A DNA stretch of 64,000 nucleotides from Heptranchias perlo (Eukaryota). Below are positions 1-64,000 of this stretch, one piece after another (within the stretch, counting starts at the first letter, position 1; each line of letters opens with the position of its first letter). A program made the position numbers and the translations under genes. The stretch is taken from NCBI RefSeq assembly GCF_035084215.1, contig NC_090337.1, positions 27,528,001 to 27,592,000 of the forward strand, read 5' to 3'. The notes beneath the pieces were generated by a model. The model saw only the letters and a list, made by a program, of their open reading frames with translations, was not told the origin of the DNA and ran no database searches.

Positions 1-240
1 GCTCCTAACATGAATGGATAGTTTTCTATTTGCTACAACTCTGGTGAACTACTTATTTTATTGCTCAACCACCATCACAAACAGATTAGCTGGTCATGAT
101 CTCATCAGTTATGGGATATTACTGTGCACAAATAGGCTGCCTTGTACATCTCAATAATACAACAACTACACTTCAAAAGTACTTATTGACTGAAGCACTT
201 TGGGATGTGCTAAGGTTATGAAAAGTGCTAAAGTTCTTTT
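1..240 (+). mobile_element. Deu-domain SINE (SacSINE1-like) 3' part
   Basis: Degenerate gggat(c)ttgctgtgc-caaat-ggctgc core and L2-like tail, shared with copies at 8690, 15530 and 45770. Confidence 0.6.
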
Positions 241-784
241 TCTATGGGTTAAAATTACCAGTGGGTCAATTTGACAGCTAAGACACTAGCTTTCCTCAAA
301 CTTCAAAAATCAATTAGTTTCTCTTCCTTCTTCTGACCTCCCCACCTCTGAATATTTGGTCCTTCTCTTTTTTTTTCCTCCTTCAAAAAGGAAGAGGACC
401 CCACACTACACTTGCTTCCCTTTTCCAAACAAAAAGGGATTTACTCCCCTTGCCAACCCTGCTTCAAAACAAGCAGTTGCTATAAACTGCATAGAGCAGT
501 CTGCTTTCTACAAGTTCTTCCTGTTCAGAAAATATGGGGGGGGGGGGGGGGGGGAAGGAAGAGAGAGGAGGAAAAAGAAAAAACACTTGGGAGCCCCATC
601 TCAAATTGCATAAAGTGCTGCCAGGAATCAAACCAATTTCCTACTATTTGGTAACAGTACAAATTGCTGGCTGAACAAGTACCACAGTTAACTCATGGAA
701 CAAGTGTAATATTTATGCAATGCACATAACTAACCCTCTTGCAAAAAAATGCTTTTCCCCACAAATAGACAAGTGGTAAAATAC

Positions 785-790
785 TTTATT
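785..790 (-). terminator. Probable polyadenylation signal (AATAAA) of the LAMP gene
   Basis: tttatt on + strand about 385 nt past the stop codon. Confidence 0.55.
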
Positions 791-1173
791 TTAAGTGCAT
801 TTGTGGGTTTAACAGACAAAATGTGCAGAACTAGGAATGAACAAAAAAAATGAATCTACATGGAAGCCCGGAGGTACATCTGGTTCAACAAATTTAAAAA
901 TTTTAAAAATCCAGCTCTTGGTCAACATTGTTATTTCTGCTCACAATTTTGAAACTTGTTCTCAAGACAGCTTTCCTCCCTAAAAACACCACAGGAAAGT
1001 TTTCCATACCTTTCTACCAATACTGCTGAAAGAGAATCTATTTTGCCAAATTGATAGAACTGATTACAGAAATGCTGCAGCCCTCAATACAGTAAAATTT
1101 AATTGTCGGAATTTATTCAAGTCTTCATTTCATTGCTACATGTCGATGATCTGGCTGAATAATTTCAGCAGTC

Positions 1174-1313
1174 TTAAATAGCTTCATATCCTTCAGGTCT
1201 CTGTCTTCGATCAATTGTATACATAATAATCACGGTTAGGACCAATCCTGTCAAAGCGATTCCCACTAATATTGGAATTACTTTACTCTCAGCATCCGCT
1301 TCACATTTTCCCT
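1174..1313 (-). CDS. LAMP3: LAMP-family gene exon 6 (EGKCEADAESKVIPILVGIALTGLVLTVIIMYTIDRRQRPEGYEAI-stop): fourth LAMP Cys, TM helix, GYxxPhi lysosomal signal
   Basis: cttgtag acceptor at 1314-1316, TAA at 1174-1176; C-x-x-D, IPI-x-VG-x-AL TM and terminal GYEAI. The six exons sum to 1047 nt = 348 aa + stop. Symbol (vs CD68) rests on 6-exon mucin+LAMP layout and adjacency to an MCF2L-family gene. Confidence 0.93.
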
Positions 1314-4094
1314 CTACAAGCAGAGTCAAAGGTCAGCCGTTAACTTTTAGGATAAGGAATAAAGTCAATTTTAGTTAGTTATGCAGAGTCTGGAAATATT
1401 AAAAGAATGCAAAGCAAGAAAATGGTTTTACTCTACCATTAATACATGCAACGAACTACCCATTTGCTACAACAGCAAAGTATAACATTCAGAAACATCT
1501 TGATTACATATGCTCATAAAGGCTGAAAATACCAAAAACTACACATCAAGTGTGGTACATGTTCATACAAGAACAGCATGCAGAGCCAAGTCTTAGCTTC
1601 AGTTTAATCATTTGCAAGTGACAGCTTTTACCCTGATTAAATTGTGATGAAAAAGAATTTATGTGCAATACTTTAAACCCAAAATGAAGTAGCCTTTTGA
1701 GTTAAATATTTTTCTAAAGAAACTGATTCTATAACTGAACAGATAGGAATGCAATTACTAAAACACTTGATTTCTCCACCCCGCACCGACTCCTAAACAA
1801 GTCAGCAATCTCAAATGTACTTCTAATCCACACTTTTTAAAGTGGGGGTTAGAAGTACATTTGAAATTGTTAACTTATTTAGGGAGTGGGGGAATTCAAC
1901 AGGGTGTTTCAGCATTTTAGTATTTGTACTCCCATCTGCCTTGTCATAGAATCTGTGCACTTATCTTTAGGAAAATATCTGAAACTCAGTTACAAAAATG
2001 TAAAAAAAGCAAACTACCCCAATTGTCTCAGTTTTCCAGAGTCATACATTTAAGACAGCGAAGTGTGCATGAACAATTGAAGTATCTACCCCCCCCCCCC
2101 CAATGTCAATTTTGAAGCAGTCACTAGGAAAGGCACCTCCCTCCCTATAAAAAGAAAACAACCGGCCATCATTCAATCCCTCCCAACAAGGCAAATATCG
2201 AACACCGATGCAAATTTGCATTCAAACATTGTGCAGCACTATGTTGAAGCTCTGAAATAATACAGCAATATAAAAAAAAGTGGACAGTGGAAAGATTAGA
2301 TTTTGGCCTTTGGGAAGGGAGAAAAAATAGCAGCTTGGCTCAATTTAAAATTATTAAATATCACCGAGGGAATATGAATTAAGTGACTCAGGACAGTCTG
2401 TCAAGGTACTTACAGTATTTGTCCTCACTATTCAGTTTAAAGGACAGACCCCAGTAAACATTCAAAAGCCCAGTTATGTTTTGTGTCACTAATCATGGAG
2501 CTTTTCTTCCAAAGAAAAGTTGGTTGTAGCACCATATACATCATTACAAGTCTCATTCAAATTGGAAGTCTGGGCACCATGGTTAAGTATTGTGAGCCTT
2601 CAGCAGTAGTTAGTAGACACAGGGCATTGCAACAAAGACAGTTACCTTCGGGTTGAATAACCCCAGGCAATTAATCAAAGCTTGTGTTCAGGCATGGTAA
2701 AAATCTTTAAAATATGTCTAGAATATACAGTTAATGGTACATCTTGCAAAAGTATTAAGAGCAATTTTTAAACTGGATACTTGAAAGAAAAAATTAGTGT
2801 CACCACATTTGAAAACAAGGAGGTGCTGAGCCAAGGCTAAGGTGACCTGACATCTCCAACACAGACCACCTTATCTGCTACATGAACCAGCTGCCTGGAA
2901 ACATTTAAGTGATTTTTTTTCTACATTCTTCTAAAAAAATAGTATGGATACCCCATTTCTCCATCTTACATTCCCTTAATGTTGCCTGCAAATCTTCATT
3001 AAGTCTTTAAAATGTCACTTCAATTAGCCATCAAGAGGTATGCAAACGCAGAATGTGGTAATTCCCCCACCAATTGCTCCTCCCACCAGGAGCTGCCTCG
3101 CCTCAACTGGGCTGTCCCCTCTCCCAAGACATATCTAGATCAGGAACTTATCCATTAAGACTGTAGCCAGGAACTGTATCCAGGACATTTCCTCAAACAA
3201 CTTTAAAAGGGGCAAGAGAAAAAAAAACACCCTGGGCATGTTCTGTGGTTAGGTACAAGCCTTATATAGTGTTATATTTCCCTTTATAGTTAAAGTAATA
3301 TTTATTGCATTGATTAACTTACAAAGCGATTGCCCTCATGTTTGAATTAGACAATTTTAACCCTATCTGCCTGGCGAGAACTGGGCAGTTCAAATCAGCT
3401 GGGTGACCTACCCGCAGACGTTCTGCGGTGATCCTGCTGTTTTGTTTTAAGAAAAACGCCAACTTGAAGCTGGCAGTCCATTTTTAAAATATGCAGATTG
3501 GAGACCAATGACCTCATTGGACCTTGACTGCAATTTTAAGCAGCCTGAGTAGGGAAACTGTTGTGGAAAAGGATAGAGAGCCAGAAGCGGCATGTTTAAA
3601 AAAAGCCAGGAGTGTTCCTTTGGGCCCTACAAGGGACATTTAGACATCCCAAGAAACACCCCCTTTCCTTTTTCCCCTCCTGTAAGACCCTTCAAAAACC
3701 CCTTCCCTACCAATTACCTTGTTGTTGGCACCAATGGAATGGTTGCCAGCCAGAGCCTCCCTACCACCCTTAAAGCCCCCACACTCAATTCCCTCTCCCA
3801 GTTTAAAAAAAAGTGTTTACAACTAATAGTGAATGGATTATAAAGATGAAATCTTAGGACGGTGGTTTTATGAGAAATCCAGGGATAGCAATAGATACAT
3901 GGTCTTATATTACCAATCCACTGGAGCTCAACAGCCTTCAATTCTACAGTTTCTTTCACGCAAGAGATAGCTGACAGACTAGTTATTCTAGATTATCCTG
4001 GGGAGGAAATTGGTTTGCAAAAGAAGGGGTAATACAAGTTCAAGAATTTTTCAAAACTATTTCCTGCCTTGTGAAATTATAGCAGAACTTTTAT

Positions 4095-4210
4095 GATTCT
4101 ATGGACCAAGTTGTGGAAAGTGGATTAGGCACGAGAGCTCTTTCACCCAGCACAGACACAATGGGCTGATTGACCACCTTCTGTGCTGTAAATTTCTAAT
4201 GATTCTATGA
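4095..4210 (+). mobile_element. CR1/HE1-type 3' end
   Basis: ccttctgtgctgtaaatttcta..gattctatga tail; ends 6 nt from the LAMP exon 5 donor. Confidence 0.7.
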
Positions 4211-4222
4211 AAAGAACCTTAC

Positions 4223-4396
4223 CTTTACCAAACTTTCCACCTGGAATGTCAAATGCCTGGAGTTGCGTATCAACAATCAGAATCTGTAATGAATTAGGTG
4301 ACAAAGCCACAACCTGCTTGCTCTTGCACCTGTAGGCATGCCCAAGTGTAGTCGTAAACAGCTTCACATTCTTCACCATGCCATGATAGTAAGATC
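4223..4396 (-). CDS. LAMP3: LAMP-family gene exon 5 (GSYYHGMVKNVKLFTTTLGHAYRCKSKQVVALSPNSLQILIVDTQLQAFDIPGGKFGK)
   Basis: ttttacag acceptor, gtaagg donor, 174 nt phase 1->1; LG.(S/A)Y.C and QLQAF....FG are canonical LAMP motifs. Confidence 0.93.
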
Positions 4397-4435
4397 CTGT
4401 AAAAGCAAAAAAAAGGCCCAGAAACACAATGATGG

Positions 4436-4665
4436 CATGAACTTGCCTAGGAACAGGAGTAGGCCATTTAGTCCCTCAAGCCTGTTTAGCTATGATCTCA
4501 TTTAATGGCAGATCTGTGACCTAGCCCCATATCCCTTAGATTTTTGTTAACCAAAGGTATTATCAATCTCCAATTTTAAACTAACAATTGAGCTAGCATC
4601 AACTGCCGTTTGTGGAAGAGCCTTCCAAACTTCTCCCATCCTGTGTGTGTAGAAGTGTTCCCTAA
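4436..4665 (-). mobile_element. CR1 LINE 3' fragment
   Basis: ggaacaggagtaggccatt terminus; HFYTHRMGEVWKALP (FFTQRVV..WN.LP motif). Confidence 0.8.
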
Positions 4666-5099
4666 CTTGCTCAGCATAGGCAGCAGTAAATTTGCCCTCA
4701 GTGGAACTACCACTGCTTAAAGTCCAGGTCTTTTCCACCATTATAATGTTTGAATAGAAAAATGTTTAGCTGTGTATAGCAGATTTTTCTCCCTAGAAAA
4801 TTGGGTGCAGTGTTAAGTGAAACTGGTAGCGTCCACTTGATCATTTACCCAATATTGAAAAAAATTGACTGGAAAATAAAGAACAAAATAAAAAGGAAAT
4901 GGTTGACAGTCTCCTCATTTTATTTCTTCCCCTTCAAGCTCCAACAATACTAAGTTTTTAAAAGACATTTCAAAAGTGGGGGGGGGGGTGGGGAAGAAAA
5001 AGAACACTGGATGGGAGGTAAAACACTATATAGTATTGCTGATATTATGCAACCTGTCAAAATCTGGAATTGAAAACTTATGTTTAATAGGCCCTCTCC

Positions 5100-5820
5100 C
5101 TCAGGGTATTAAAACAATGGGTGAGGAAATTGCAGATGCACTAAAATCATAATTTTCCAAAGCTCTCTAGATTCAGGAATTGTGCCTTTGGATTGGAAAA
5201 CTGCAAACATCACTCCATTATTTAAAAAGAGGAAGGAGGGAGAAACGAGATAACTACAGACCTGTTTTAACATCAGTTGTGGGGAAGTTATTGGTATTGA
5301 TCAGACAGCGACTGAGCACTTGAACAATGAGTTGATCAAAGCAAGTAGCATGGATTTGTGGAGTAGGTTATGTCTGACTAATCTAGTTGATTTTTTTGGA
5401 GGAGGTGGTCACTATGGTAGCGAATAGGGGAGTATCTATGGATGTTGTCCATATGGACTTCCAGAAGATATTTGGTGAATTTATACGATTTCACACAAGC
5501 GATTAGCAAAAATGAAGGCACACAGAATCAGAGGTAACCTTGTGACATGGGTCAGTAATTGGTTGGGAGGTAGGAAACAAAATGTATGGACAAAGGGAAT
5601 GTTCTGATTGGCAGGATGTGTCAAGTGGTGTTCACCAAGGATCTGTACTGGAGCCTCAGCTTTTCACTACATAGATCAATGTCTTGGATGAAAGATTAGA
5701 AAAAATGAGTTATATCTCAAAGTTTGAAGATACTAAGTGTGGAGGCAAAAGTTATGTAGAAGAAAATGCAAGCATACAAAAATCAGTTTATATGAATGGA
5801 TTTTGCTATAGACTGAGTTC
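5100..5820 (+). mobile_element. Degraded CR1 LINE reverse-transcriptase fragment
   Basis: Remnants of DWK.AN.TPLFKK, DFQK.F and SGV.QGSVL with frameshifts. Confidence 0.8.
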
Positions 5821-6167
5821 AGTTCCCAGTTAGAATTACATGCTATACAACGCAATATTCAAATACCTTCTCTAATTTAACCTCAACCTCTATCGGTCAG
5901 ACTAAATTCAGGGAAAGTATTCTAGAGAATAAAAATAATTGACAGGATGTGATCAGCATATGTTGCTATTTAAGTTTTACAAACAGGAAGAATGAAATTT
6001 TTCACATATGAATGTAATCACATAAGGTAATGATTATCATACAGCTGGACAAAGTCCAGTCAATTTATACACAGCTCAGATCAAGAGATCATTTTATGAA
6101 CTACATTAAGTACTAAAATCTAATTTCAAATATATTGTTAGCTTTTACAGTATTAATTATAAGTTAC

Positions 6168-6228
6168 CCAAGTTATTCATTGATCGCAGAGCAACACTTA
6201 TCTCACTGATGTAATACTGGTTTCCATC
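6168..6228 (-). CDS. LAMP3: LAMP-family gene exon 4 (DGNQYYISEISVALRSMNNL-G)
   Basis: ttttacttgcag acceptor, gtaact donor, 61 nt phase 0->1; YYISE(V/I) motif as in LAMP3. Confidence 0.88.
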
Positions 6229-8689
6229 CTGCAAGTAAAAGGTAGGATTAGTTATTTGAAGGAACACAACAGTCATCCACAAGTTTAAAAAAAACTCAGC
6301 ACAAGAGTCTCTACATGCATGGGGGAAAAAAATGCTATTTAGAACTACTCCCCTACAAGTCAGTCCTCTTGGTGGGATGAAGGCCCAACGGATCCAGAAA
6401 AGGTGATATCCGGTATTCATTAACTACACAGGCTTTCTTAAGCATATGATATGTGCATACACAATTGGTTATGGTTGGAGCGCCTAGGCATGCAATGGAA
6501 GGGAGAGAGAGGGAGGGAGGTCCTGCCTTATTGGCATCCATGTTTCAGAAGACCTGGGTTAAAGCAGTTGGTGCCATACAAGTTCAGTTCACAACAAAAG
6601 ACTTGTCAGTCTAGAAAAATCAAAAGAGGTAGCTGATGGATCACATGCTGTCCTGTGTAGGCCCTTAGCTAGAGAGCAGACAAGGTTGCTGAAGGTATTA
6701 CCTGGATACCACTATGCAAATACAGACATGCAAAGTTCAATCCTACCTTGCTTAGATTGTAGAACGGCACTGCAGTTACTGCTGAAGCTCTGACCTTGAA
6801 CTAGTGGAATAATAATTGATGGGGTATGCACTGTGTACCCAAGCTGAGGTCAGAAAGATGGGCAGATTTGTAGTGAGTTGTGCAGCTGAGTTTTTGATAC
6901 ATTACTCACTTAACAGGGGTTCAAACTAACAGTGGAACAGTGACTTGAGGGTGGAAGAGAAAGCAGGTGGTATGAGAAAGAAAGGAGGGTCTCTGGTCCA
7001 AACTCCCATCATCAGCCATATCATCTGAGCCAGAGTGGAATTATGTGGCAAACCAAAGAAAGTTGGTATTCACAGGATGTACTCTGTTTGGCAAACAGAG
7101 CCAATTCATTGGTGGTCACCTTGCAATGTCCATTCCTTATAGTTTGTGCTGGTGGGATCAATTGTAGACTTCATGCCTCCCTTCCAGACCCCATGGATAT
7201 AGTCGCCAGATTGGAGAGAGAGGAGTGGGGATAAAGAGCTAACCACCAGGTGAGTGGATCTGCATCACAAAAAAACCCTCAACAGAACATCAAGTAAACA
7301 ATAAACTCCATTTATCCTGCTGGGCAGGAGCTTGAAACAATTCCCAACCCAGGAGGTGCTGTAAGTTTTCCAGTGAGCTGCATATAGTACAAATCCACAT
7401 TTAAGTGTCCACTTTAAAACCCAGTTAAGATCATTAGAACCAGTGGTAACCCACATCCTTCTCCCAGAATATGATGTGATCCAACACACACTCTCTCTTT
7501 CCTCCCCCAAGAAAGATACAACTTTTGCCAATGATCACATTTCATACACTGAAAAAACAGCTTTTCAAACAAGGGTCCCTGGATATCCACAATGATCAGG
7601 AGATTGAATTCCAAAAAGGTTTCACACTTAATTTAACAATTAATCCTTTGCCATTTTGAACAGTTCACAAGACCATTAGACAGCATCGAAACCAAAAGGT
7701 GCAATTAAAGTCACTGGTGGGGATATTTGGAAAGCAACACAAAAGGAAACATTGTGGATAACATGTCACATGATCTTAAAGGGGCCAAGGGCAATTTGGG
7801 TCCTATTTTACTGGCCCTCTTGCCAAACTGTTCCTCCTCTTCTCCTCCTCCAGAACTCCCTTCTCAATGAGACTTCCCTACATTCCTAAACCACTGGTGC
7901 AGTAGCTCATCTGTGGATAGGCTGAGGCACATTGATGCTCCCTGTACTTGGCACTTCCATTTAGGGTTTACAGCAAAATGTAATTCAGAAAGGGTACAGG
8001 CACTGTGCCTAAAAAGAGACAGTTTTATTCCCCAGCACTAAAATCTTTCATTCTGATGAGCACAAAGAAACCAAACTGTCACTAGTTGGCTGGTACAAAA
8101 TTGGCTCAAGGTGGTCACACAAAAAGATCAATTTGTCCTGGTGTTGATCCTGACATATACCACAGTTTTTACATCAATGTAATTCAACTTTCATGCTACA
8201 CTGATGCAAGCTAGCATAACTGGATCTGAGACAACATGACAAGTCTTCAGAATGCTGAAAAAGTAGGGTATGCATTAATTGATCACAGCATTACAGGATG
8301 TGAAAAGAATATAAGTCTACTGTTAAGACAGATTAGAACACTCCTATCTTTCCTGTCCTTTTCTTTCTCTTTCTCCAGCCCCCCCCCCCCCAACTTAGTA
8401 ATTCAAAGATACAGCAATCAGTTCCTTTAAAAAGATCCCGCAAAAATATCTTGTTCAGAATAAAAAGTGATAAGACTCTGCAATACAATAATTTGTTCTG
8501 CTGGAACCATGAAAAATGTGGAATGCAGATGTAATGCTTACAGCAACACCCTGAATTATTGTGAGGGATGGAGGGAAAAAATTAGTCATCTAGGTCAAGA
8601 GTGCACAACTGCATGGTTTAGCTGGTCCTTTTAAAAAAATTCTCAATGCACCTTTGACTAGGATATTTCTTTGTAACCCCCTCACCATC

Positions 8690-8990
8690 TAACTTAGGCT
8701 GAGGGAGTGCTGCACTGGCACAGGTGCTGTCTTTCAGATGAGATCCCATGGCACTATTTGAAGAGCAGCAGGGGAGTTCTCCTGGTGTCTTGGCCAACAT
8801 TTATCCTTCAACCAAACAAATTATCTGGTTATTTCTCATTGCTGTTTGCAGGACCTTGCTGTGTGCAAATTGGCTGCTGTATTTCCCTACATTACAACAG
8901 TGACCACATGTCAAAAGTACTTTTGCTGTGAAGTGATTTGGCACTGCTGGAGGTAGTGAAAAGGTGCTATATTAATGCAAGTTCTATCTT
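8690..8990 (+). mobile_element. Deu-domain SINE (SacSINE1-like)
   Basis: gatcccatggcactattt...ctcattgctgtttgcaggaccttgctgtgtgcaaattggctgc...ggtgctatattaatgcaagtt tail. Confidence 0.7.
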
Positions 8991-9456
8991 TAGCACAGAT
9001 CTCAACACATTTTAAAAGTAGCTTTAAACAGAACATGTTGATAACCTATTTTGCACCAACAGCTTTAGTGGCTAATAAATCTTTTGGATAACGACGTGTG
9101 GGTTTTCAAAATTTTATTTTAGAAAAGCTCCATAGTTATTCAAACATTTTATTAAGCCAGTTGCCTTGAGTTCAACTCAATGAATGAAGTTTTTACTAAT
9201 CTGTCACAATCTACTTTATTTCAAAACCATTGTACAAGACAGGAAGTGTGCTACTTTTCAGGGTGTCATGTTGCCCAAATGTATATGCATCAAACTTTAG
9301 TAGCATCCTTTTTCCTACATAAATTCATTGTGGGCCACAGATTCACCCCTCCTGCTCCATGAAATCAACTGAAGCTGTGGTTATCTATGCCTACTCTGGA
9401 AGATAAGTATGAGAGAGTCATAGTGAGGTTATGATTGGCTGTGTACATTAACTCAC

Positions 9457-9573
9457 CTTCACAAAGGTGAAGTTTACAAATCCTGAATTAAATTTTAAGA
9501 TAATCCAGGAGGCAACATTTCCACATTTCCCTGAAGCCACTGTCTCTGCTAGTGGAACATTGAAGTACATATC
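9457..9573 (-). CDS. LAMP3: LAMP-family gene exon 3 (DMYFNVPLAETVASGKCGNVASWIILKFNSGFVNFTFVK)
   Basis: ttttcacag acceptor, gtgagt donor, 117 nt phase 0->0; YFN..ASG.C..L.F..G...FTF.K is a LAMP domain signature. Confidence 0.92.
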
Positions 9574-11053
9574 CTGTGAAAAGAGAGCATTGTTAATAAA
9601 TATATTGATGATCCCTACTTAGCATTGTTTCAGGTTTCAGCAGCTTTTTGCTCTCAAATGAAACATTCTACATATTAATATTTGAACTGATTAAAAATAA
9701 TGCAGTGCAGCACCATTAAAAGCTTGCCATCTTAAAAATTGAAAAAGCTGCATAAGGTATGCAACAGCTAACTATAGGAAATTCTTAAAAAAGGTCAATG
9801 TTTGATTAGAATGAGACTTAAATTGCTCCATAGCCACTGGCTCCACAGCATGGGACTGGTGATCTAAAACAAATCTGGACAAATTTAGGGGATGTCATGT
9901 CACCTCAGATTAATTGCACATTAGCTTCATAGTGATGTCATGACATCAAAAAAAATTGCACCACATGCATTGTAGCCAAAATATTACTGCAGAGAATGTT
10001 AGCCAATTGCCCATTACAAAATAAATGCTAAAGAATGGCTCATCAGCTCACTCTCCAAGACCTAGGCTGAAATGCAAGAGCAGCCAGTCAAAAGATAGAC
10101 ACATCAGGTTTATGCTCTAGAGCTGAATCAAAACCTCAAATTGTATAATTTGATGAAGATTTTCCTCTATGTCTGCGCTCAGTGAGGTAGCAAAATGAGT
10201 ACTATGTTCACAGTAGGGTGCAAACTTCATTAGGAATGACAATTTCACCAATCTTCTTGCCAGGGAAAGTGCAGTCAGACTTCTAGCATATCTTGCAAGA
10301 ATCTAATGGGTTGTTATTGCCACATGACTGAAGCAGTCACAGATAATACATTGCTATTCTAAGTTCAATAAGGCTTATCTTTTGAACAAAACAAACATGG
10401 GTAGGCTTGAAATTGTAAAACCAAGGAAAGTGCCTACACCATATATTTCATCTTTTAAGTATTAAATTTTAAGTTTCAACTCATTTAAACCATTATTCAT
10501 GCACAGCATGTTTTGGAACCTGCAATCAGGGAAGCTTTTCAATTTGGATTTTTATGGCATAAGTACATCATTCAAAAGAAACAGAAAATACAGGAGCACA
10601 TCTGAGAGGACATTTATTTTTTTTTAAAAAATAAAATGCTCAAAAATATGCACTAGAACACATTGCATCTGAAAATCTAGTCAATGTGAAGAGACCCTCC
10701 AAACAAACAATTGGAGGATATTTACATTTGAGTTGGGGGTGTGGCTAGTTTTGTGGACCATGGGTTTGAAATACAGCCATAAAAGACTGAAGAGTTGGGA
10801 GTATTGTAATTACATGCGCAACTCACTCACACCCAAAATGCCACAATATTTTAAGCCACGTAATTGGTTTGCACCCAGGTTACACAGGCTGGGTGCAAAT
10901 GTGGAGGAAATTCCAGGCCTGGGGAAGGAGGATTGGGCCTACCTGCAATATCACCACACCCCATCCATAACCAACATTATTTGCTCTATGTGTAAAAAAA
11001 CTCCTTCCAACTTCTGTGATAGAGAGAATGGAAGCTGAAAGAATAAAACTTAC

Positions 11054-11568
11054 TTTTCCATTTTGTTTGATAATAAGCTGTATTCCAATTGCTGCCTTGA
11101 TGCAAGTAGTGTTCTTGATAGAAACATTGTAGTGTCCAGTTTTTGGCAGTGAACAATTGGGTGATAAGGTAGGGAGCACCGTTGTCAGCGTATGCATGGT
11201 TGTTGTATGATTTGTGGTAGTCATGTTGGTCACATGTGCAGTCGTTGGACGTGTGGTCGTCAAGTTGGTCACATGTGCAGTCGTTGTAGGACGTGTGGTC
11301 GTCAAGTTGGTCACATGTGCAGTCGTTGTAGGACGTGTGGCCGTCGTGGCAGTCGTTGTAGGACGTGTGGTAGTCGTGGCCGTCGTGGTAGGACGTGTGG
11401 TAGTCGTGGCAGTCACATGTGCAGTCGTTGTAGGACGTGTGGTAGTCGTGGCAGTCACATGTGCAGTCGTTGTAGGACGTGTGGTAGTCGTGGCAATCAT
11501 TGCAACTAGATTGGGAGCATCTGCTGATGCAACACCTTCTGCTGAAACGGCATAACTTGTATACAAGC
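11054..11568 (-). CDS. LAMP3: LAMP-family gene exon 2 (Thr-rich mucin-like region plus start of LAMP domain ..PKTGHYNVSIKNTTCIKAAIGIQLIIKQNGK)
   Basis: ttttacag acceptor at 11569-11571, gtaagt donor at 11048-11053; 515 nt, phase 1->0; G-x-Y-x-V...TCI-x-A-x-x-G-x-QL is the typical LAMP domain N-terminus. Confidence 0.9.
11215..11497 (-). repeat. Coding minisatellite (42-bp and 30-bp units; ATTTTRPTTTAHVT / ATTTTRPTTT / NLTTTRPTTTAHVT)
   Basis: About 7-8 near-identical units containing ggacgtgtgg inside LAMP exon 2. Confidence 0.95.
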
Positions 11569-11644
11569 CTGTAAAAGAAAACAAGAACAGTTAACCAAAT
11601 GCTATAGACCACTTTGAACAAAGTGGTTGTATTTTTAAGAAAGT

Positions 11645-11885
11645 TCCCCAATGGCCTAATGGGTAAAGGCAGTCTAATACTAAGCTCTCAGTTGTTATCT
11701 AGTAACTCCTGCTGAAATGTTAGGCAAGGACAGAATCAAGCTCAGCTGATCAAGCCCTCTGCAGCCAAGCAGCACACTGATAGTCACCACTAAGGCTCAA
11801 ACACTGAGAAAGGCAACTTTGGCAATGTATCAGAGGGCTGCCAGCACTAGTGGAACTGAACAACAGCCTTCAGGGGAGAGGGAAG
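11645..11885 (+). mobile_element. Second SINE-like family copy (tRNA-like head)
   Basis: ccaatggcctaatgggtaaaggca head; ggctca-ac..gaa-ggc-actt-gg..gctgccagcac..gtggaac shared with 58815-59030. Confidence 0.5.
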
Positions 11886-12254
11886 AAGCTGCCTCCAGAT
11901 CGACAATAGTAATTTATGCACACTCTCATCCTCATTATGAGCGAAAGGAAGTGGTTATTAATAGCACCCTTGCATCTGAAAATTGTACAAGAGTGCAGCA
12001 AGACGAATAGACCAAGTCAAGAATTTTAACCTTGAAGCAATGGACACATTCTATTTTAATGGTTCAGGCATATGCAGGTTGAGGTGAAAAATGGGACAAA
12101 CTAATTAAGCCATCATGTGATGGAACGGAGAGCCTGCATATTCATTCAATAAAGGAAATGAGAAGCCACAATTTACTTTAGTTTTCCAATGCAAAAAAAT
12201 ATTGGTGTAACACCTTCAGGAAGACAACGCCACTTTATGAAATCCTCAGTTGAA

Positions 12255-13480
12255 GTATCATAGGAGGAGGCCATTCAGTCCATCGTGCCTACATCAGCTC
12301 TTTGTCAGAGCTATCCAATTAAACTAATTTTCCATAATCCTGTTACTATTGAATCTGCTTCCACCACCCTTTCAGGCAGTGCTCCAGACCATTACAACTC
12401 GCTGCGTTAAAAAAAATGGTTTCCTCATGTCGCCTCTGGCTTTTTTGCCGATCACCTTAAATCTGTGACCTCTGGTTACCAACCTGTTGGCCAGGGGCTG
12501 CAGAAACTGAGTTTATTCCAAACTGCTGACAGGCTAAAGCAACTTTTAAACTGAAGTAACCTGAGTTCAGTTGCTGGCCTGAGCTGGCTGGAACCGGTTT
12601 GAATTAGCGAAGTTTTGTGAAAGACAAAGGAGGTGTGATAAGACAAGTCCTTATTTAGAAAAGGAGTAATGAGGTAATGCTACCTAAGTCCTTGGGACAG
12701 AGCCAATGAGGAGAAAACACAGACTAGGCGAGCAAGCCTAAACCAACGGGAGAGAGAGACAGCACAGCTTGAAGTGATAAGATTTGGAAGAAGAATGAAG
12801 AATCTGGGGCGTGGAGCCAGAGCAAAGATTCCGGAGACCAACCATCGCGGAAGTGGAAGAACCTACGTCAGGGAGGTAGAGACGACTTCGAGAGAGAGAG
12901 AAAAAAAAGGAACGCCTGGCCAGCGTCAGCTCTCCTTTTCGGGTATTATCCTTTATATTCTGTGACCACTCGGAGTGTCAGAGAAACCTAGTGGGTGTGC
13001 GTTTAGATCCTAGTTTGGGTATAAAACTGTATAACCTGGTGCAAACTGCATGTTTATATCTAACCAGACGTATAAGCTATATGTATATGATCTAACGGCG
13101 TGAATAAAGTGAATTGAGAGTTGAGAGAATTGGCTCCTCTTCTCTTTGTACTAAGCCAATAACCGGTGACCACCGGTCAACAAACCCATCTGCCACTGGA
13201 CATGGTTTCTTTATTTACTATCAAACCCATTCAGGATTTTGAATACCTCTATCAAATCTCCCATTGGTCTTCTCTGTTCTAAAGGAGAACAGCCCCAGAT
13301 GCTCCAGTCTCACCACATAATTAAGTCCCTTATCCCTGGCACCATTCTAGTAAATCTCTTCTGCATCCACTCTAAGGCCTTAACTTCCTTCCTAAAGTGC
13401 AGTGCCCAGAATTGGACACAATACTCCAACTGAGGCCTAATCAGTTTCTTTTTATAAATATAATAAGGGTTAACATAACT
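12255..13480 (-). mobile_element. CR1 LINE 3' fragment split by a solo LTR
   Basis: CR1 sequence 12255-12484 resumes at 13183 (gtgcccagaattggacacaatactcc = EYCVQFWA). Confidence 0.8.
12485..13182 (+). mobile_element. Solo LTR (698 bp)
   Basis: TGTTGGCC...GGTCAACA termini, perfect 4-bp TSD aacc (12481-12484, 13183-13186), AATAAA near 13103. Confidence 0.85.
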
Positions 13481-15252
13481 TCTAGGGCTTAATTATAATA
13501 AAGTACTAAAAAGAGCTGAAAGATGGATTTGTTTCAAAAAATATAAAAAGTACTCATTGCAGTTTGACTCAACCCTTATTGAACAGAACATAGCCTAAAA
13601 TATTAGTCTTGGTGAAATGTGTTCAGCTCCATTGATTGGCTAAGTATTTGGAAAAGCCAAGAGAAATTAAATGTAATAGCCGAACATTTTCATGGGTGCA
13701 GTGCTCCAGTAAACAGGTGGGCCATAATATAAAAAAGGTGTGTATAAATAGGTTGTTAGAACACACTTTCTACCAACACCACATTATGTTCTTCGAACAC
13801 ATTAAAACTGCCATTAACCACCTGTTCAGTCAAATTGCTGGATTTTAATAAAGAAACTTCCAGAGGCATGGTGACATTGCTGTACTTCCTGAAACCCAAA
13901 GCCCTCGATGAGGAAGACACAAACTGGATTATATTCCTAGTCAAAAAATATAGTTTCACTGTAGCCAATAGCATTTAACCATTTTCCTACCACTGAAGCC
14001 TCAAGGGATACATTCTTAAGGTATTAATGAAAGGGCTTTAATTGAAGCTTCTGCTGTACATAAAAAAGGATCATTGGCCACAGTTCAGGATTGAAGGTTA
14101 CATTAATGAAGTAGTGATTAGATGATACCTTCAAAATCATACAGATGGTGGGAAAGAACAAAAACATAAGGATAGCTATGAGTTTGACCTCTGGAGCAAG
14201 GAAGAGTTAAGAGTAGTAGGTGAGAAGTTGACTGAAAGGATTGAGGGGGAAAGCATATAAGACGGCATATTTGGCACATGCGAGAGGGAAGCACTTTTTT
14301 GTTTATAAAACAGCTTTAGCAATGCAGGAAATTGCATACAAGAGACAAAGTTGAGGATGTTAATAGTTAAAAACTAAAACAAGAGCCAAAAGATTTAGTG
14401 ACAGTTGATGATTTAAGAATTCAAATAAATTTTTCACTGCCTCATTAAAAAGGAAGCCATTCGACTACTGTAATGCAAGAAGTGAAGGTCATTTGTACAG
14501 AGGGTGTGCAGTACAAAAATTGTTTGCAAAGGAAGGCAATTAACATAGAATTAGACTGACGAGTAGATAAGGTCATTGATATAGTAATTGTAATAAAGTG
14601 GGAGAAAGAACTAACCATTAAGTGTTGTGTAGGTGAGTGACAGTGAAACAACTCCACTAGCAATACAGGGCGGAGCAGTTGCCATATTTCTGGCTGCCTG
14701 TACTGCAAAAACTGCCAGACCAGAAGTACAAACTTTTGCCAAGAGGCTGTACAGGGAAGTGACAATGGAAATTTCATTATCTGGATGGTTATTTTTGCAA
14801 ATGTTCATTGACTCAATCTCATGAGAATTACAAGACTTCATTTCACTTTCTAAATGAATTGCATTTGTTAGTCTGAACAGTTCAAGCAATGTCATATTTG
14901 GATATCAACAAGTGCCCTATTGTACATTTTTCCCCAGGTGAATATAAAAAGACAATTCAATTACAAGGTAAACTAAAGAAAGACATGATTTAAGGCAAGC
15001 ATGGCTGTACTCTAAGGTTCCTCAGAGCCCACAAAGTTTAAAATCAACATTTCCATTAACTTGAAATAAATGTTTCAGCTGTAGATATAACAGATTTTAT
15101 AGTTGTGATTTAAGATTTAGCCACAAGGCAACTGTGTTAAGAACAATCCTTTCCCTCCAAACCCACAACATTCAAACTGAACACTTGTAACTTGGGTTAT
15201 CAGCTGGATGTGGCCCAAAGGTCATTTAACACACCCATGACTTAACTGGCCC

Positions 15253-15354
15253 TCCAAAAGCTTGTGAATTTAAAATAAAATTGCTGGACTATAACTTGGT
15301 GTTGTAAAATTGTTTACAATTGTCAACCCCAGTCCATCACCGGCATCTCCACAT
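15253..15354 (+). mobile_element. Penelope-like element terminal fragment
   Basis: aaagcttgtgaatttaaaataaaattgctggactataacttggtgttg... flanked by 12-bp TSD cttaactggccc. Confidence 0.75.
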
Positions 15355-15529
15355 CTTAACTGGCCCAGCATGTTTATGTAAACAGATTCATCCCCATTAG
15401 AAACAGCTTGAGTTGATTGAGGTTCAAGAATCCCAAATTAAGTCAGGTTATAAGGATTGACTGCAAACCCCTGAACTAACTCTTGTAAGGAATTACATTC
15501 AAGCATTTAATTACTTTACTCAAGTACAG

Positions 15530-15870
15530 TACCAAGGGAGTGCTGTACAGTCAGGGCTGCCATCTTCTGGCTAAGACATTAAACAAAAACCGCCACTCCA
15601 CACCTGCCTAATCTGGTGGACCTAAAAGATCCCATGGCACTATTTAACGAACAGGGGAGTGTTCCAGTGTCCAGGCAAGCATTTATTCTTCAGCTGACCC
15701 CACCAAAACAAGTTATTTCGTCATTTACCCAATTGTTTGCAGGATCTTGCTATGCACAAATGGGCTAGCATATTTGCCAGAATTGTTGCTCAAAAGTAAT
15801 TTTATTTACCTGTAAAGAAGAACTTTAGCCTGAGGACGTGAACGGCGCTCTCTAAATACAAGTCTGTTCT
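15530..15870 (+). mobile_element. Deu-domain SINE (SacSINE1-like)
   Basis: Same gagggagtgctg / aaagatcccatggcactattt / ggatcttgct motifs as the 8690 copy. Confidence 0.65.
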
Positions 15871-16245
15871 CTACAACAAATTTAAAGTAGTAAAAAAAGG
15901 ACTATTAAACAAAAAAGGAAAAACCTAAATGCTGGGGACCACGCTAAAACTAATTGTGGTTTTTCACACTCTGACGGATCGGCAGTCCATCGCCAACATT
16001 TTCCGGATTCTACTTCGATTAGTAGGAAAAAGCTAATCGCGTTAACCAGTTAACTCAAACTTCAGGTCAGAACTCAGTTACGAGTTACTGACAAGGAGCC
16101 ACTGAAATAGACAGGAATCAGCGAATTTCACTTAGTAATCAATTCACCTAGCAACGCTAAAGAAATGCAATTTTTCTATAATCTATTACTCAAAATATAA
16201 GGTTAACAATAATATTTTTGGCATCTGTATTTGACAACACCGGGA

Positions 16246-16276
16246 CTATAACTTGGTGTTGTAAAATTGTTTACAA
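16246..16276 (+). mobile_element. Ultra-short Penelope-like terminal insertion
   Basis: Identical to part of the 15253 copy; 15-bp TSD ttgacaacaccggga (16231-16245, 16277-16291). Confidence 0.75.
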
Positions 16277-16374
16277 TTGACAACACCGGGATTCACCCAC
16301 TTTACCCGGAAGTCACAACTAAAACTTTTATTTTCAGTAAGAACTAGAAATTTAGAAAGTTCAAACCGACTTAC

Positions 16375-16414
16375 CATAAAGAGCCAAGGCAGCAACCAGC
16401 ACCAAATTCCTCAT
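16375..16414 (-). CDS. LAMP3: LAMP-family gene exon 1 (start codon, signal peptide MRNLVLVAALALY-G)
   Basis: aacATG at 16414; hydrophobic 13 codons + G then gtaagt donor (acttac at 16369-16374); phase 1 joins exon 2 in frame (G+GC=Gly). Confidence 0.85.
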
Positions 16415-16489
16415 GTTTGGCTACAAATTAATTCTGTTTTTTTTTAAAAAATGTTTTCAATGTTAACCTACTCACTTAACTACTTGCGC

Positions 16490-16585
16490 AGCTTTAATAA
16501 AGGCTTAAGTCACGAGGCAGTGGAAGGGTGGGGACAGGTAGGAAGTGAGATCAAAAATTAGGCAGCCAATTCTCACGAGTCATAG
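16490..16585 (-). promoter_or_regulatory. Putative proximal promoter of the LAMP gene
   Basis: Within 170 nt upstream of the ATG: AT-rich box 16493-16502, GTCACGAG 16509-16516, GGGTGGGG 16526-16533, ETS-type AGGAAGTG 16540-16547, CCAAT 16566-16570, TCACGA 16573-16578; local CpG enrichment. Motifs are short, so function is inferred. Confidence 0.45.
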
Positions 16586-17114
16586 CTGCGTAAATGTTTA
16601 TCGAGCAGGAATAAAGCAAGAGATACGATTGAGTAGCAAATACAATTTACTTAAAGTCATTAACAGTACCTTAAACTGCCCTCCACCCATCTCTATTTTG
16701 CTCTCCTTGCCAAGTTACCCACAATATATGGCTAAGTACAACATTTTTCACATCTGTATTGGAAATGAGCGTTATAATTTCTGATTTAAGCTACATTAAT
16801 GGAGAGATCTCACATTAGGTTTGGCCCTTCCCTAAAAAAAGGGTGATTAAATCAGCCCACTTGTGACCAGCTGAAGGGTGGCATAGGCCTAGGCAAAAGC
16901 CACTACCCCCTGCCCTCTTAGGCTGGGTGGCATTGAAGGGAAAAGTCGATTTGATGAATTTGAAAACATTAAGGGGGACTGAGTCATAGATTGGGCTAGA
17001 CCTTGCACTGCTGGAACCTATTCTAGCCTAGAATGATGGCATAAAAGTCTCCCTGTAATGGTCTTATATGAACAAGTTTGTGCAGTATGGACCCATAGCA
17101 TAAAACTGCACCTA

Positions 17115-17475
17115 ATTATTAGGGGCCTAGATAGAGTGGACAGGAAGGACCTATATCCCTTAGCAGAGAGGTCAATAACCAGGGGCCATAGATTTAAAGT
17201 GATTGATAGAAGGATTAGAGGGGAGCTGAGGAAAATGTTTTTCACCCAGAGGGTGGTGGGGGTCTGGAACTCACTGCCTGAAAGGGTGATAGAGGCAGAA
17301 ACCCTCAACTGATTTAAAAAGTACCTGGATGTGCACTTGAAGTGCCGCAACCTACAAGGCTACGGACCAAGTGCTGGAAACTGGGATTAGGCTGGGTGGC
17401 TCATTTTCAGCCGGTGCGGACACGATGGGCCGAATGACCTCCTTCTGTGCCGTAAATTTTCTATGATTCTATGAT
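17115..17475 (+). mobile_element. CR1 LINE 3' fragment
   Basis: GLDRVDRKDLYPL..TRGH.FK..FFTQRVVGVWNSLP and ttctatgattctatga tail. Confidence 0.9.
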
Positions 17476-18862
17476 TTGACACTAACCTGACAATCGCAAT
17501 TAGGGAAGAATAGAAAAATGGTAGTGTAAGAAGTGCTTATCTGAGGTTGGGGTTGAAGCACATTGTTGAGGCAGAGTAATACTGACACTGGGTGTCCAAA
17601 ATAGAAAGTGTTCCATTCCCCAGAATTAGCATCTCCCACCTTAATGAGCCCAAAAATTTACACCTCAATATAACAAAGAAGTGAAAGGATTAAAAATTGA
17701 TATAGATTGGGCAACATGGAGAGGGTGCTGTAAACTCATTCCAATTAAAGATCAAGAGACTAGCTTATTTCACGTAAGTCATGTACACATGAATTTGATA
17801 CAGTTTCTTAGACTAATATATTAAATCTTGTTGCTAGAAACTGCATTCAAGCCCAATTGCATGTAACTGGTGTTTTCCACTAGTTTTATGTTGACAGCGA
17901 ATCAGGTGACATATGCCAGCAAATATTAAAACATCGGCTACTTTTGGACTTTCCTGATACCTGCTAGGTACATGTTGATTAGTTTAGTGACTAATGCCCT
18001 GGTTTATCACCACCATATAAAATTAAGTATCTGTATTTTGTCAACTAAGTTTAATTCCTACTTTTGTAATTAGTTTTCAGAATTTGTCAGCAAATTGCCC
18101 GATGCAGATGACTAATTAACAAATAAACCATCCTCTCTCACTGTGCTGCATAATTCAAAGAATCAGTTATTAGACAAATACCAGTCATTAGGCAAGTTTG
18201 TAGCCAATCTGCTATGATACAATGGTCTCATATAGATAGGATTATAGGGAGATAATCAACAACTTTGTTCTTATCTTTTCCATGTATTCAAAATGCCTTA
18301 TTCTACAACATCATCTTAAAATATCAACCTGAGAGTTAAATAATAAAAAGCTAATTCATAAGGGTGCTTATCAGCCTTTGAAATTTGACTGCAAGCACAA
18401 AGTAGGATGGTATAGAATAGCATTACACTAAACTAATTAAAACCTAATCACTGTTGCTAAAAGAACAAGTGGCCATACCACTGTTCTCTTGTACAAAAGG
18501 CCACATTTTCATTTTTTTTAAAACACTAAGCACAGCTATTGGCTTTGTTGGAGTTCAGCTGAATGGAGGAGGGTCAAACTGAACCTAGTGCCAAAAGTTC
18601 ACTGACTCATGCATTTTTACATCTCCATTACAAAAACGGAGTCCTCAGATTCAATTTATGTGTCTCGTCAACAACAATTGCAATAGTTTGTACCTTAGTC
18701 GTTTTACTGTATAAACACAGTTCAATTTGGTTTATGTCAAACTGAATAAATCAGTCATGAAAACAGTAAATGTTGGCAATACACAGCAGGTAAAAAATAA
18801 GTCTATTGGTGTTAGAAAATTAATGCATCTCAACTGGAGAATGAAGAATTGAGTGATACTAC

Positions 18863-19434
18863 GGGGTCAATTTTTGTGTGGAGCATACATAGGCCAGGTG
18901 ATGGATCCAGGGTGAGATCTCTGCTCATCCTATGATGTGGATGGAAGGCCCGATCGATTTTAGTGGTCGGGCCTCACTAGCATACAAGAGGTGAGCTGCC
19001 AGAGCTAATTGCACTGTTTATAGGCAGCTTGCCATTTGGGAGGGTGAGAAATACTGCAGGATAGGCACTTATCATGGACATGCAGCAACACCATAAAGGG
19101 GAGGACTGGAAAGATTGGTGGGGAGGGACAAATGGAGCAGCTTACTTCAGTATCAAAGGCATCCAAAGAGCACACCCAGCAGTGAGGAGATGAACTTATG
19201 AACTTAAGGAAGCCTTTAAGTTCAAAACTCCCAAAGGAATGAAGAAGATACAAGTGTCAGACCTGCTTCCAGTTTTCCTTACTACAGCTAAAAATCCATT
19301 TGAGTAGCACTGTAAATGGCCGCCTCTGGAACTGTACTGCCCAATGTTTGTGGGTGGGTCGAGGAAGTAGCAGTGGCAGCCCGAAAATTGCATTGGGAAT
19401 CTTGAAACCGTCACTTTACGTTGAAATTTGGGCC
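18863..19434. mobile_element. Degraded Harbinger-type non-autonomous element
   Basis: Imperfect TIRs ggggtcaatttt / gaaatttgggcc. Confidence 0.45.
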
Positions 19435-20009
19435 AACATATTTTCCCTGGTCTTGTAAGCTTGTGACCACAACTTCTGGCTGCAGTTCATGTATCTTTAG
19501 GCAATATTAGTTTACACGTGTGATCCACATTTGAGCCGTGGCTCTGGGTGTGTTCATATATATGGGCACAGCAATTTTACAAAATACAAACCTCAAAATT
19601 CTGCACTTTTTTGGCATTTCTGGGGTATTCAACCAGGCTAATTATTTTTTTGGCCAGCAAATGGGAGCAGAAGACATTTATGCTGGTTTTCCAACCAAAA
19701 ACAATGCATCCGAATTTGCAGTCATGACCTGACGCTTCCTGCAACCCTCCCAAGTCCCCATGCAGCTGATTTTAATGTAAGTAAATGAGGGCCAGTGGTG
19801 CTGGAGCTTCAAATCTCCAGATTTTATGTTTACAATATATTGCGATAAGTTAGAATGGGAAATAGAAGGCAGATCTATAGCCAGGATCAGCTGAGACTGG
19901 TAGAAGTGAAGAGCTTTCGAACCTGAAGTCTGCAGAATGTTTGAGTGGTGATTACTGCAGCTTGCACAAGTTATTTCAGCAATTTTTTTTTGCTTTGCGC
20001 CTAGATGGC

Positions 20010-20680
20010 GTTGAATTTGCTCCTGTATAGGGCCATTGAAAGATTCTATAGGACAGATTAAAAGGGTACAACAGAGATATTAAATGAGTACTTTGCATCA
20101 GACTTTACTCTTGAAGGCGATGTTCAACTAACAGCAAAATTGTTAATATTAATATAGATGAGGCTACCATCTTAGACAGAATAAGAAAACTTAAAATATA
20201 TCAGGATGCCAGCCCAGATGACATTCACCCAAGAGTTCTTAAAGAAATGGGCCAGTGCTATGCGAGCCCCTCGTCCGCATCTTTACTAGCTCACTAGATT
20301 CGAGGACTATTCCCATAGACTGGAAAAATGCTAATATAAGTCCCAATTTTTAAAAAGGATGATAAAGCAGAACTGGAGTAACCACAGGCCCATTAATTTG
20401 ACTTCAATAACACGCAAGGTGCTCAAAGGTACCATAAGAGATGACCTATATGACCACTTAGATTGAGAAGGTGTCATCAGGGACACTTAACACGGCTTCT
20501 GGAAAAGAAGGCCCTGTCTTAATAATTTGATCAAATTTTTTGAAGAAGTTGCTAAGTTAGTAGATAAGGGCATCGCTGTAGACATGGTCAGCCTGCTTTC
20601 AGAAAGCCTTTGATAAGGTACCTCACAAGAGGTTACTCTACAAGATAGAATCTTGTGCAATTAGTGGTAATATCCTCCTT
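20010..20680 (+). mobile_element. Degraded CR1 RT fragment
   Basis: LNEYFAS.F, PDDIHPRVLKE, DWKNAN, FQKAFDKVPH motifs. Confidence 0.85.
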
Positions 20681-21979
20681 GGCATCATCATTATCATAGT
20701 CGATGAGGATGATTTCTCTTCTCTCCTGCTCCTCCAATTGCTCTCCCTCCTCCTCATTTTCCTCCTTTCCTCATCATCTGCCTCCACCATGTTGCTATGA
20801 TGGATCTGTAAGAAAGTGGCTGGGGCGGGGAGTTGGGGGGGGGGGCGGGTACAAACCTAGAATGGGATTAAGGAGACAGAGATGGGTGTGGAAACGTGTG
20901 GCTGAGGGATTCAGTGGTGACTCTGTAGTGACTGCACTCACTAACCTGGCACTGTCACTGTGTCACCAATGTTGCCATCTCCCACAGCTAGAGCAGAGTG
21001 CCTCCCCAGCAGCTCCATGGCCTGCTCCTTGTAGGGGGTGTTCTTTAATGTTGGGGATGTCCCTCTAGCGCACTGTCATTATTGGCTGCACTCAGGAAAA
21101 CCAACCCTACAGAACACCTGCAACAAAAAAGGTAATTTACTTATCTGAATATGGAGCTGGGAGGAGTACTCCTGCTCCTCCCGACCCCACATTAAAGGAC
21201 TCTCCCAATCGCCGAAGCTCACGGCCGCCACGCTCCCGAGATCCTTGATTCCCAATCCTCCCCCACAGTCCTGAGATCTCCCTCCCCCCCAACCCAGACC
21301 CCGACTCTGTGGCCCGCTGCCGGCTGTGGCTACCGCCACCCCCCCCCAAGAATACTGATCCCCGTGTCCAGCAACTCCCCCCGGGATCTGCGTTGACCCT
21401 CCTGAGTCCAGCAAACTGCTCCCTCCCCCCGAATCACTGATCCCGTGTCCAGCAATCACCCCCTTCCCCGAAGCCACAATCCCTCCCCGAGACCACTTAC
21501 CTGTAGGCTGTTGCAGCACCAGCAGTGACCCGATCATCGTGCACTCCCCTTTGTTGGGCTCTTCCTGCATCGCCGTCTTCATTCTAATGAGGTCCGAGGC
21601 CCAATATCTGGGGATCCTTGGACCTCTCTATTGCAGGGTATGAAAAAATGGCCACTCTCAAATTTCTAGGAGTATGTGTTGCTCCCAGGCCTCTTCAAAG
21701 TTTTTTGTGTTGTCTTTTGACCTGGAAGCAAGTGTGATGGAGTGTGGCACCATTTCTATACCAGTTTGTTGGGGAGTAAAGACACAGCTCCAAGAGGGTC
21801 TGTTCATATTGGAATTTTATGGGTGTGAGTCTTGGAGGACATGGGCAAGTTGGACTGTGTCTGTCAGTTGTTGGAAGGGTATAATCTGACCTTTATCAAG
21901 AAGTCAACCTAGTCTATCTAAGCCATTATCTAGCTAAATTTGGAACTCACCCATGGCAAATAGATCTGAATTTCTGACC

Positions 21980-23134
21980 AACTCACATTACATATTATAT
22001 TGGCACCACTACTGCCATGTCTTTGCGAATGTTGTCTTGTTTGTACAATAATGCCCTCTCCTGAGGATCACTATGAAGACCCACAACTGATGCCACCCAT
22101 TGTGTCACTGCAGAGTGGGTGTAGGTGTATTTGCAGGGCTCTTTTGCACAGACGACTGAGCGACGTCAGCGATGTCCCCGGTTGCACCCTGGAAGGATAC
22201 GGAGGAGAAGTTGTTGAGGGTAGTTGTGACCTTGACAGCGACAGGAAAGAAGATGGTGCTCGGGCCAGCCAGGAGCAGCTCGGCATGAAGGAGGCTGCAG
22301 ATGTCCACGACTACATGTCGAGTGACGCTGAGCCTCCGTGTGCACTGCTGCTCAGAGAGGTCCAGGAAGCTGAGCCTCGGTCTGTGGACCCTGTGGCGAG
22401 GGTAGTGCCCTCTGCGACGCATCTCTCTCGGCGGTAGCCCTCCCTCCTGCTGTACAGGTGGATGTGTCACAGCACTCTACTGTGGAGCTCCACGTGTCAG
22501 AGGTGGACAGCATGGATGGCGAGGCTGGTGAGGCTGGTGATGCTGTTCGCCCTCCGAGGAGGTCAAGACTGCAGCTACGGTGGCCCCCATCCGGAAGATG
22601 CACATCCGAGGGGGTCCGCAAGGTAGGTACATGTCTCTGGACCCCGGGGTAAGTGTGCAGGTTGGTGACTTTGATTGTCAGGAGGAGGGTGGTGGAGGCC
22701 AAACTTTGTCCCAAGTGACAGAGTGGCCTCCTGCAATGGGTGAGGGTCTCCCTCCCCCCCCACCTGTCAAATGGACCTTTGCAGCTGCCACAGGCTGACA
22801 GCTGCAACAGGTCCATTTGAACTGGGAGTGTTTCCCCCAGTGTGGGAAACAGTCCCAGTTTGCTCTAAAATCTCACCCCTCCGCACATAATCCCTTAATC
22901 AGGTCAGTTAATGACCTGAACAAGCAAAATAAATAGCGTCAAGTGGAACCCCGCTGGCTTTAATTGCCTGCGGGATTCCCACCAGCGGGGGCTGCGCGCG
23001 CACGCCGGCGCGTCAGCGGGGAACCTGGAAGTGCGCGGGTTCGAGGCGGGCTCCGGTCCCGCTCCGGGATTTCCCGATTTTCGGGGCCCCCCCGCCAGGA
23101 ACGCACCCGCTGGCGGGTGCTAAAATGCTGCCCC
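21980..23134 (-). mobile_element. Harbinger/PIF element end with truncated HARBI1-like transposase N-terminus (ORF 22105-22470)
   Basis: RPRLSFLDLSEQQCTRRL..ICSLL..PVAVKVTT.LN.F.S.SFQGATGD; CpG-rich end with TIR ggggcagcattttagcacc (minus strand, ending 23134). Confidence 0.8.
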
Positions 23135-23136
23135 AA

Positions 23137-23770
23137 GGGTCCTGGAAAAGGTCCAGAGAAGGGCCAATAGAATGATACTTAGTTCTGGGGATCTTAGCTA
23201 TCAGGACAGCTCAGGAAACTGGCTATTTTCATTGAAGAAGCATAGACTTCAAGGTAATCTGATTAAGGTTTTTAAGATGATGAAGGAAATAGATTCTGTT
23301 GGGGCAGATAGGTTATTTTAGTTAGATAGGGATAGGGGCCTTCAGCACAAAATACAGAAGCATAAAGTTATGTTGAATGACAGGAAGTATTTCTTTTCAC
23401 TGAAAGTCTTCAACCTCTGGAATAGATTACCAAATGTGGTTAAGTATGGATTCATTGCAGTCCTTCAAAACTGGTTGGATGAGTTCCTGGGAATCAAGGA
23501 CATCTCCAGTTATAGAAGGTATTTGGAGGTGTAGCTGAACTTATTGATATCAGTGACCGCAGTCTCCTGGAGGCTGCTTGATTGCCTTTGGTGATTGGAG
23601 AGGAATTACCTAGAGTTTTTTCCTAAATTGGCCTAAAGCTTTTGTCTGCCTCTCCCAGGAGATTGCATGACTGCAGGAGGGAGGGTTGATGGTGTGTGCA
23701 GACTGCACTGTGTCTGGGTGGGATAGATCTGTTGGACCATTTGGTCAATTCCCATCCTTTTTTGTATATT
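23137..23770 (+). mobile_element. Degraded CR1 3' region
   Basis: LEKVQRRA.RMI, LFSLKKHRLQG.LI.VFK, FF...V.NLWN.LP. Confidence 0.75.
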
Positions 23771-25261
23771 ATGTTAGTGTGTTTGTATTTTGGATTTGAT
23801 AATTTAAATAGGTACTTAGGAATAACTTTTTATTTTAAATTTGTGCTTTATGGCTCTGCTGATTTTGGAAGCAATATAGATGAAACAACACAAGACAAAA
23901 GTTCTGGACATTTCACTAAACTTGTATGCAGTGTCAGTACTACTCATTATGTATTTTTGTAGTTTTGTAATCCTTTGTAATCCAATTGATTTTTCTTTTA
24001 CATTTTATTTTTGTCCAGAATCCAAATTCAATTTTAGGCTTTTCAAATATTTGTTTTTGTATTTGCTGTCATTTGATCATGTTTTAGACAAATTCACAAG
24101 CAAATTAAATAATCAGAATTCACTTTACTGCTAATGTTACAATATTCGGTTTAAAAATGTACACAGATAAGATATTTAACAATGATTTTTGTTTGGTGCC
24201 AATATGGATTAGATTTACAAAATCCAGCTTGTCCCACTTGAAGACTCCAAAGTAAGCCTTGAGCTTTTATCGTGATAAATACAAGCAGCCCTTGCCACAG
24301 CAGGATTCCAGGCTTTTGAATCATTACATACATATCAGCATGTAACAACATGAGACAACATATACAAATACTTCAACATACATGTATAACTGTGATGTAT
24401 AAAATGTCTGCAGTACAGTTGCACCAATTCTACACTGAAGCTAGATTACACATACATTGAATGCACAACCAAGCATAAAAAATAAACACGATTCCTCTTA
24501 AAACCATGAGATCCCTTTTGAAAAATGATTGATCCCCTATATATATATAATAAATTTGTTTGACTCAATATATCTTCATTAGTTTTGTACATTTACATCA
24601 GACAGACAACACAAAAATTGTTGCATAATAATAGAAATGTTAAAATAACAGAGGAATCTGAGCTAACAGAAATCTGAGCTTTAACGGACATTTTGTGCTG
24701 AACATTCTAAAATGATACATTGTAATCAAAACTTGTACAAATCATCGCTATGATTACATTTGAATTGTTTAACAATACAGTTACCATACAACTAAAATAG
24801 ATGATGGTAAGTGATGCTGAATTTTAATAACATTCATCTCCTGCCAGATATAATCATAAGCCTGTTTGTAACAAGTAAAATACCAGAGAGACATCTGCCA
24901 CTTTATACTTCACATAGTAAGGATAAACACTGTTATGCAAATAAGAGTAGTTTGGTCAGTGCCTGCTAGTTTACCCTGTTTTGTTTGGGGATGAGTGACA
25001 ATAAGTTAGAATATAACTGCTAGGTATTTAAAATTTCTCTGTTGAATTTAGGCCTATAATTTGGACATTTATGAAGCCAAAATCCAGTCTAAAAATGCAG
25101 GTTGGCACAAGAGCATCCTTAGAGTACGTGGGGACACAGACAAACGTCTCATCCCATAAAATTAGAATAAAAGTATTTTTGTTACTGTGACCCCATACAC
25201 ATATAGCAGCTGGTCTCCTATCTTCCACCATTGTAATTGGAATATAAACGTGGAATACAGT

Positions 25262-25395
25262 ACATAAGAACATAAGAAATAGGAGCAGGAGTAGGCCATA
25301 CAGCCCCTCAAGCCTGCTCCGCCATTCACAAGATTATGGCTGATCTTCTACCTCAACTGCACTTTCCTGCCCGATCCCTATATCCCATGATTCCC
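25262..25395 (-). mobile_element. CR1/HE1 3' end
   Basis: cataagaacataagaaataggagcaggagtaggcc terminus. Confidence 0.85.
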
Positions 25396-25917
25396 AGTAA
25401 ATGATGGCAGATGCATTGAGACATTTGTTGCAATGTACACACCAAAGTCATAAGACATAGAGTTGGTACTCATCATTCAGTTCAGTATAAAAGTAGCATT
25501 AATATGAACTTTCTCTTTTCTTTTTAGCCTCGCCTCACACTTTCTCTCCCTTCACATTCCACCTGGCTTTGGGATTTGCCAATGCTCCGGCCACCTCCCC
25601 GCTCCCTGCCCCTATTGTTTCACTCTCCAGCAAGAGATTACTAGAGGCAAGGCTAACCAGGCATCCATTGCATGAGTGAATGTGTTGTATCAAAACTATA
25701 GAGATCATAGTTTTAATAAAATATTTCACTTTCCTTATGAGTTTTGGGATAGCCCTGCCGCCTTAGCATTCTCTGCATTTTTCGCTGCTGTCCTTCAGTA
25801 GGCAATAAGAGAAAAAAACATCAGACTGCAAAACTGGAACGACTACGCAGTTCCTTCAAGCAGGACAAATGAAATTCATAACCACCGGGCAATCTGGGAT
25901 ATTTGAGAGATCTTGTC

Positions 25918-26154
25918 TTAGAAATTTGCCTTAGATGCTGTAGGACATGCAATTGATTGCCTAGTTATAAGTGTTAGGAAAGGTGACCAGGATTTGTTAA
26001 GTTTGTCTAGCTGTGGTTCCAGAAATGTCTGGGCGTAGCATTCTTCGCAAGTGTCAATGACATGTAAGATCAGACCTTTCAATTGATCAATACTCTTTCC
26101 TGGATAATTGAAAAGTGCAAAAACTTTACTTTGGGGTAACCACATGAAAGGACC
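25918..26154 (-). CDS. Candidate orphan terminal exon / small ORF (GPFMWLPQSKV...ASKANF-stop), unassigned
   Basis: T-rich acceptor tttgtttttaaaattatttttag at 26155; only phase 0 stays open (78 codons); no recognised homology. Confidence 0.3.
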   Translation of the reverse strand, partial: GPFMWLPQSKVFALFNYPGKSIDQLKGLILHVIDTCEECYAQTFLEPQLDKLNKSWSPFLTLITRQSIACPTASKANF

Positions 26155-27995
26155 CTAAAAATAATTTTAAAAACAAAGAGAGATGTACAATCAAGTCTAC
26201 TTGTTTTCAATTCAGATGTATGAATTTCCTGGGCTGCACATAAATAATTCATCTGATAATCGTGTATAGAAGAAAACTTCAGTCTTCATCCCAATTAAAT
26301 TACAGTATTCAAAATAACAGGAATATTGCAATCCTCACTATAGGCAAAAACTCTCTACAGGATTTTAGTCCATGCTAAGAAGCACTGATAAGCATTAGTG
26401 CCATTGAAATAAAACACAAATTAACAAGCTGGCTTGTATGTAACTATTTTTGAGAGGTACAACATAACAAGTTGCTATTACATACAAGAAGGCTTAATTG
26501 TTTTTGCTAAACGTTGTTTTTTAAAATAATTTTAATATAGACAGCAAACTTTAATATAATCCAATCATTTGGTAAAATGGGTGTATATATTCAGGATATG
26601 TTCTGGATTATATATTTGTCCTTCTCTCCTTTCTTTTCCGATCTCCCACCCTTTTCATTTCATCACATATATAAAACTCCCTTTTCTCTCTATAGTTCAG
26701 AACTGTAACCTGTACATTTGGGACATGCAGTATGTGATCTGCCTCATCGCACACCAGGGAAAATGGAGCCTTAACTAGATTTTCATTTACTTAGAATATT
26801 ATGAATTTCTCTCTTCCCTGAGACAGATTTTCACCAATGAGGTCAGACGAGAATACAAGGTTTTAACTTTGCAGCGATGCTAAAGTTGCAGCATAACTCA
26901 GGAGTTAGAGCTTAATCTGCTTCCATGGCCCAGTGGTATAAGAACATCTGGTGGAAGTAATCCTATGCCATTCGGGTTCGAGTATAACCCCAGTGTTTAA
27001 AAAGAAGACAATGAGCCCTTGCACTTTCTGGACACTTTTTAAACTTACCTAAAGTTGATTTAAATGTTTAGAGAATGTAGACATTCCCACCCAGGTTCTC
27101 AAAACATTTAAATTGTAATGGCCAGGAGCAGAACTGTGCACATATCTTTAACAACACATGTAAAGGGCCCTTTTTGAGTCAGAGAATTCCAGCTGGAGAT
27201 CGGCAGTATAAATAAGGTACTGCCTGACTGGAACTGATAATGGAACTACTGGTGGCAGATTACTAGCTACAGTATAAATGCATCATTAAAGTCGTGGGCA
27301 GAAATAACATTATAAAGGACTAAAACCCTGTAGGGACCACCCATAGCAGTATTGATTAATAGGAGAAACCGCCACAGAAGTTGAGAAATTTTGAAGCTAA
27401 GACTAGGCCTAAGTGCTAAGTCCAATATTGGTAGTGCTTACAAACAATGGAAAATTTCAAGGAACTTGAAGTACTATTGATGAATTTATGTAGCTAAGTA
27501 TCCCAAAATTCATTAAGCATATGTCATTATGACAGAAGAGAGTGAATAAAAGGTACTACCACAGCACAGTGTGCTGCTCTATTAATATATACAAAATCCG
27601 TACCACTTGATTGAGACAAAGAGCATCCTGATTCAAAGTACTTTGCAGAAGCATCCAAATGCCAAGTTATTGCTACACTTACCAAAGCCGAATTCTAAGG
27701 CAAGAGAAACTTTACAGTGACCAGGTTTTCAATCCAAAATTATCTACCTATACATGCCTAAGTTGTGAAGGTCCAGAATGGGCTAGGAAATGGATTGTAT
27801 ATTTGGATATCAACCTTTCTGTTAGTCTTCCTGTTAAATCTTTTAGTACAATGGGCTATCTTAATTAAGAGCTAAAAGAAACATTCTTTGCTAATTGACA
27901 ATGAGGTTCAAATATAAATGCGAATCCATGAGAAAAGGTGGATCAACCTTATAAAATTCTTTGACGAAATAACAGAGAGGGATAAAGGAAATAAT

Positions 27996-28723
27996 GGGCC
28001 GAATTTTCCTGTGAAAATAATGACGAGGCTAACAGTGCTCACCATTATTTCTGTGCATCTGGTACAGCAACACATGCGCAGTCAAACGCAGAAATCCGCA
28101 AGTTACTGTGCCAGATGCGACCCAGCTCTGTAAATTCCGTGAGAACGACTTCTCGCTAGCTGGCTCTCCATTCAAATGAATGGAACGACGTGAAGTTCCT
28201 GCTTTGACCTGATGAATATGACCTAATCTCGCCAAAAAAGGTACATCATGTAATTTTAAGTGTAAGCACACTTTTGACAGCTTGGTAAGTCTTAATTGCT
28301 GCCAAACAACCTCTCTTGCACTGAAAATTAACTTTTTCAAGTCTCATTCCTTCAGATTTTAATTATTTTTTTACTTTTTCTTTCTGTCTCTTTTATATCT
28401 GTCTCTTAATTCAATATTTCTTACTTTCTTTTTATTTCAATTTCTGTACTTGATTTGACATTGAAGTCACTATTCTAACTTACACTTCCTGGTTCTGACT
28501 GTGTGCTGCTTATTAACATGCTTCAATCTGATTGGTTAAAGGGATACACAGCTGCTTGCCCTGATCACACAGTTCCCAGATGCCCGGGAGAGGGTGCTGT
28601 GCTGGATCGAGTGCCCCATGAGAGGAACTTGCTGTGCAAAAGCCCATGAAAAGTCTCTGGGCAAGTGAAAGTCTAACAAACGGCTGGCGACGTTCGTTTG
28701 CCGCTCACAGTAAAATCCGGCCC
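27996..28723. mobile_element. Harbinger-type MITE inserted in CR1
   Basis: TIRs gggccgaattttcctgtga / tcacagtaaaatccggccc, with at on both flanks; interrupts collinear CR1. Confidence 0.75.
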
Positions 28724-28765
28724 ATAGTGAATGTGGTTATACGGTTTTTCAGATGCATCTGATAA

Positions 28766-29172
28766 CATAGGAACATAGGAACAGGAGTAGGCCATTCAGC
28801 CCCTCGTGCCTGCTCCGCCATTTGATAAGATCATGGCTGATCTGTGTTCTAACTCCATATACCTGCCTTTGGCCCATATCCCTGAATATCTTTGGTTGCC
28901 AAAAAGCTATCTATCTCAGATTTAAATTTAGCAATTGAGCTAGTATCAATTGCCATTTGCAGAAGAGAGTTCCAAACTTCTACAACCCTTTGTGTGTAGA
29001 AATGTTTTCTAATCTCGCTCCTGAACGGTCTGGCTCTAATTTTTAGACTGTGCCCCCTACTCCTAGAATCCCCAACCAGCGGAAATAGTTTCTCTCTATC
29101 CACCCTATCTGTTCCCCTTAATATCTTATAAACTTCGATCAGATCACCCCTTAACCTTCGAAACTCGAGAGA
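28766..29172 (-). mobile_element. Younger CR1 3' fragment nested in older CR1
   Basis: YSLEFRRLRGDLIEVYKIL..FYTQRVVEVWNSL open frame; cataggaacatagg tail. Confidence 0.9.
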
Positions 29173-31909
29173 ATACAGAGAATACAGAATAAGACTCTTA
29201 TGGCATAGATAATGGCACATGGAATTAAAGGAATATGGTCAAATGGATAGAGAGATGGTTAAAAGACAGAAAGCAAAGGTTGGAGTAAAAGGAAGTTTCT
29301 TGGACTGAAAAGATGTGGTGAGTGGTGTTACACATGGGTCTGTGTTGGGGAAGCTCTTATTTACAATTATCATATTTCATGATTTTTTACCATCTTTCCA
29401 CGGAAAGGATTTGGATATGTTAAAGTGTTACATTTAAATTAAAGCAGTTTCACAAAAGTTTAAAATGCACCTCACTGCCACCTTCTGGGAGAAAGAGAGA
29501 ATTGCTGCCCACGACGATCGGGAGAATGGGGACAGCAGGGGGTGGAGGCGTGCTATCTCGTCTCGGATGGTCCCAGCAAACATTCATACGTTGGAGGGGC
29601 TGGAATGTCCTTTCCTGTTGAGCCTGGCATGGAACTAGTTTCAAAGGGGTGGGTAAGGTCGCAAGGATCAGTAATCACTCCCCCAACTTCTTGTGGGACA
29701 GGGAACAAAAGAATATAAACCTACTTGTTGGAGTTCAAGTGGTAAGGTCTGTTGGGAGAGAGGCAAGTAAGACCCAAGCAGGCTACCTTAAGCCCAGTAT
29801 ACACCTTGGTCTGATTCAATGCTAAGACTGACCAAAAACAAATATACTTAGCCCACTAACTGGGACACAGTGATGTGGTTTATTATTTTCCTTATTTATA
29901 AGAAAGGAACACTTTAAATAGTAAGATTTTAAAATGGAGCAGAAGAGCAGAGAGACTTTGATGTAGAGATACACAGGTCATTGAAGCTGGCAGCATAAGC
30001 AAGTAAGACCATAATAAAAACAAACAGAATCACTAGTTATGAATTGAGAGGCATAGAACACAAAAACAAGGATGAAATATTGAACTAGTACAGGATCTTG
30101 GATAGGTTACAGTTCTCTAACTATATTGTGTAGAATTTTTTTCTTCCAATTCTAAGGGTGCAAAGAAAAGGTGCAGCATGGATTCACTAGAATGTTGAGA
30201 AGTTTGAGCTTTTTTCACTAAAACTGAGAAAGTTAGGGGAGGAGCAAATCGAGATTAGGAAGGATTATGATAAGATAAATAATGATAGATTATTTTCACT
30301 GCTCAGCAAATGGTAACAAGAAGATACAAATTTAATATTCACATAAAACAACAAAAGGGGAGGTTAAAAAAAATATCTTTACCAAAAGTTGGAACTCTCT
30401 AGCTCAAACCATAATTTAAGCAGAGTTCATAAATTATTTTAAAGGGGAATTTGACAGTTGCTTGAAAAAGAGAAACATTAAAGGATGTGGGAATGAATAA
30501 GAGAATGAGATTATACTAGGTCACTTGTGCAGAAAACCACTGGTGCAGACTTGATGGGCTGGAAAGACTGTTTCTGTGCTGTAACATTCAATGATTTTAT
30601 GATTCAAAGGTAGATGGGCTCAGAACTCTGTCACATGCTCAATGTTGCAGTCAGAGTAGTATCACTATGTATGACCCTTAGACTATCAAATGCTGCATTG
30701 GATCGTGAGAAAAACAGAAGTCACATTGTGCCTAATCCCCTCAGAGCAAGGCACCAGTGATAGATACTCAGAGACATAAAAAAGTGTTATAAATGGAATG
30801 TGTCAATGTGTAAACTAATAAAGGATTCGTCAAAGGCCTTCGTATTCACAGTCTGTAAATTTAACTCTGTGATATCTACTAGTGTTAGGGCATTAAAAGA
30901 TCATAGTATTTTCTGATGAAATAATTGCAGCTACAATAATCTTAGAGCTATCCAGACATCTATCCTTATACAGTTCATCTAAGTAAAAACGAGAGATGCC
31001 TTTTTTTTAAACCATGCTATTCCCACTCTCATTTGACTACATATAGACAGAAGGATAAAGAACACACCATCTATGCATTGGTTTTTCCAACCCAAAACAT
31101 ACCCCTCTCTGTTTTCTCTTCTGGTTTAGAAGCATTGACATTGAGCAAGTAATGATCAGTTTAATAATTTAACCTGAAGAAAATTGGTACACTTTGGTAT
31201 CCTCCTCAATGAGAACCTAAATTCGAGCTGAAAAGTTAAAACTGGAAAGTTCAAAGAAAGAATTTTAAAATGCTCAGACCATGTTGTACTCACCTCTTTA
31301 TTTAGAAGCATTATAATATCAGGCACAATTGCTATCCTCTGACAAGTAACTCTCTGGAACCTGTTTTGTGTACATAACAAGCAACACTGCATTTCAACAA
31401 TGATTCATTGGGTGAAGCGGTTTGAGACATTTTGTTATGACAGGGTGCTCTATGAATACAAGTATTATTATTTATTTTTATTAATTAACAAAATGAATGT
31501 GAAAATTTCTTTCCAGGCTGCCTCACTTCCTAGTTTTGTTGGATTTATGCAGAGAGAGCATGTACAGAAGCTGATTTAAGTTTCCGAATTTGTGGTTTCA
31601 GGAAGGCCTTGACCATCACCAGTCGGGAAAAGCTAATGATATATCAACTAGTGGTTTCCATCCCTAGCAGCAGGTGGAATTAAGCAGATAGGGCTGTAGT
31701 TTCCTCTGTGGTAAGATTTAATGAGAAGTAAATGTGAGTAAATAGATAAGCAAGACCAGTAGTGTGATTTTCTTCCATTATATTTTACACTCAGAGTCTT
31801 GTTGCCAAACTAAAATTAGCCCACTAAGAAGAAAAAAAAAACTTGTTTAGAAGTATTAGTCCTTGTTAAAGAAGTTCTACTTAGAGTGGGATAAATACAG
31901 ACACTGAAA

Positions 31910-32094
31910 CCCTAATTTTAACATCACTATTTGGGCAGGAAACATGCGGGATCAGACTAGCCGCTCATTTTACACCCCTCACAATTTTGCTCCCCATTGA
32001 AGTGAATGCAGAGTAAAATCGGGCGGGGTGTAAAACGGGTGTTCGACATAATCCCACCTGTTTCCTGCCCATCGGGTTAGGTTAAAATGATCCC
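31910..32094. mobile_element. Short palindromic Harbinger-type MITE
   Basis: Nested inverted arms (ttttaac/gttaaaa, gggcaggaaaca/tgtttcctgccc, ttttacacccc/ggggtgtaaaa) around a ccattgaagtgaatg centre. Confidence 0.7.
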
Positions 32095-33237
32095 GAGTTC
32101 ATTAAGCACAGTCATATTTTTAAATGTTTTTCAAAGAAAGGGCAAGATGTTGAGATTTAAACAGAGCATTAACAAAAGTGGTGGTGCATATAGGGAAGTC
32201 AGAAGATGTGCCAATATCTCACTAATTAACTCAATTTATGCTGGCAAGGCTAACCCAACTTCTACTAGTATCCGTGACCTAAACCCTTGTACCAGCAGCC
32301 CTGACCTAACTCCCTCTGCCACTCCTGACTCCAATGCAACTCGCAGTAGTAGCTCACACACTCAAATGAATGAACTTCCAACTGACAAGTTCACCACTTT
32401 CAGTATGGAGGCAATTGACATATCTATATTAAAAATCTTGCATATAGCATGCATTTCCTGTAAATGTCACGTACTTCCTCCCACACATTAGCCAACACAC
32501 TTCAGAGATCATACTTTTCTGTATTCTATGACTTGACATTAGCAATACCACGGGAGATCTACTAGTATGGAAAGTAACTTATAAATGTCAGTGTTTTTAA
32601 GATATAGATGAAATGATGGCAAATAAAATACTGACACACTGAAATGAATAAATTCATGCTGATAAGGCAGCCACAAATTCTTTCATTTCATTCTGAGTAC
32701 TTCATTTATTTCATTCATATCTTAGAACTGCTAACACTTATAACTTCATTTAAGTCTGTGAGCTGCCACTGGACGTTGGATTGCCAGCGATATACCGCAT
32801 AATGAGTTAGGAAATATTGCCTCCACCAAGTCAGGCAGAAATTTGCTAATGCGGGTAAAAAACAGCAGAAATAATCTCTAGCTGTAAAACAATATATTTC
32901 TCATATTATAAAAAATTAAGTACAAAGCAAATAGAAAGTAACATAGGAGGAAACCATGCACTGCTTCCTGAGTCTGTGGTCAGCAGAAAAGACTGCTATG
33001 CATTGCTGTGGCTGATTTTTATAAGGTTGGCTCCAGATGTCTAATTCCTTATGATTTCACTGCCTCCTATGTCTCACAGGTACTTGTCTGATACTAGAGT
33101 GGGATGAGAAAACTTGATAAGAGAAAAAAATGTTACTGGAAGAGTGGATTGGTGTGCCAACATGCTACATTGTGGTTGCACTTTTCCCATATGCAAGTTC
33201 CAAGCTGGATCACTGGAGGGGTTAGTGAGTAGGGACC

Positions 33238-33766
33238 AGGGCCTGGATTTTAACATGGAGCCAGGAAGAGAGCGGGGGGTGGGGAAGTTTATCAGACACG
33301 AAACCCACAAGTGAAGTTGGCGGGTCGGAATCTGCGATCGCGACCTAATTGAAGAATAAAAATGTTACTTCCCGGTTTCGTGCCCGGCAACCAGCCTGAT
33401 TGACAAACTGGTTGGCTGTCAGGCGTGAAGGCCTGCAGTTGCAGGCCGCAGCCGGAGATTGGAGAGGAGAGAGGGAGGGAGTGATCGTGGGCTGTGGAGA
33501 AGATTGGGGTGGAGGGGGCGGAGGGGCAAGAGTTGGTGATCGGACCGTTGGAAGAGATGGTCTCGCACATCGGGGGGCGGGGGGGGCGGTCAGCCGTTCG
33601 CGGGGGTCAGATTGTGACAGGTAAGCATATTGGGCCTGGAAAAAACACTCCTGCCCTTCCTGGCCCACAAGTAGTACAATAAGGGCACTCACCTGATGAT
33701 CCAGCCCTTCTCATCTTTCACCCGGCCTCAACCTACCCGTTCTTGGGGGTTAAAACTCCCCCCCCC
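33238..33766. mobile_element. GC-rich Harbinger-type non-autonomous element
   Basis: ggattttaac / gttaaaactcccc ends; right end cctacccgttcttgggggttaaaa shared with the 56479-57343 copy. Confidence 0.7.
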
Positions 33767-34794
33767 AGGTCACAGGCAGGCAGGAAAAAAATGACAGGCA
33801 GATCACTTCTGGACTACTCGTGCATCTCCTAGTTTTTGGTTTCAGGGTATTGATAGAGGCCAGGACGCAAGACCTCTTTGCTCGGGAATGGAACAGAGCT
33901 CCTGGAAAGGAAACTAAATTAAGGGAGGAAACATTTTTTTTTAAAGTTACAATTTTGCTATTCAAGGGGCACTGTCTTTATGAAAAAAAAATTGGCAATT
34001 TTTTCCTTCACACAACAGAAAGGTGTAAATCCTGTCAAAATGTATCATTCCCTTCATGCACATGTGACATCATTATAAGAAAACTGACACATTGCTGCTC
34101 TGGCTCTTCTCACTCTTCAACAAATCAGAAGTTTAACAAACCCCTTTTTCTGGAGTGGATGAATTTTCATCCTGAATTTTGGATGAGAAGTTTCCAAGCA
34201 ATTAGCAAAATAAACTCAAAAATTTGCTCCCTGGTGGAGTTCAGAAGCAGGGTTCAGTGTTTAGGAAATTAATATCAACATTAAAGCAAAGAGCAAGATT
34301 TTGACACAATTACTTCTATTGGCATCAAAAATATTGGTTGGAATAAGCCTCAAGTCCAAAGCCTTTAAAAAACTCTCCTTTGTTTCATATATCTATATTT
34401 TTTCATATATTTTACTTTTGCTTCATCACAGAAGCTCTTCAGTGTTTGCTTCTGGCATAGCTCAGACTCTGAAATATTAAGAGAAAATTGCAGAGCATGA
34501 CTATAAACTGCCAGATGCCTCAAGTTGAAAGAGAAATGCAGTACATTCATTCACAACCCGTGCTGCATCTTTATCTTTGTCACATTATCAAAAAGTGTTT
34601 TCTTGGAATTTTTCAACAATAGCTAGATTAAAAATTTTACCTTTCTTGGAGGTTAAGAAAACAACTCCACTTTGTGAGAAAACATTTTTAGACTCTGAAT
34701 CCTAATTAAACACTGACTGCAGTAACTGACACTCTGATCACCAGAGATGAGTCTTTCTATATCTACTTCACCTTAACATGATCATGAAACACTA

Positions 34795-35570
34795 TGACCC
34801 CGATATTTACGGGGAGGCGGGGAGGGAGTAGAGGCATGTGTCAGGGGTCGGGAAGACCAGAAATCCCGGGAAGGCGGAGGTCCTCCACATTTATGGCAGG
34901 ACCTCATTAGAATTTTTTTACTCCGTTTCCTGGCCGGCAGCTGGCCAGATTGAAGACTGGCTGGCTGCCGGGTGGGAAAGCCTGCTGTGGAAGGCAGCAG
35001 CCGGGGACCACTGGGGATGGTCCCCGGCAATCCAGAAGATCGGGGATCATGGGGGGGAGGGGCTTGGAACGCGGCAGCGAGGAGGGAGGGAGGGAGGGAA
35101 GAGATCACGGGGAGGTCTGAAGATTGCGGGTCGTGGGGGGGTCTGAAGATCGCAGGGGGCAATCAGTCGATCGTGGGGTGGGAGAGACTGCAGCAGAAGG
35201 TGAGCTTGAGGGGCCGGGGGTAGCACTCGTGTTTCTCCTGGCCCACAAGCAGTGCTGGAAAAGCTATTTGCTGGATCTGGCAGCTCCCGCCTCCCTTCAG
35301 CTGCTGGGTTTCCCGAGTCCTGGGAAACCCGGACTGCAGCCGTTAAATTTAAATTGCTGCCAAAATCTGAGGAACAGAGCCTCATTTAAATATTATAATC
35401 ACCGACCCGCCTCTCCAGAGCGGGTTACTCAGACGCCCCCAAACCCACCGCGGTAAAACCGGAAGCAGGCGTGTTCGCAGCAGATTGGGGTCAGGTTTCA
35501 CATTATTGGCAATTTAAACCTCCCCGCCCACCGACCCTCTCCCGCCTGTCGTGGGGGGTTAAAATTGCCC
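34795..35570. mobile_element. GC-rich Harbinger-type non-autonomous element
   Basis: CpG-rich, internal ctgaagat-gc-ggg repeats, ggggttaaaattgccc end, shared internal hairpin motif. Confidence 0.7.
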
Positions 35571-35627
35571 TTATGTTTTCTTGCATGGTTTGTCCAAACT
35601 TTATGTTAAAACATAATTTTCCTGTCT

Positions 35628-35633
35628 TTTATT
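35628..35633 (-). terminator. Candidate polyadenylation signal for the MCF2L-family gene
   Basis: tttatt on + strand at the end of the unique UTR-like stretch. Confidence 0.4.
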
Positions 35634-36748
35634 CACTAGTAGTCATAAATTAACTGATATCCCCCCTATATTTGACCCATCCTTATCATAAAAAAAACAC
35701 TTCTTACACAAATTGATATCTGCCTCCTTTCAAGGTACATAAAACATTTCACACCAATCAGTCCTATACTTTAGGAGGTCCACTATGCGTTTGAAGATTG
35801 TTGAAACATTCTTTTGCAAGTATAAATATCTTGAGTGGTCCAAATATCAATAAAATACAATTACAGCATGCAACCTGGACCAACATACAGCTTTCATATA
35901 GCACTTTAAACTGAAGTATCAGCAACATTCTGCAACACCTTTTACCAGCCACATTGGTTTGCCTATATTTCATGCCAATCTTTATATAATCCATGTTTTT
36001 CCCACAGTAGTTGTCTCAAGGAAGCAGCTAAAGGTCACTGCTAATAAAGCAGATGTTGATAAAAAGAAAATGCAATCATTTTACATGAGTAAAGGACTGC
36101 TGTTTTTCCCTGCAGATCAGAAACCATTTCCTGAGAACATTATCTTTTCAAATGGCATTAGCAATCTCAATCTCAGTGGAGCAATAGTGAGTGCATAGCC
36201 TCTTTTCTTGACATCTTTGTACATGCTCACATCTTGTTGATGGGCAATTTCCACTGGCAACCAGGGTTTAGATGTCATATAATGATTAGTGGCCAGTTGA
36301 ATAAGGTTGCTTGTATGCTTGTGGAAACAGATGGGAATAGAGCTAAAAGCATGAAATACTGGTTTGGTTAGTCACGACATGCCAAGGAGCTTGTATTCAG
36401 TTTTTAATTAATGCTGTCTGAACTGTATTTAATATGGTCTGTTCCATCAAACAACGTTGGTAACCAGAGAGCCAAAAGGTTCCGCAAAAACAGAATTGGA
36501 TATGTGTTCAAAACCTGGCCCTTGCTAATGCTCATTCTATTATACCATTGAGGAGCATTTGTTATGAACAAATGAACCCATTACAAACAAAGAAACTCAA
36601 TTCTTTATACACAACTACACGATTCTTCAGCAGTAAGGAGTACTTTCCCACTTCATGTGCCCAGCTACTGAAGTGTCCTAAGGACCATGATTGTTGTAGG
36701 CCTGATTGAAGCCTGAAGTTTGAGAGATGATTTAGGGAAGCAACAAGT

Positions 36749-36849
36749 TCAGCTCTCAGTCCTGGTCCCTGAGGTATAGCTTCTCATGTGCACACTCTCC
36801 TTATCTTCACTGTCAGCAAGTGCTGCTGTGCACATATCGCTGTAAAAAT
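36749..36849 (-). CDS. MCF2L2: MCF2L-family terminal coding exon (D-FYSDMCTAALADSEDKESVHMRSYTSGTRTES-stop)
   Basis: ttatttcag acceptor at 36850-36852, phase 1 fits the previous exon, TGA at 36749-36751, followed by ~1.1 kb UTR-like unique sequence. Confidence 0.72.
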
Positions 36850-38269
36850 CTGAAATAAGCAATATGTCATTAATAACCTCATTTAAAGTGTTTTCTTTGT
36901 CAAACACATAGCATAAACTGAAATGAATTAGTAAAATGGAGACAGATTTGAGCACAAAGTTATTAACAGTTCCAGTTTTCTTCCCTTTTATCCTCTTACC
37001 CTGAAGGCACTGACTGTTACTGGGATATAGTTTCACAGTAGAATATTACAACTGAGCTCAATTATATTCTCACCCAATGTCTACAGCAAGAGTCACTTGA
37101 GAGCAGTCAGGTGCAAGAACGCTAGCAGCAGTTAGGGAGCTACAGCTGGTGTTAGCAGCCTGATGCTACGGAGGAAAAAATCTGCCAGCTCCCAGGTGGA
37201 GGCCAGTGAGTCCACTAATATTATTTAAATGACCATTGAAATTTTAAGGGGTTGGGGTGCATCTCTTACTTCCACCAGCGTTACAGTAAAGTGGAGGATC
37301 TATGCCACAGGATTTAGCAATAGCTCTTCCAATGGTATAGTGGGTAAAAGTGTTGTACTGAGTTATTGAGACCAGGGATTAACTCAGTACAACACTGGGT
37401 GGTGCCTTTACCCACTATGCCATTGGAAGAGCTATTGCAAAATCCTGTGAGCCTGCCTTGGAGCAGGCAGAGAATGGCTTGCAGCCTTGTAGTTTGGCTG
37501 GCAGCCTTGGGGTTGCGTTTTCATAGCTTATGCAATTGATTATGTTGCAATCAATTGCATAAGCTTCCCAGCCCTTTCATTTTAATCCCACCTCCCCTCT
37601 CCCCACAACACCCATAGCAACTTTGGAAGACAGGAACACGCCAGTATCCCTTACGCTCATGCTCCTAAGGTTCAACTAACAAGAAATAAATTCTGCGATG
37701 CATTCCATGCATTTGTGTCTAATTATAATATGTCCACCCATATCTGGGCAGATGTATTAAATGTCTGACATCACTTTCAGGGATGAGCTGGCAGTGATGG
37801 TGTGGCTCCCAAAGGATTGCCTGACCCATTCCACTCGGGTTATGCCCAGGAGCCCACAAAACCCAAGCAGAAAATCTAGGTCCAGGAATTTCCTTGAAGC
37901 TGCTCCTGCACGTAAACGGGTTTCCGCCGTACTTCTGGCGAAGGTACCATGTCAGAGCAGGACCATCTCCAAGGAAATTTCCAGCCTCGGTCTTTATTTC
38001 ACTTATATCTGTAATTTTTACCTGTGGAAATCCTGGTATGAATAATTTAATGCACAGAAACAACCATAACATAATGGAACATTGTTGCTCTCAAGAAAGT
38101 ATGTTATGTATCTAATTATGTAAGGAATATTGCTTCCATACTATATTTTGGTTATGAAGTGAGCATTTAAATGCTTATTACCCTACATTTTATTAATTGC
38201 ATTCTGAAAGCATATTTATCAGAATCAGCTCATCACTTTTTAAATGAAACAAAAAACTCTGGTTCTGAC

Positions 38270-38373
38270 CTGAATTATTATCAGTCTGATCAGGTTTAAG
38301 ATCTGAACCAACCGGTTGTAGAAGACTGGAAGGAATCCATCCTGTTTTATAAGTTACCAGACTTCTCACTTGC
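38270..38373 (-). CDS. MCF2L2: MCF2L-family exon, SH3 C-terminal half (W-QVRSLVTYKTGWIPSSLLQPVGSDLKPDQTDNNS)
   Basis: gtttcag acceptor, AG/gtcaga donor, 104 nt phase 2->1; GWIPSS matches the SH3 GW(V/I)P motif. Confidence 0.9.
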
Positions 38374-39389
38374 CTGAAACACACGAAATGCAGAAATAAT
38401 GCCAGCGAACTATTTGTAAATATGCAGACTCGAAGCAAAGCTGATAGTTTTAGTTACGTGGTCACACATTGCAAGAACCACAGGAAATTCTACCTTAATT
38501 CTTTTATTTTTTGGAATAAAGTTTTGTTTTCATCAAGGAGCAGGCATGTTAGCATTAGGTAAGTGAACACTTCCATTTATACATTCAGTGTCATGTACTA
38601 CTAGGATATGCATAGGAAGGTTACATGCATAATAAAACTTTCTGGGACCTATAATCCCTGGCCTATGTAGGGTACTCCAGCCATAACAACAGCAGGAGCG
38701 TGATAGAACAGCTGCAAACTAAGCTGGGACCTCGGTATGTTGCAAAATGTTAGTCTTAAGTTCTTTTTCGAGCCCTATACACAGGGAGCGGGATGTAGAA
38801 AAGGAGTTAAATGTAAAACAATAAAGTAACCTTGTTGCTTTTAAACTCAATGGAAAGTAGAATTAAATTTTACTCCCAGCTCTAACTTTATCTGCTTGCT
38901 CATTCAATTATCATCTTTCAAAATTGTTCTTGTCTGCATTAAGTAGTGCTCAGTTTTCAATTAAGGCATTGTAATTTGACAACTGTTACAATTAAGTTAA
39001 TAAGACTGTTGCTCAAAGTGTGTATTACAGGTTAATCTATAGCATCAATATGGGAAGCAGAAATATTCCTTAACTTTGTACCTGTCTGATGTTTATAATA
39101 ATATAGCCCTGATTTTGGAGGATCCAAGGCAGTTCACAAAATTATCCCTATTTTTTCTTGCCCTTCCATTAGTGTCTATTTTGATCTGTCTCCTTTCATT
39201 CTCTGTTTTCTGTTAACTATCGTTGCTTTCCCTCAGATTTTTTATTTGCTTTAATTCTGTATTTTCCACCCTTCTTTCTCACATTGTCTGAATCAATCTA
39301 ACTTTGAAGTGACTTGGAATTTAGACTGAAAAGTGCTGGTGATAGTGACTATTTTCTATCCCTTTTTTTAAACTTATGATTGAACTCAC

Positions 39390-39502
39390 CACTGTCCCTC
39401 TTCTCCCTCTTGCAATACCTCAACCACTTCGCCATTCTGCACTGAAAGTTCCTCAATGGATTTAGTTTCATAAATGCCTTCTACTCGGAACAGACTTTGA
39501 GT
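39390..39502 (-). CDS. MCF2L2: MCF2L-family exon, SH3 N-terminal half (TQSLFRVEGIYETKSIEELSVQNGEVVEVLQEGEEGQW)
   Basis: catttcag acceptor, gtgagt donor, 113 nt phase 0->2; EL.V..G.VVE..QEG.EG.W matches the MCF2L SH3. Confidence 0.9.
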
Positions 39503-40857
39503 CTGAAATGAAGAAATGTGCAAAGTGTAAACAGGCGACAAGAATCCAAACTGCAGAATGAAGAGTTACAAAAATAATGTATAATATGAAAATAGACTGA
39601 AATTTTGAAAATATTTACATAGGTTATTCAGTGCTACAACAGGAAATATGGTTAATTACTTCCTCAAGTCAGGTTTGCTGGACAATTCACAAGCAACAAA
39701 GTGATAAGTGACATGTGTATAGCCTTAAGAATGGAAATAAAACAAGTTATTTGATGGAGTGCCATCTACTATCATGTTTATAATGTTTTGTGGCTCAAAA
39801 AATCACAATCAAAAGTTTTCTTTTAACAATTTGTTTATAAATCATCTATTGTGACATTGCAACTGTAGAAATATGTAAACTATTTTTACATTTGCCATTA
39901 AATATTTCCAAAGTTGCAAGCCCATATCAGTGTGACAAGTAGTAATTAACCTTTTAGATCTAGGGCTCTGGTTGGCCAGTGGTTAAAATTTTATCTCGAT
40001 TTGCTAAACATTGGTATAAGGTGAGTCACTTTTCATTAGCAGAAGTTATAACTCACATGCTGGAATACACTATTTTGTTCTTTTGGACTCATGAGTGCTT
40101 GAATGTGCTATGATGGGCATACTACTGAACAACCCTTCATATTACACATGGCATAATGCTGTATAGGCAGTGCTTAATGATTTAAGTAGCCAGTTAACTG
40201 GTATATTTAGTACATGGGCTTTATATTTAACTGTTACTGGATTAAATGTATGGAGGAGTTAGTGGAAAGCATGGTTTAACGACAAGGCTTTGGAGCCCAT
40301 CCTCAGGGCATCATTAAACATCCAAAATTAATCCTTAGCACAGATATTTATCCACCCACGATAAACAGTGGCTAAAGCAGGTATGGGAAAAATAACTGCG
40401 TGGGTCAATACAATGTCACATACTCAACAGGCATGGGATGAAGTAAAAAAAAAATGTTTGACCTGAAGAAAGTTGCAATGAATATTAATGTGACTGACAA
40501 GCATTGGCATGTAGAACTTTTCAATTGAAGCCCTAAAGCAGAAATTAACAAATGGTGTTTTTTATAAGAAAAAGATTAGTGAAGACAAATGTAGGTCCCT
40601 TACAGTCAGAAATGGAAGAATTTATAATGGGGAACAAGGAAATGGCAGAGCAATTAAACAAATACTTTGGTTCTGTCTTCACGGAAGAGGGCACAAATAA
40701 CTTCCCAGAAATGCTAGGGAACCAAGGGACTAGTGAGAATGAGGAATTAAAGGAAATTAGTATTAGTAAAAAAATAGGGCTGGAGAAATTAATGGGACTG
40801 AAAGCCGATAAATCCCCAGGACCTGATAATCTGCATCCCAGAGTACTAAAAGAGGTA

Positions 40858-41033
40858 ATTGTAAACAATTTTACAACACCAAGTTATAGTCCAGCAATTT
40901 TATTTTAAATTCACAAGCTTTCGGAGGCTACCTCCTTCCTCAGGTGAACGATGTGGAAATGAAGCAGGTTCATCGTTCACCTGAGGAAGGAGGTAGCCTC
41001 CGAAAGCTTGTGAATTTAAAATAAAATTGCTGG
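40858..41033. mobile_element. Penelope-like terminus with inverted duplication and hammerhead motif, inserted in CR1
   Basis: 13-bp TSD actaaaagaggta (40845-40857, 41034-41046); 67-bp perfect inverted repeat. Confidence 0.8.
40976..41014 (+). ncRNA. Minimal type I hammerhead ribozyme motif (mirror copy on minus strand at 40910-40948)
   Basis: UUCAC-CUGAGGA-A-GGAGG(UAG)CCUCC-GAAA-GC-U-U-GUGAA: helix I UUCAC/GUGAA, both core boxes, 5-bp helix II, palindromic AGCU helix III. Confidence 0.7.
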
Positions 41034-43289
41034 ACTAAAAGAGGTAGCCATGGAAATAGTGGATGCATTAGTTGTCATCTTCCAAAACTCTACAGATTAT
41101 GGAAGAGTTCCTGCATATTGGAGGGTGGCAAATGTAACCCCACTATTTAAAAAAGGAGGGAGAGAGAAAACAGGGAACTACAGACTGGTTAGCCTAACAT
41201 CCGTAGTAGGGAAAATGCTAGAGTCTATTATAAAGGATGTGACAACAGGACACTTAGAAAATATCAACGAGATTAGACAAAGTTAACATGGATTTATGAA
41301 AGGGAAATCATGTTTCACAAACCTGCTGGAGTTTTTTGAGGATGTAACTGGTAGAATAGATAAGGGAGAACCAGTGGATGTGGTTTATTTGGATTTTCAG
41401 AAGGCCTTTGATAAAGTCCCACATAAGAGGTTAGTGTGCAAAATTAAAGCACATGGGATTGGGGTAACATACTGGCATTGATTGAAAATTGGTTAACAGA
41501 CAGCAAACAGAGAGTAGGAATAAACGGTCTTTTTCGGGGTGGCAGACAATGACTAGTGGGGTACTGCAGGGATCAGTGCTTGGGCCCCAGCTATTCACAA
41601 TATATATCAATGATTTGGATGAGGGAACCAAATGTAATATTTCCAAGTTTGCTGATGAAACAAAATTAGGTTGGATCGTGAGTTGTGAGGAGGATGCAAA
41701 GAGGCTTCAACGCGATTTAGACAAGTTGAGTGAGTGGGGAAATACATGTCAAATGCAGAATAAAGTGGATAAATGTGAAGTCATCCACTTCTGAAGAAAA
41801 AACAGAAAGGCAGAGTATTATTTAAATGGTGATAGATTGGGGAATGTTGATGTACAAAGGGACCTGGGTGTCCTTGTACACCAGTCACTGAAAGCAAACA
41901 TGCAGGTACAGCCAGCAGTTAGGAAGGCAAATGGTATGTCAGCCTTCATTGCAAAAGGATTTGAGTACAGGAGCAAGGATGTCGTACTGCAGTTATACAG
42001 GGCCTTGGTGAGACCACACCTGGAGTATTATGTGCAGTTTTGGTCTCCTTACCTAAGAAAGGACATACTTGCCATCGAGGGAGTGCAGCGAAGGTTCACC
42101 AGACTGATTCCTGGGATGGCAGAACTGTCGTATGAGGAGAGATTGGGTCGATTCGGCCTGTACTCACTTGAGTTTAGAAGAATGAGAGGGGATTTCATTG
42201 AAACATATAAAATTCTGACAGGGCTAGACAGACTGGATGCAAGGAGGATGTTTCCCCTTGCTGGGGGGTCCAGAACGAGGGGTCAGAGTCTCAGGATATG
42301 GGGTAGGATATTTATGACTGAGATGAGGAGAAATTTCTTCACTCAGAGGGTGGTGAACCTGTGGAATTCTCTACCACAGAAGGCTGTGAAGGCCAAGTCA
42401 CTGAATATATTTAAGAAGGAGCTAGATAGATTTCTAGACACAAAAGGCATCTGGGGGTATAGGGAGAGAGCGGGAATATGGTATTGAGATAGAGGATCAG
42501 CCATGATCATATCGAAGGGCCGAATGGCCTACTCCTGTTCCTATTTTCTATGTTTCTATGTAAGAACGCAAAGGAATTTCATTATGCAGATTATTGTGCA
42601 GTGATACTGCGATCTGTAGAAGGAGTGTTCAAAAGCACACAGCTAACCAAAGGGATTTGTTTCTAAAATATGGAAGCAAGAGCTGGCAATGTCATTTTAA
42701 GCTGAAACACCCTGAAAGTGCTGTTAGTATATTAATGCGAACCTTCTTTCACTGTACATGATGTCAAAAGCACTGTTAACAATACACAATGTTTTTCTCC
42801 TTTCAAGCAAAAATGGCATTCAATTGCTGTGAACAAATGTGGACAGGGGGTGGGACCAGCCAAACTATGGAGCTTACTGCCTTTGATGTGGCCATAATGA
42901 AGGTCATAGACCAAGACACCCAGGAGGCACGGGACTGACAAAGCAGGAGGATGCATCAGGAGTCCAGGTTAGAACTATAATACGAACTTGTCATTACTGG
43001 AACATCATCTAGCAAGCACATATCAACACCACAGATTACAGCATGCCACAATATGGATTGCTGAGATAATGCACTCAAAGTGTCGCTTATTTTCTTTCCA
43101 CAGAATTGCAAAAAAGGTCAGAAGCTGAGCCCAGACCCTCCCAGCAAACCCCCGTAGCACAGCGCTCTCCGGCAACAACACTCCTAGAAGGCATCAGGTC
43201 AGGAACAAAAACCTAGACTGTAAAACTTCAAAGGTAGACGAAGGAATATAGTATGGCGGGTGGATCAAAGGAAACAAGGGTAAATGCCA

Positions 43290-43640
43290 AACTGAGTTCT
43301 CAAAGGTTTGCACGGCTGGAGGAGGTTACAAAGAAAGGAAGGGGCAAGGCCATGGAGGGATTTGAACACAAGGATGAGAATTTTTATTCGAGGTGTTGCT
43401 GGACCAGGAGCCAATGTAGGTCAGCGAGCACAAGGGTGATGGGTGAATGGGACTTGATGCGAGTTAGGATACGGACAGCAGATTTTTCAATGACCTGAAG
43501 TTTACAGAGGGTGAAAGATGGGAGGCTGGCAGGAGAGCATTGGAATAGTTGAGGCAGGGGCGGAGATGGGCGATATTCTGGAAGTGGAAGTACGCTGTCT
43601 TGGTGATGGAGCAGATATGGGGTCGGAAGCTCGGCTCAGG
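43290..43640 (-). mobile_element. L2-type LINE fragment
   Basis: SFRPHICSITKTAYFHFQNIAHLRPCL..YSNALL motif. Confidence 0.8.
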
Positions 43641-43981
43641 GTTGCGAACCATCTAGTTCTGCTTCAGCCTCAGACACTTCAGCCTTATACCCAGGAGAGT
43701 CCTTGTGCAATTTCAGGGCCCATATGTTAAATAAAGGCTATTTGACAATTCTACCAAAACACACACATACAAACATGACATGGTATCCAATCAGGTCTCA
43801 CGTTGACCTTTGTCCTCATTCAGAACCCCTTCCAAATTACTGAACAAATCTGACAATAGTGAGTGCCATTCAAGAACATCTTGAGTGAAGTTACAACAAT
43901 ATGACATTTATTGAAAAATCTCACTTAAAAGTGAGGTTGGCTGATCAATTCTATTTTTTATCGTGACAAAAATATGCTTAC

Positions 43982-44097
43982 AGTTTTACTAGATATTTCT
44001 TCATCCATATCTGAGTTGGAAAATTCATCCATACTTGAAGGAATAGTTTCAAAATCCTCGGAAGTGTCCAATGATGGGATAGGTTTACATGACCAAC
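43982..44097 (-). CDS. MCF2L2: MCF2L-family exon (G-WSCKPIPSLDTSEDFETIPSSMDEFSNSDMDEEISSKT)
   Basis: ttgcag acceptor, gtaagc donor, 116 nt phase 1->0; resembles MCF2L GWSKTSHSLEAPED..SS..E..NSSD.EE acidic linker. Confidence 0.85.
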
Positions 44098-44140
44098 CTG
44101 CAATTACAAGTAAACATGTCCTGTTAATTAATATCTGTTA

Positions 44141-44483
44141 ACAACAACAACTTGCATTTATAGAGTGCAGAGAAACATCCCTCCGAGAATTCTGCGCTCC
44201 TCCAATTCTGGCCTATTGTGCATCCCCGATTACCTTCGCCCCACCGTTGGCAGCCGTCTCTTCAGCGGTCTAGGTCCTAAGCTCTGCAATTCCCTTGCTT
44301 AACCTCTCTCTCCTCCTTTAAGATGCTCCTTAAGTCCTTTCTCTTTGACCAAGCTTTTGGTTGCCTGTCCTAATATCTCCTTATGTGGCTCGGTGTCAAA
44401 TTTTCTCTGATAACGTTCCTGTGAAGCGCCTTGGGACGTTTTACTATGTTAAAGGTGCTATATAAATGCGAGTTGTTGTTGTT
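44141..44483 (+). mobile_element. L2 3' end with (TTG)n tail, preceded by a short inverted copy of the tail
   Basis: cctgtgaagcgccttgggacgttttactatgttaaaggtgctatataaatgcgagttgttg; reverse copy at 44141-44168. Confidence 0.8.
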
Positions 44484-45769
44484 GGTGGTGGTGGTGGTGC
44501 TTGATGTTATTCAGCCAGATCTGACGTTGGATGGCTAAACCAGTTGTGCACCTGATATGTTCAAGTCTGGATCCCTGGAACTTGAGGGAGCAAAGATGGG
44601 GGCTAAATCAAGGGGAATAACCAGGATGGGAGAGGGTAAAAGTTTTACGGATGACAAGGACATCGAGGTGGCGGTTAAAAGTGTTGAACGTAACTAGTAA
44701 CACTTAAGCCACGTTATTGTTTTGTGTTGTATGTAGCAAATCAGAAATATGTCTGTCTGAAATCATTTACCATCCTCTTCAAAGTTAACCATGCTTTGTT
44801 TTTTTCGTGTCATCTGCAAATTTTGATATTGCACCCCTATACCCAAGTCCATATCATTTATATATGTTGATTATTATATATTTTGATATTCATATATATA
44901 TATATACATATATATGAAGGATTCATGATATAGTTTGCTGACAATTTCATTCCCCTGGCAGGGTGTCTCAACCTGGGAGCACATATTGGTGGTTTGCTGC
45001 ACATGATTTTCCAACCTTTCCAACTTTAACTAAAATGGCTGGAAAATTATGCCTGCATTTGCAATACAAGGAGACAACTAGCACAGGGGGAGTCCTGCCA
45101 CTCAGTAAACAGCCTTGGAAGAGGCGGCCATTGACATAATAGAAAGAGACATAGCAGTCAACATCAGAGATATTATGCAAAACAGTTCTAGCTGGCATGA
45201 CTCCTTTAAGCTGTAATATGTCTTTAAATCCTGCTGCAGCATCCTAGTTCCCAACCCCCAAAATGGCAAGATCCCAACGACTGGCACGCATTAAACCGGA
45301 CTATCATTATTTAAACCGGACTGACGTTGGAAACTGCAGTGGTGTCATCCTACTTCTAGTCAGGCAAGTTCAAATCCAGGAACTATTGTTTATCTTGTGC
45401 AATTTATTTACCAGCAGATGGCGCAGCCATACTTCCTAAAGGATTTTCTACAAATGTTTGGTAGATGTGTAATGCTTAGATACTGGTCAGTCTCAGTCCT
45501 TAAAGCAGAGTGAATTATTTTTTGTGTCTCCCTAGAGGACATGATAATTTGCAATAGGATTAGATATAGTGAACAGAATTATAAAACTTAGCAGAACATT
45601 GCTACTGTTGCCAAAACATTGTGCATATGTGGGACAGCTTTCAAAGTAGCATTTTATTTGGGCAAATGAAATGCCTTTTTGCATTGCCAAATAAGTATCA
45701 CGAAGTAATTTAACACATCTCTGGTGTGCTTTCAAGTTGGTACACTAAAGTTATGTCTGTGAACCAAAG

Positions 45770-45945
45770 CAGTTTAATTGGTCATTTATCTCATTGGTGT
45801 TTGTGAGATCTTGCTGTGAGCAAATTGGCTGCCTTGTTTCCTACATTACAACAGTGAGTACACTTCAAAAGTGCTTCATTAGCTGTAAAGTGTTTTGGGA
45901 TGCACTGAGGATATGAAAGGTGCTAGAAAATGCAAGTTCTTTTTT
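45770..45945 (+). mobile_element. Deu-domain SINE 3' part
   Basis: ctcattggtgtttgtgagatcttgctgtgagcaaattggctgcc core plus L2-like tail. Confidence 0.65.
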
Positions 45946-46294
45946 TCTTTCTTTATTTGCTGTCAGTGCAAAGAACACTGAAGTTTCTCCTCAACATTTC
46001 TATGCTGCCCATGTCCACTATTTGTCAAAGGTATAAAACAGTTTGGAACCAGTTGTGGCAGGCACTTCTTGACCCTTTTTGTAAATACAGATTTGCTGAG
46101 TAGATATTTAAGACTCAGGATGGATAATTGACCAGAAAGGCACATTTCACAGACGCAATGATGAATTCAATAGTGCAAGAGGTACTGCCTAGGAGGGCAG
46201 CAATGCCTGATAAAATGTTTGTGATAAAAGTTGGCCTCTTCATCTACTTTGTAGCAGGCACACACAAGGAATACTTTGGGCACTTACTTTTATC

Positions 46295-47620
46295 ATGGTT
46301 GATCTTCTACCTTAACTCCACTTTCCTGCCCTATCCCCATATCCCTTGATTCTTAATGTCCAAAAACCTATCAATCTCAATCTTGAATATACTCAATGAC
46401 TGACCATCCATGACTCTCTAGGGTAGAGAATTCCAAAGATTCACAACCCGCTGAGTGAAGACATTTTTCCTCATCTCGGTCCTAAATGGCCGACCTCTTA
46501 TCTTGAGACTATGACCCCTAGTTCTAGACTCTCCAGCCAGGAGAAACAGCCTCTCAGTATCTACCCAGTCAAATACTCTGTAAAAATATTGGAAATAGGG
46601 AAAAATTGACATCTTTTTCTTTAAGCTACTAACCATCATGCTCTGCAGGCTGTGCTGCATATTTGGCTGAGTTTGTGGCTTATTTTGTTGAATTGTAAAC
46701 TGTTAATCTTTGACTAATGACTGACCCCTGTCACCCTCCTTGCTAGACATGGCAGTTATGTGATAAGCGGAACAATGACCCAAAAAAGCAGAACAATAAT
46801 CCAAAGATAACAATAAGACCAGGACCGTGGCTAGATAGCTAGACAATGCTACATTGAAAAGGGTCTTGTGGTTAAATGAGTAATGTTAAAACAAGCTGAC
46901 CATCTAGAATTCTTTGAAAAACAACTTTGTTAATCCATAAGGGTCTTATGAATATTGTTCCATAGATGGTGGAGTTTCCTGCCGGGGTGTGGGGGGACAT
47001 AAAAACCCAACGTCTTTTGAGCTCAGCACAGAGGAATCAGCGAAGACCATCCAGATGCCGAAAGAACACTTAGCTGTCTGAAGATGACACCGCTGTCAGA
47101 AGAACAGTTGACTATCAGAAGACTACCTCACTGTCAGAAAATTCGAAATGACCACGTTGCCAACTTAATTACAACTACTGCCCAGAGATCAAACGGGGTA
47201 ATATTGTTTTGATATTTGTTGTCTAAATATTTGATACCTCTACATGTTTGATTTGACTATTAAAAAATGAGACATTGATTACCAATTGGTGTTACCTCCG
47301 AATCTGTTACACCTCTAAGAATTTTATACGTTTCAATAAGATCACTTCTTATTCTTCTAAACTCCAGAGAACACAGGCCCATTCTACTCAATCTCTTCTC
47401 AAAGGACAACCCTCTCATCCCAGGAATCAATCTACTGAACTTTCGTTGCAACCCCTCTAAGGCAAGTATATCCTTCCTTAGATAAGGAGACCAAAACTAT
47501 ACACAGTACTCCAGGTGTGGTCTCGCCAGAGCCCTATATAATTGCAGCAAGACCTCCTTACTCTTACACTCCAGCCCCCTTGCAACAAAGGCACATACCT
47601 TTGGCCTTCCTAATTACCTG
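46295..47620 (-). mobile_element. CR1 3' fragment split by a solo LTR
   Basis: RGHSLKIRGRPFRTEMRKNVFTQRVVNLWNSLP (46418-46578) and QRKFSRLIPGMRGLS..SLEFRR (47312-47620). Confidence 0.85.
46579..47311 (+). mobile_element. Solo LTR (~733 bp)
   Basis: TGTAA...TTACA termini, imperfect 4-bp TSD actc/cctc, interrupts collinear CR1. Confidence 0.7.
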
Positions 47621-49726
47621 CAGCAGAAACCCTGTTTATGCACATATACGAGGTTTCCACCACAATTTTGACAAAGTTATGGCAGTGCATCGGCAGAAAG
47701 TCCAAGGAAGTTACTCTGAAGGGAGCTTCCTGTGCCATTCATTTTGCCTACCAGAATTACATGTCACGTGCAGATCCAGCATCAACAATTTCTGCCCACA
47801 TTTCTGCTTTGTAATGGCCCAAATGCGCATATTTATAAGATGGAAATCAGGGCCACAGTGTTATGGAAAATAATTTTGAGGATTACTGTGGATTGATCAT
47901 AAACTCAAGAGTTAGGAGTTTGTCTAGAAAAAATAAGTTATACCTTATATACAGCATAACTGACAAAGAAATTACAAAGAATAACATCATGAAGTAACTT
48001 ATAATAACGACCACAAAACCTATAGTATACAAATTAAAATTGCAGTGCAATCCAAAATTATATTTGTGAAAGAATTCTATGTACGGTGACTATAGTGGCC
48101 TTGACATTATTTCACAGATATGAGTATTTGAATGTTTAACACATTTGTATGAAATTCCTTCCTCCTCTATTTATTTTAATGTAGAAAAATTTAAAACAAT
48201 ATAGACACCACAGTAGTGATGGTTGTCTGAGTGTCTTCTGGTGTGGTGAGTGATGTAGTTGTGTTCTGAAGTCTGGATAATCCAGGTTGTTCTATGAAGA
48301 GAAAAAAAATGTGGGAGCTACATTTCAATATGATAATGCAGTGGAAGTGAAGTCAATCAGGTGCCATGCCATTTTCCAACTTTTACGCTGGAAGTACGTT
48401 GATTCTTAATTTTTTCCAAATAAATGAGGTGTCCAAGGTTGCCAGCCTGTTTAATGGGACAGCTTACAAGTTTCAGGTGCAATTTTAAATGCATTTTTGG
48501 TACGCTTGCCGTTCTTTTTTTTTGGACAACTCAGCATTTGAAGGGGGCTTATATACAGGCTTTGATGCATTATTTTTTTGTTAACAAGCTATTCCTTGGG
48601 ACAATGGGTGTCCCTATGGGAATCCCTCTTTATTTATGCTATTGTATTATTGTCTCCCAGTACAAATGTGACATGGAGCTTCTGTTGAATTGAGTGTTGG
48701 AAAAAGGAGTCAATATTTCAAGCATGATTTTCAGCTTTTCCCTCGAAGGGTGCAGCAGATAAACATTTACATTGGGTCCATGCATTGTATGAAGGATGCT
48801 AGCATACATTAAACCCATACGGAGGTTCTGCGCAGCTTCTCTCAAGATGTACAGCAGATGGCTGGGATAGTGGTGTAGTCCATTGGCCTGCTGTGAGCCA
48901 ATATCTGACAGGGTTTTACATCATTACAGTGCATCCTAGAGAAAGTGGCAGCTCCAGGAACTGCTTGAAAACTTTGCTCATTCTGTGTGGGATCTAGGCA
49001 AATTAGTCAATTCAATGTGGAAGCATTGAATGAAGCACTGCAGCTCTTGGTGGACCATTTGAAGACGTCCATGTCAACCAGATTGCGAAGTATGAAGGGC
49101 AGCATCTTGGGAGTTCGAGAGGATATTTTGTTTACTCTCTCCCGGGTATTTATGTATCTTTCTGCCAGTATCAGTGAAGTAGCTGGTGTGTGTGTTGATG
49201 AGGCTGCTTTTCCTCTCAGCAGCAGCACAGAGGAGCAATCTGTAGCTCCGTACAGAAGCCTTCAACTTTAACAGGACCAGGCTGTCACGAGCCCATAACA
49301 AAAAGTCAGCCTGTTTTGTATCCACCACAGGACAGTGCTGAGAGGAGGGTCACCACTATCCCAAGAGACTAATAGTAGTTTGGAGCAACTATCTAAATCT
49401 CAAACTTCAGGCCCTCAGGTGGAGAAAAGAAAAAGTGTTAAAATGGGCAAAGAAAAAGTTGTGCGATCACATGGGATGTGCACGATGAAAAAAATGTCAT
49501 GTTTTTTGTAAATAGCTGTAATAAATCACTGGAGTTACTGATGCAATGACAGCTTGGTGTTTGATTATCTTGTAGGACAATAGGGAACAGGTACAATACT
49601 GATGTCTAGGCTCATGATTATGGTGTGATGACCAGCTACGAGCAGCAAGGATTTTACTTAGACCAGAGAGAGGTTGGTGAGAGAGGACTGCTCTTTGATG
49701 GGCTTAGACCTCAAAAAAATATTGGT

Positions 49727-50806
49727 CTATAAATCTGTCAAGGTGACTTGAATGATTTTGGCTCTCAGCTCTCTAGCAGCACAAACCACTGCACCTGCTT
49801 TATATTCTTCATGGGTGTGGGCTTTGATGTCATTGACCTCTCTGGCATCCTCCTGGACATCTACCATCAGTCCTTTCTGGACAGTAAATTTATGGAACAC
49901 ACAACATGCTACCACAATTTGCAAAATGGTTGTTGACACATACTACAGCACACTCCTGAACCTATCCAGGCACCAGAACCTACCTTTAAGCGTCCAAATG
50001 GCTTGCTCAATTCTAATTTTTGCTATACTGGGTGCTTCATTGTAGTGCCTCTCTGCAGCACTGGTTCTCCTATGAAGTAGCATCATGAGCCATGGGAGCA
50101 CCTTGTCACCTAGTAGTCATCCTGCCCCTTGTCTCTGCTGTTGATATGGAGCTGGGACTCTAAACCAGCAAAGTATTAAAGTATCATGACAGCTCCCTGC
50201 ATATGATGAATTAACGGGCAAGAAGCTGTGCCAATGGTCGTAAATGACTAACATTTAGAGTATTATATCTTTTGTGGTTGATGTAAATATAGCAGTTTAC
50301 ATTTGAGGCATGCAATGCTATATATGTGCAATCAATAGCCTTCACAAACCTGAAGAATCCGGTGATTCTAAAAACATTTATTGCCCTCTCTCTCATCTGG
50401 GACTACTGTTGAAGTGTATAAATTGAGCTGCCCTGGCAAAGATAGTATTGGTGATTTGCCTTATACCTGAATGTACACCGAATTGGCTGATCTGGCAAAT
50501 AATCCCTCTGTCTCCTTGGAATAAGCATGTAGATTAGATGTTCAGAACTGTGGTCACTTTCTCTGCCACAGACAGAGCTGTCCACTTGACGGACCTTGTT
50601 TACATATTTGGCTTCAGTAGCGAACAGAGTTCCGTGACTGAGGTAAATCTTCCTGAGGCAGAGCTGACGAGAGAGATCTTTGAATGGGTCAATACATCCT
50701 GCTCGATGGTTACCACTGAGATGGTTTGGTTCTTTTCTGGGGCTACCTGATCAACTTGGCTTTTCGTATGGACTAATAAATGAGGAATTCCCATTGGGAA
50801 GCCCAT
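49727..50806 (-). pseudogene. Decayed Harbinger DDE transposase (HARBI1-like)
   Basis: Frame-shifted motifs VTELCSLL..ALSVAEKVTTVLN, GF...VKAIDCTYIAL..YINHKRYNTLNV, IEQAIWTLKGRFWCLDR, IVVACCVFH. Confidence 0.85.
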
Positions 50807-51646
50807 TTTGCAGCCTTCAGATACTTTGGGGGGAATTTTAACCCCAAGAACCCAGAAGTAACATTTTATCCTTCAATTAAGTTGCGATCGCAGATTCCGA
50901 CCAGCCAACTTCACTTCCAGGTTTTGCGTCATCATTGGGCAGGTGAGAAGTCAGCCAGTGAGGGAGGTGTGAAGTCAGCTTTCGGGGCAGGTGAGAAGTC
51001 GATCATTGTTGGAGGTGAGAAGTCAGCCATGGTGGTTTTAGTTTCATGGCAATTCATGGGAAACATTTGAAATACTGTAAGACTGTGTGTGCAGGAGGTA
51101 ACTGTACCAGCTAAACATACTTAATACATAACATTAATATAAGGTAATGCATATCTGGTGAGGTCATTAAACTTTTGTGGCATTACAGCCATACCTGCTG
51201 AATCGTGCAGTTAGCATTAATGTATGTCAGAACCTTTTGTCAGGCACCAATCTCAACATCTGGTGACCATCGTAGAATACATCACCTCTCTCCTCTGGTG
51301 CACTCGCAGTATTAATAGGGCTCATTTTAACTATTGGCAGAGAATGGGTATGCGGTATGCCCAAGTCAGTTAGATGCCGCACCTGCTGGATGCACCTGTG
51401 CCTCAATGAGCCCATTCATCCCATAATGCAAGGTCAGCTCCTTATCATCTTAAAATAATAGGAATGTGCAGAGTTTGCAGGTGTGGGACTCTGGACACCA
51501 GCAATACATGTGGATGCTGATGCCACCATCTTTACAGAACCTTGTTGTGGAGAACGGAAAATTGGCCGTTTACGTCCCTGTGATTGGCATGACAGTAAGC
51601 TGGGTGGCCATTGTGCCAAGGTCTGGGTCAGCCAACAAAAAAATTT

Positions 51647-52232
51647 GGGGTAATTTTCATTTGCCTACCGCCTCATTTGCGCTGGAAAACAGGGTAGTAG
51701 GCAAACGAAAATTTTTAAAAAACAAGTCCTGTCCATTGGCTGTCCGAGGCCTGATGGACTCAATTTTCAAACAGGCCTTGAAATAGGTGGCCAGTGTTCC
51801 TGTCTGAAACAGACGGGAGTCTTATTTCACTATTTAGATTGGTGTCCTAGGCCCGTTGTAGGACCTCAATGCAATTTTTGTGTGCCAATGGATGGGGCAT
51901 GCGTGGCACATGCATCTCCTGTTGGTCTGTACTATGGTGCAGCCTACCAGTGGTCCTTAAAGGGACCAGTCCAAGCCACTCCAAAAATGGGCCAAAATTT
52001 TTTTCCTCTTTATTTTTGAGGGGCCAAAAGGAGCAGTAGTGCTCCTCCTGGCCCCACAGAAATACTCTGGTCCAGTTCCTGTGTGGCCCCCACCCTCCAT
52101 GACCGGTGAGCTGCTTTGGAGCGCCTGTTCGGCACTCGCAGCTCACTGACTGAATGTTAATGAGACCCAACCAGCAAGGTGGTTCCAGCGTCTTGCTGGT
52201 GCAATCAAGCACACCAAACAATAATCGCCCCC
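51647..52232. mobile_element. GC-rich Harbinger-type non-autonomous element
   Basis: ggggtaattt / ataatcgccccc ends; internal gggcc-aggagca..tgctcctcctggccc hairpin. Confidence 0.6.
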
Positions 52233-52549
52233 ATTATTTTTTTATATAGGCATTCTCTTCAGCATTTGCTGTTAACAGGCACTGTGGGAGCTGTGCATTG
52301 TTGGTCGCGTTAGGAGATGCAGAGCATATTGGGTGCATGGTAGAACTTGCGCTTCTGTGCCTGATATTACAAGGAACCGTCACCAGATGCACCAGCATGG
52401 TCATCGCATTATTGACCCTATATGTGTTTGGAGTAGGCAACATACAAAGCATAGAATAAAAAGCAAAAAAACAATAGTTTCTGGAAACATTTTCAGTATT
52501 AAGAAAAAAAATTACTAATCAGACACATATGCTCCTAGATCTGCTTTAC

Positions 52550-52630
52550 CTGTCTGCGAAATCGATCTTGTTACATAACTGGTAGTGCTGTGACACTTGC
52601 TTGCCATCATGAAAGGATCAGGCAGTGAAT
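52550..52630 (-). CDS. MCF2L2: Probable (cassette) exon of MCF2L-family gene (D-SLPDPFMMASKCHSTTSYVTRSISQT-G)
   Basis: ttcttcttgcag acceptor, AG/gtaaag donor, 81 nt symmetric phase 1->1, open in the required frame; no recognised homology. Confidence 0.55.
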
Positions 52631-54628
52631 CTGCAAGAAGAAGCAGAATATTTTTTATTATTGTAAAGCTATTGTTTATCATGAATTTGAGAATAATGAA
52701 TGAACTCCAAATTTGGCACAAAGAAACATGTCTTTTATATGATTTTGGCTCCTTCATATTATACATGCTAATTTATGTCACCTTGTTACTCATAAATAAA
52801 ACATTTCGAACAAAGAAGATAATTGTGTTAATTTCTTTTAATATTTTTTATCTCAGGTGGTATATTCTTTAGTGGTTAATCACTTTTACACAAGAATAAA
52901 AGACAACTTAAATTTCAAAAACTAGACTCTGACTTTACTACTTAAAAGTGAAATGATAACTTTTATATCTCAGGTTCCCGTACTGACTGCAGCCCAAGTT
53001 GTTTAAACAGTAGCTGCGTGTTGCCGAATATACTCCTGCAAATCAGGAGACCATTGCTATTATACTATGTTATACAAATTAATAATCTCACTTTATAATA
53101 TTTGATAAATGAAATAAGTTTAAAACTGTTGTTGGATATTACACTGCCTTAATGGGTCAGTGGTTGTGGTGACTTTTAAAGTCAAAGCCTGTTTATACTT
53201 CTGACTGGTCTACAAATCCCACAACCAGTATGATACCATAATAATAATGAGTAGAATTTATAAATTGTCTCTGGATGTATTTTTTGTGAAATAAGGGAAT
53301 TAGCTCAAAGGAACTCATGAAATCAGTTTAATTGACACAGTAAAGCTGCTAAAGTACATAATTTCTGTAGAGACATATTGAAAAAAGGGATGACAAAGGA
53401 ATGGGCTCTTGTGCCCATTAGGACAAGAGTCCTTTTAAAGTACCAAGGCCTCCCCACGTTTACACAATATAGATTGGCAGAGGTTTATTTCTCGGAGCTG
53501 TGACTAGCCATCCTTCCTGGCATTGATGGAAAATGCTGGTTGCATAGTACAAGTGACATTATCCCTATTTTAACACATAACTAATATGCTACTGTATAAA
53601 ACAGTTAGAGGCGCAAAGAATACAAACATTTGTGCTAATGTAAACACTAAAAGCATATGTGGAATTTTGTCCTCCAGTTACAACACATACAATTCCATAG
53701 CAAAGAGTCATTATTCTTGTAGACCATTACTTAAAGAAGTAAATATAATGAAATCATTCCAATTATTATACTTATCACTGATCTCTCCACTTGATTACTG
53801 CAATAATTTCTTATTCATTTCTTATTCGTTCAACAAGAGCATTCTGTGCATATTTTGATAAATATTTCTGGCTTCACTTTTAAATTTTATTTTTATTAAT
53901 TTATTTTTCCCTCCCCTCATCTCAGGTCGAGCATGATTCCCCAATCAAGAAGGAAGCATGTTCTCAGACTTTTGGCGGTATAGCTCTTAGCCAGCCACTA
54001 GAAGGAGAGCAAAAGCCATCGAAGGTGACTGACCCACCAGGTATTTTTATTGACTGAGGTATTGTAAGATTGCAGGTTTAATTTTTCTGCAACTATTAAG
54101 AGTACCTTAGACTAAAAATGAATGCAAAACATTTATAGCTTCTATTTGATTCTTCAAAATAAAACATGCAAAATAGTGTTAGTTCTATTCTTATTTTTGT
54201 AAAAGTTCTTCCTCCAGTTCTTTGACTTTAACTGCTGTTGCCATGTTTACTCCTTCAGCTGTGAGGGTGAGCTGTGAGGCTCAAACTGGCCACAGTCATC
54301 ATCAGTGCAGCCCCATAATTGTCCACAGAACATGCTCTTCTGGAGAGTGAAAATGCTTCACCCGCATTGTGTACCAGAAATTGGCACTTGAGACTTGGAT
54401 GCAAATATGGAGGTTAGCGGATTGGAGTCCAATACTTTACTGCAAGAACTTCTGAATTTGGTTTATCTATCTGACCGCATAATGCATTGTGAATCAAAAC
54501 TGTACATGAGAGACTATAAATGTTTTAAGAATTTTAAAAATGTGGTCAAACTATCTCATTTGGTTCTTCGAATTTAACTTTTCCACTGATAATGTGAAAA
54601 CATATTTGGCTGAACAAGCTATCTGAAT

Positions 54629-54685
54629 CACAATCACAAACACCTGACACACAGTCACAAACACCTGAAGCACAATCACAAACAT
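54629..54685. repeat. 21-bp minisatellite, ~2.7 copies
   Basis: caca(a/g)tcacaaacacctg unit repeated. Confidence 0.8.
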
Positions 54686-54818
54686 GCTACAGGCAACTCT
54701 TACATGGCCATGGCACACAATGAAATGAAGAGCTTCACCCGAAATAAGAACATACAAGCTCTTTTGTTCAGCAAACTACATTGCAGCATGCACTTTCCCA
54801 CATCAAATGCAGCTGTAC

Positions 54819-54893
54819 CTTCAAACCCCAGTGGAGTTGGGTCACTCTTTATTTCATATCTCTTAGCTTTAACATCTAGGCCAGAAAGTGATC
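54819..54893 (-). CDS. MCF2L2: MCF2L-family exon (G-SLSGLDVKAKRYEIKSDPTPLGFE-G)
   Basis: caacag acceptor, AG/gtacag donor, 75 nt phase 1->1; KAKRxExKSDPTPxG matches the MCF2L KAKRHEVKSDPTPFG motif (recalled). Confidence 0.85.
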
Positions 54894-55509
54894 CTGTTGC
54901 AGAGGCAGGAAAACACATTAAGAACAGCCTAAAATAATAACTCCACAATTCATTCTTTTATTATTCATTCCTTATAAGAAGTAAACCAGCACAGATTCAG
55001 TTAATATAAGTAGGAGCATTGTCTGAGTTATAACCTGGAACTAAGAAAGATAACTGATCAAAATTCAGTACATTGCGTTTGATGTTTATTCCTTAGTGGA
55101 GACGTTTTAGCTAAGACATTGGTCAGTGGTAGAGTGCTTCTTGTTTTTGGTGAATGTCTGAAAAAGCAAACACTTTAATGTCAACCACATTATTAGAAGA
55201 ATAACATCATCTGCTGTAAATAAGAATCCTCTTTTGAGTCCATGCACTGCTATGACCCATACTTGAGCTGTCACTACCTAATAGGGACATCTTGTGGGGA
55301 AAAGGTTCATAGTATCCCATCTGGAAACAATATTTTATCCCAGAATTCTGAAAACCCTCACTGATGAAAGACATAATTGTTTCTTCTTATTTTTCATTTC
55401 CAATTTTTGTTTGTTTATGTTTATTTCCACTATTACTTCCCTTAATTGATGCCTAACACATCAAATCAAATGAATTTCAAATCTCCGTCACAGCTTCTAG
55501 TGCTGCATA

Positions 55510-56132
55510 GGCCAGGAAATTGGTTACACGCCAAAAACCGGCGTAAAGAGGGCGGCCTCTGCAATGTGCGCCCAAAGATGAAGGCTCGAGGCTGTCTGGA
55601 AATTGTTCCTCGGGCATCATCTGCATAATACCGGTAAGTTGCGATGGGCGTTACAATGCAGACCATCGGTTGGGGCCCTGGAAAATCCGTCCAGCGCCAA
55701 TTTGGAGCCGGCCCGCAGCTAAGTCCTGGGATTGGTGGGGGAGGTGAGTGGGAGGTGGGTGATTGCTGGCCAGCAGTATTGCTGTGGAAGCAGGAGGAGC
55801 ATTCCTGATCCTCTTGGCTCCACAGCAAGGTAAGTAAAAAATGAAAATTACCTTCTCTTCAGTTCCCTATAGCGGTCTCTTTAACAGCCGCTGGTTAGGC
55901 CGCTGTGGACCCAGAAAAACTGAGCCAGTATGTGCCGAATTTAGCATCGGGGTCCTAAAACAGGCAGTAAGTCCCTGATTAGCATATTCAAGGAGCTTAT
56001 TGCCTGTTTTAGGTGGGCGCCCTTGGCACTTCCGGAAATGGATCAGGTGCGGGTGATTGTGCCCAGAAATTGGTCCTGCCGATTCCTATTTGTCACCCAG
56101 AGATCGGGCGTGACTGGACCTATTTCTTCCCC
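55510..56132. mobile_element. GC-rich Harbinger-type non-autonomous element
   Basis: ggccaggaaattgg / cctatttcttcccc ends; shared internal hairpin. Confidence 0.55.
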
Positions 56133-56478
56133 ATAGATTGACTGGAAGGGGTGCACGACCAAATGGGAAGAACTTTCATTTTAATTCTGTTTTTACCTCA
56201 CTTTTCCAATTTTATCCCTCGCCTTCATGTTAAGTTTTCTGTATATATTCTACTTCAATTGGAATTCAGAATAATAAACTGTTCCATTTTCAGAAGGACA
56301 CATATCTGGGTTACTGAGCCTTGCTAGTTAAAGTTTTGAGTTATGGCTAGTCAGTAACCACAGAATCACGCAAAAGTCTTGCATGTACAGAATAGGAATC
56401 AAATGCATGATGTCAACTAATGCCGCACGAGCCCAACTGTAGATGGTACATGTAAGGCTCTAACCTTTGTGGAGACTT

Positions 56479-57343
56479 GGGGCATGAATTTAGCTCGGAG
56501 CTGGAAACCCAGCGCGTGCGTAGATATTCGCGTGGGGAACCCGGAAGTCAAATGAGTGCATTGCAATCAGCGATTGCAGCTGACTTGAAGGTAAGTATTT
56601 GTGCTTCCGGGTTTCCCACATGCCAGGCAGTCGGATTGAGGCTGGCTAACTGCTGGGAGCGAAAGGAGCCGCAAATCAGAGAGGAAGGAGGGAGGATGGG
56701 AGAGATTGTAGGCCGTGGAAGAAATAGGGGGCGGGGGGTGGAAGGAGGTGGACGGTATTGGGTGGGCCGTGGAAGAAGATCGGCGGGGGGGGCACCATCG
56801 GGTGGGGGAGGTCCAGCATCGGGGGGGTGGTCGACCGAATGGGAGGGGTTGGTCTACCATCAGGGAGGCCCACCATCGGGGGGCTGCCACCATCAGGGGG
56901 GTTGGCCGATCGCAGGGGTCCTGTCAAGCCAGGTAAGCTTGTTGGGTCTGGATAAAGCACTCCTGCTCCCCCGGCTCACAAGCAATGCAATAAAGGCACT
57001 CACTTCATGGATCTGGCCCTTCTCACCTGTTTTCATGATGTGAATCAGAAGCGATTGGAAACCTGAACAGGTAAGGTTAAATTTGTTTTACATTTCTGAT
57101 GCACAAAAAATTAAGTGCCTCACCTATCGCAATGAGGTCCATTGCCCCTTTAATTATTGGCCCGTCGTCTTTAAGTGGGGAAGGGAATTCTGGGTTTCTG
57201 TTGTGCGCATGTATCCTAATGCGCCTGGGTTAAACCCGGAGGTGGACGCGTTGGAACCTGGATGTGGTTCCACTGAAGAATTCAACTTATTTTACTGCCC
57301 ACCCACCCCCAGCCTACCCGTTCTTGGGGGTTAAAATTACCCC
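56479..57343. mobile_element. GC-rich Harbinger-type non-autonomous element
   Basis: ggggcatgaattt / aaaattacccc ends; same family as 33238-33766. Confidence 0.7.
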
Positions 57344-57499
57344 TTTGATCACTGTTATATTTCTGGATGAGTCAAGCCATACTGGGAATCAAAACTACAG
57401 CACTCTTTCTTAAGCAATTTACCTCAGGGCCATGGCCAGAGTTGTACACGGTATTTTGTGTTGTGGTCTTTGTAGTTACGTTATCTATCTAGCAGCTCG

Positions 57500-58460
57500 G
57501 ATCAGAAGGAATAAAATGTTCTTTGCAGCCATGATCGGGAGTCCCGAAGGCTGTGTGGCCTGTCTGGTGCCAGGGTTAAGGACATCTCCTCATGACTGGA
57601 GAAGAACTTGGCGCAGGAGGAGGAGAATCCAGTTGTTGTGGTCCACGTCGGGAACCAATGACATAGGTAGAAGTAGGAATGAGGTTCTGCTGAGGGAGTT
57701 TGAGGAACTAGGGTCCAAATTAAAAAGCAGAACCTCAAAGGTAATAATCTCTGGATTACTACCTGAGCTGCGTGCAAATTGGCATAGGGACAAACAGATC
57801 ACAGAGTTAAAAGCACGGCTGAAAGAGTGGTGTGGGAAGCAGGGGTTTCAATTCATGTGCCACTGGCACCAGTACTGGGGAAAGAGGGAGCTGTTCCATT
57901 AGAACGGGCTCCACATAAACCGGGCTGGGACCAGTGTCCTAGCGAACCGAATAACTAGAGCGGTAGATAGGGCTTTAAACTAACAAGAATGGGGGATGGT
58001 GCAGGTAAGGGTAAATTTATAAGTCTAAAGAGAAAAGTCAAGGCTGTCGAGCAGAGTAGCGATTTGGGTAAAAACAAGCAGAGTGTATCAGGAAGGGACA
58101 GAGAGGGCATTAGTGACTAAGGTCACCTCAGGGAAAAATAGTAAAAAGTTAAAAATAAAGGCTAGAACTAGGGGTCATAGTCTGAAGATAAGGGGTTGGC
58201 CATTTAGGACCAAGATGAGAAAAAATTTCTTCACTCAGAGGGTTGTGAATCTTTGGTATTCTCTACCCCAGAGAGCCGTGGATGCTCAGTCATTGAGTAT
58301 ATTCAAGACTGAGATCGATAGATTTTTGGACACTAAGGGAATCAAGGGATAGGGCAGGAAAGTGGAGTTGAGGTAGAAGATCAGCCATGATCTTATTGAA
58401 TAGTGGAGCAGGCTCGAGGGGCCGTATGGCTACTCCTGCTCCTATTTCTTATGTTCTCAT
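57500..58460 (+). mobile_element. CR1 piece: ORF1 SGNH-esterase region joined directly to the ORF2 3' end
   Basis: GTNDIGR..VIISGLLP..HW..YWG..LF..GLH.N..G; after ~58160 RTRGHSLKIRG..FFTQRVVNLW and CR1 tail. Confidence 0.85.
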
Positions 58461-58814
58461 GTCACACCACATACCAGCTGATTTCATGTCAAACTTTGCA
58501 AGTGCACATACCACATGATCATAGAGCTGTGAGTTGAATTCAAGTGCTTAGTGCCACAAATTTCAAGTGAATATATAATTGAAATAATAACCTCCAAATT
58601 TAGTTAAAATTTAGAGCCACATTATGAGTACATTTTGTGAACATTCACTGTGCAAACGTCACAGAATAAAGTGAAATATGATACATGCAATTATATAACT
58701 GAAGAAATAAGAAATCAGCTAGCTATAAAGAAAACTACTGATAAAACAACATTTAAGCACAATTTATGCTGAGAATACAACATGAATTCAAATTAATAGC
58801 TAATTCAGATTCGA

Positions 58815-59030
58815 AACTCCATATAAAGGCTGTGCTGGGTTAGCTGATCTCAGCCAGGGGAACAGTTGGAGTGCTACAATTGGTTTCAGAGGAGAGTGAA
58901 AAACCTGCTGACATTCACTGTTTAGGCTCACACAGAAGAATGGCCACTTGGGAGATGTACCAGAAAGCTGCCAGCACCTGTGGAACCGTACACGAGCAAG
59001 AGTCAGCACTTTCAGGATAGCAGGAGAGAA
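58815..59030 (+). mobile_element. Second SINE-like family copy
   Basis: Similar to 11645-11885 (ggctcacacagaagaatggccacttggg...gctgccagcacctgtggaacc). Confidence 0.5.
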
Positions 59031-59833
59031 AAGAGAAGAAAATTGGAAAGAGTAACTAAGAATTAAGTAAATACAGAGTGAAATTTAATTAACGATGCAA
59101 CCTGAGCCATGCTGGATTAATTCCAAATGAACTCCAACATTAATCTGATTTATGCCATGGAAGCAAAAGCTTTGAATTCTTCTTTTCATTTGGAAATTGC
59201 CCCTATAATGTGATATTGGCATTCCTAATTTCAATTTGTGGAAAATATACAAAACACAAATGCAGCAATGGTGTGTAAGGGCAATACACACTTTATCAGA
59301 GGCTTTTTTTCTTTTGTCTTTATCATATGTATTTTTCATTTTTTTCTCTCCACAGTGTATCACTATGCACTGTACTCCAGTGTAAAGGATGGAACATTCT
59401 GGGCTGTGGACCTGGATAATATGACTGACAGCGTCATTCTGTCGCCAACAAACGAGAGGTCAGATTCAGTGAGACACATTATAACAATTTCCCTCTCAAC
59501 ACAAAACATCTTACTGCTAAGTGCTACTCATCCACTGTCCCAGCTATGAAACACCCAATTGTATCAGTTAGATTTGAATGGCAGGAACTAGAATATGATC
59601 CTCAAACGTCTGGTCTGGTCTAGGGGATGTCTTACCAATTGCATTATGGATTTATTAAGACAGTTTTTTCCTGTGTAAACATGACTCTAAATAAAAAAAA
59701 ATCAAGCAAGAAAGTTTGGAGTTTTCTTCTGTGATATATACAGGGCTTTAGAAGTGTAATATCTTCTGGTGTTATAACTTAATTTAGTCAAAAAACGGGA
59801 ATAGAGCAGCATGGAACGGTTATTGTAATGTAC

Positions 59834-59908
59834 CTTTACTTCGTGAAGCACTGACAGAGGAAGCTAAGGAAATGCGGCGAATTACAGTTGGCTCCTTAGA
59901 CTGTGACT
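59834..59908 (-). CDS. MCF2L2: MCF2L-family RhoGEF internal exon (E-SQSKEPTVIRRISLASSVSASRSK-G)
   Basis: ttttctgtattcccag acceptor, AG/gtacat donor, 75 nt phase 1->1; resembles the RKRFTLQ..K exon preceding KSDPTP in MCF2L isoforms. Confidence 0.7.
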
Positions 59909-60724
59909 CTGGGAATACAGAAAATCAATGCATGCCAGGGTTAGAAAAGAGGCTGGTTAGTATACTAGGAAGAGCAGCAGGAAAATAATAGTCAAGCACT
60001 GGTCAGATACAGTACATAAAACCAGAATGCTCTGCATGTACTACTTTCTACAGTTCATCTACAAAATTCATTTTTTTCTTCAAAACATTTTTCTTTTCTC
60101 CAGTTTTATACCATTATTTTTAAACCCATATTTTATGACTTCTTTCCTACCACGTGAGGTCCAATTCTTGCAGATACAAACAGGTGTTTTACTCTTCAAT
60201 ATTTTGCTTTAACTGAGGAGAATTCAGTTGAGCTGTATTTACACAGCAAAGTAATGAATAATGTTGGAATTGCTGTTTGCTAGCATTAGACACACTCCAC
60301 TGAAGGGTCAGAAACGTTTTCCATCAAATAAAGAAAACAATAGATGTGTTATTAAATATGAGGGGATGCATTATGCAGAAAATACACAAGAGAGAGCAAT
60401 GGAATAAACTGTCTGTTCCACTGTCCTCCATTGTGCAGTCTGTGCATGTGGTTATGGGTGAAGATAATGAAATAATTCTGCTCATATGTATATATATATA
60501 TATATACATCTATTTACTTTGTATTTAGTTTTATAAGAAGTAATTTAAGTATCATGCAAGCTGTTTCTCACTTCTCTCCAGAGAGAACTGAAAGCAGTCT
60601 TTTAAAAAAAAATTAAATATCACATTCATGATTTCAGTTCCAAATATTACCAGTGAATCCTGGATCTGATATAAACTCAATATAAAAAAAGCGATTTTTA
60701 TTCTATACAGCAGGCAATATAGCA

Positions 60725-62915
60725 CATAGAATCATAGAAGGTTACAGCACAGAAGGAGGCCGTTCAGCCCATCGAGTCCGTGCCAGCTGTATGCATGAGC
60801 AATCCAGCTAGTCCCACTGCCCTGCCCTATCCCCATAGCCCTACACATTTTTTCGTTTCAAGTATTTATACAGTTCCTTTTGAAGGCCATGATAGAATCT
60901 GCCTCCACCAGTCCCTCGAACAGTGCATTCCAAACCCTAATCACTCGCTGTGTAAAAAAGTTTTTCCTTGTGTCACCTTTGGTTCTTTTGCCAAACACCT
61001 TAAATCTATGTCCTCTGGTTCTTGACCCTCCCACCAATGGGAGCAGTTTCTCTCTATGTACTCTGTCTAGACCCTTCATGATTTTGAACACCTCTATCAA
61101 ATCTCCTCTCAACCTTCTCTGTTCCAAAGAGAACAATCCCAGCTCCTCCAGTCTATCCACATAATTTAAGTCCCTTATCCCCGGAATCATTCTAGTAAAT
61201 CTCCTCTGCACCTTCTTTAAAGCCTTCACATCCTTCCTATAATGCGGTGCCCAGAACTGGACACAATACTCCAGTTGTGGCCGAATCAGTGCTTTATAAA
61301 GGTTCATCATGACTTCCTTGCTTTTGTACTCTATGCCTCTATTGATAAAGCCCAGGATCCTGTATGCTTTTTTAACGGCTTTCTCAACCTGCCCTGCCAC
61401 CTTCAATGATTTGTGTACGTAAACCCCCAAATCTCTCTATTCCTGTACCCCTTTTGGAATTGTGCCCTTTAGTTTATATTGCCTCTACTCATTTTTCTTA
61501 TCGAAATGCATCACCTCGCATTTTTCCACATTAAACTTCATCTGCCACTTGTCCGCCCATGCCACCAATATGTCTATATCCTCTTGAAGTCTATCACTAT
61601 CCTCCTCACTGTTGATTACACTTCCAAGTTTTGTGTCATCTGCAAATTTTGAAATTGTGCCCTGTACACCCAAGTCCAAGTCATTAATGTATATCAAGAA
61701 AAGCAGTGGTCCCAGCACCGACCCCTGGGGAACACCATTGTACACCTCCCTCCAGTCCGATAAACAACCATTCACCACTACTCTCTGTTTCCTGAATTTA
61801 GCCAATTCTGTATCCATGTTGCTATTGCCCCTTTTATTCCATAGGCTGCAATCTTAATAGCAAGCCTACCATGTGGCACTTTTTCAAATGCTTTTTGAAA
61901 ATCCATATACACCACATCAACTGCATTGCCCTCATCTACCCTCCCTGTTACCTCATCAAAAAACTCTATCAAGTTGGTTAAACACGATTTGGCTTTCCCT
62001 AATCAATCCACACTCATCCAAGTGACTGTTAATTCTGTCCCGGATTATCGTTTCCAAAAGTTTCCCCACCACTGAGGTTAAACTGACTGGCCTATCATTG
62101 CTGGGTTTATCTTTACACCCTTTTTTGAACAAAGGTGTAACATTTGCAATTCTCCAGTCCTCTGGCACCACTCCCGTATCTAAGGATGTCTGGAAGATTA
62201 TGGCCAGTGCCTCCGCAATTTCCCCCCTTACTTCCCTCAGCATCCTCAGGTGCATCCCATCTGGAGCAGCTGACTTATCTACTTTAAGTACAGCTAGCCT
62301 TTCCAGTACCTCTTCTTTCTCAATTTTTAGTCCATGTAGTATCTTAACTATATCTTCCTTTATAGAGACTCTGGCAGCATCTTCTTCCTTGGTAAAGACC
62401 GATGCAAAGTACTCATTTAGTAGCTCAGCCATGCCCACTACCTCCATGAGTAGATCTCCTTTATGGTCCCTAATCGGCCCCACCCCTCCTCTTATTACCC
62501 GTTTACTGTTAACATGTCTGTAGAAGACTTTTGGATTCCCTTTTATGTTGGCCGCTAGTCTATTCTCATACTCTCTCTTAGCCCCTCTTATTTCCTTTTT
62601 CACTTCCCCTCTGAACTTTCTGTATTCTGCCTGGTTCTCACTTGTGCTATCAACCTGACACCTATCATATGCCACTTTTTTTCCGCTTCTTCTCATTCTC
62701 TATCTCCTTTGTCATCCAAGGAGCTCTGGCTTTAGTTGCCCTACCTTCCTCTCTCGTTGGAATGTACCTTGTCTGTACCTGAATCATCTCCTCTTTAAAG
62801 GCCGCCCACTGTTCAATTACAGTTTTGCCTGCCAATCTATGATTCCAATTTACCCGGGCCAGATCTGTTCTCATCCCACTGAAATTGGCCCTCCTCCAAT
62901 TGACTATTTTTACTC
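60725..62915 (-). mobile_element. 5'-truncated CR1 LINE (ORF2 pseudogene)
   Basis: ORFs 60858-62874 with DFQKAF, GVPQGSVLGPLLF.IYINDL, KFADDTK, FFTQRV; catagaatcatagaa tail. Confidence 0.95.
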
Positions 62916-64000
62916 AATACATTAGAGTTGTAGTTGCATGGAATTCAAGAGGAAAGAGTAGTTTTTCTTTTCATGTGGATAGCTGATAGTGAATTTGAAA
63001 AGATAATTAAAGGTGAAATGAGGTGGTGCAGCACTTTGGTGACTCAACTCATTTTACCAAATAGAACACATCTGTGTCTGATTCATCACACAATGAATTC
63101 CCAATCTCTATCATATGATGATCTTAAAGTATGCTTCCCCACAGGAAAGAAAGGACAACTGAAGAATGAGTCATCCTGGACCACTCTCTTGGACACCTCT
63201 TAGCAGCTAGTTAGTATTTAACACTGGCACAGGGCAGATGAAATGCCTGTTTCCCAGCTGCTGAGAGTGTGTGAAATGGAAAAACAAAGACAGCAAAGGG
63301 GAAAAAGACAAAAATATCATTAAAAAAGCTTCCATTTTCTTATATCTACATGAATCAAATAACTGCATTTGTGGTACCACTGTGATTCATTGGCAAAACA
63401 ATTTGGAATTGGGACATGTAACAACAACATAATTCCTGGCCTGGGTTGTTTTTGGAAAATGAACTAGGCATTAGTGAGTGCGTGGTGGTGGTGATGGGGG
63501 GTGGGGGGGGGGGGTGGAGTTGGTGGTTTAAAGTGGGGTAAGCAGCTCAAGGTGTTATTACAAGAGGCAATAAATTTCATATCACAAAATAACATCTTTA
63601 AAGTCTTACTAAGTTCAATGACAATTCCACCATTTATTTTTCTTTATTCGTTAGTTTTAAACTACAAAATTAGAAATAATATCAGAAATCTTTATAAATA
63701 ATACAGCATTAAATTTCTATGGAAAAGGAAAATGCCTGAATTAATAAGATGCTTCTGTTACTTCATGCCTGTACAGAGATTGACTAAGCTGAACATTTCG
63801 TTCCCAACACTTAGTCAAAAAGATTCTGTAAGTGTGCACTAATGATTCTTGATATACTGGATCTCTGGGAGGAAGTTTCTCTGTATTAATTGGTTTCCTT
63901 GAGAGGTTCTGATGTCACTCCTTTGTACAATTTCAAGATCAATTAAAAGGGACACAAAGATCCAACAGCAGAACGAGACACAAACTGATTTGTAGGCTTA

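Follow-up and report, generated by a model that had tools for sequence, protein, structure and literature searches.

The 176-bp insert studied here, in the window (the whole 64-kb stretch of DNA analysed), is best read as a single insertion of two short head-to-head ends, each bearing a ribozyme, of a Penelope-like retrotransposon (PLE). Both nicked target strands would each have primed a cDNA on uncut element RNA, presumably at the junction between the pseudo-LTR (pLTR) and the ORF, ∼100–140 nt downstream from a pile-up of family 5′ ends. The two cDNAs would likely have run off near the 5′ end of the RNA and been joined in the middle, giving a head-to-head pair whose arms both appear to derive from the same source element. 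We consider this scheme (one insertion, two cDNAs primed from both nicks on uncut RNA, joined near the RNA 5′ end) probable. The locus is an ordinary dead-end insertion. The original prediction, made from the letters of the window, correctly recognised it as Penelope-like: its terminus is identical to the pLTR end of the parent element.

Anatomy of the insert

The insert had been described as 176 bp within a 13-bp target-site duplication, with exact 67-bp inverted arms around a 17-nt loop. We located both copies of the duplication (ACTAAAAGAGGTA), separated by 176 nt, and the arms (40887–40953 and 40971–41037) are reverse complements at 67/67 positions (Table 1). The fold computed for the insert has an energy of −130.5 kcal/mol (z −21), and 0/200 shuffles were equally stable. 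The loop holds as the spacing between the exact arms, but 11 of its 17 bases are element sequence: the minus copy is present verbatim over 107 nt in a full element (L201), so that the true filler is only 6 nt, likely a short re-copy of the arm. The 3′ end of the minus arm is the tail-less end point of the family (TTTACAAT). On its 5′ side the minus arm extends to 16 nt upstream of helix I of the ribozyme, overshooting the modal 5′ stop of the family (the wall) by 4 nt. The plus arm begins 5 nt upstream of helix I and ends 29 nt short of the usual end, its last 4 nt being common to the target duplication; ends as early as this were found in 3/100 sampled family copies. The copy is slightly atypical for its family, in that the tail is absent and the plus arm stops early.

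Table 1. Coordinates of the insert and adjoining features in the window.
Feature	Position	Strand	Basis
SH3-type exon of host gene, downstream of insertion	39390..39502	-	SH3_9 E 3.6e-4, below curated cut-off; splice limits
Decayed CR1-type LINE fragment, host of insert, antisense to host gene	40549..42487, limits approximate	+	RVT_1 match
Left target-site duplication, 13 bp	40845..40857	.	Sequence match to right copy
Minus-strand arm, 107 nt of pLTR end	40858..40964	-	Identical to L201:897-1003
Minimal type I hammerhead motif, predicted cut after 40915	40910..40948	-	Descriptor match
Base matching putative +1 of element RNA, A of TCATTTC	40960..40960	-	5′-end pile-up in two subfamilies
6-nt junction filler CAGGTT	40965..40970	.	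Absent from native upstream sequence
Plus-strand arm, 67 nt, without tail	40971..41037	+	Reverse complement of minus arm
Minimal type I hammerhead motif, predicted cut after 41009	40976..41014	+	Descriptor match, helix covariation
Right target-site duplication, 13 bp	41034..41046	.	Sequence match to left copy

The insert was also said to split a CR1 reverse transcriptase (RT) within an intron of a minus-strand gene, and both statements hold. The LINE fragment carries an RVT_1 Pfam match at 41486–41791, and with the insert and one duplicate deleted its frame is open across the site, with stops further along. The CR1 label is presumed, Pfam itself showing RVT_1. PH and SH3 exons flank the insertion, the PH-domain exons lying on the minus strand 31–35 kb past the right end of the window. 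We take these exons to belong to one Dbl-family RhoGEF gene of the MCF2/MCF2L type; the Dbl-homology exon candidate gave no RhoGEF Pfam match.

Paired ribozymes and their parent element

A minimal-hammerhead descriptor found two sites in the 64-kb window, one per arm, and none in 30 shuffles, which bears out the prediction of a hammerhead on each strand; its cleavage position after U41009 is correctly placed as the predicted cut. The curated models that had been suggested as a check did not agree: no Rfam hammerhead family matched within 40500–41400, where all seven matches at E ≤10 were sub-threshold and the best of them were to generic hairpin (microRNA) models. The plus-strand motif comprises helix I (UUCAC/GUGAA), CUGAGGA, an extra A, helix II (GGAGG/CCUCC), GAAA and a palindromic AAGCUU. 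Across variants the core keeps the CUGAnGA and GAAA boxes, the extra base 9/10.1 and the palindromic 15.2–16.2, and only N7 varies recurrently. We scored compensatory changes in 16 variants hand-picked from 47, with junction-clipped variants and most singletons excluded. In these, 96.3% of the helix cells were paired (29–54% in slid controls), and double changes occurred in two pairs, one in helix I and one in helix II. The compensatory changes uphold the predicted minimal type I hammerhead; as the variants are closely related and 4/10 pairs are invariant, the covariation gives modest backing.

The zero-loop helix III and the extra A had been called unusual variants, but both define the class: the published description of PLE minimal hammerheads lists an extra base at 9/10.1 and a palindromic 15.2–16.2 among its traits (PMC4209133). 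Metazoan PLE hammerheads share with ours the 4–5 bp helix I, the extra base, G10.1–C11.1 and the palindrome, and lack helix III, whereas helix II has 5 bp here versus 7–8 bp in the Schistosoma families (PMC4209133). Dual motifs on opposite strands, 100–700 bp apart, are described in the same source.

Could either ribozyme of the insert fold? Reaching the ribozyme conformation was computed to cost +61 to +68 kcal/mol in the insert, nascent RNA included, and +1.4 in the native 5′ context, in agreement with the proposed self-silenced hairpin. It had been suggested that cleavage might precede synthesis of the second arm. However, the head-to-head geometry puts the antisense arm upstream of the ribozyme on both strands, which leaves no co-transcriptional escape. 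In the host pre-mRNA the antisense arm is likewise transcribed first, and the ribozyme is therefore predicted to be trapped in the 67-bp duplex. Judging from the modelled folds, this copy most likely has no ribozyme activity and could serve at most as an editing substrate.

A genome search with the arm had been proposed as a route to a full element with RT and GIY-YIG domains, and it led to one. L201 has a pLTR-ORF-pLTR structure and contains the 107-nt terminus of the insert verbatim; in its frame, 9 aa of the RT are deleted. In L114 the RT-endonuclease frame of 902 aa is unbroken, with the same ribozyme at its end, and L063 also has a 902-aa frame. A sister subfamily at L061 consists of 3,081-bp tandem units with a 902-aa frame (RVT_1 E 2.5e-10). 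Direct pseudo-LTRs from partial tandems are thus present in both L201 and L061. The parent frame carries the RT motifs DKG and YIDD and, at its C-terminus, a GIY-YIG pattern (VVY-x-YIG, two Cys between the boxes, later H, H, E, N). Pfam returned no endonuclease match in the parent frame, and the putative endonuclease is assigned from motifs as described in PMC8557442. That paper assigns a CX2-5CxxC linker finger and two Cys between the GIY-YIG boxes to Neptune and Nematis. A CX4CxxC linker finger, the feature that points to the Neptune or Nematis clade, is present in L201 (CRGNLCKTC) and L061 (CHGNLCKTC), and one of its Cys is altered in L114. A single-sequence structure prediction of the endonuclease region gave a pLDDT of 33, and a PDB sequence search gave no match. 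A protein search gave 11 hits, and all 9 named relatives among them are from sharks.

Judged by sequence identity, the family whose end forms the arms is Penelope-like and young, and full identity with the parent over 107 nt implies that the window copy is very young. Pieces of the element's endonuclease region also occur in annotated shark host isoforms of XRCC5, septin 5a, a NOXP20-like and a PPP1R12A-like protein (P0003, P0005, P0007 and P0009); these are exon capture or annotation error.

The family is abundant. Searching the 3.25-Gb genome for exact matches gave 43,253 sites for a 34-mer of the arm and 5,781 for the intact ribozyme (39 nt). Of the first 100 ribozyme matches listed, 38 belong to head-to-head pairs in which two intact ribozymes lie no more than 45 nt apart (counted by hand; one pair is a duplicate). 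The hairpin, whose rarity had been implied, is thus a common product of the family, and extrapolation from 19 pairs in 100 matches leads us to expect ∼1,100 double-ribozyme hairpins genome-wide. The sampled loci were taken in genomic order and all lie within the first 35 Mb of a single contig. Among 56 distinct short pairs, 53 have a tail on one end, 2 have none and 1 has tails on both ends; the target duplication is 12–13 bp in 46 and 11–15 bp in 53. An inverted 5′ copy with a 30–40 bp tail on one end is typical of the family, while the window copy is inverted but tail-less. The head-to-head layout itself is already published for PLEs (PMC3846280, PMC8557442, PMC2377424). The window holds two further stubs of the family, both on the plus strand. 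One (15253–15356) is solo, starts within helix II and has a tail and a 12-bp duplication; the other (16243–16278) is ∼36 nt long, with a duplication of ∼13–15 bp, and the ribozyme is absent.

The 5′ ends of the arms and the origin of the pair

We scored where family copies stop on their 5′ side. In subfamily B (n=100), 66 copies end ≤12 nt from helix I (25 of them at 11–12 nt), 4 end at 13–57 nt and 30 are longer. Genome-wide, 605 of the 2,720 copies that reach the modal base stop exactly there. Counting from the first T of TATAAAT, this base is number 30, the A in TCATTTC; from the consensus motifs, we take TCATTTC to be an initiator and TATAAAT a TATA box of the pLTR. In subfamily A (n=100), 22 copies end at 5–6 nt from helix I and 2 at 11–12 nt, and the TATA box is 6–7 nt nearer helix I than in B. 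Both peaks therefore fall at TATA+30/31, yet their distance from helix I is 12 nt in B and 5 nt in A (Fisher p 4e-7, duplicated loci kept in). Subfamily A has additional end points at 10–14 and 15–38 nt (19/100), several at self-complementary words.

These ends could also mark a stall of the RT just past the folded ribozyme instead of the RNA 5′ end, as both walls lie within 5–12 nt of helix I and a cap signature is missing: a cap-derived extra G was seen in 0/7 unselected solo copies. A count of 46/100 copies with a G was discarded as cap evidence, because the opposite arm supplies a G in head-to-head junctions. We regard a stall as doubtful, because the distance to helix I shifts from 12 to 5 nt between subfamilies whereas the TATA distance stays at 30–31, so that the wall tracks the promoter motif and not the ribozyme. 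From the position of the motifs, the 5′-end pile-up is likely the transcription start of the element RNA. A pile-up at the ribozyme cut site, suggested by a small cluster in 33 inspected copies, was not upheld genome-wide: such starts make up ∼0.4% of copies, with 166 genome matches versus 132 one base upstream. With point changes removed, cut-site starts were about twice as frequent as those one base upstream (26/30 vs 16/30 loci), and this ∼2-fold excess may reflect some cleaved templates. The small number of cut-site starts is in line with the uncleaved RNA template seen in vitro (PMC11167929). The word CCACATC occurs twice in L201, at 904–910, just past the putative RNA start, and at 1031–1037, the tail end before the ATG.

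We wondered whether the two arms come from one strand or two. A single strand, cDNA or antisense RNA, might fold back and copy itself into the second arm, and self-priming on an antisense template has indeed been proposed (PMC3846280). In line with this, the helix II variant is identical in both arms of 49/53 pairs, versus ∼28% by random pairing (the sample being enriched for two variants), and a high inter-arm match fits one arm copying the other. The window copy taken alone is compatible with fold-back, too: it has no tail, and its minus arm contains the whole of the plus arm and overshoots the wall. The family as a whole behaves differently. Among 55 pairs the split is symmetric: the arm without the tail extends beyond the other on the 5′ side by 3 nt or more in 17, and the tailed arm does so in 16; 19 are equal and 3 have no single tail. 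In 17/55 pairs each arm thus has sequence that the other lacks, so that neither can copy the other, and fold-back is excluded for these non-nested pairs. Moreover, three pairs differ at a subfamily site, and in 20 of the first 100 matches listed the centres are spacer-less, overlapping by 2 nt, with no room for a loop. Fold-back is, overall, unlikely. The arm matching, together with a variant of 0.24% frequency that the two arms share in 8 of the insertions represented in the first 100 matches listed, points instead to one source element as the usual origin of both arms. Taken together, the arm ends argue for two cDNAs, one per nick, that would be joined by short matches or filler.

The palindrome might instead be a mobile mini-element, retrozyme- or MITE-like, copied whole or from a 131-nt RNA circle. 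Some junctions do recur (a 50-nt gap in several pairs), and CCACATC is found both at the end of the tail and ahead of helix I. However, most junctions are unlike one another, and a given junction can have the tail on one arm or on the other, which makes this idea very unlikely. A 131-nt circle or retrozyme template was rejected as the main route: there are 0 genomic tail-to-ribozyme junctions, and the sequence is native 3′ UTR. That the copy has a host function, for example in controlling the RhoGEF-type gene through a ribozyme switch or as a source of small RNA, strikes us as extremely improbable. The copy is an intronic, perfect duplex and the family shows a hint of editing on both strands (see below), but its identity to the parent makes it very young, it sits in a dead LINE and many similar hairpins are expected in the genome.

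At L011, L194 and L214 the last 7–12 nt of an arm are briefly re-copied, which looks like template-end realignment and repeat addition and is notable for a telomerase-related RT. In L308, L273 and L258 the palindromes have no spacer, and their centres fall on self-complementary words of the element, the ribozyme's own AAGCTT included.

Relation to known elements and a hint of editing

The insertions resemble published PLE insertions with an inverted pLTR (PMC3846280, PMC8557442, PMC2377424) in the head-to-head 5′-truncated copy, the 30–40 bp tail on one end, the short target duplication, the partial tandems and the TATA and initiator-like motif of the pLTR, but here the arms are cut to ∼100 nt, the window copy is tail-less and the family ends at TATA+30. 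For inverted copies these papers propose antisense self-priming or endonuclease resolution, and the origin of inverted and tandem PLE structures is called undefined in PMC8557442. The shark family gives a clue: with tens of thousands of near-identical copies, this young family offers genomic read-outs that separate the models, namely the point at which the cDNA stops (TATA+30, not the ribozyme cut) and whether an arm is a copy of the other (not so in 17/55). A search of open main texts found no paper that links the point of inversion in PLEs with the site where transcription begins, or that reports this shark family, although Repbase and literature beyond these texts may cover shark families.

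Counterparts of the proposed steps exist in vitro: the purified protein of Poseidon PAc from Anolis nicks and extends both strands, uses two internal start sites that define the tail, and accepts uncleaved RNA (PMC11167929). In Poseidon PAc the ribozyme overlaps the ORF start (PMC11167929), whereas here the ATG is downstream of the ribozyme and marks the end of the tail; the linker zinc finger of our parent is lacking in Poseidon. Non-LTR retrozymes (bioRxiv 10.64898/2026.07.22.740005) likewise have a type I hammerhead and are pLTR-derived and non-coding, but they form head-to-tail tandem arrays while the insert is head-to-head. A tail-to-ribozyme array junction, the mark of a retrozyme, had 0 genomic matches for this variant.

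Two other systems offer parallels. In LINE-1 twin priming, an inversion arises from two primers at a staggered cut, and in retroviruses a short run-off cDNA, the minus-strand strong-stop DNA, results from priming close to the 5′ end. The element belongs to neither group, and unlike in these systems both arms cover the same RNA stretch and there is no tRNA primer. A broader proposal, whose chances we judge to be evenly balanced, is that the hairpins are a Penelope strong-stop-like product: the strands of a staggered cut would prime near the 5′ end of a capped, uncut mRNA, and both cDNAs would run off at the transcription start and join. Hairpin centres would then map the promoter, and thousands of intronic hairpins would form an Alu-like dsRNA pool edited on both strands.

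Editing was assessed in contigs from three runs of one sample, which we guess to be RNA and which carry no starts, strand or level. In these, A>G at L201:977 makes up 3.6–8.1% and T>C at L201:988 makes up 2.1–4.6% of the summed contig depth. In the genome, the exact variants number 36 (0.06%) for A>G and 155 (0.24%) for T>C versus 65,207 unchanged. Relative to the genome, the two A-to-G-type changes are thus enriched 9- to 150-fold in the presumed-RNA contigs, which hints at family-level editing of both strands, with the qualification that contig depth is not read count and that older subfamilies are over-represented. The A-to-I editing suggested in the original prediction therefore has a hint in its favour that bears on the family and not on the copy itself. 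Over the window's own arms no A-to-G-type change reached 10% in the contigs. If the hint holds, the hairpins would be a large source of dsRNA in shark transcripts. No host-gene exon joints were seen in the same contigs over the window. A joint skipping the insert was considered as a polymorphism and dismissed, since it comes from other CR1 copies.

The minus strand of the window carries several other features. Candidate host-gene exons at 43990–44097 and 54756–54893 have splice sites and an open frame, without Pfam support. A LAMP-family gene (1177–11590) has luminal and transmembrane exons that match Pfam and a long open frame at 10883–11590. A remnant at 49946–50406 weakly matches DDE_Tnp_4, and RVT_1 marks a second LINE fragment at 60861–62699.
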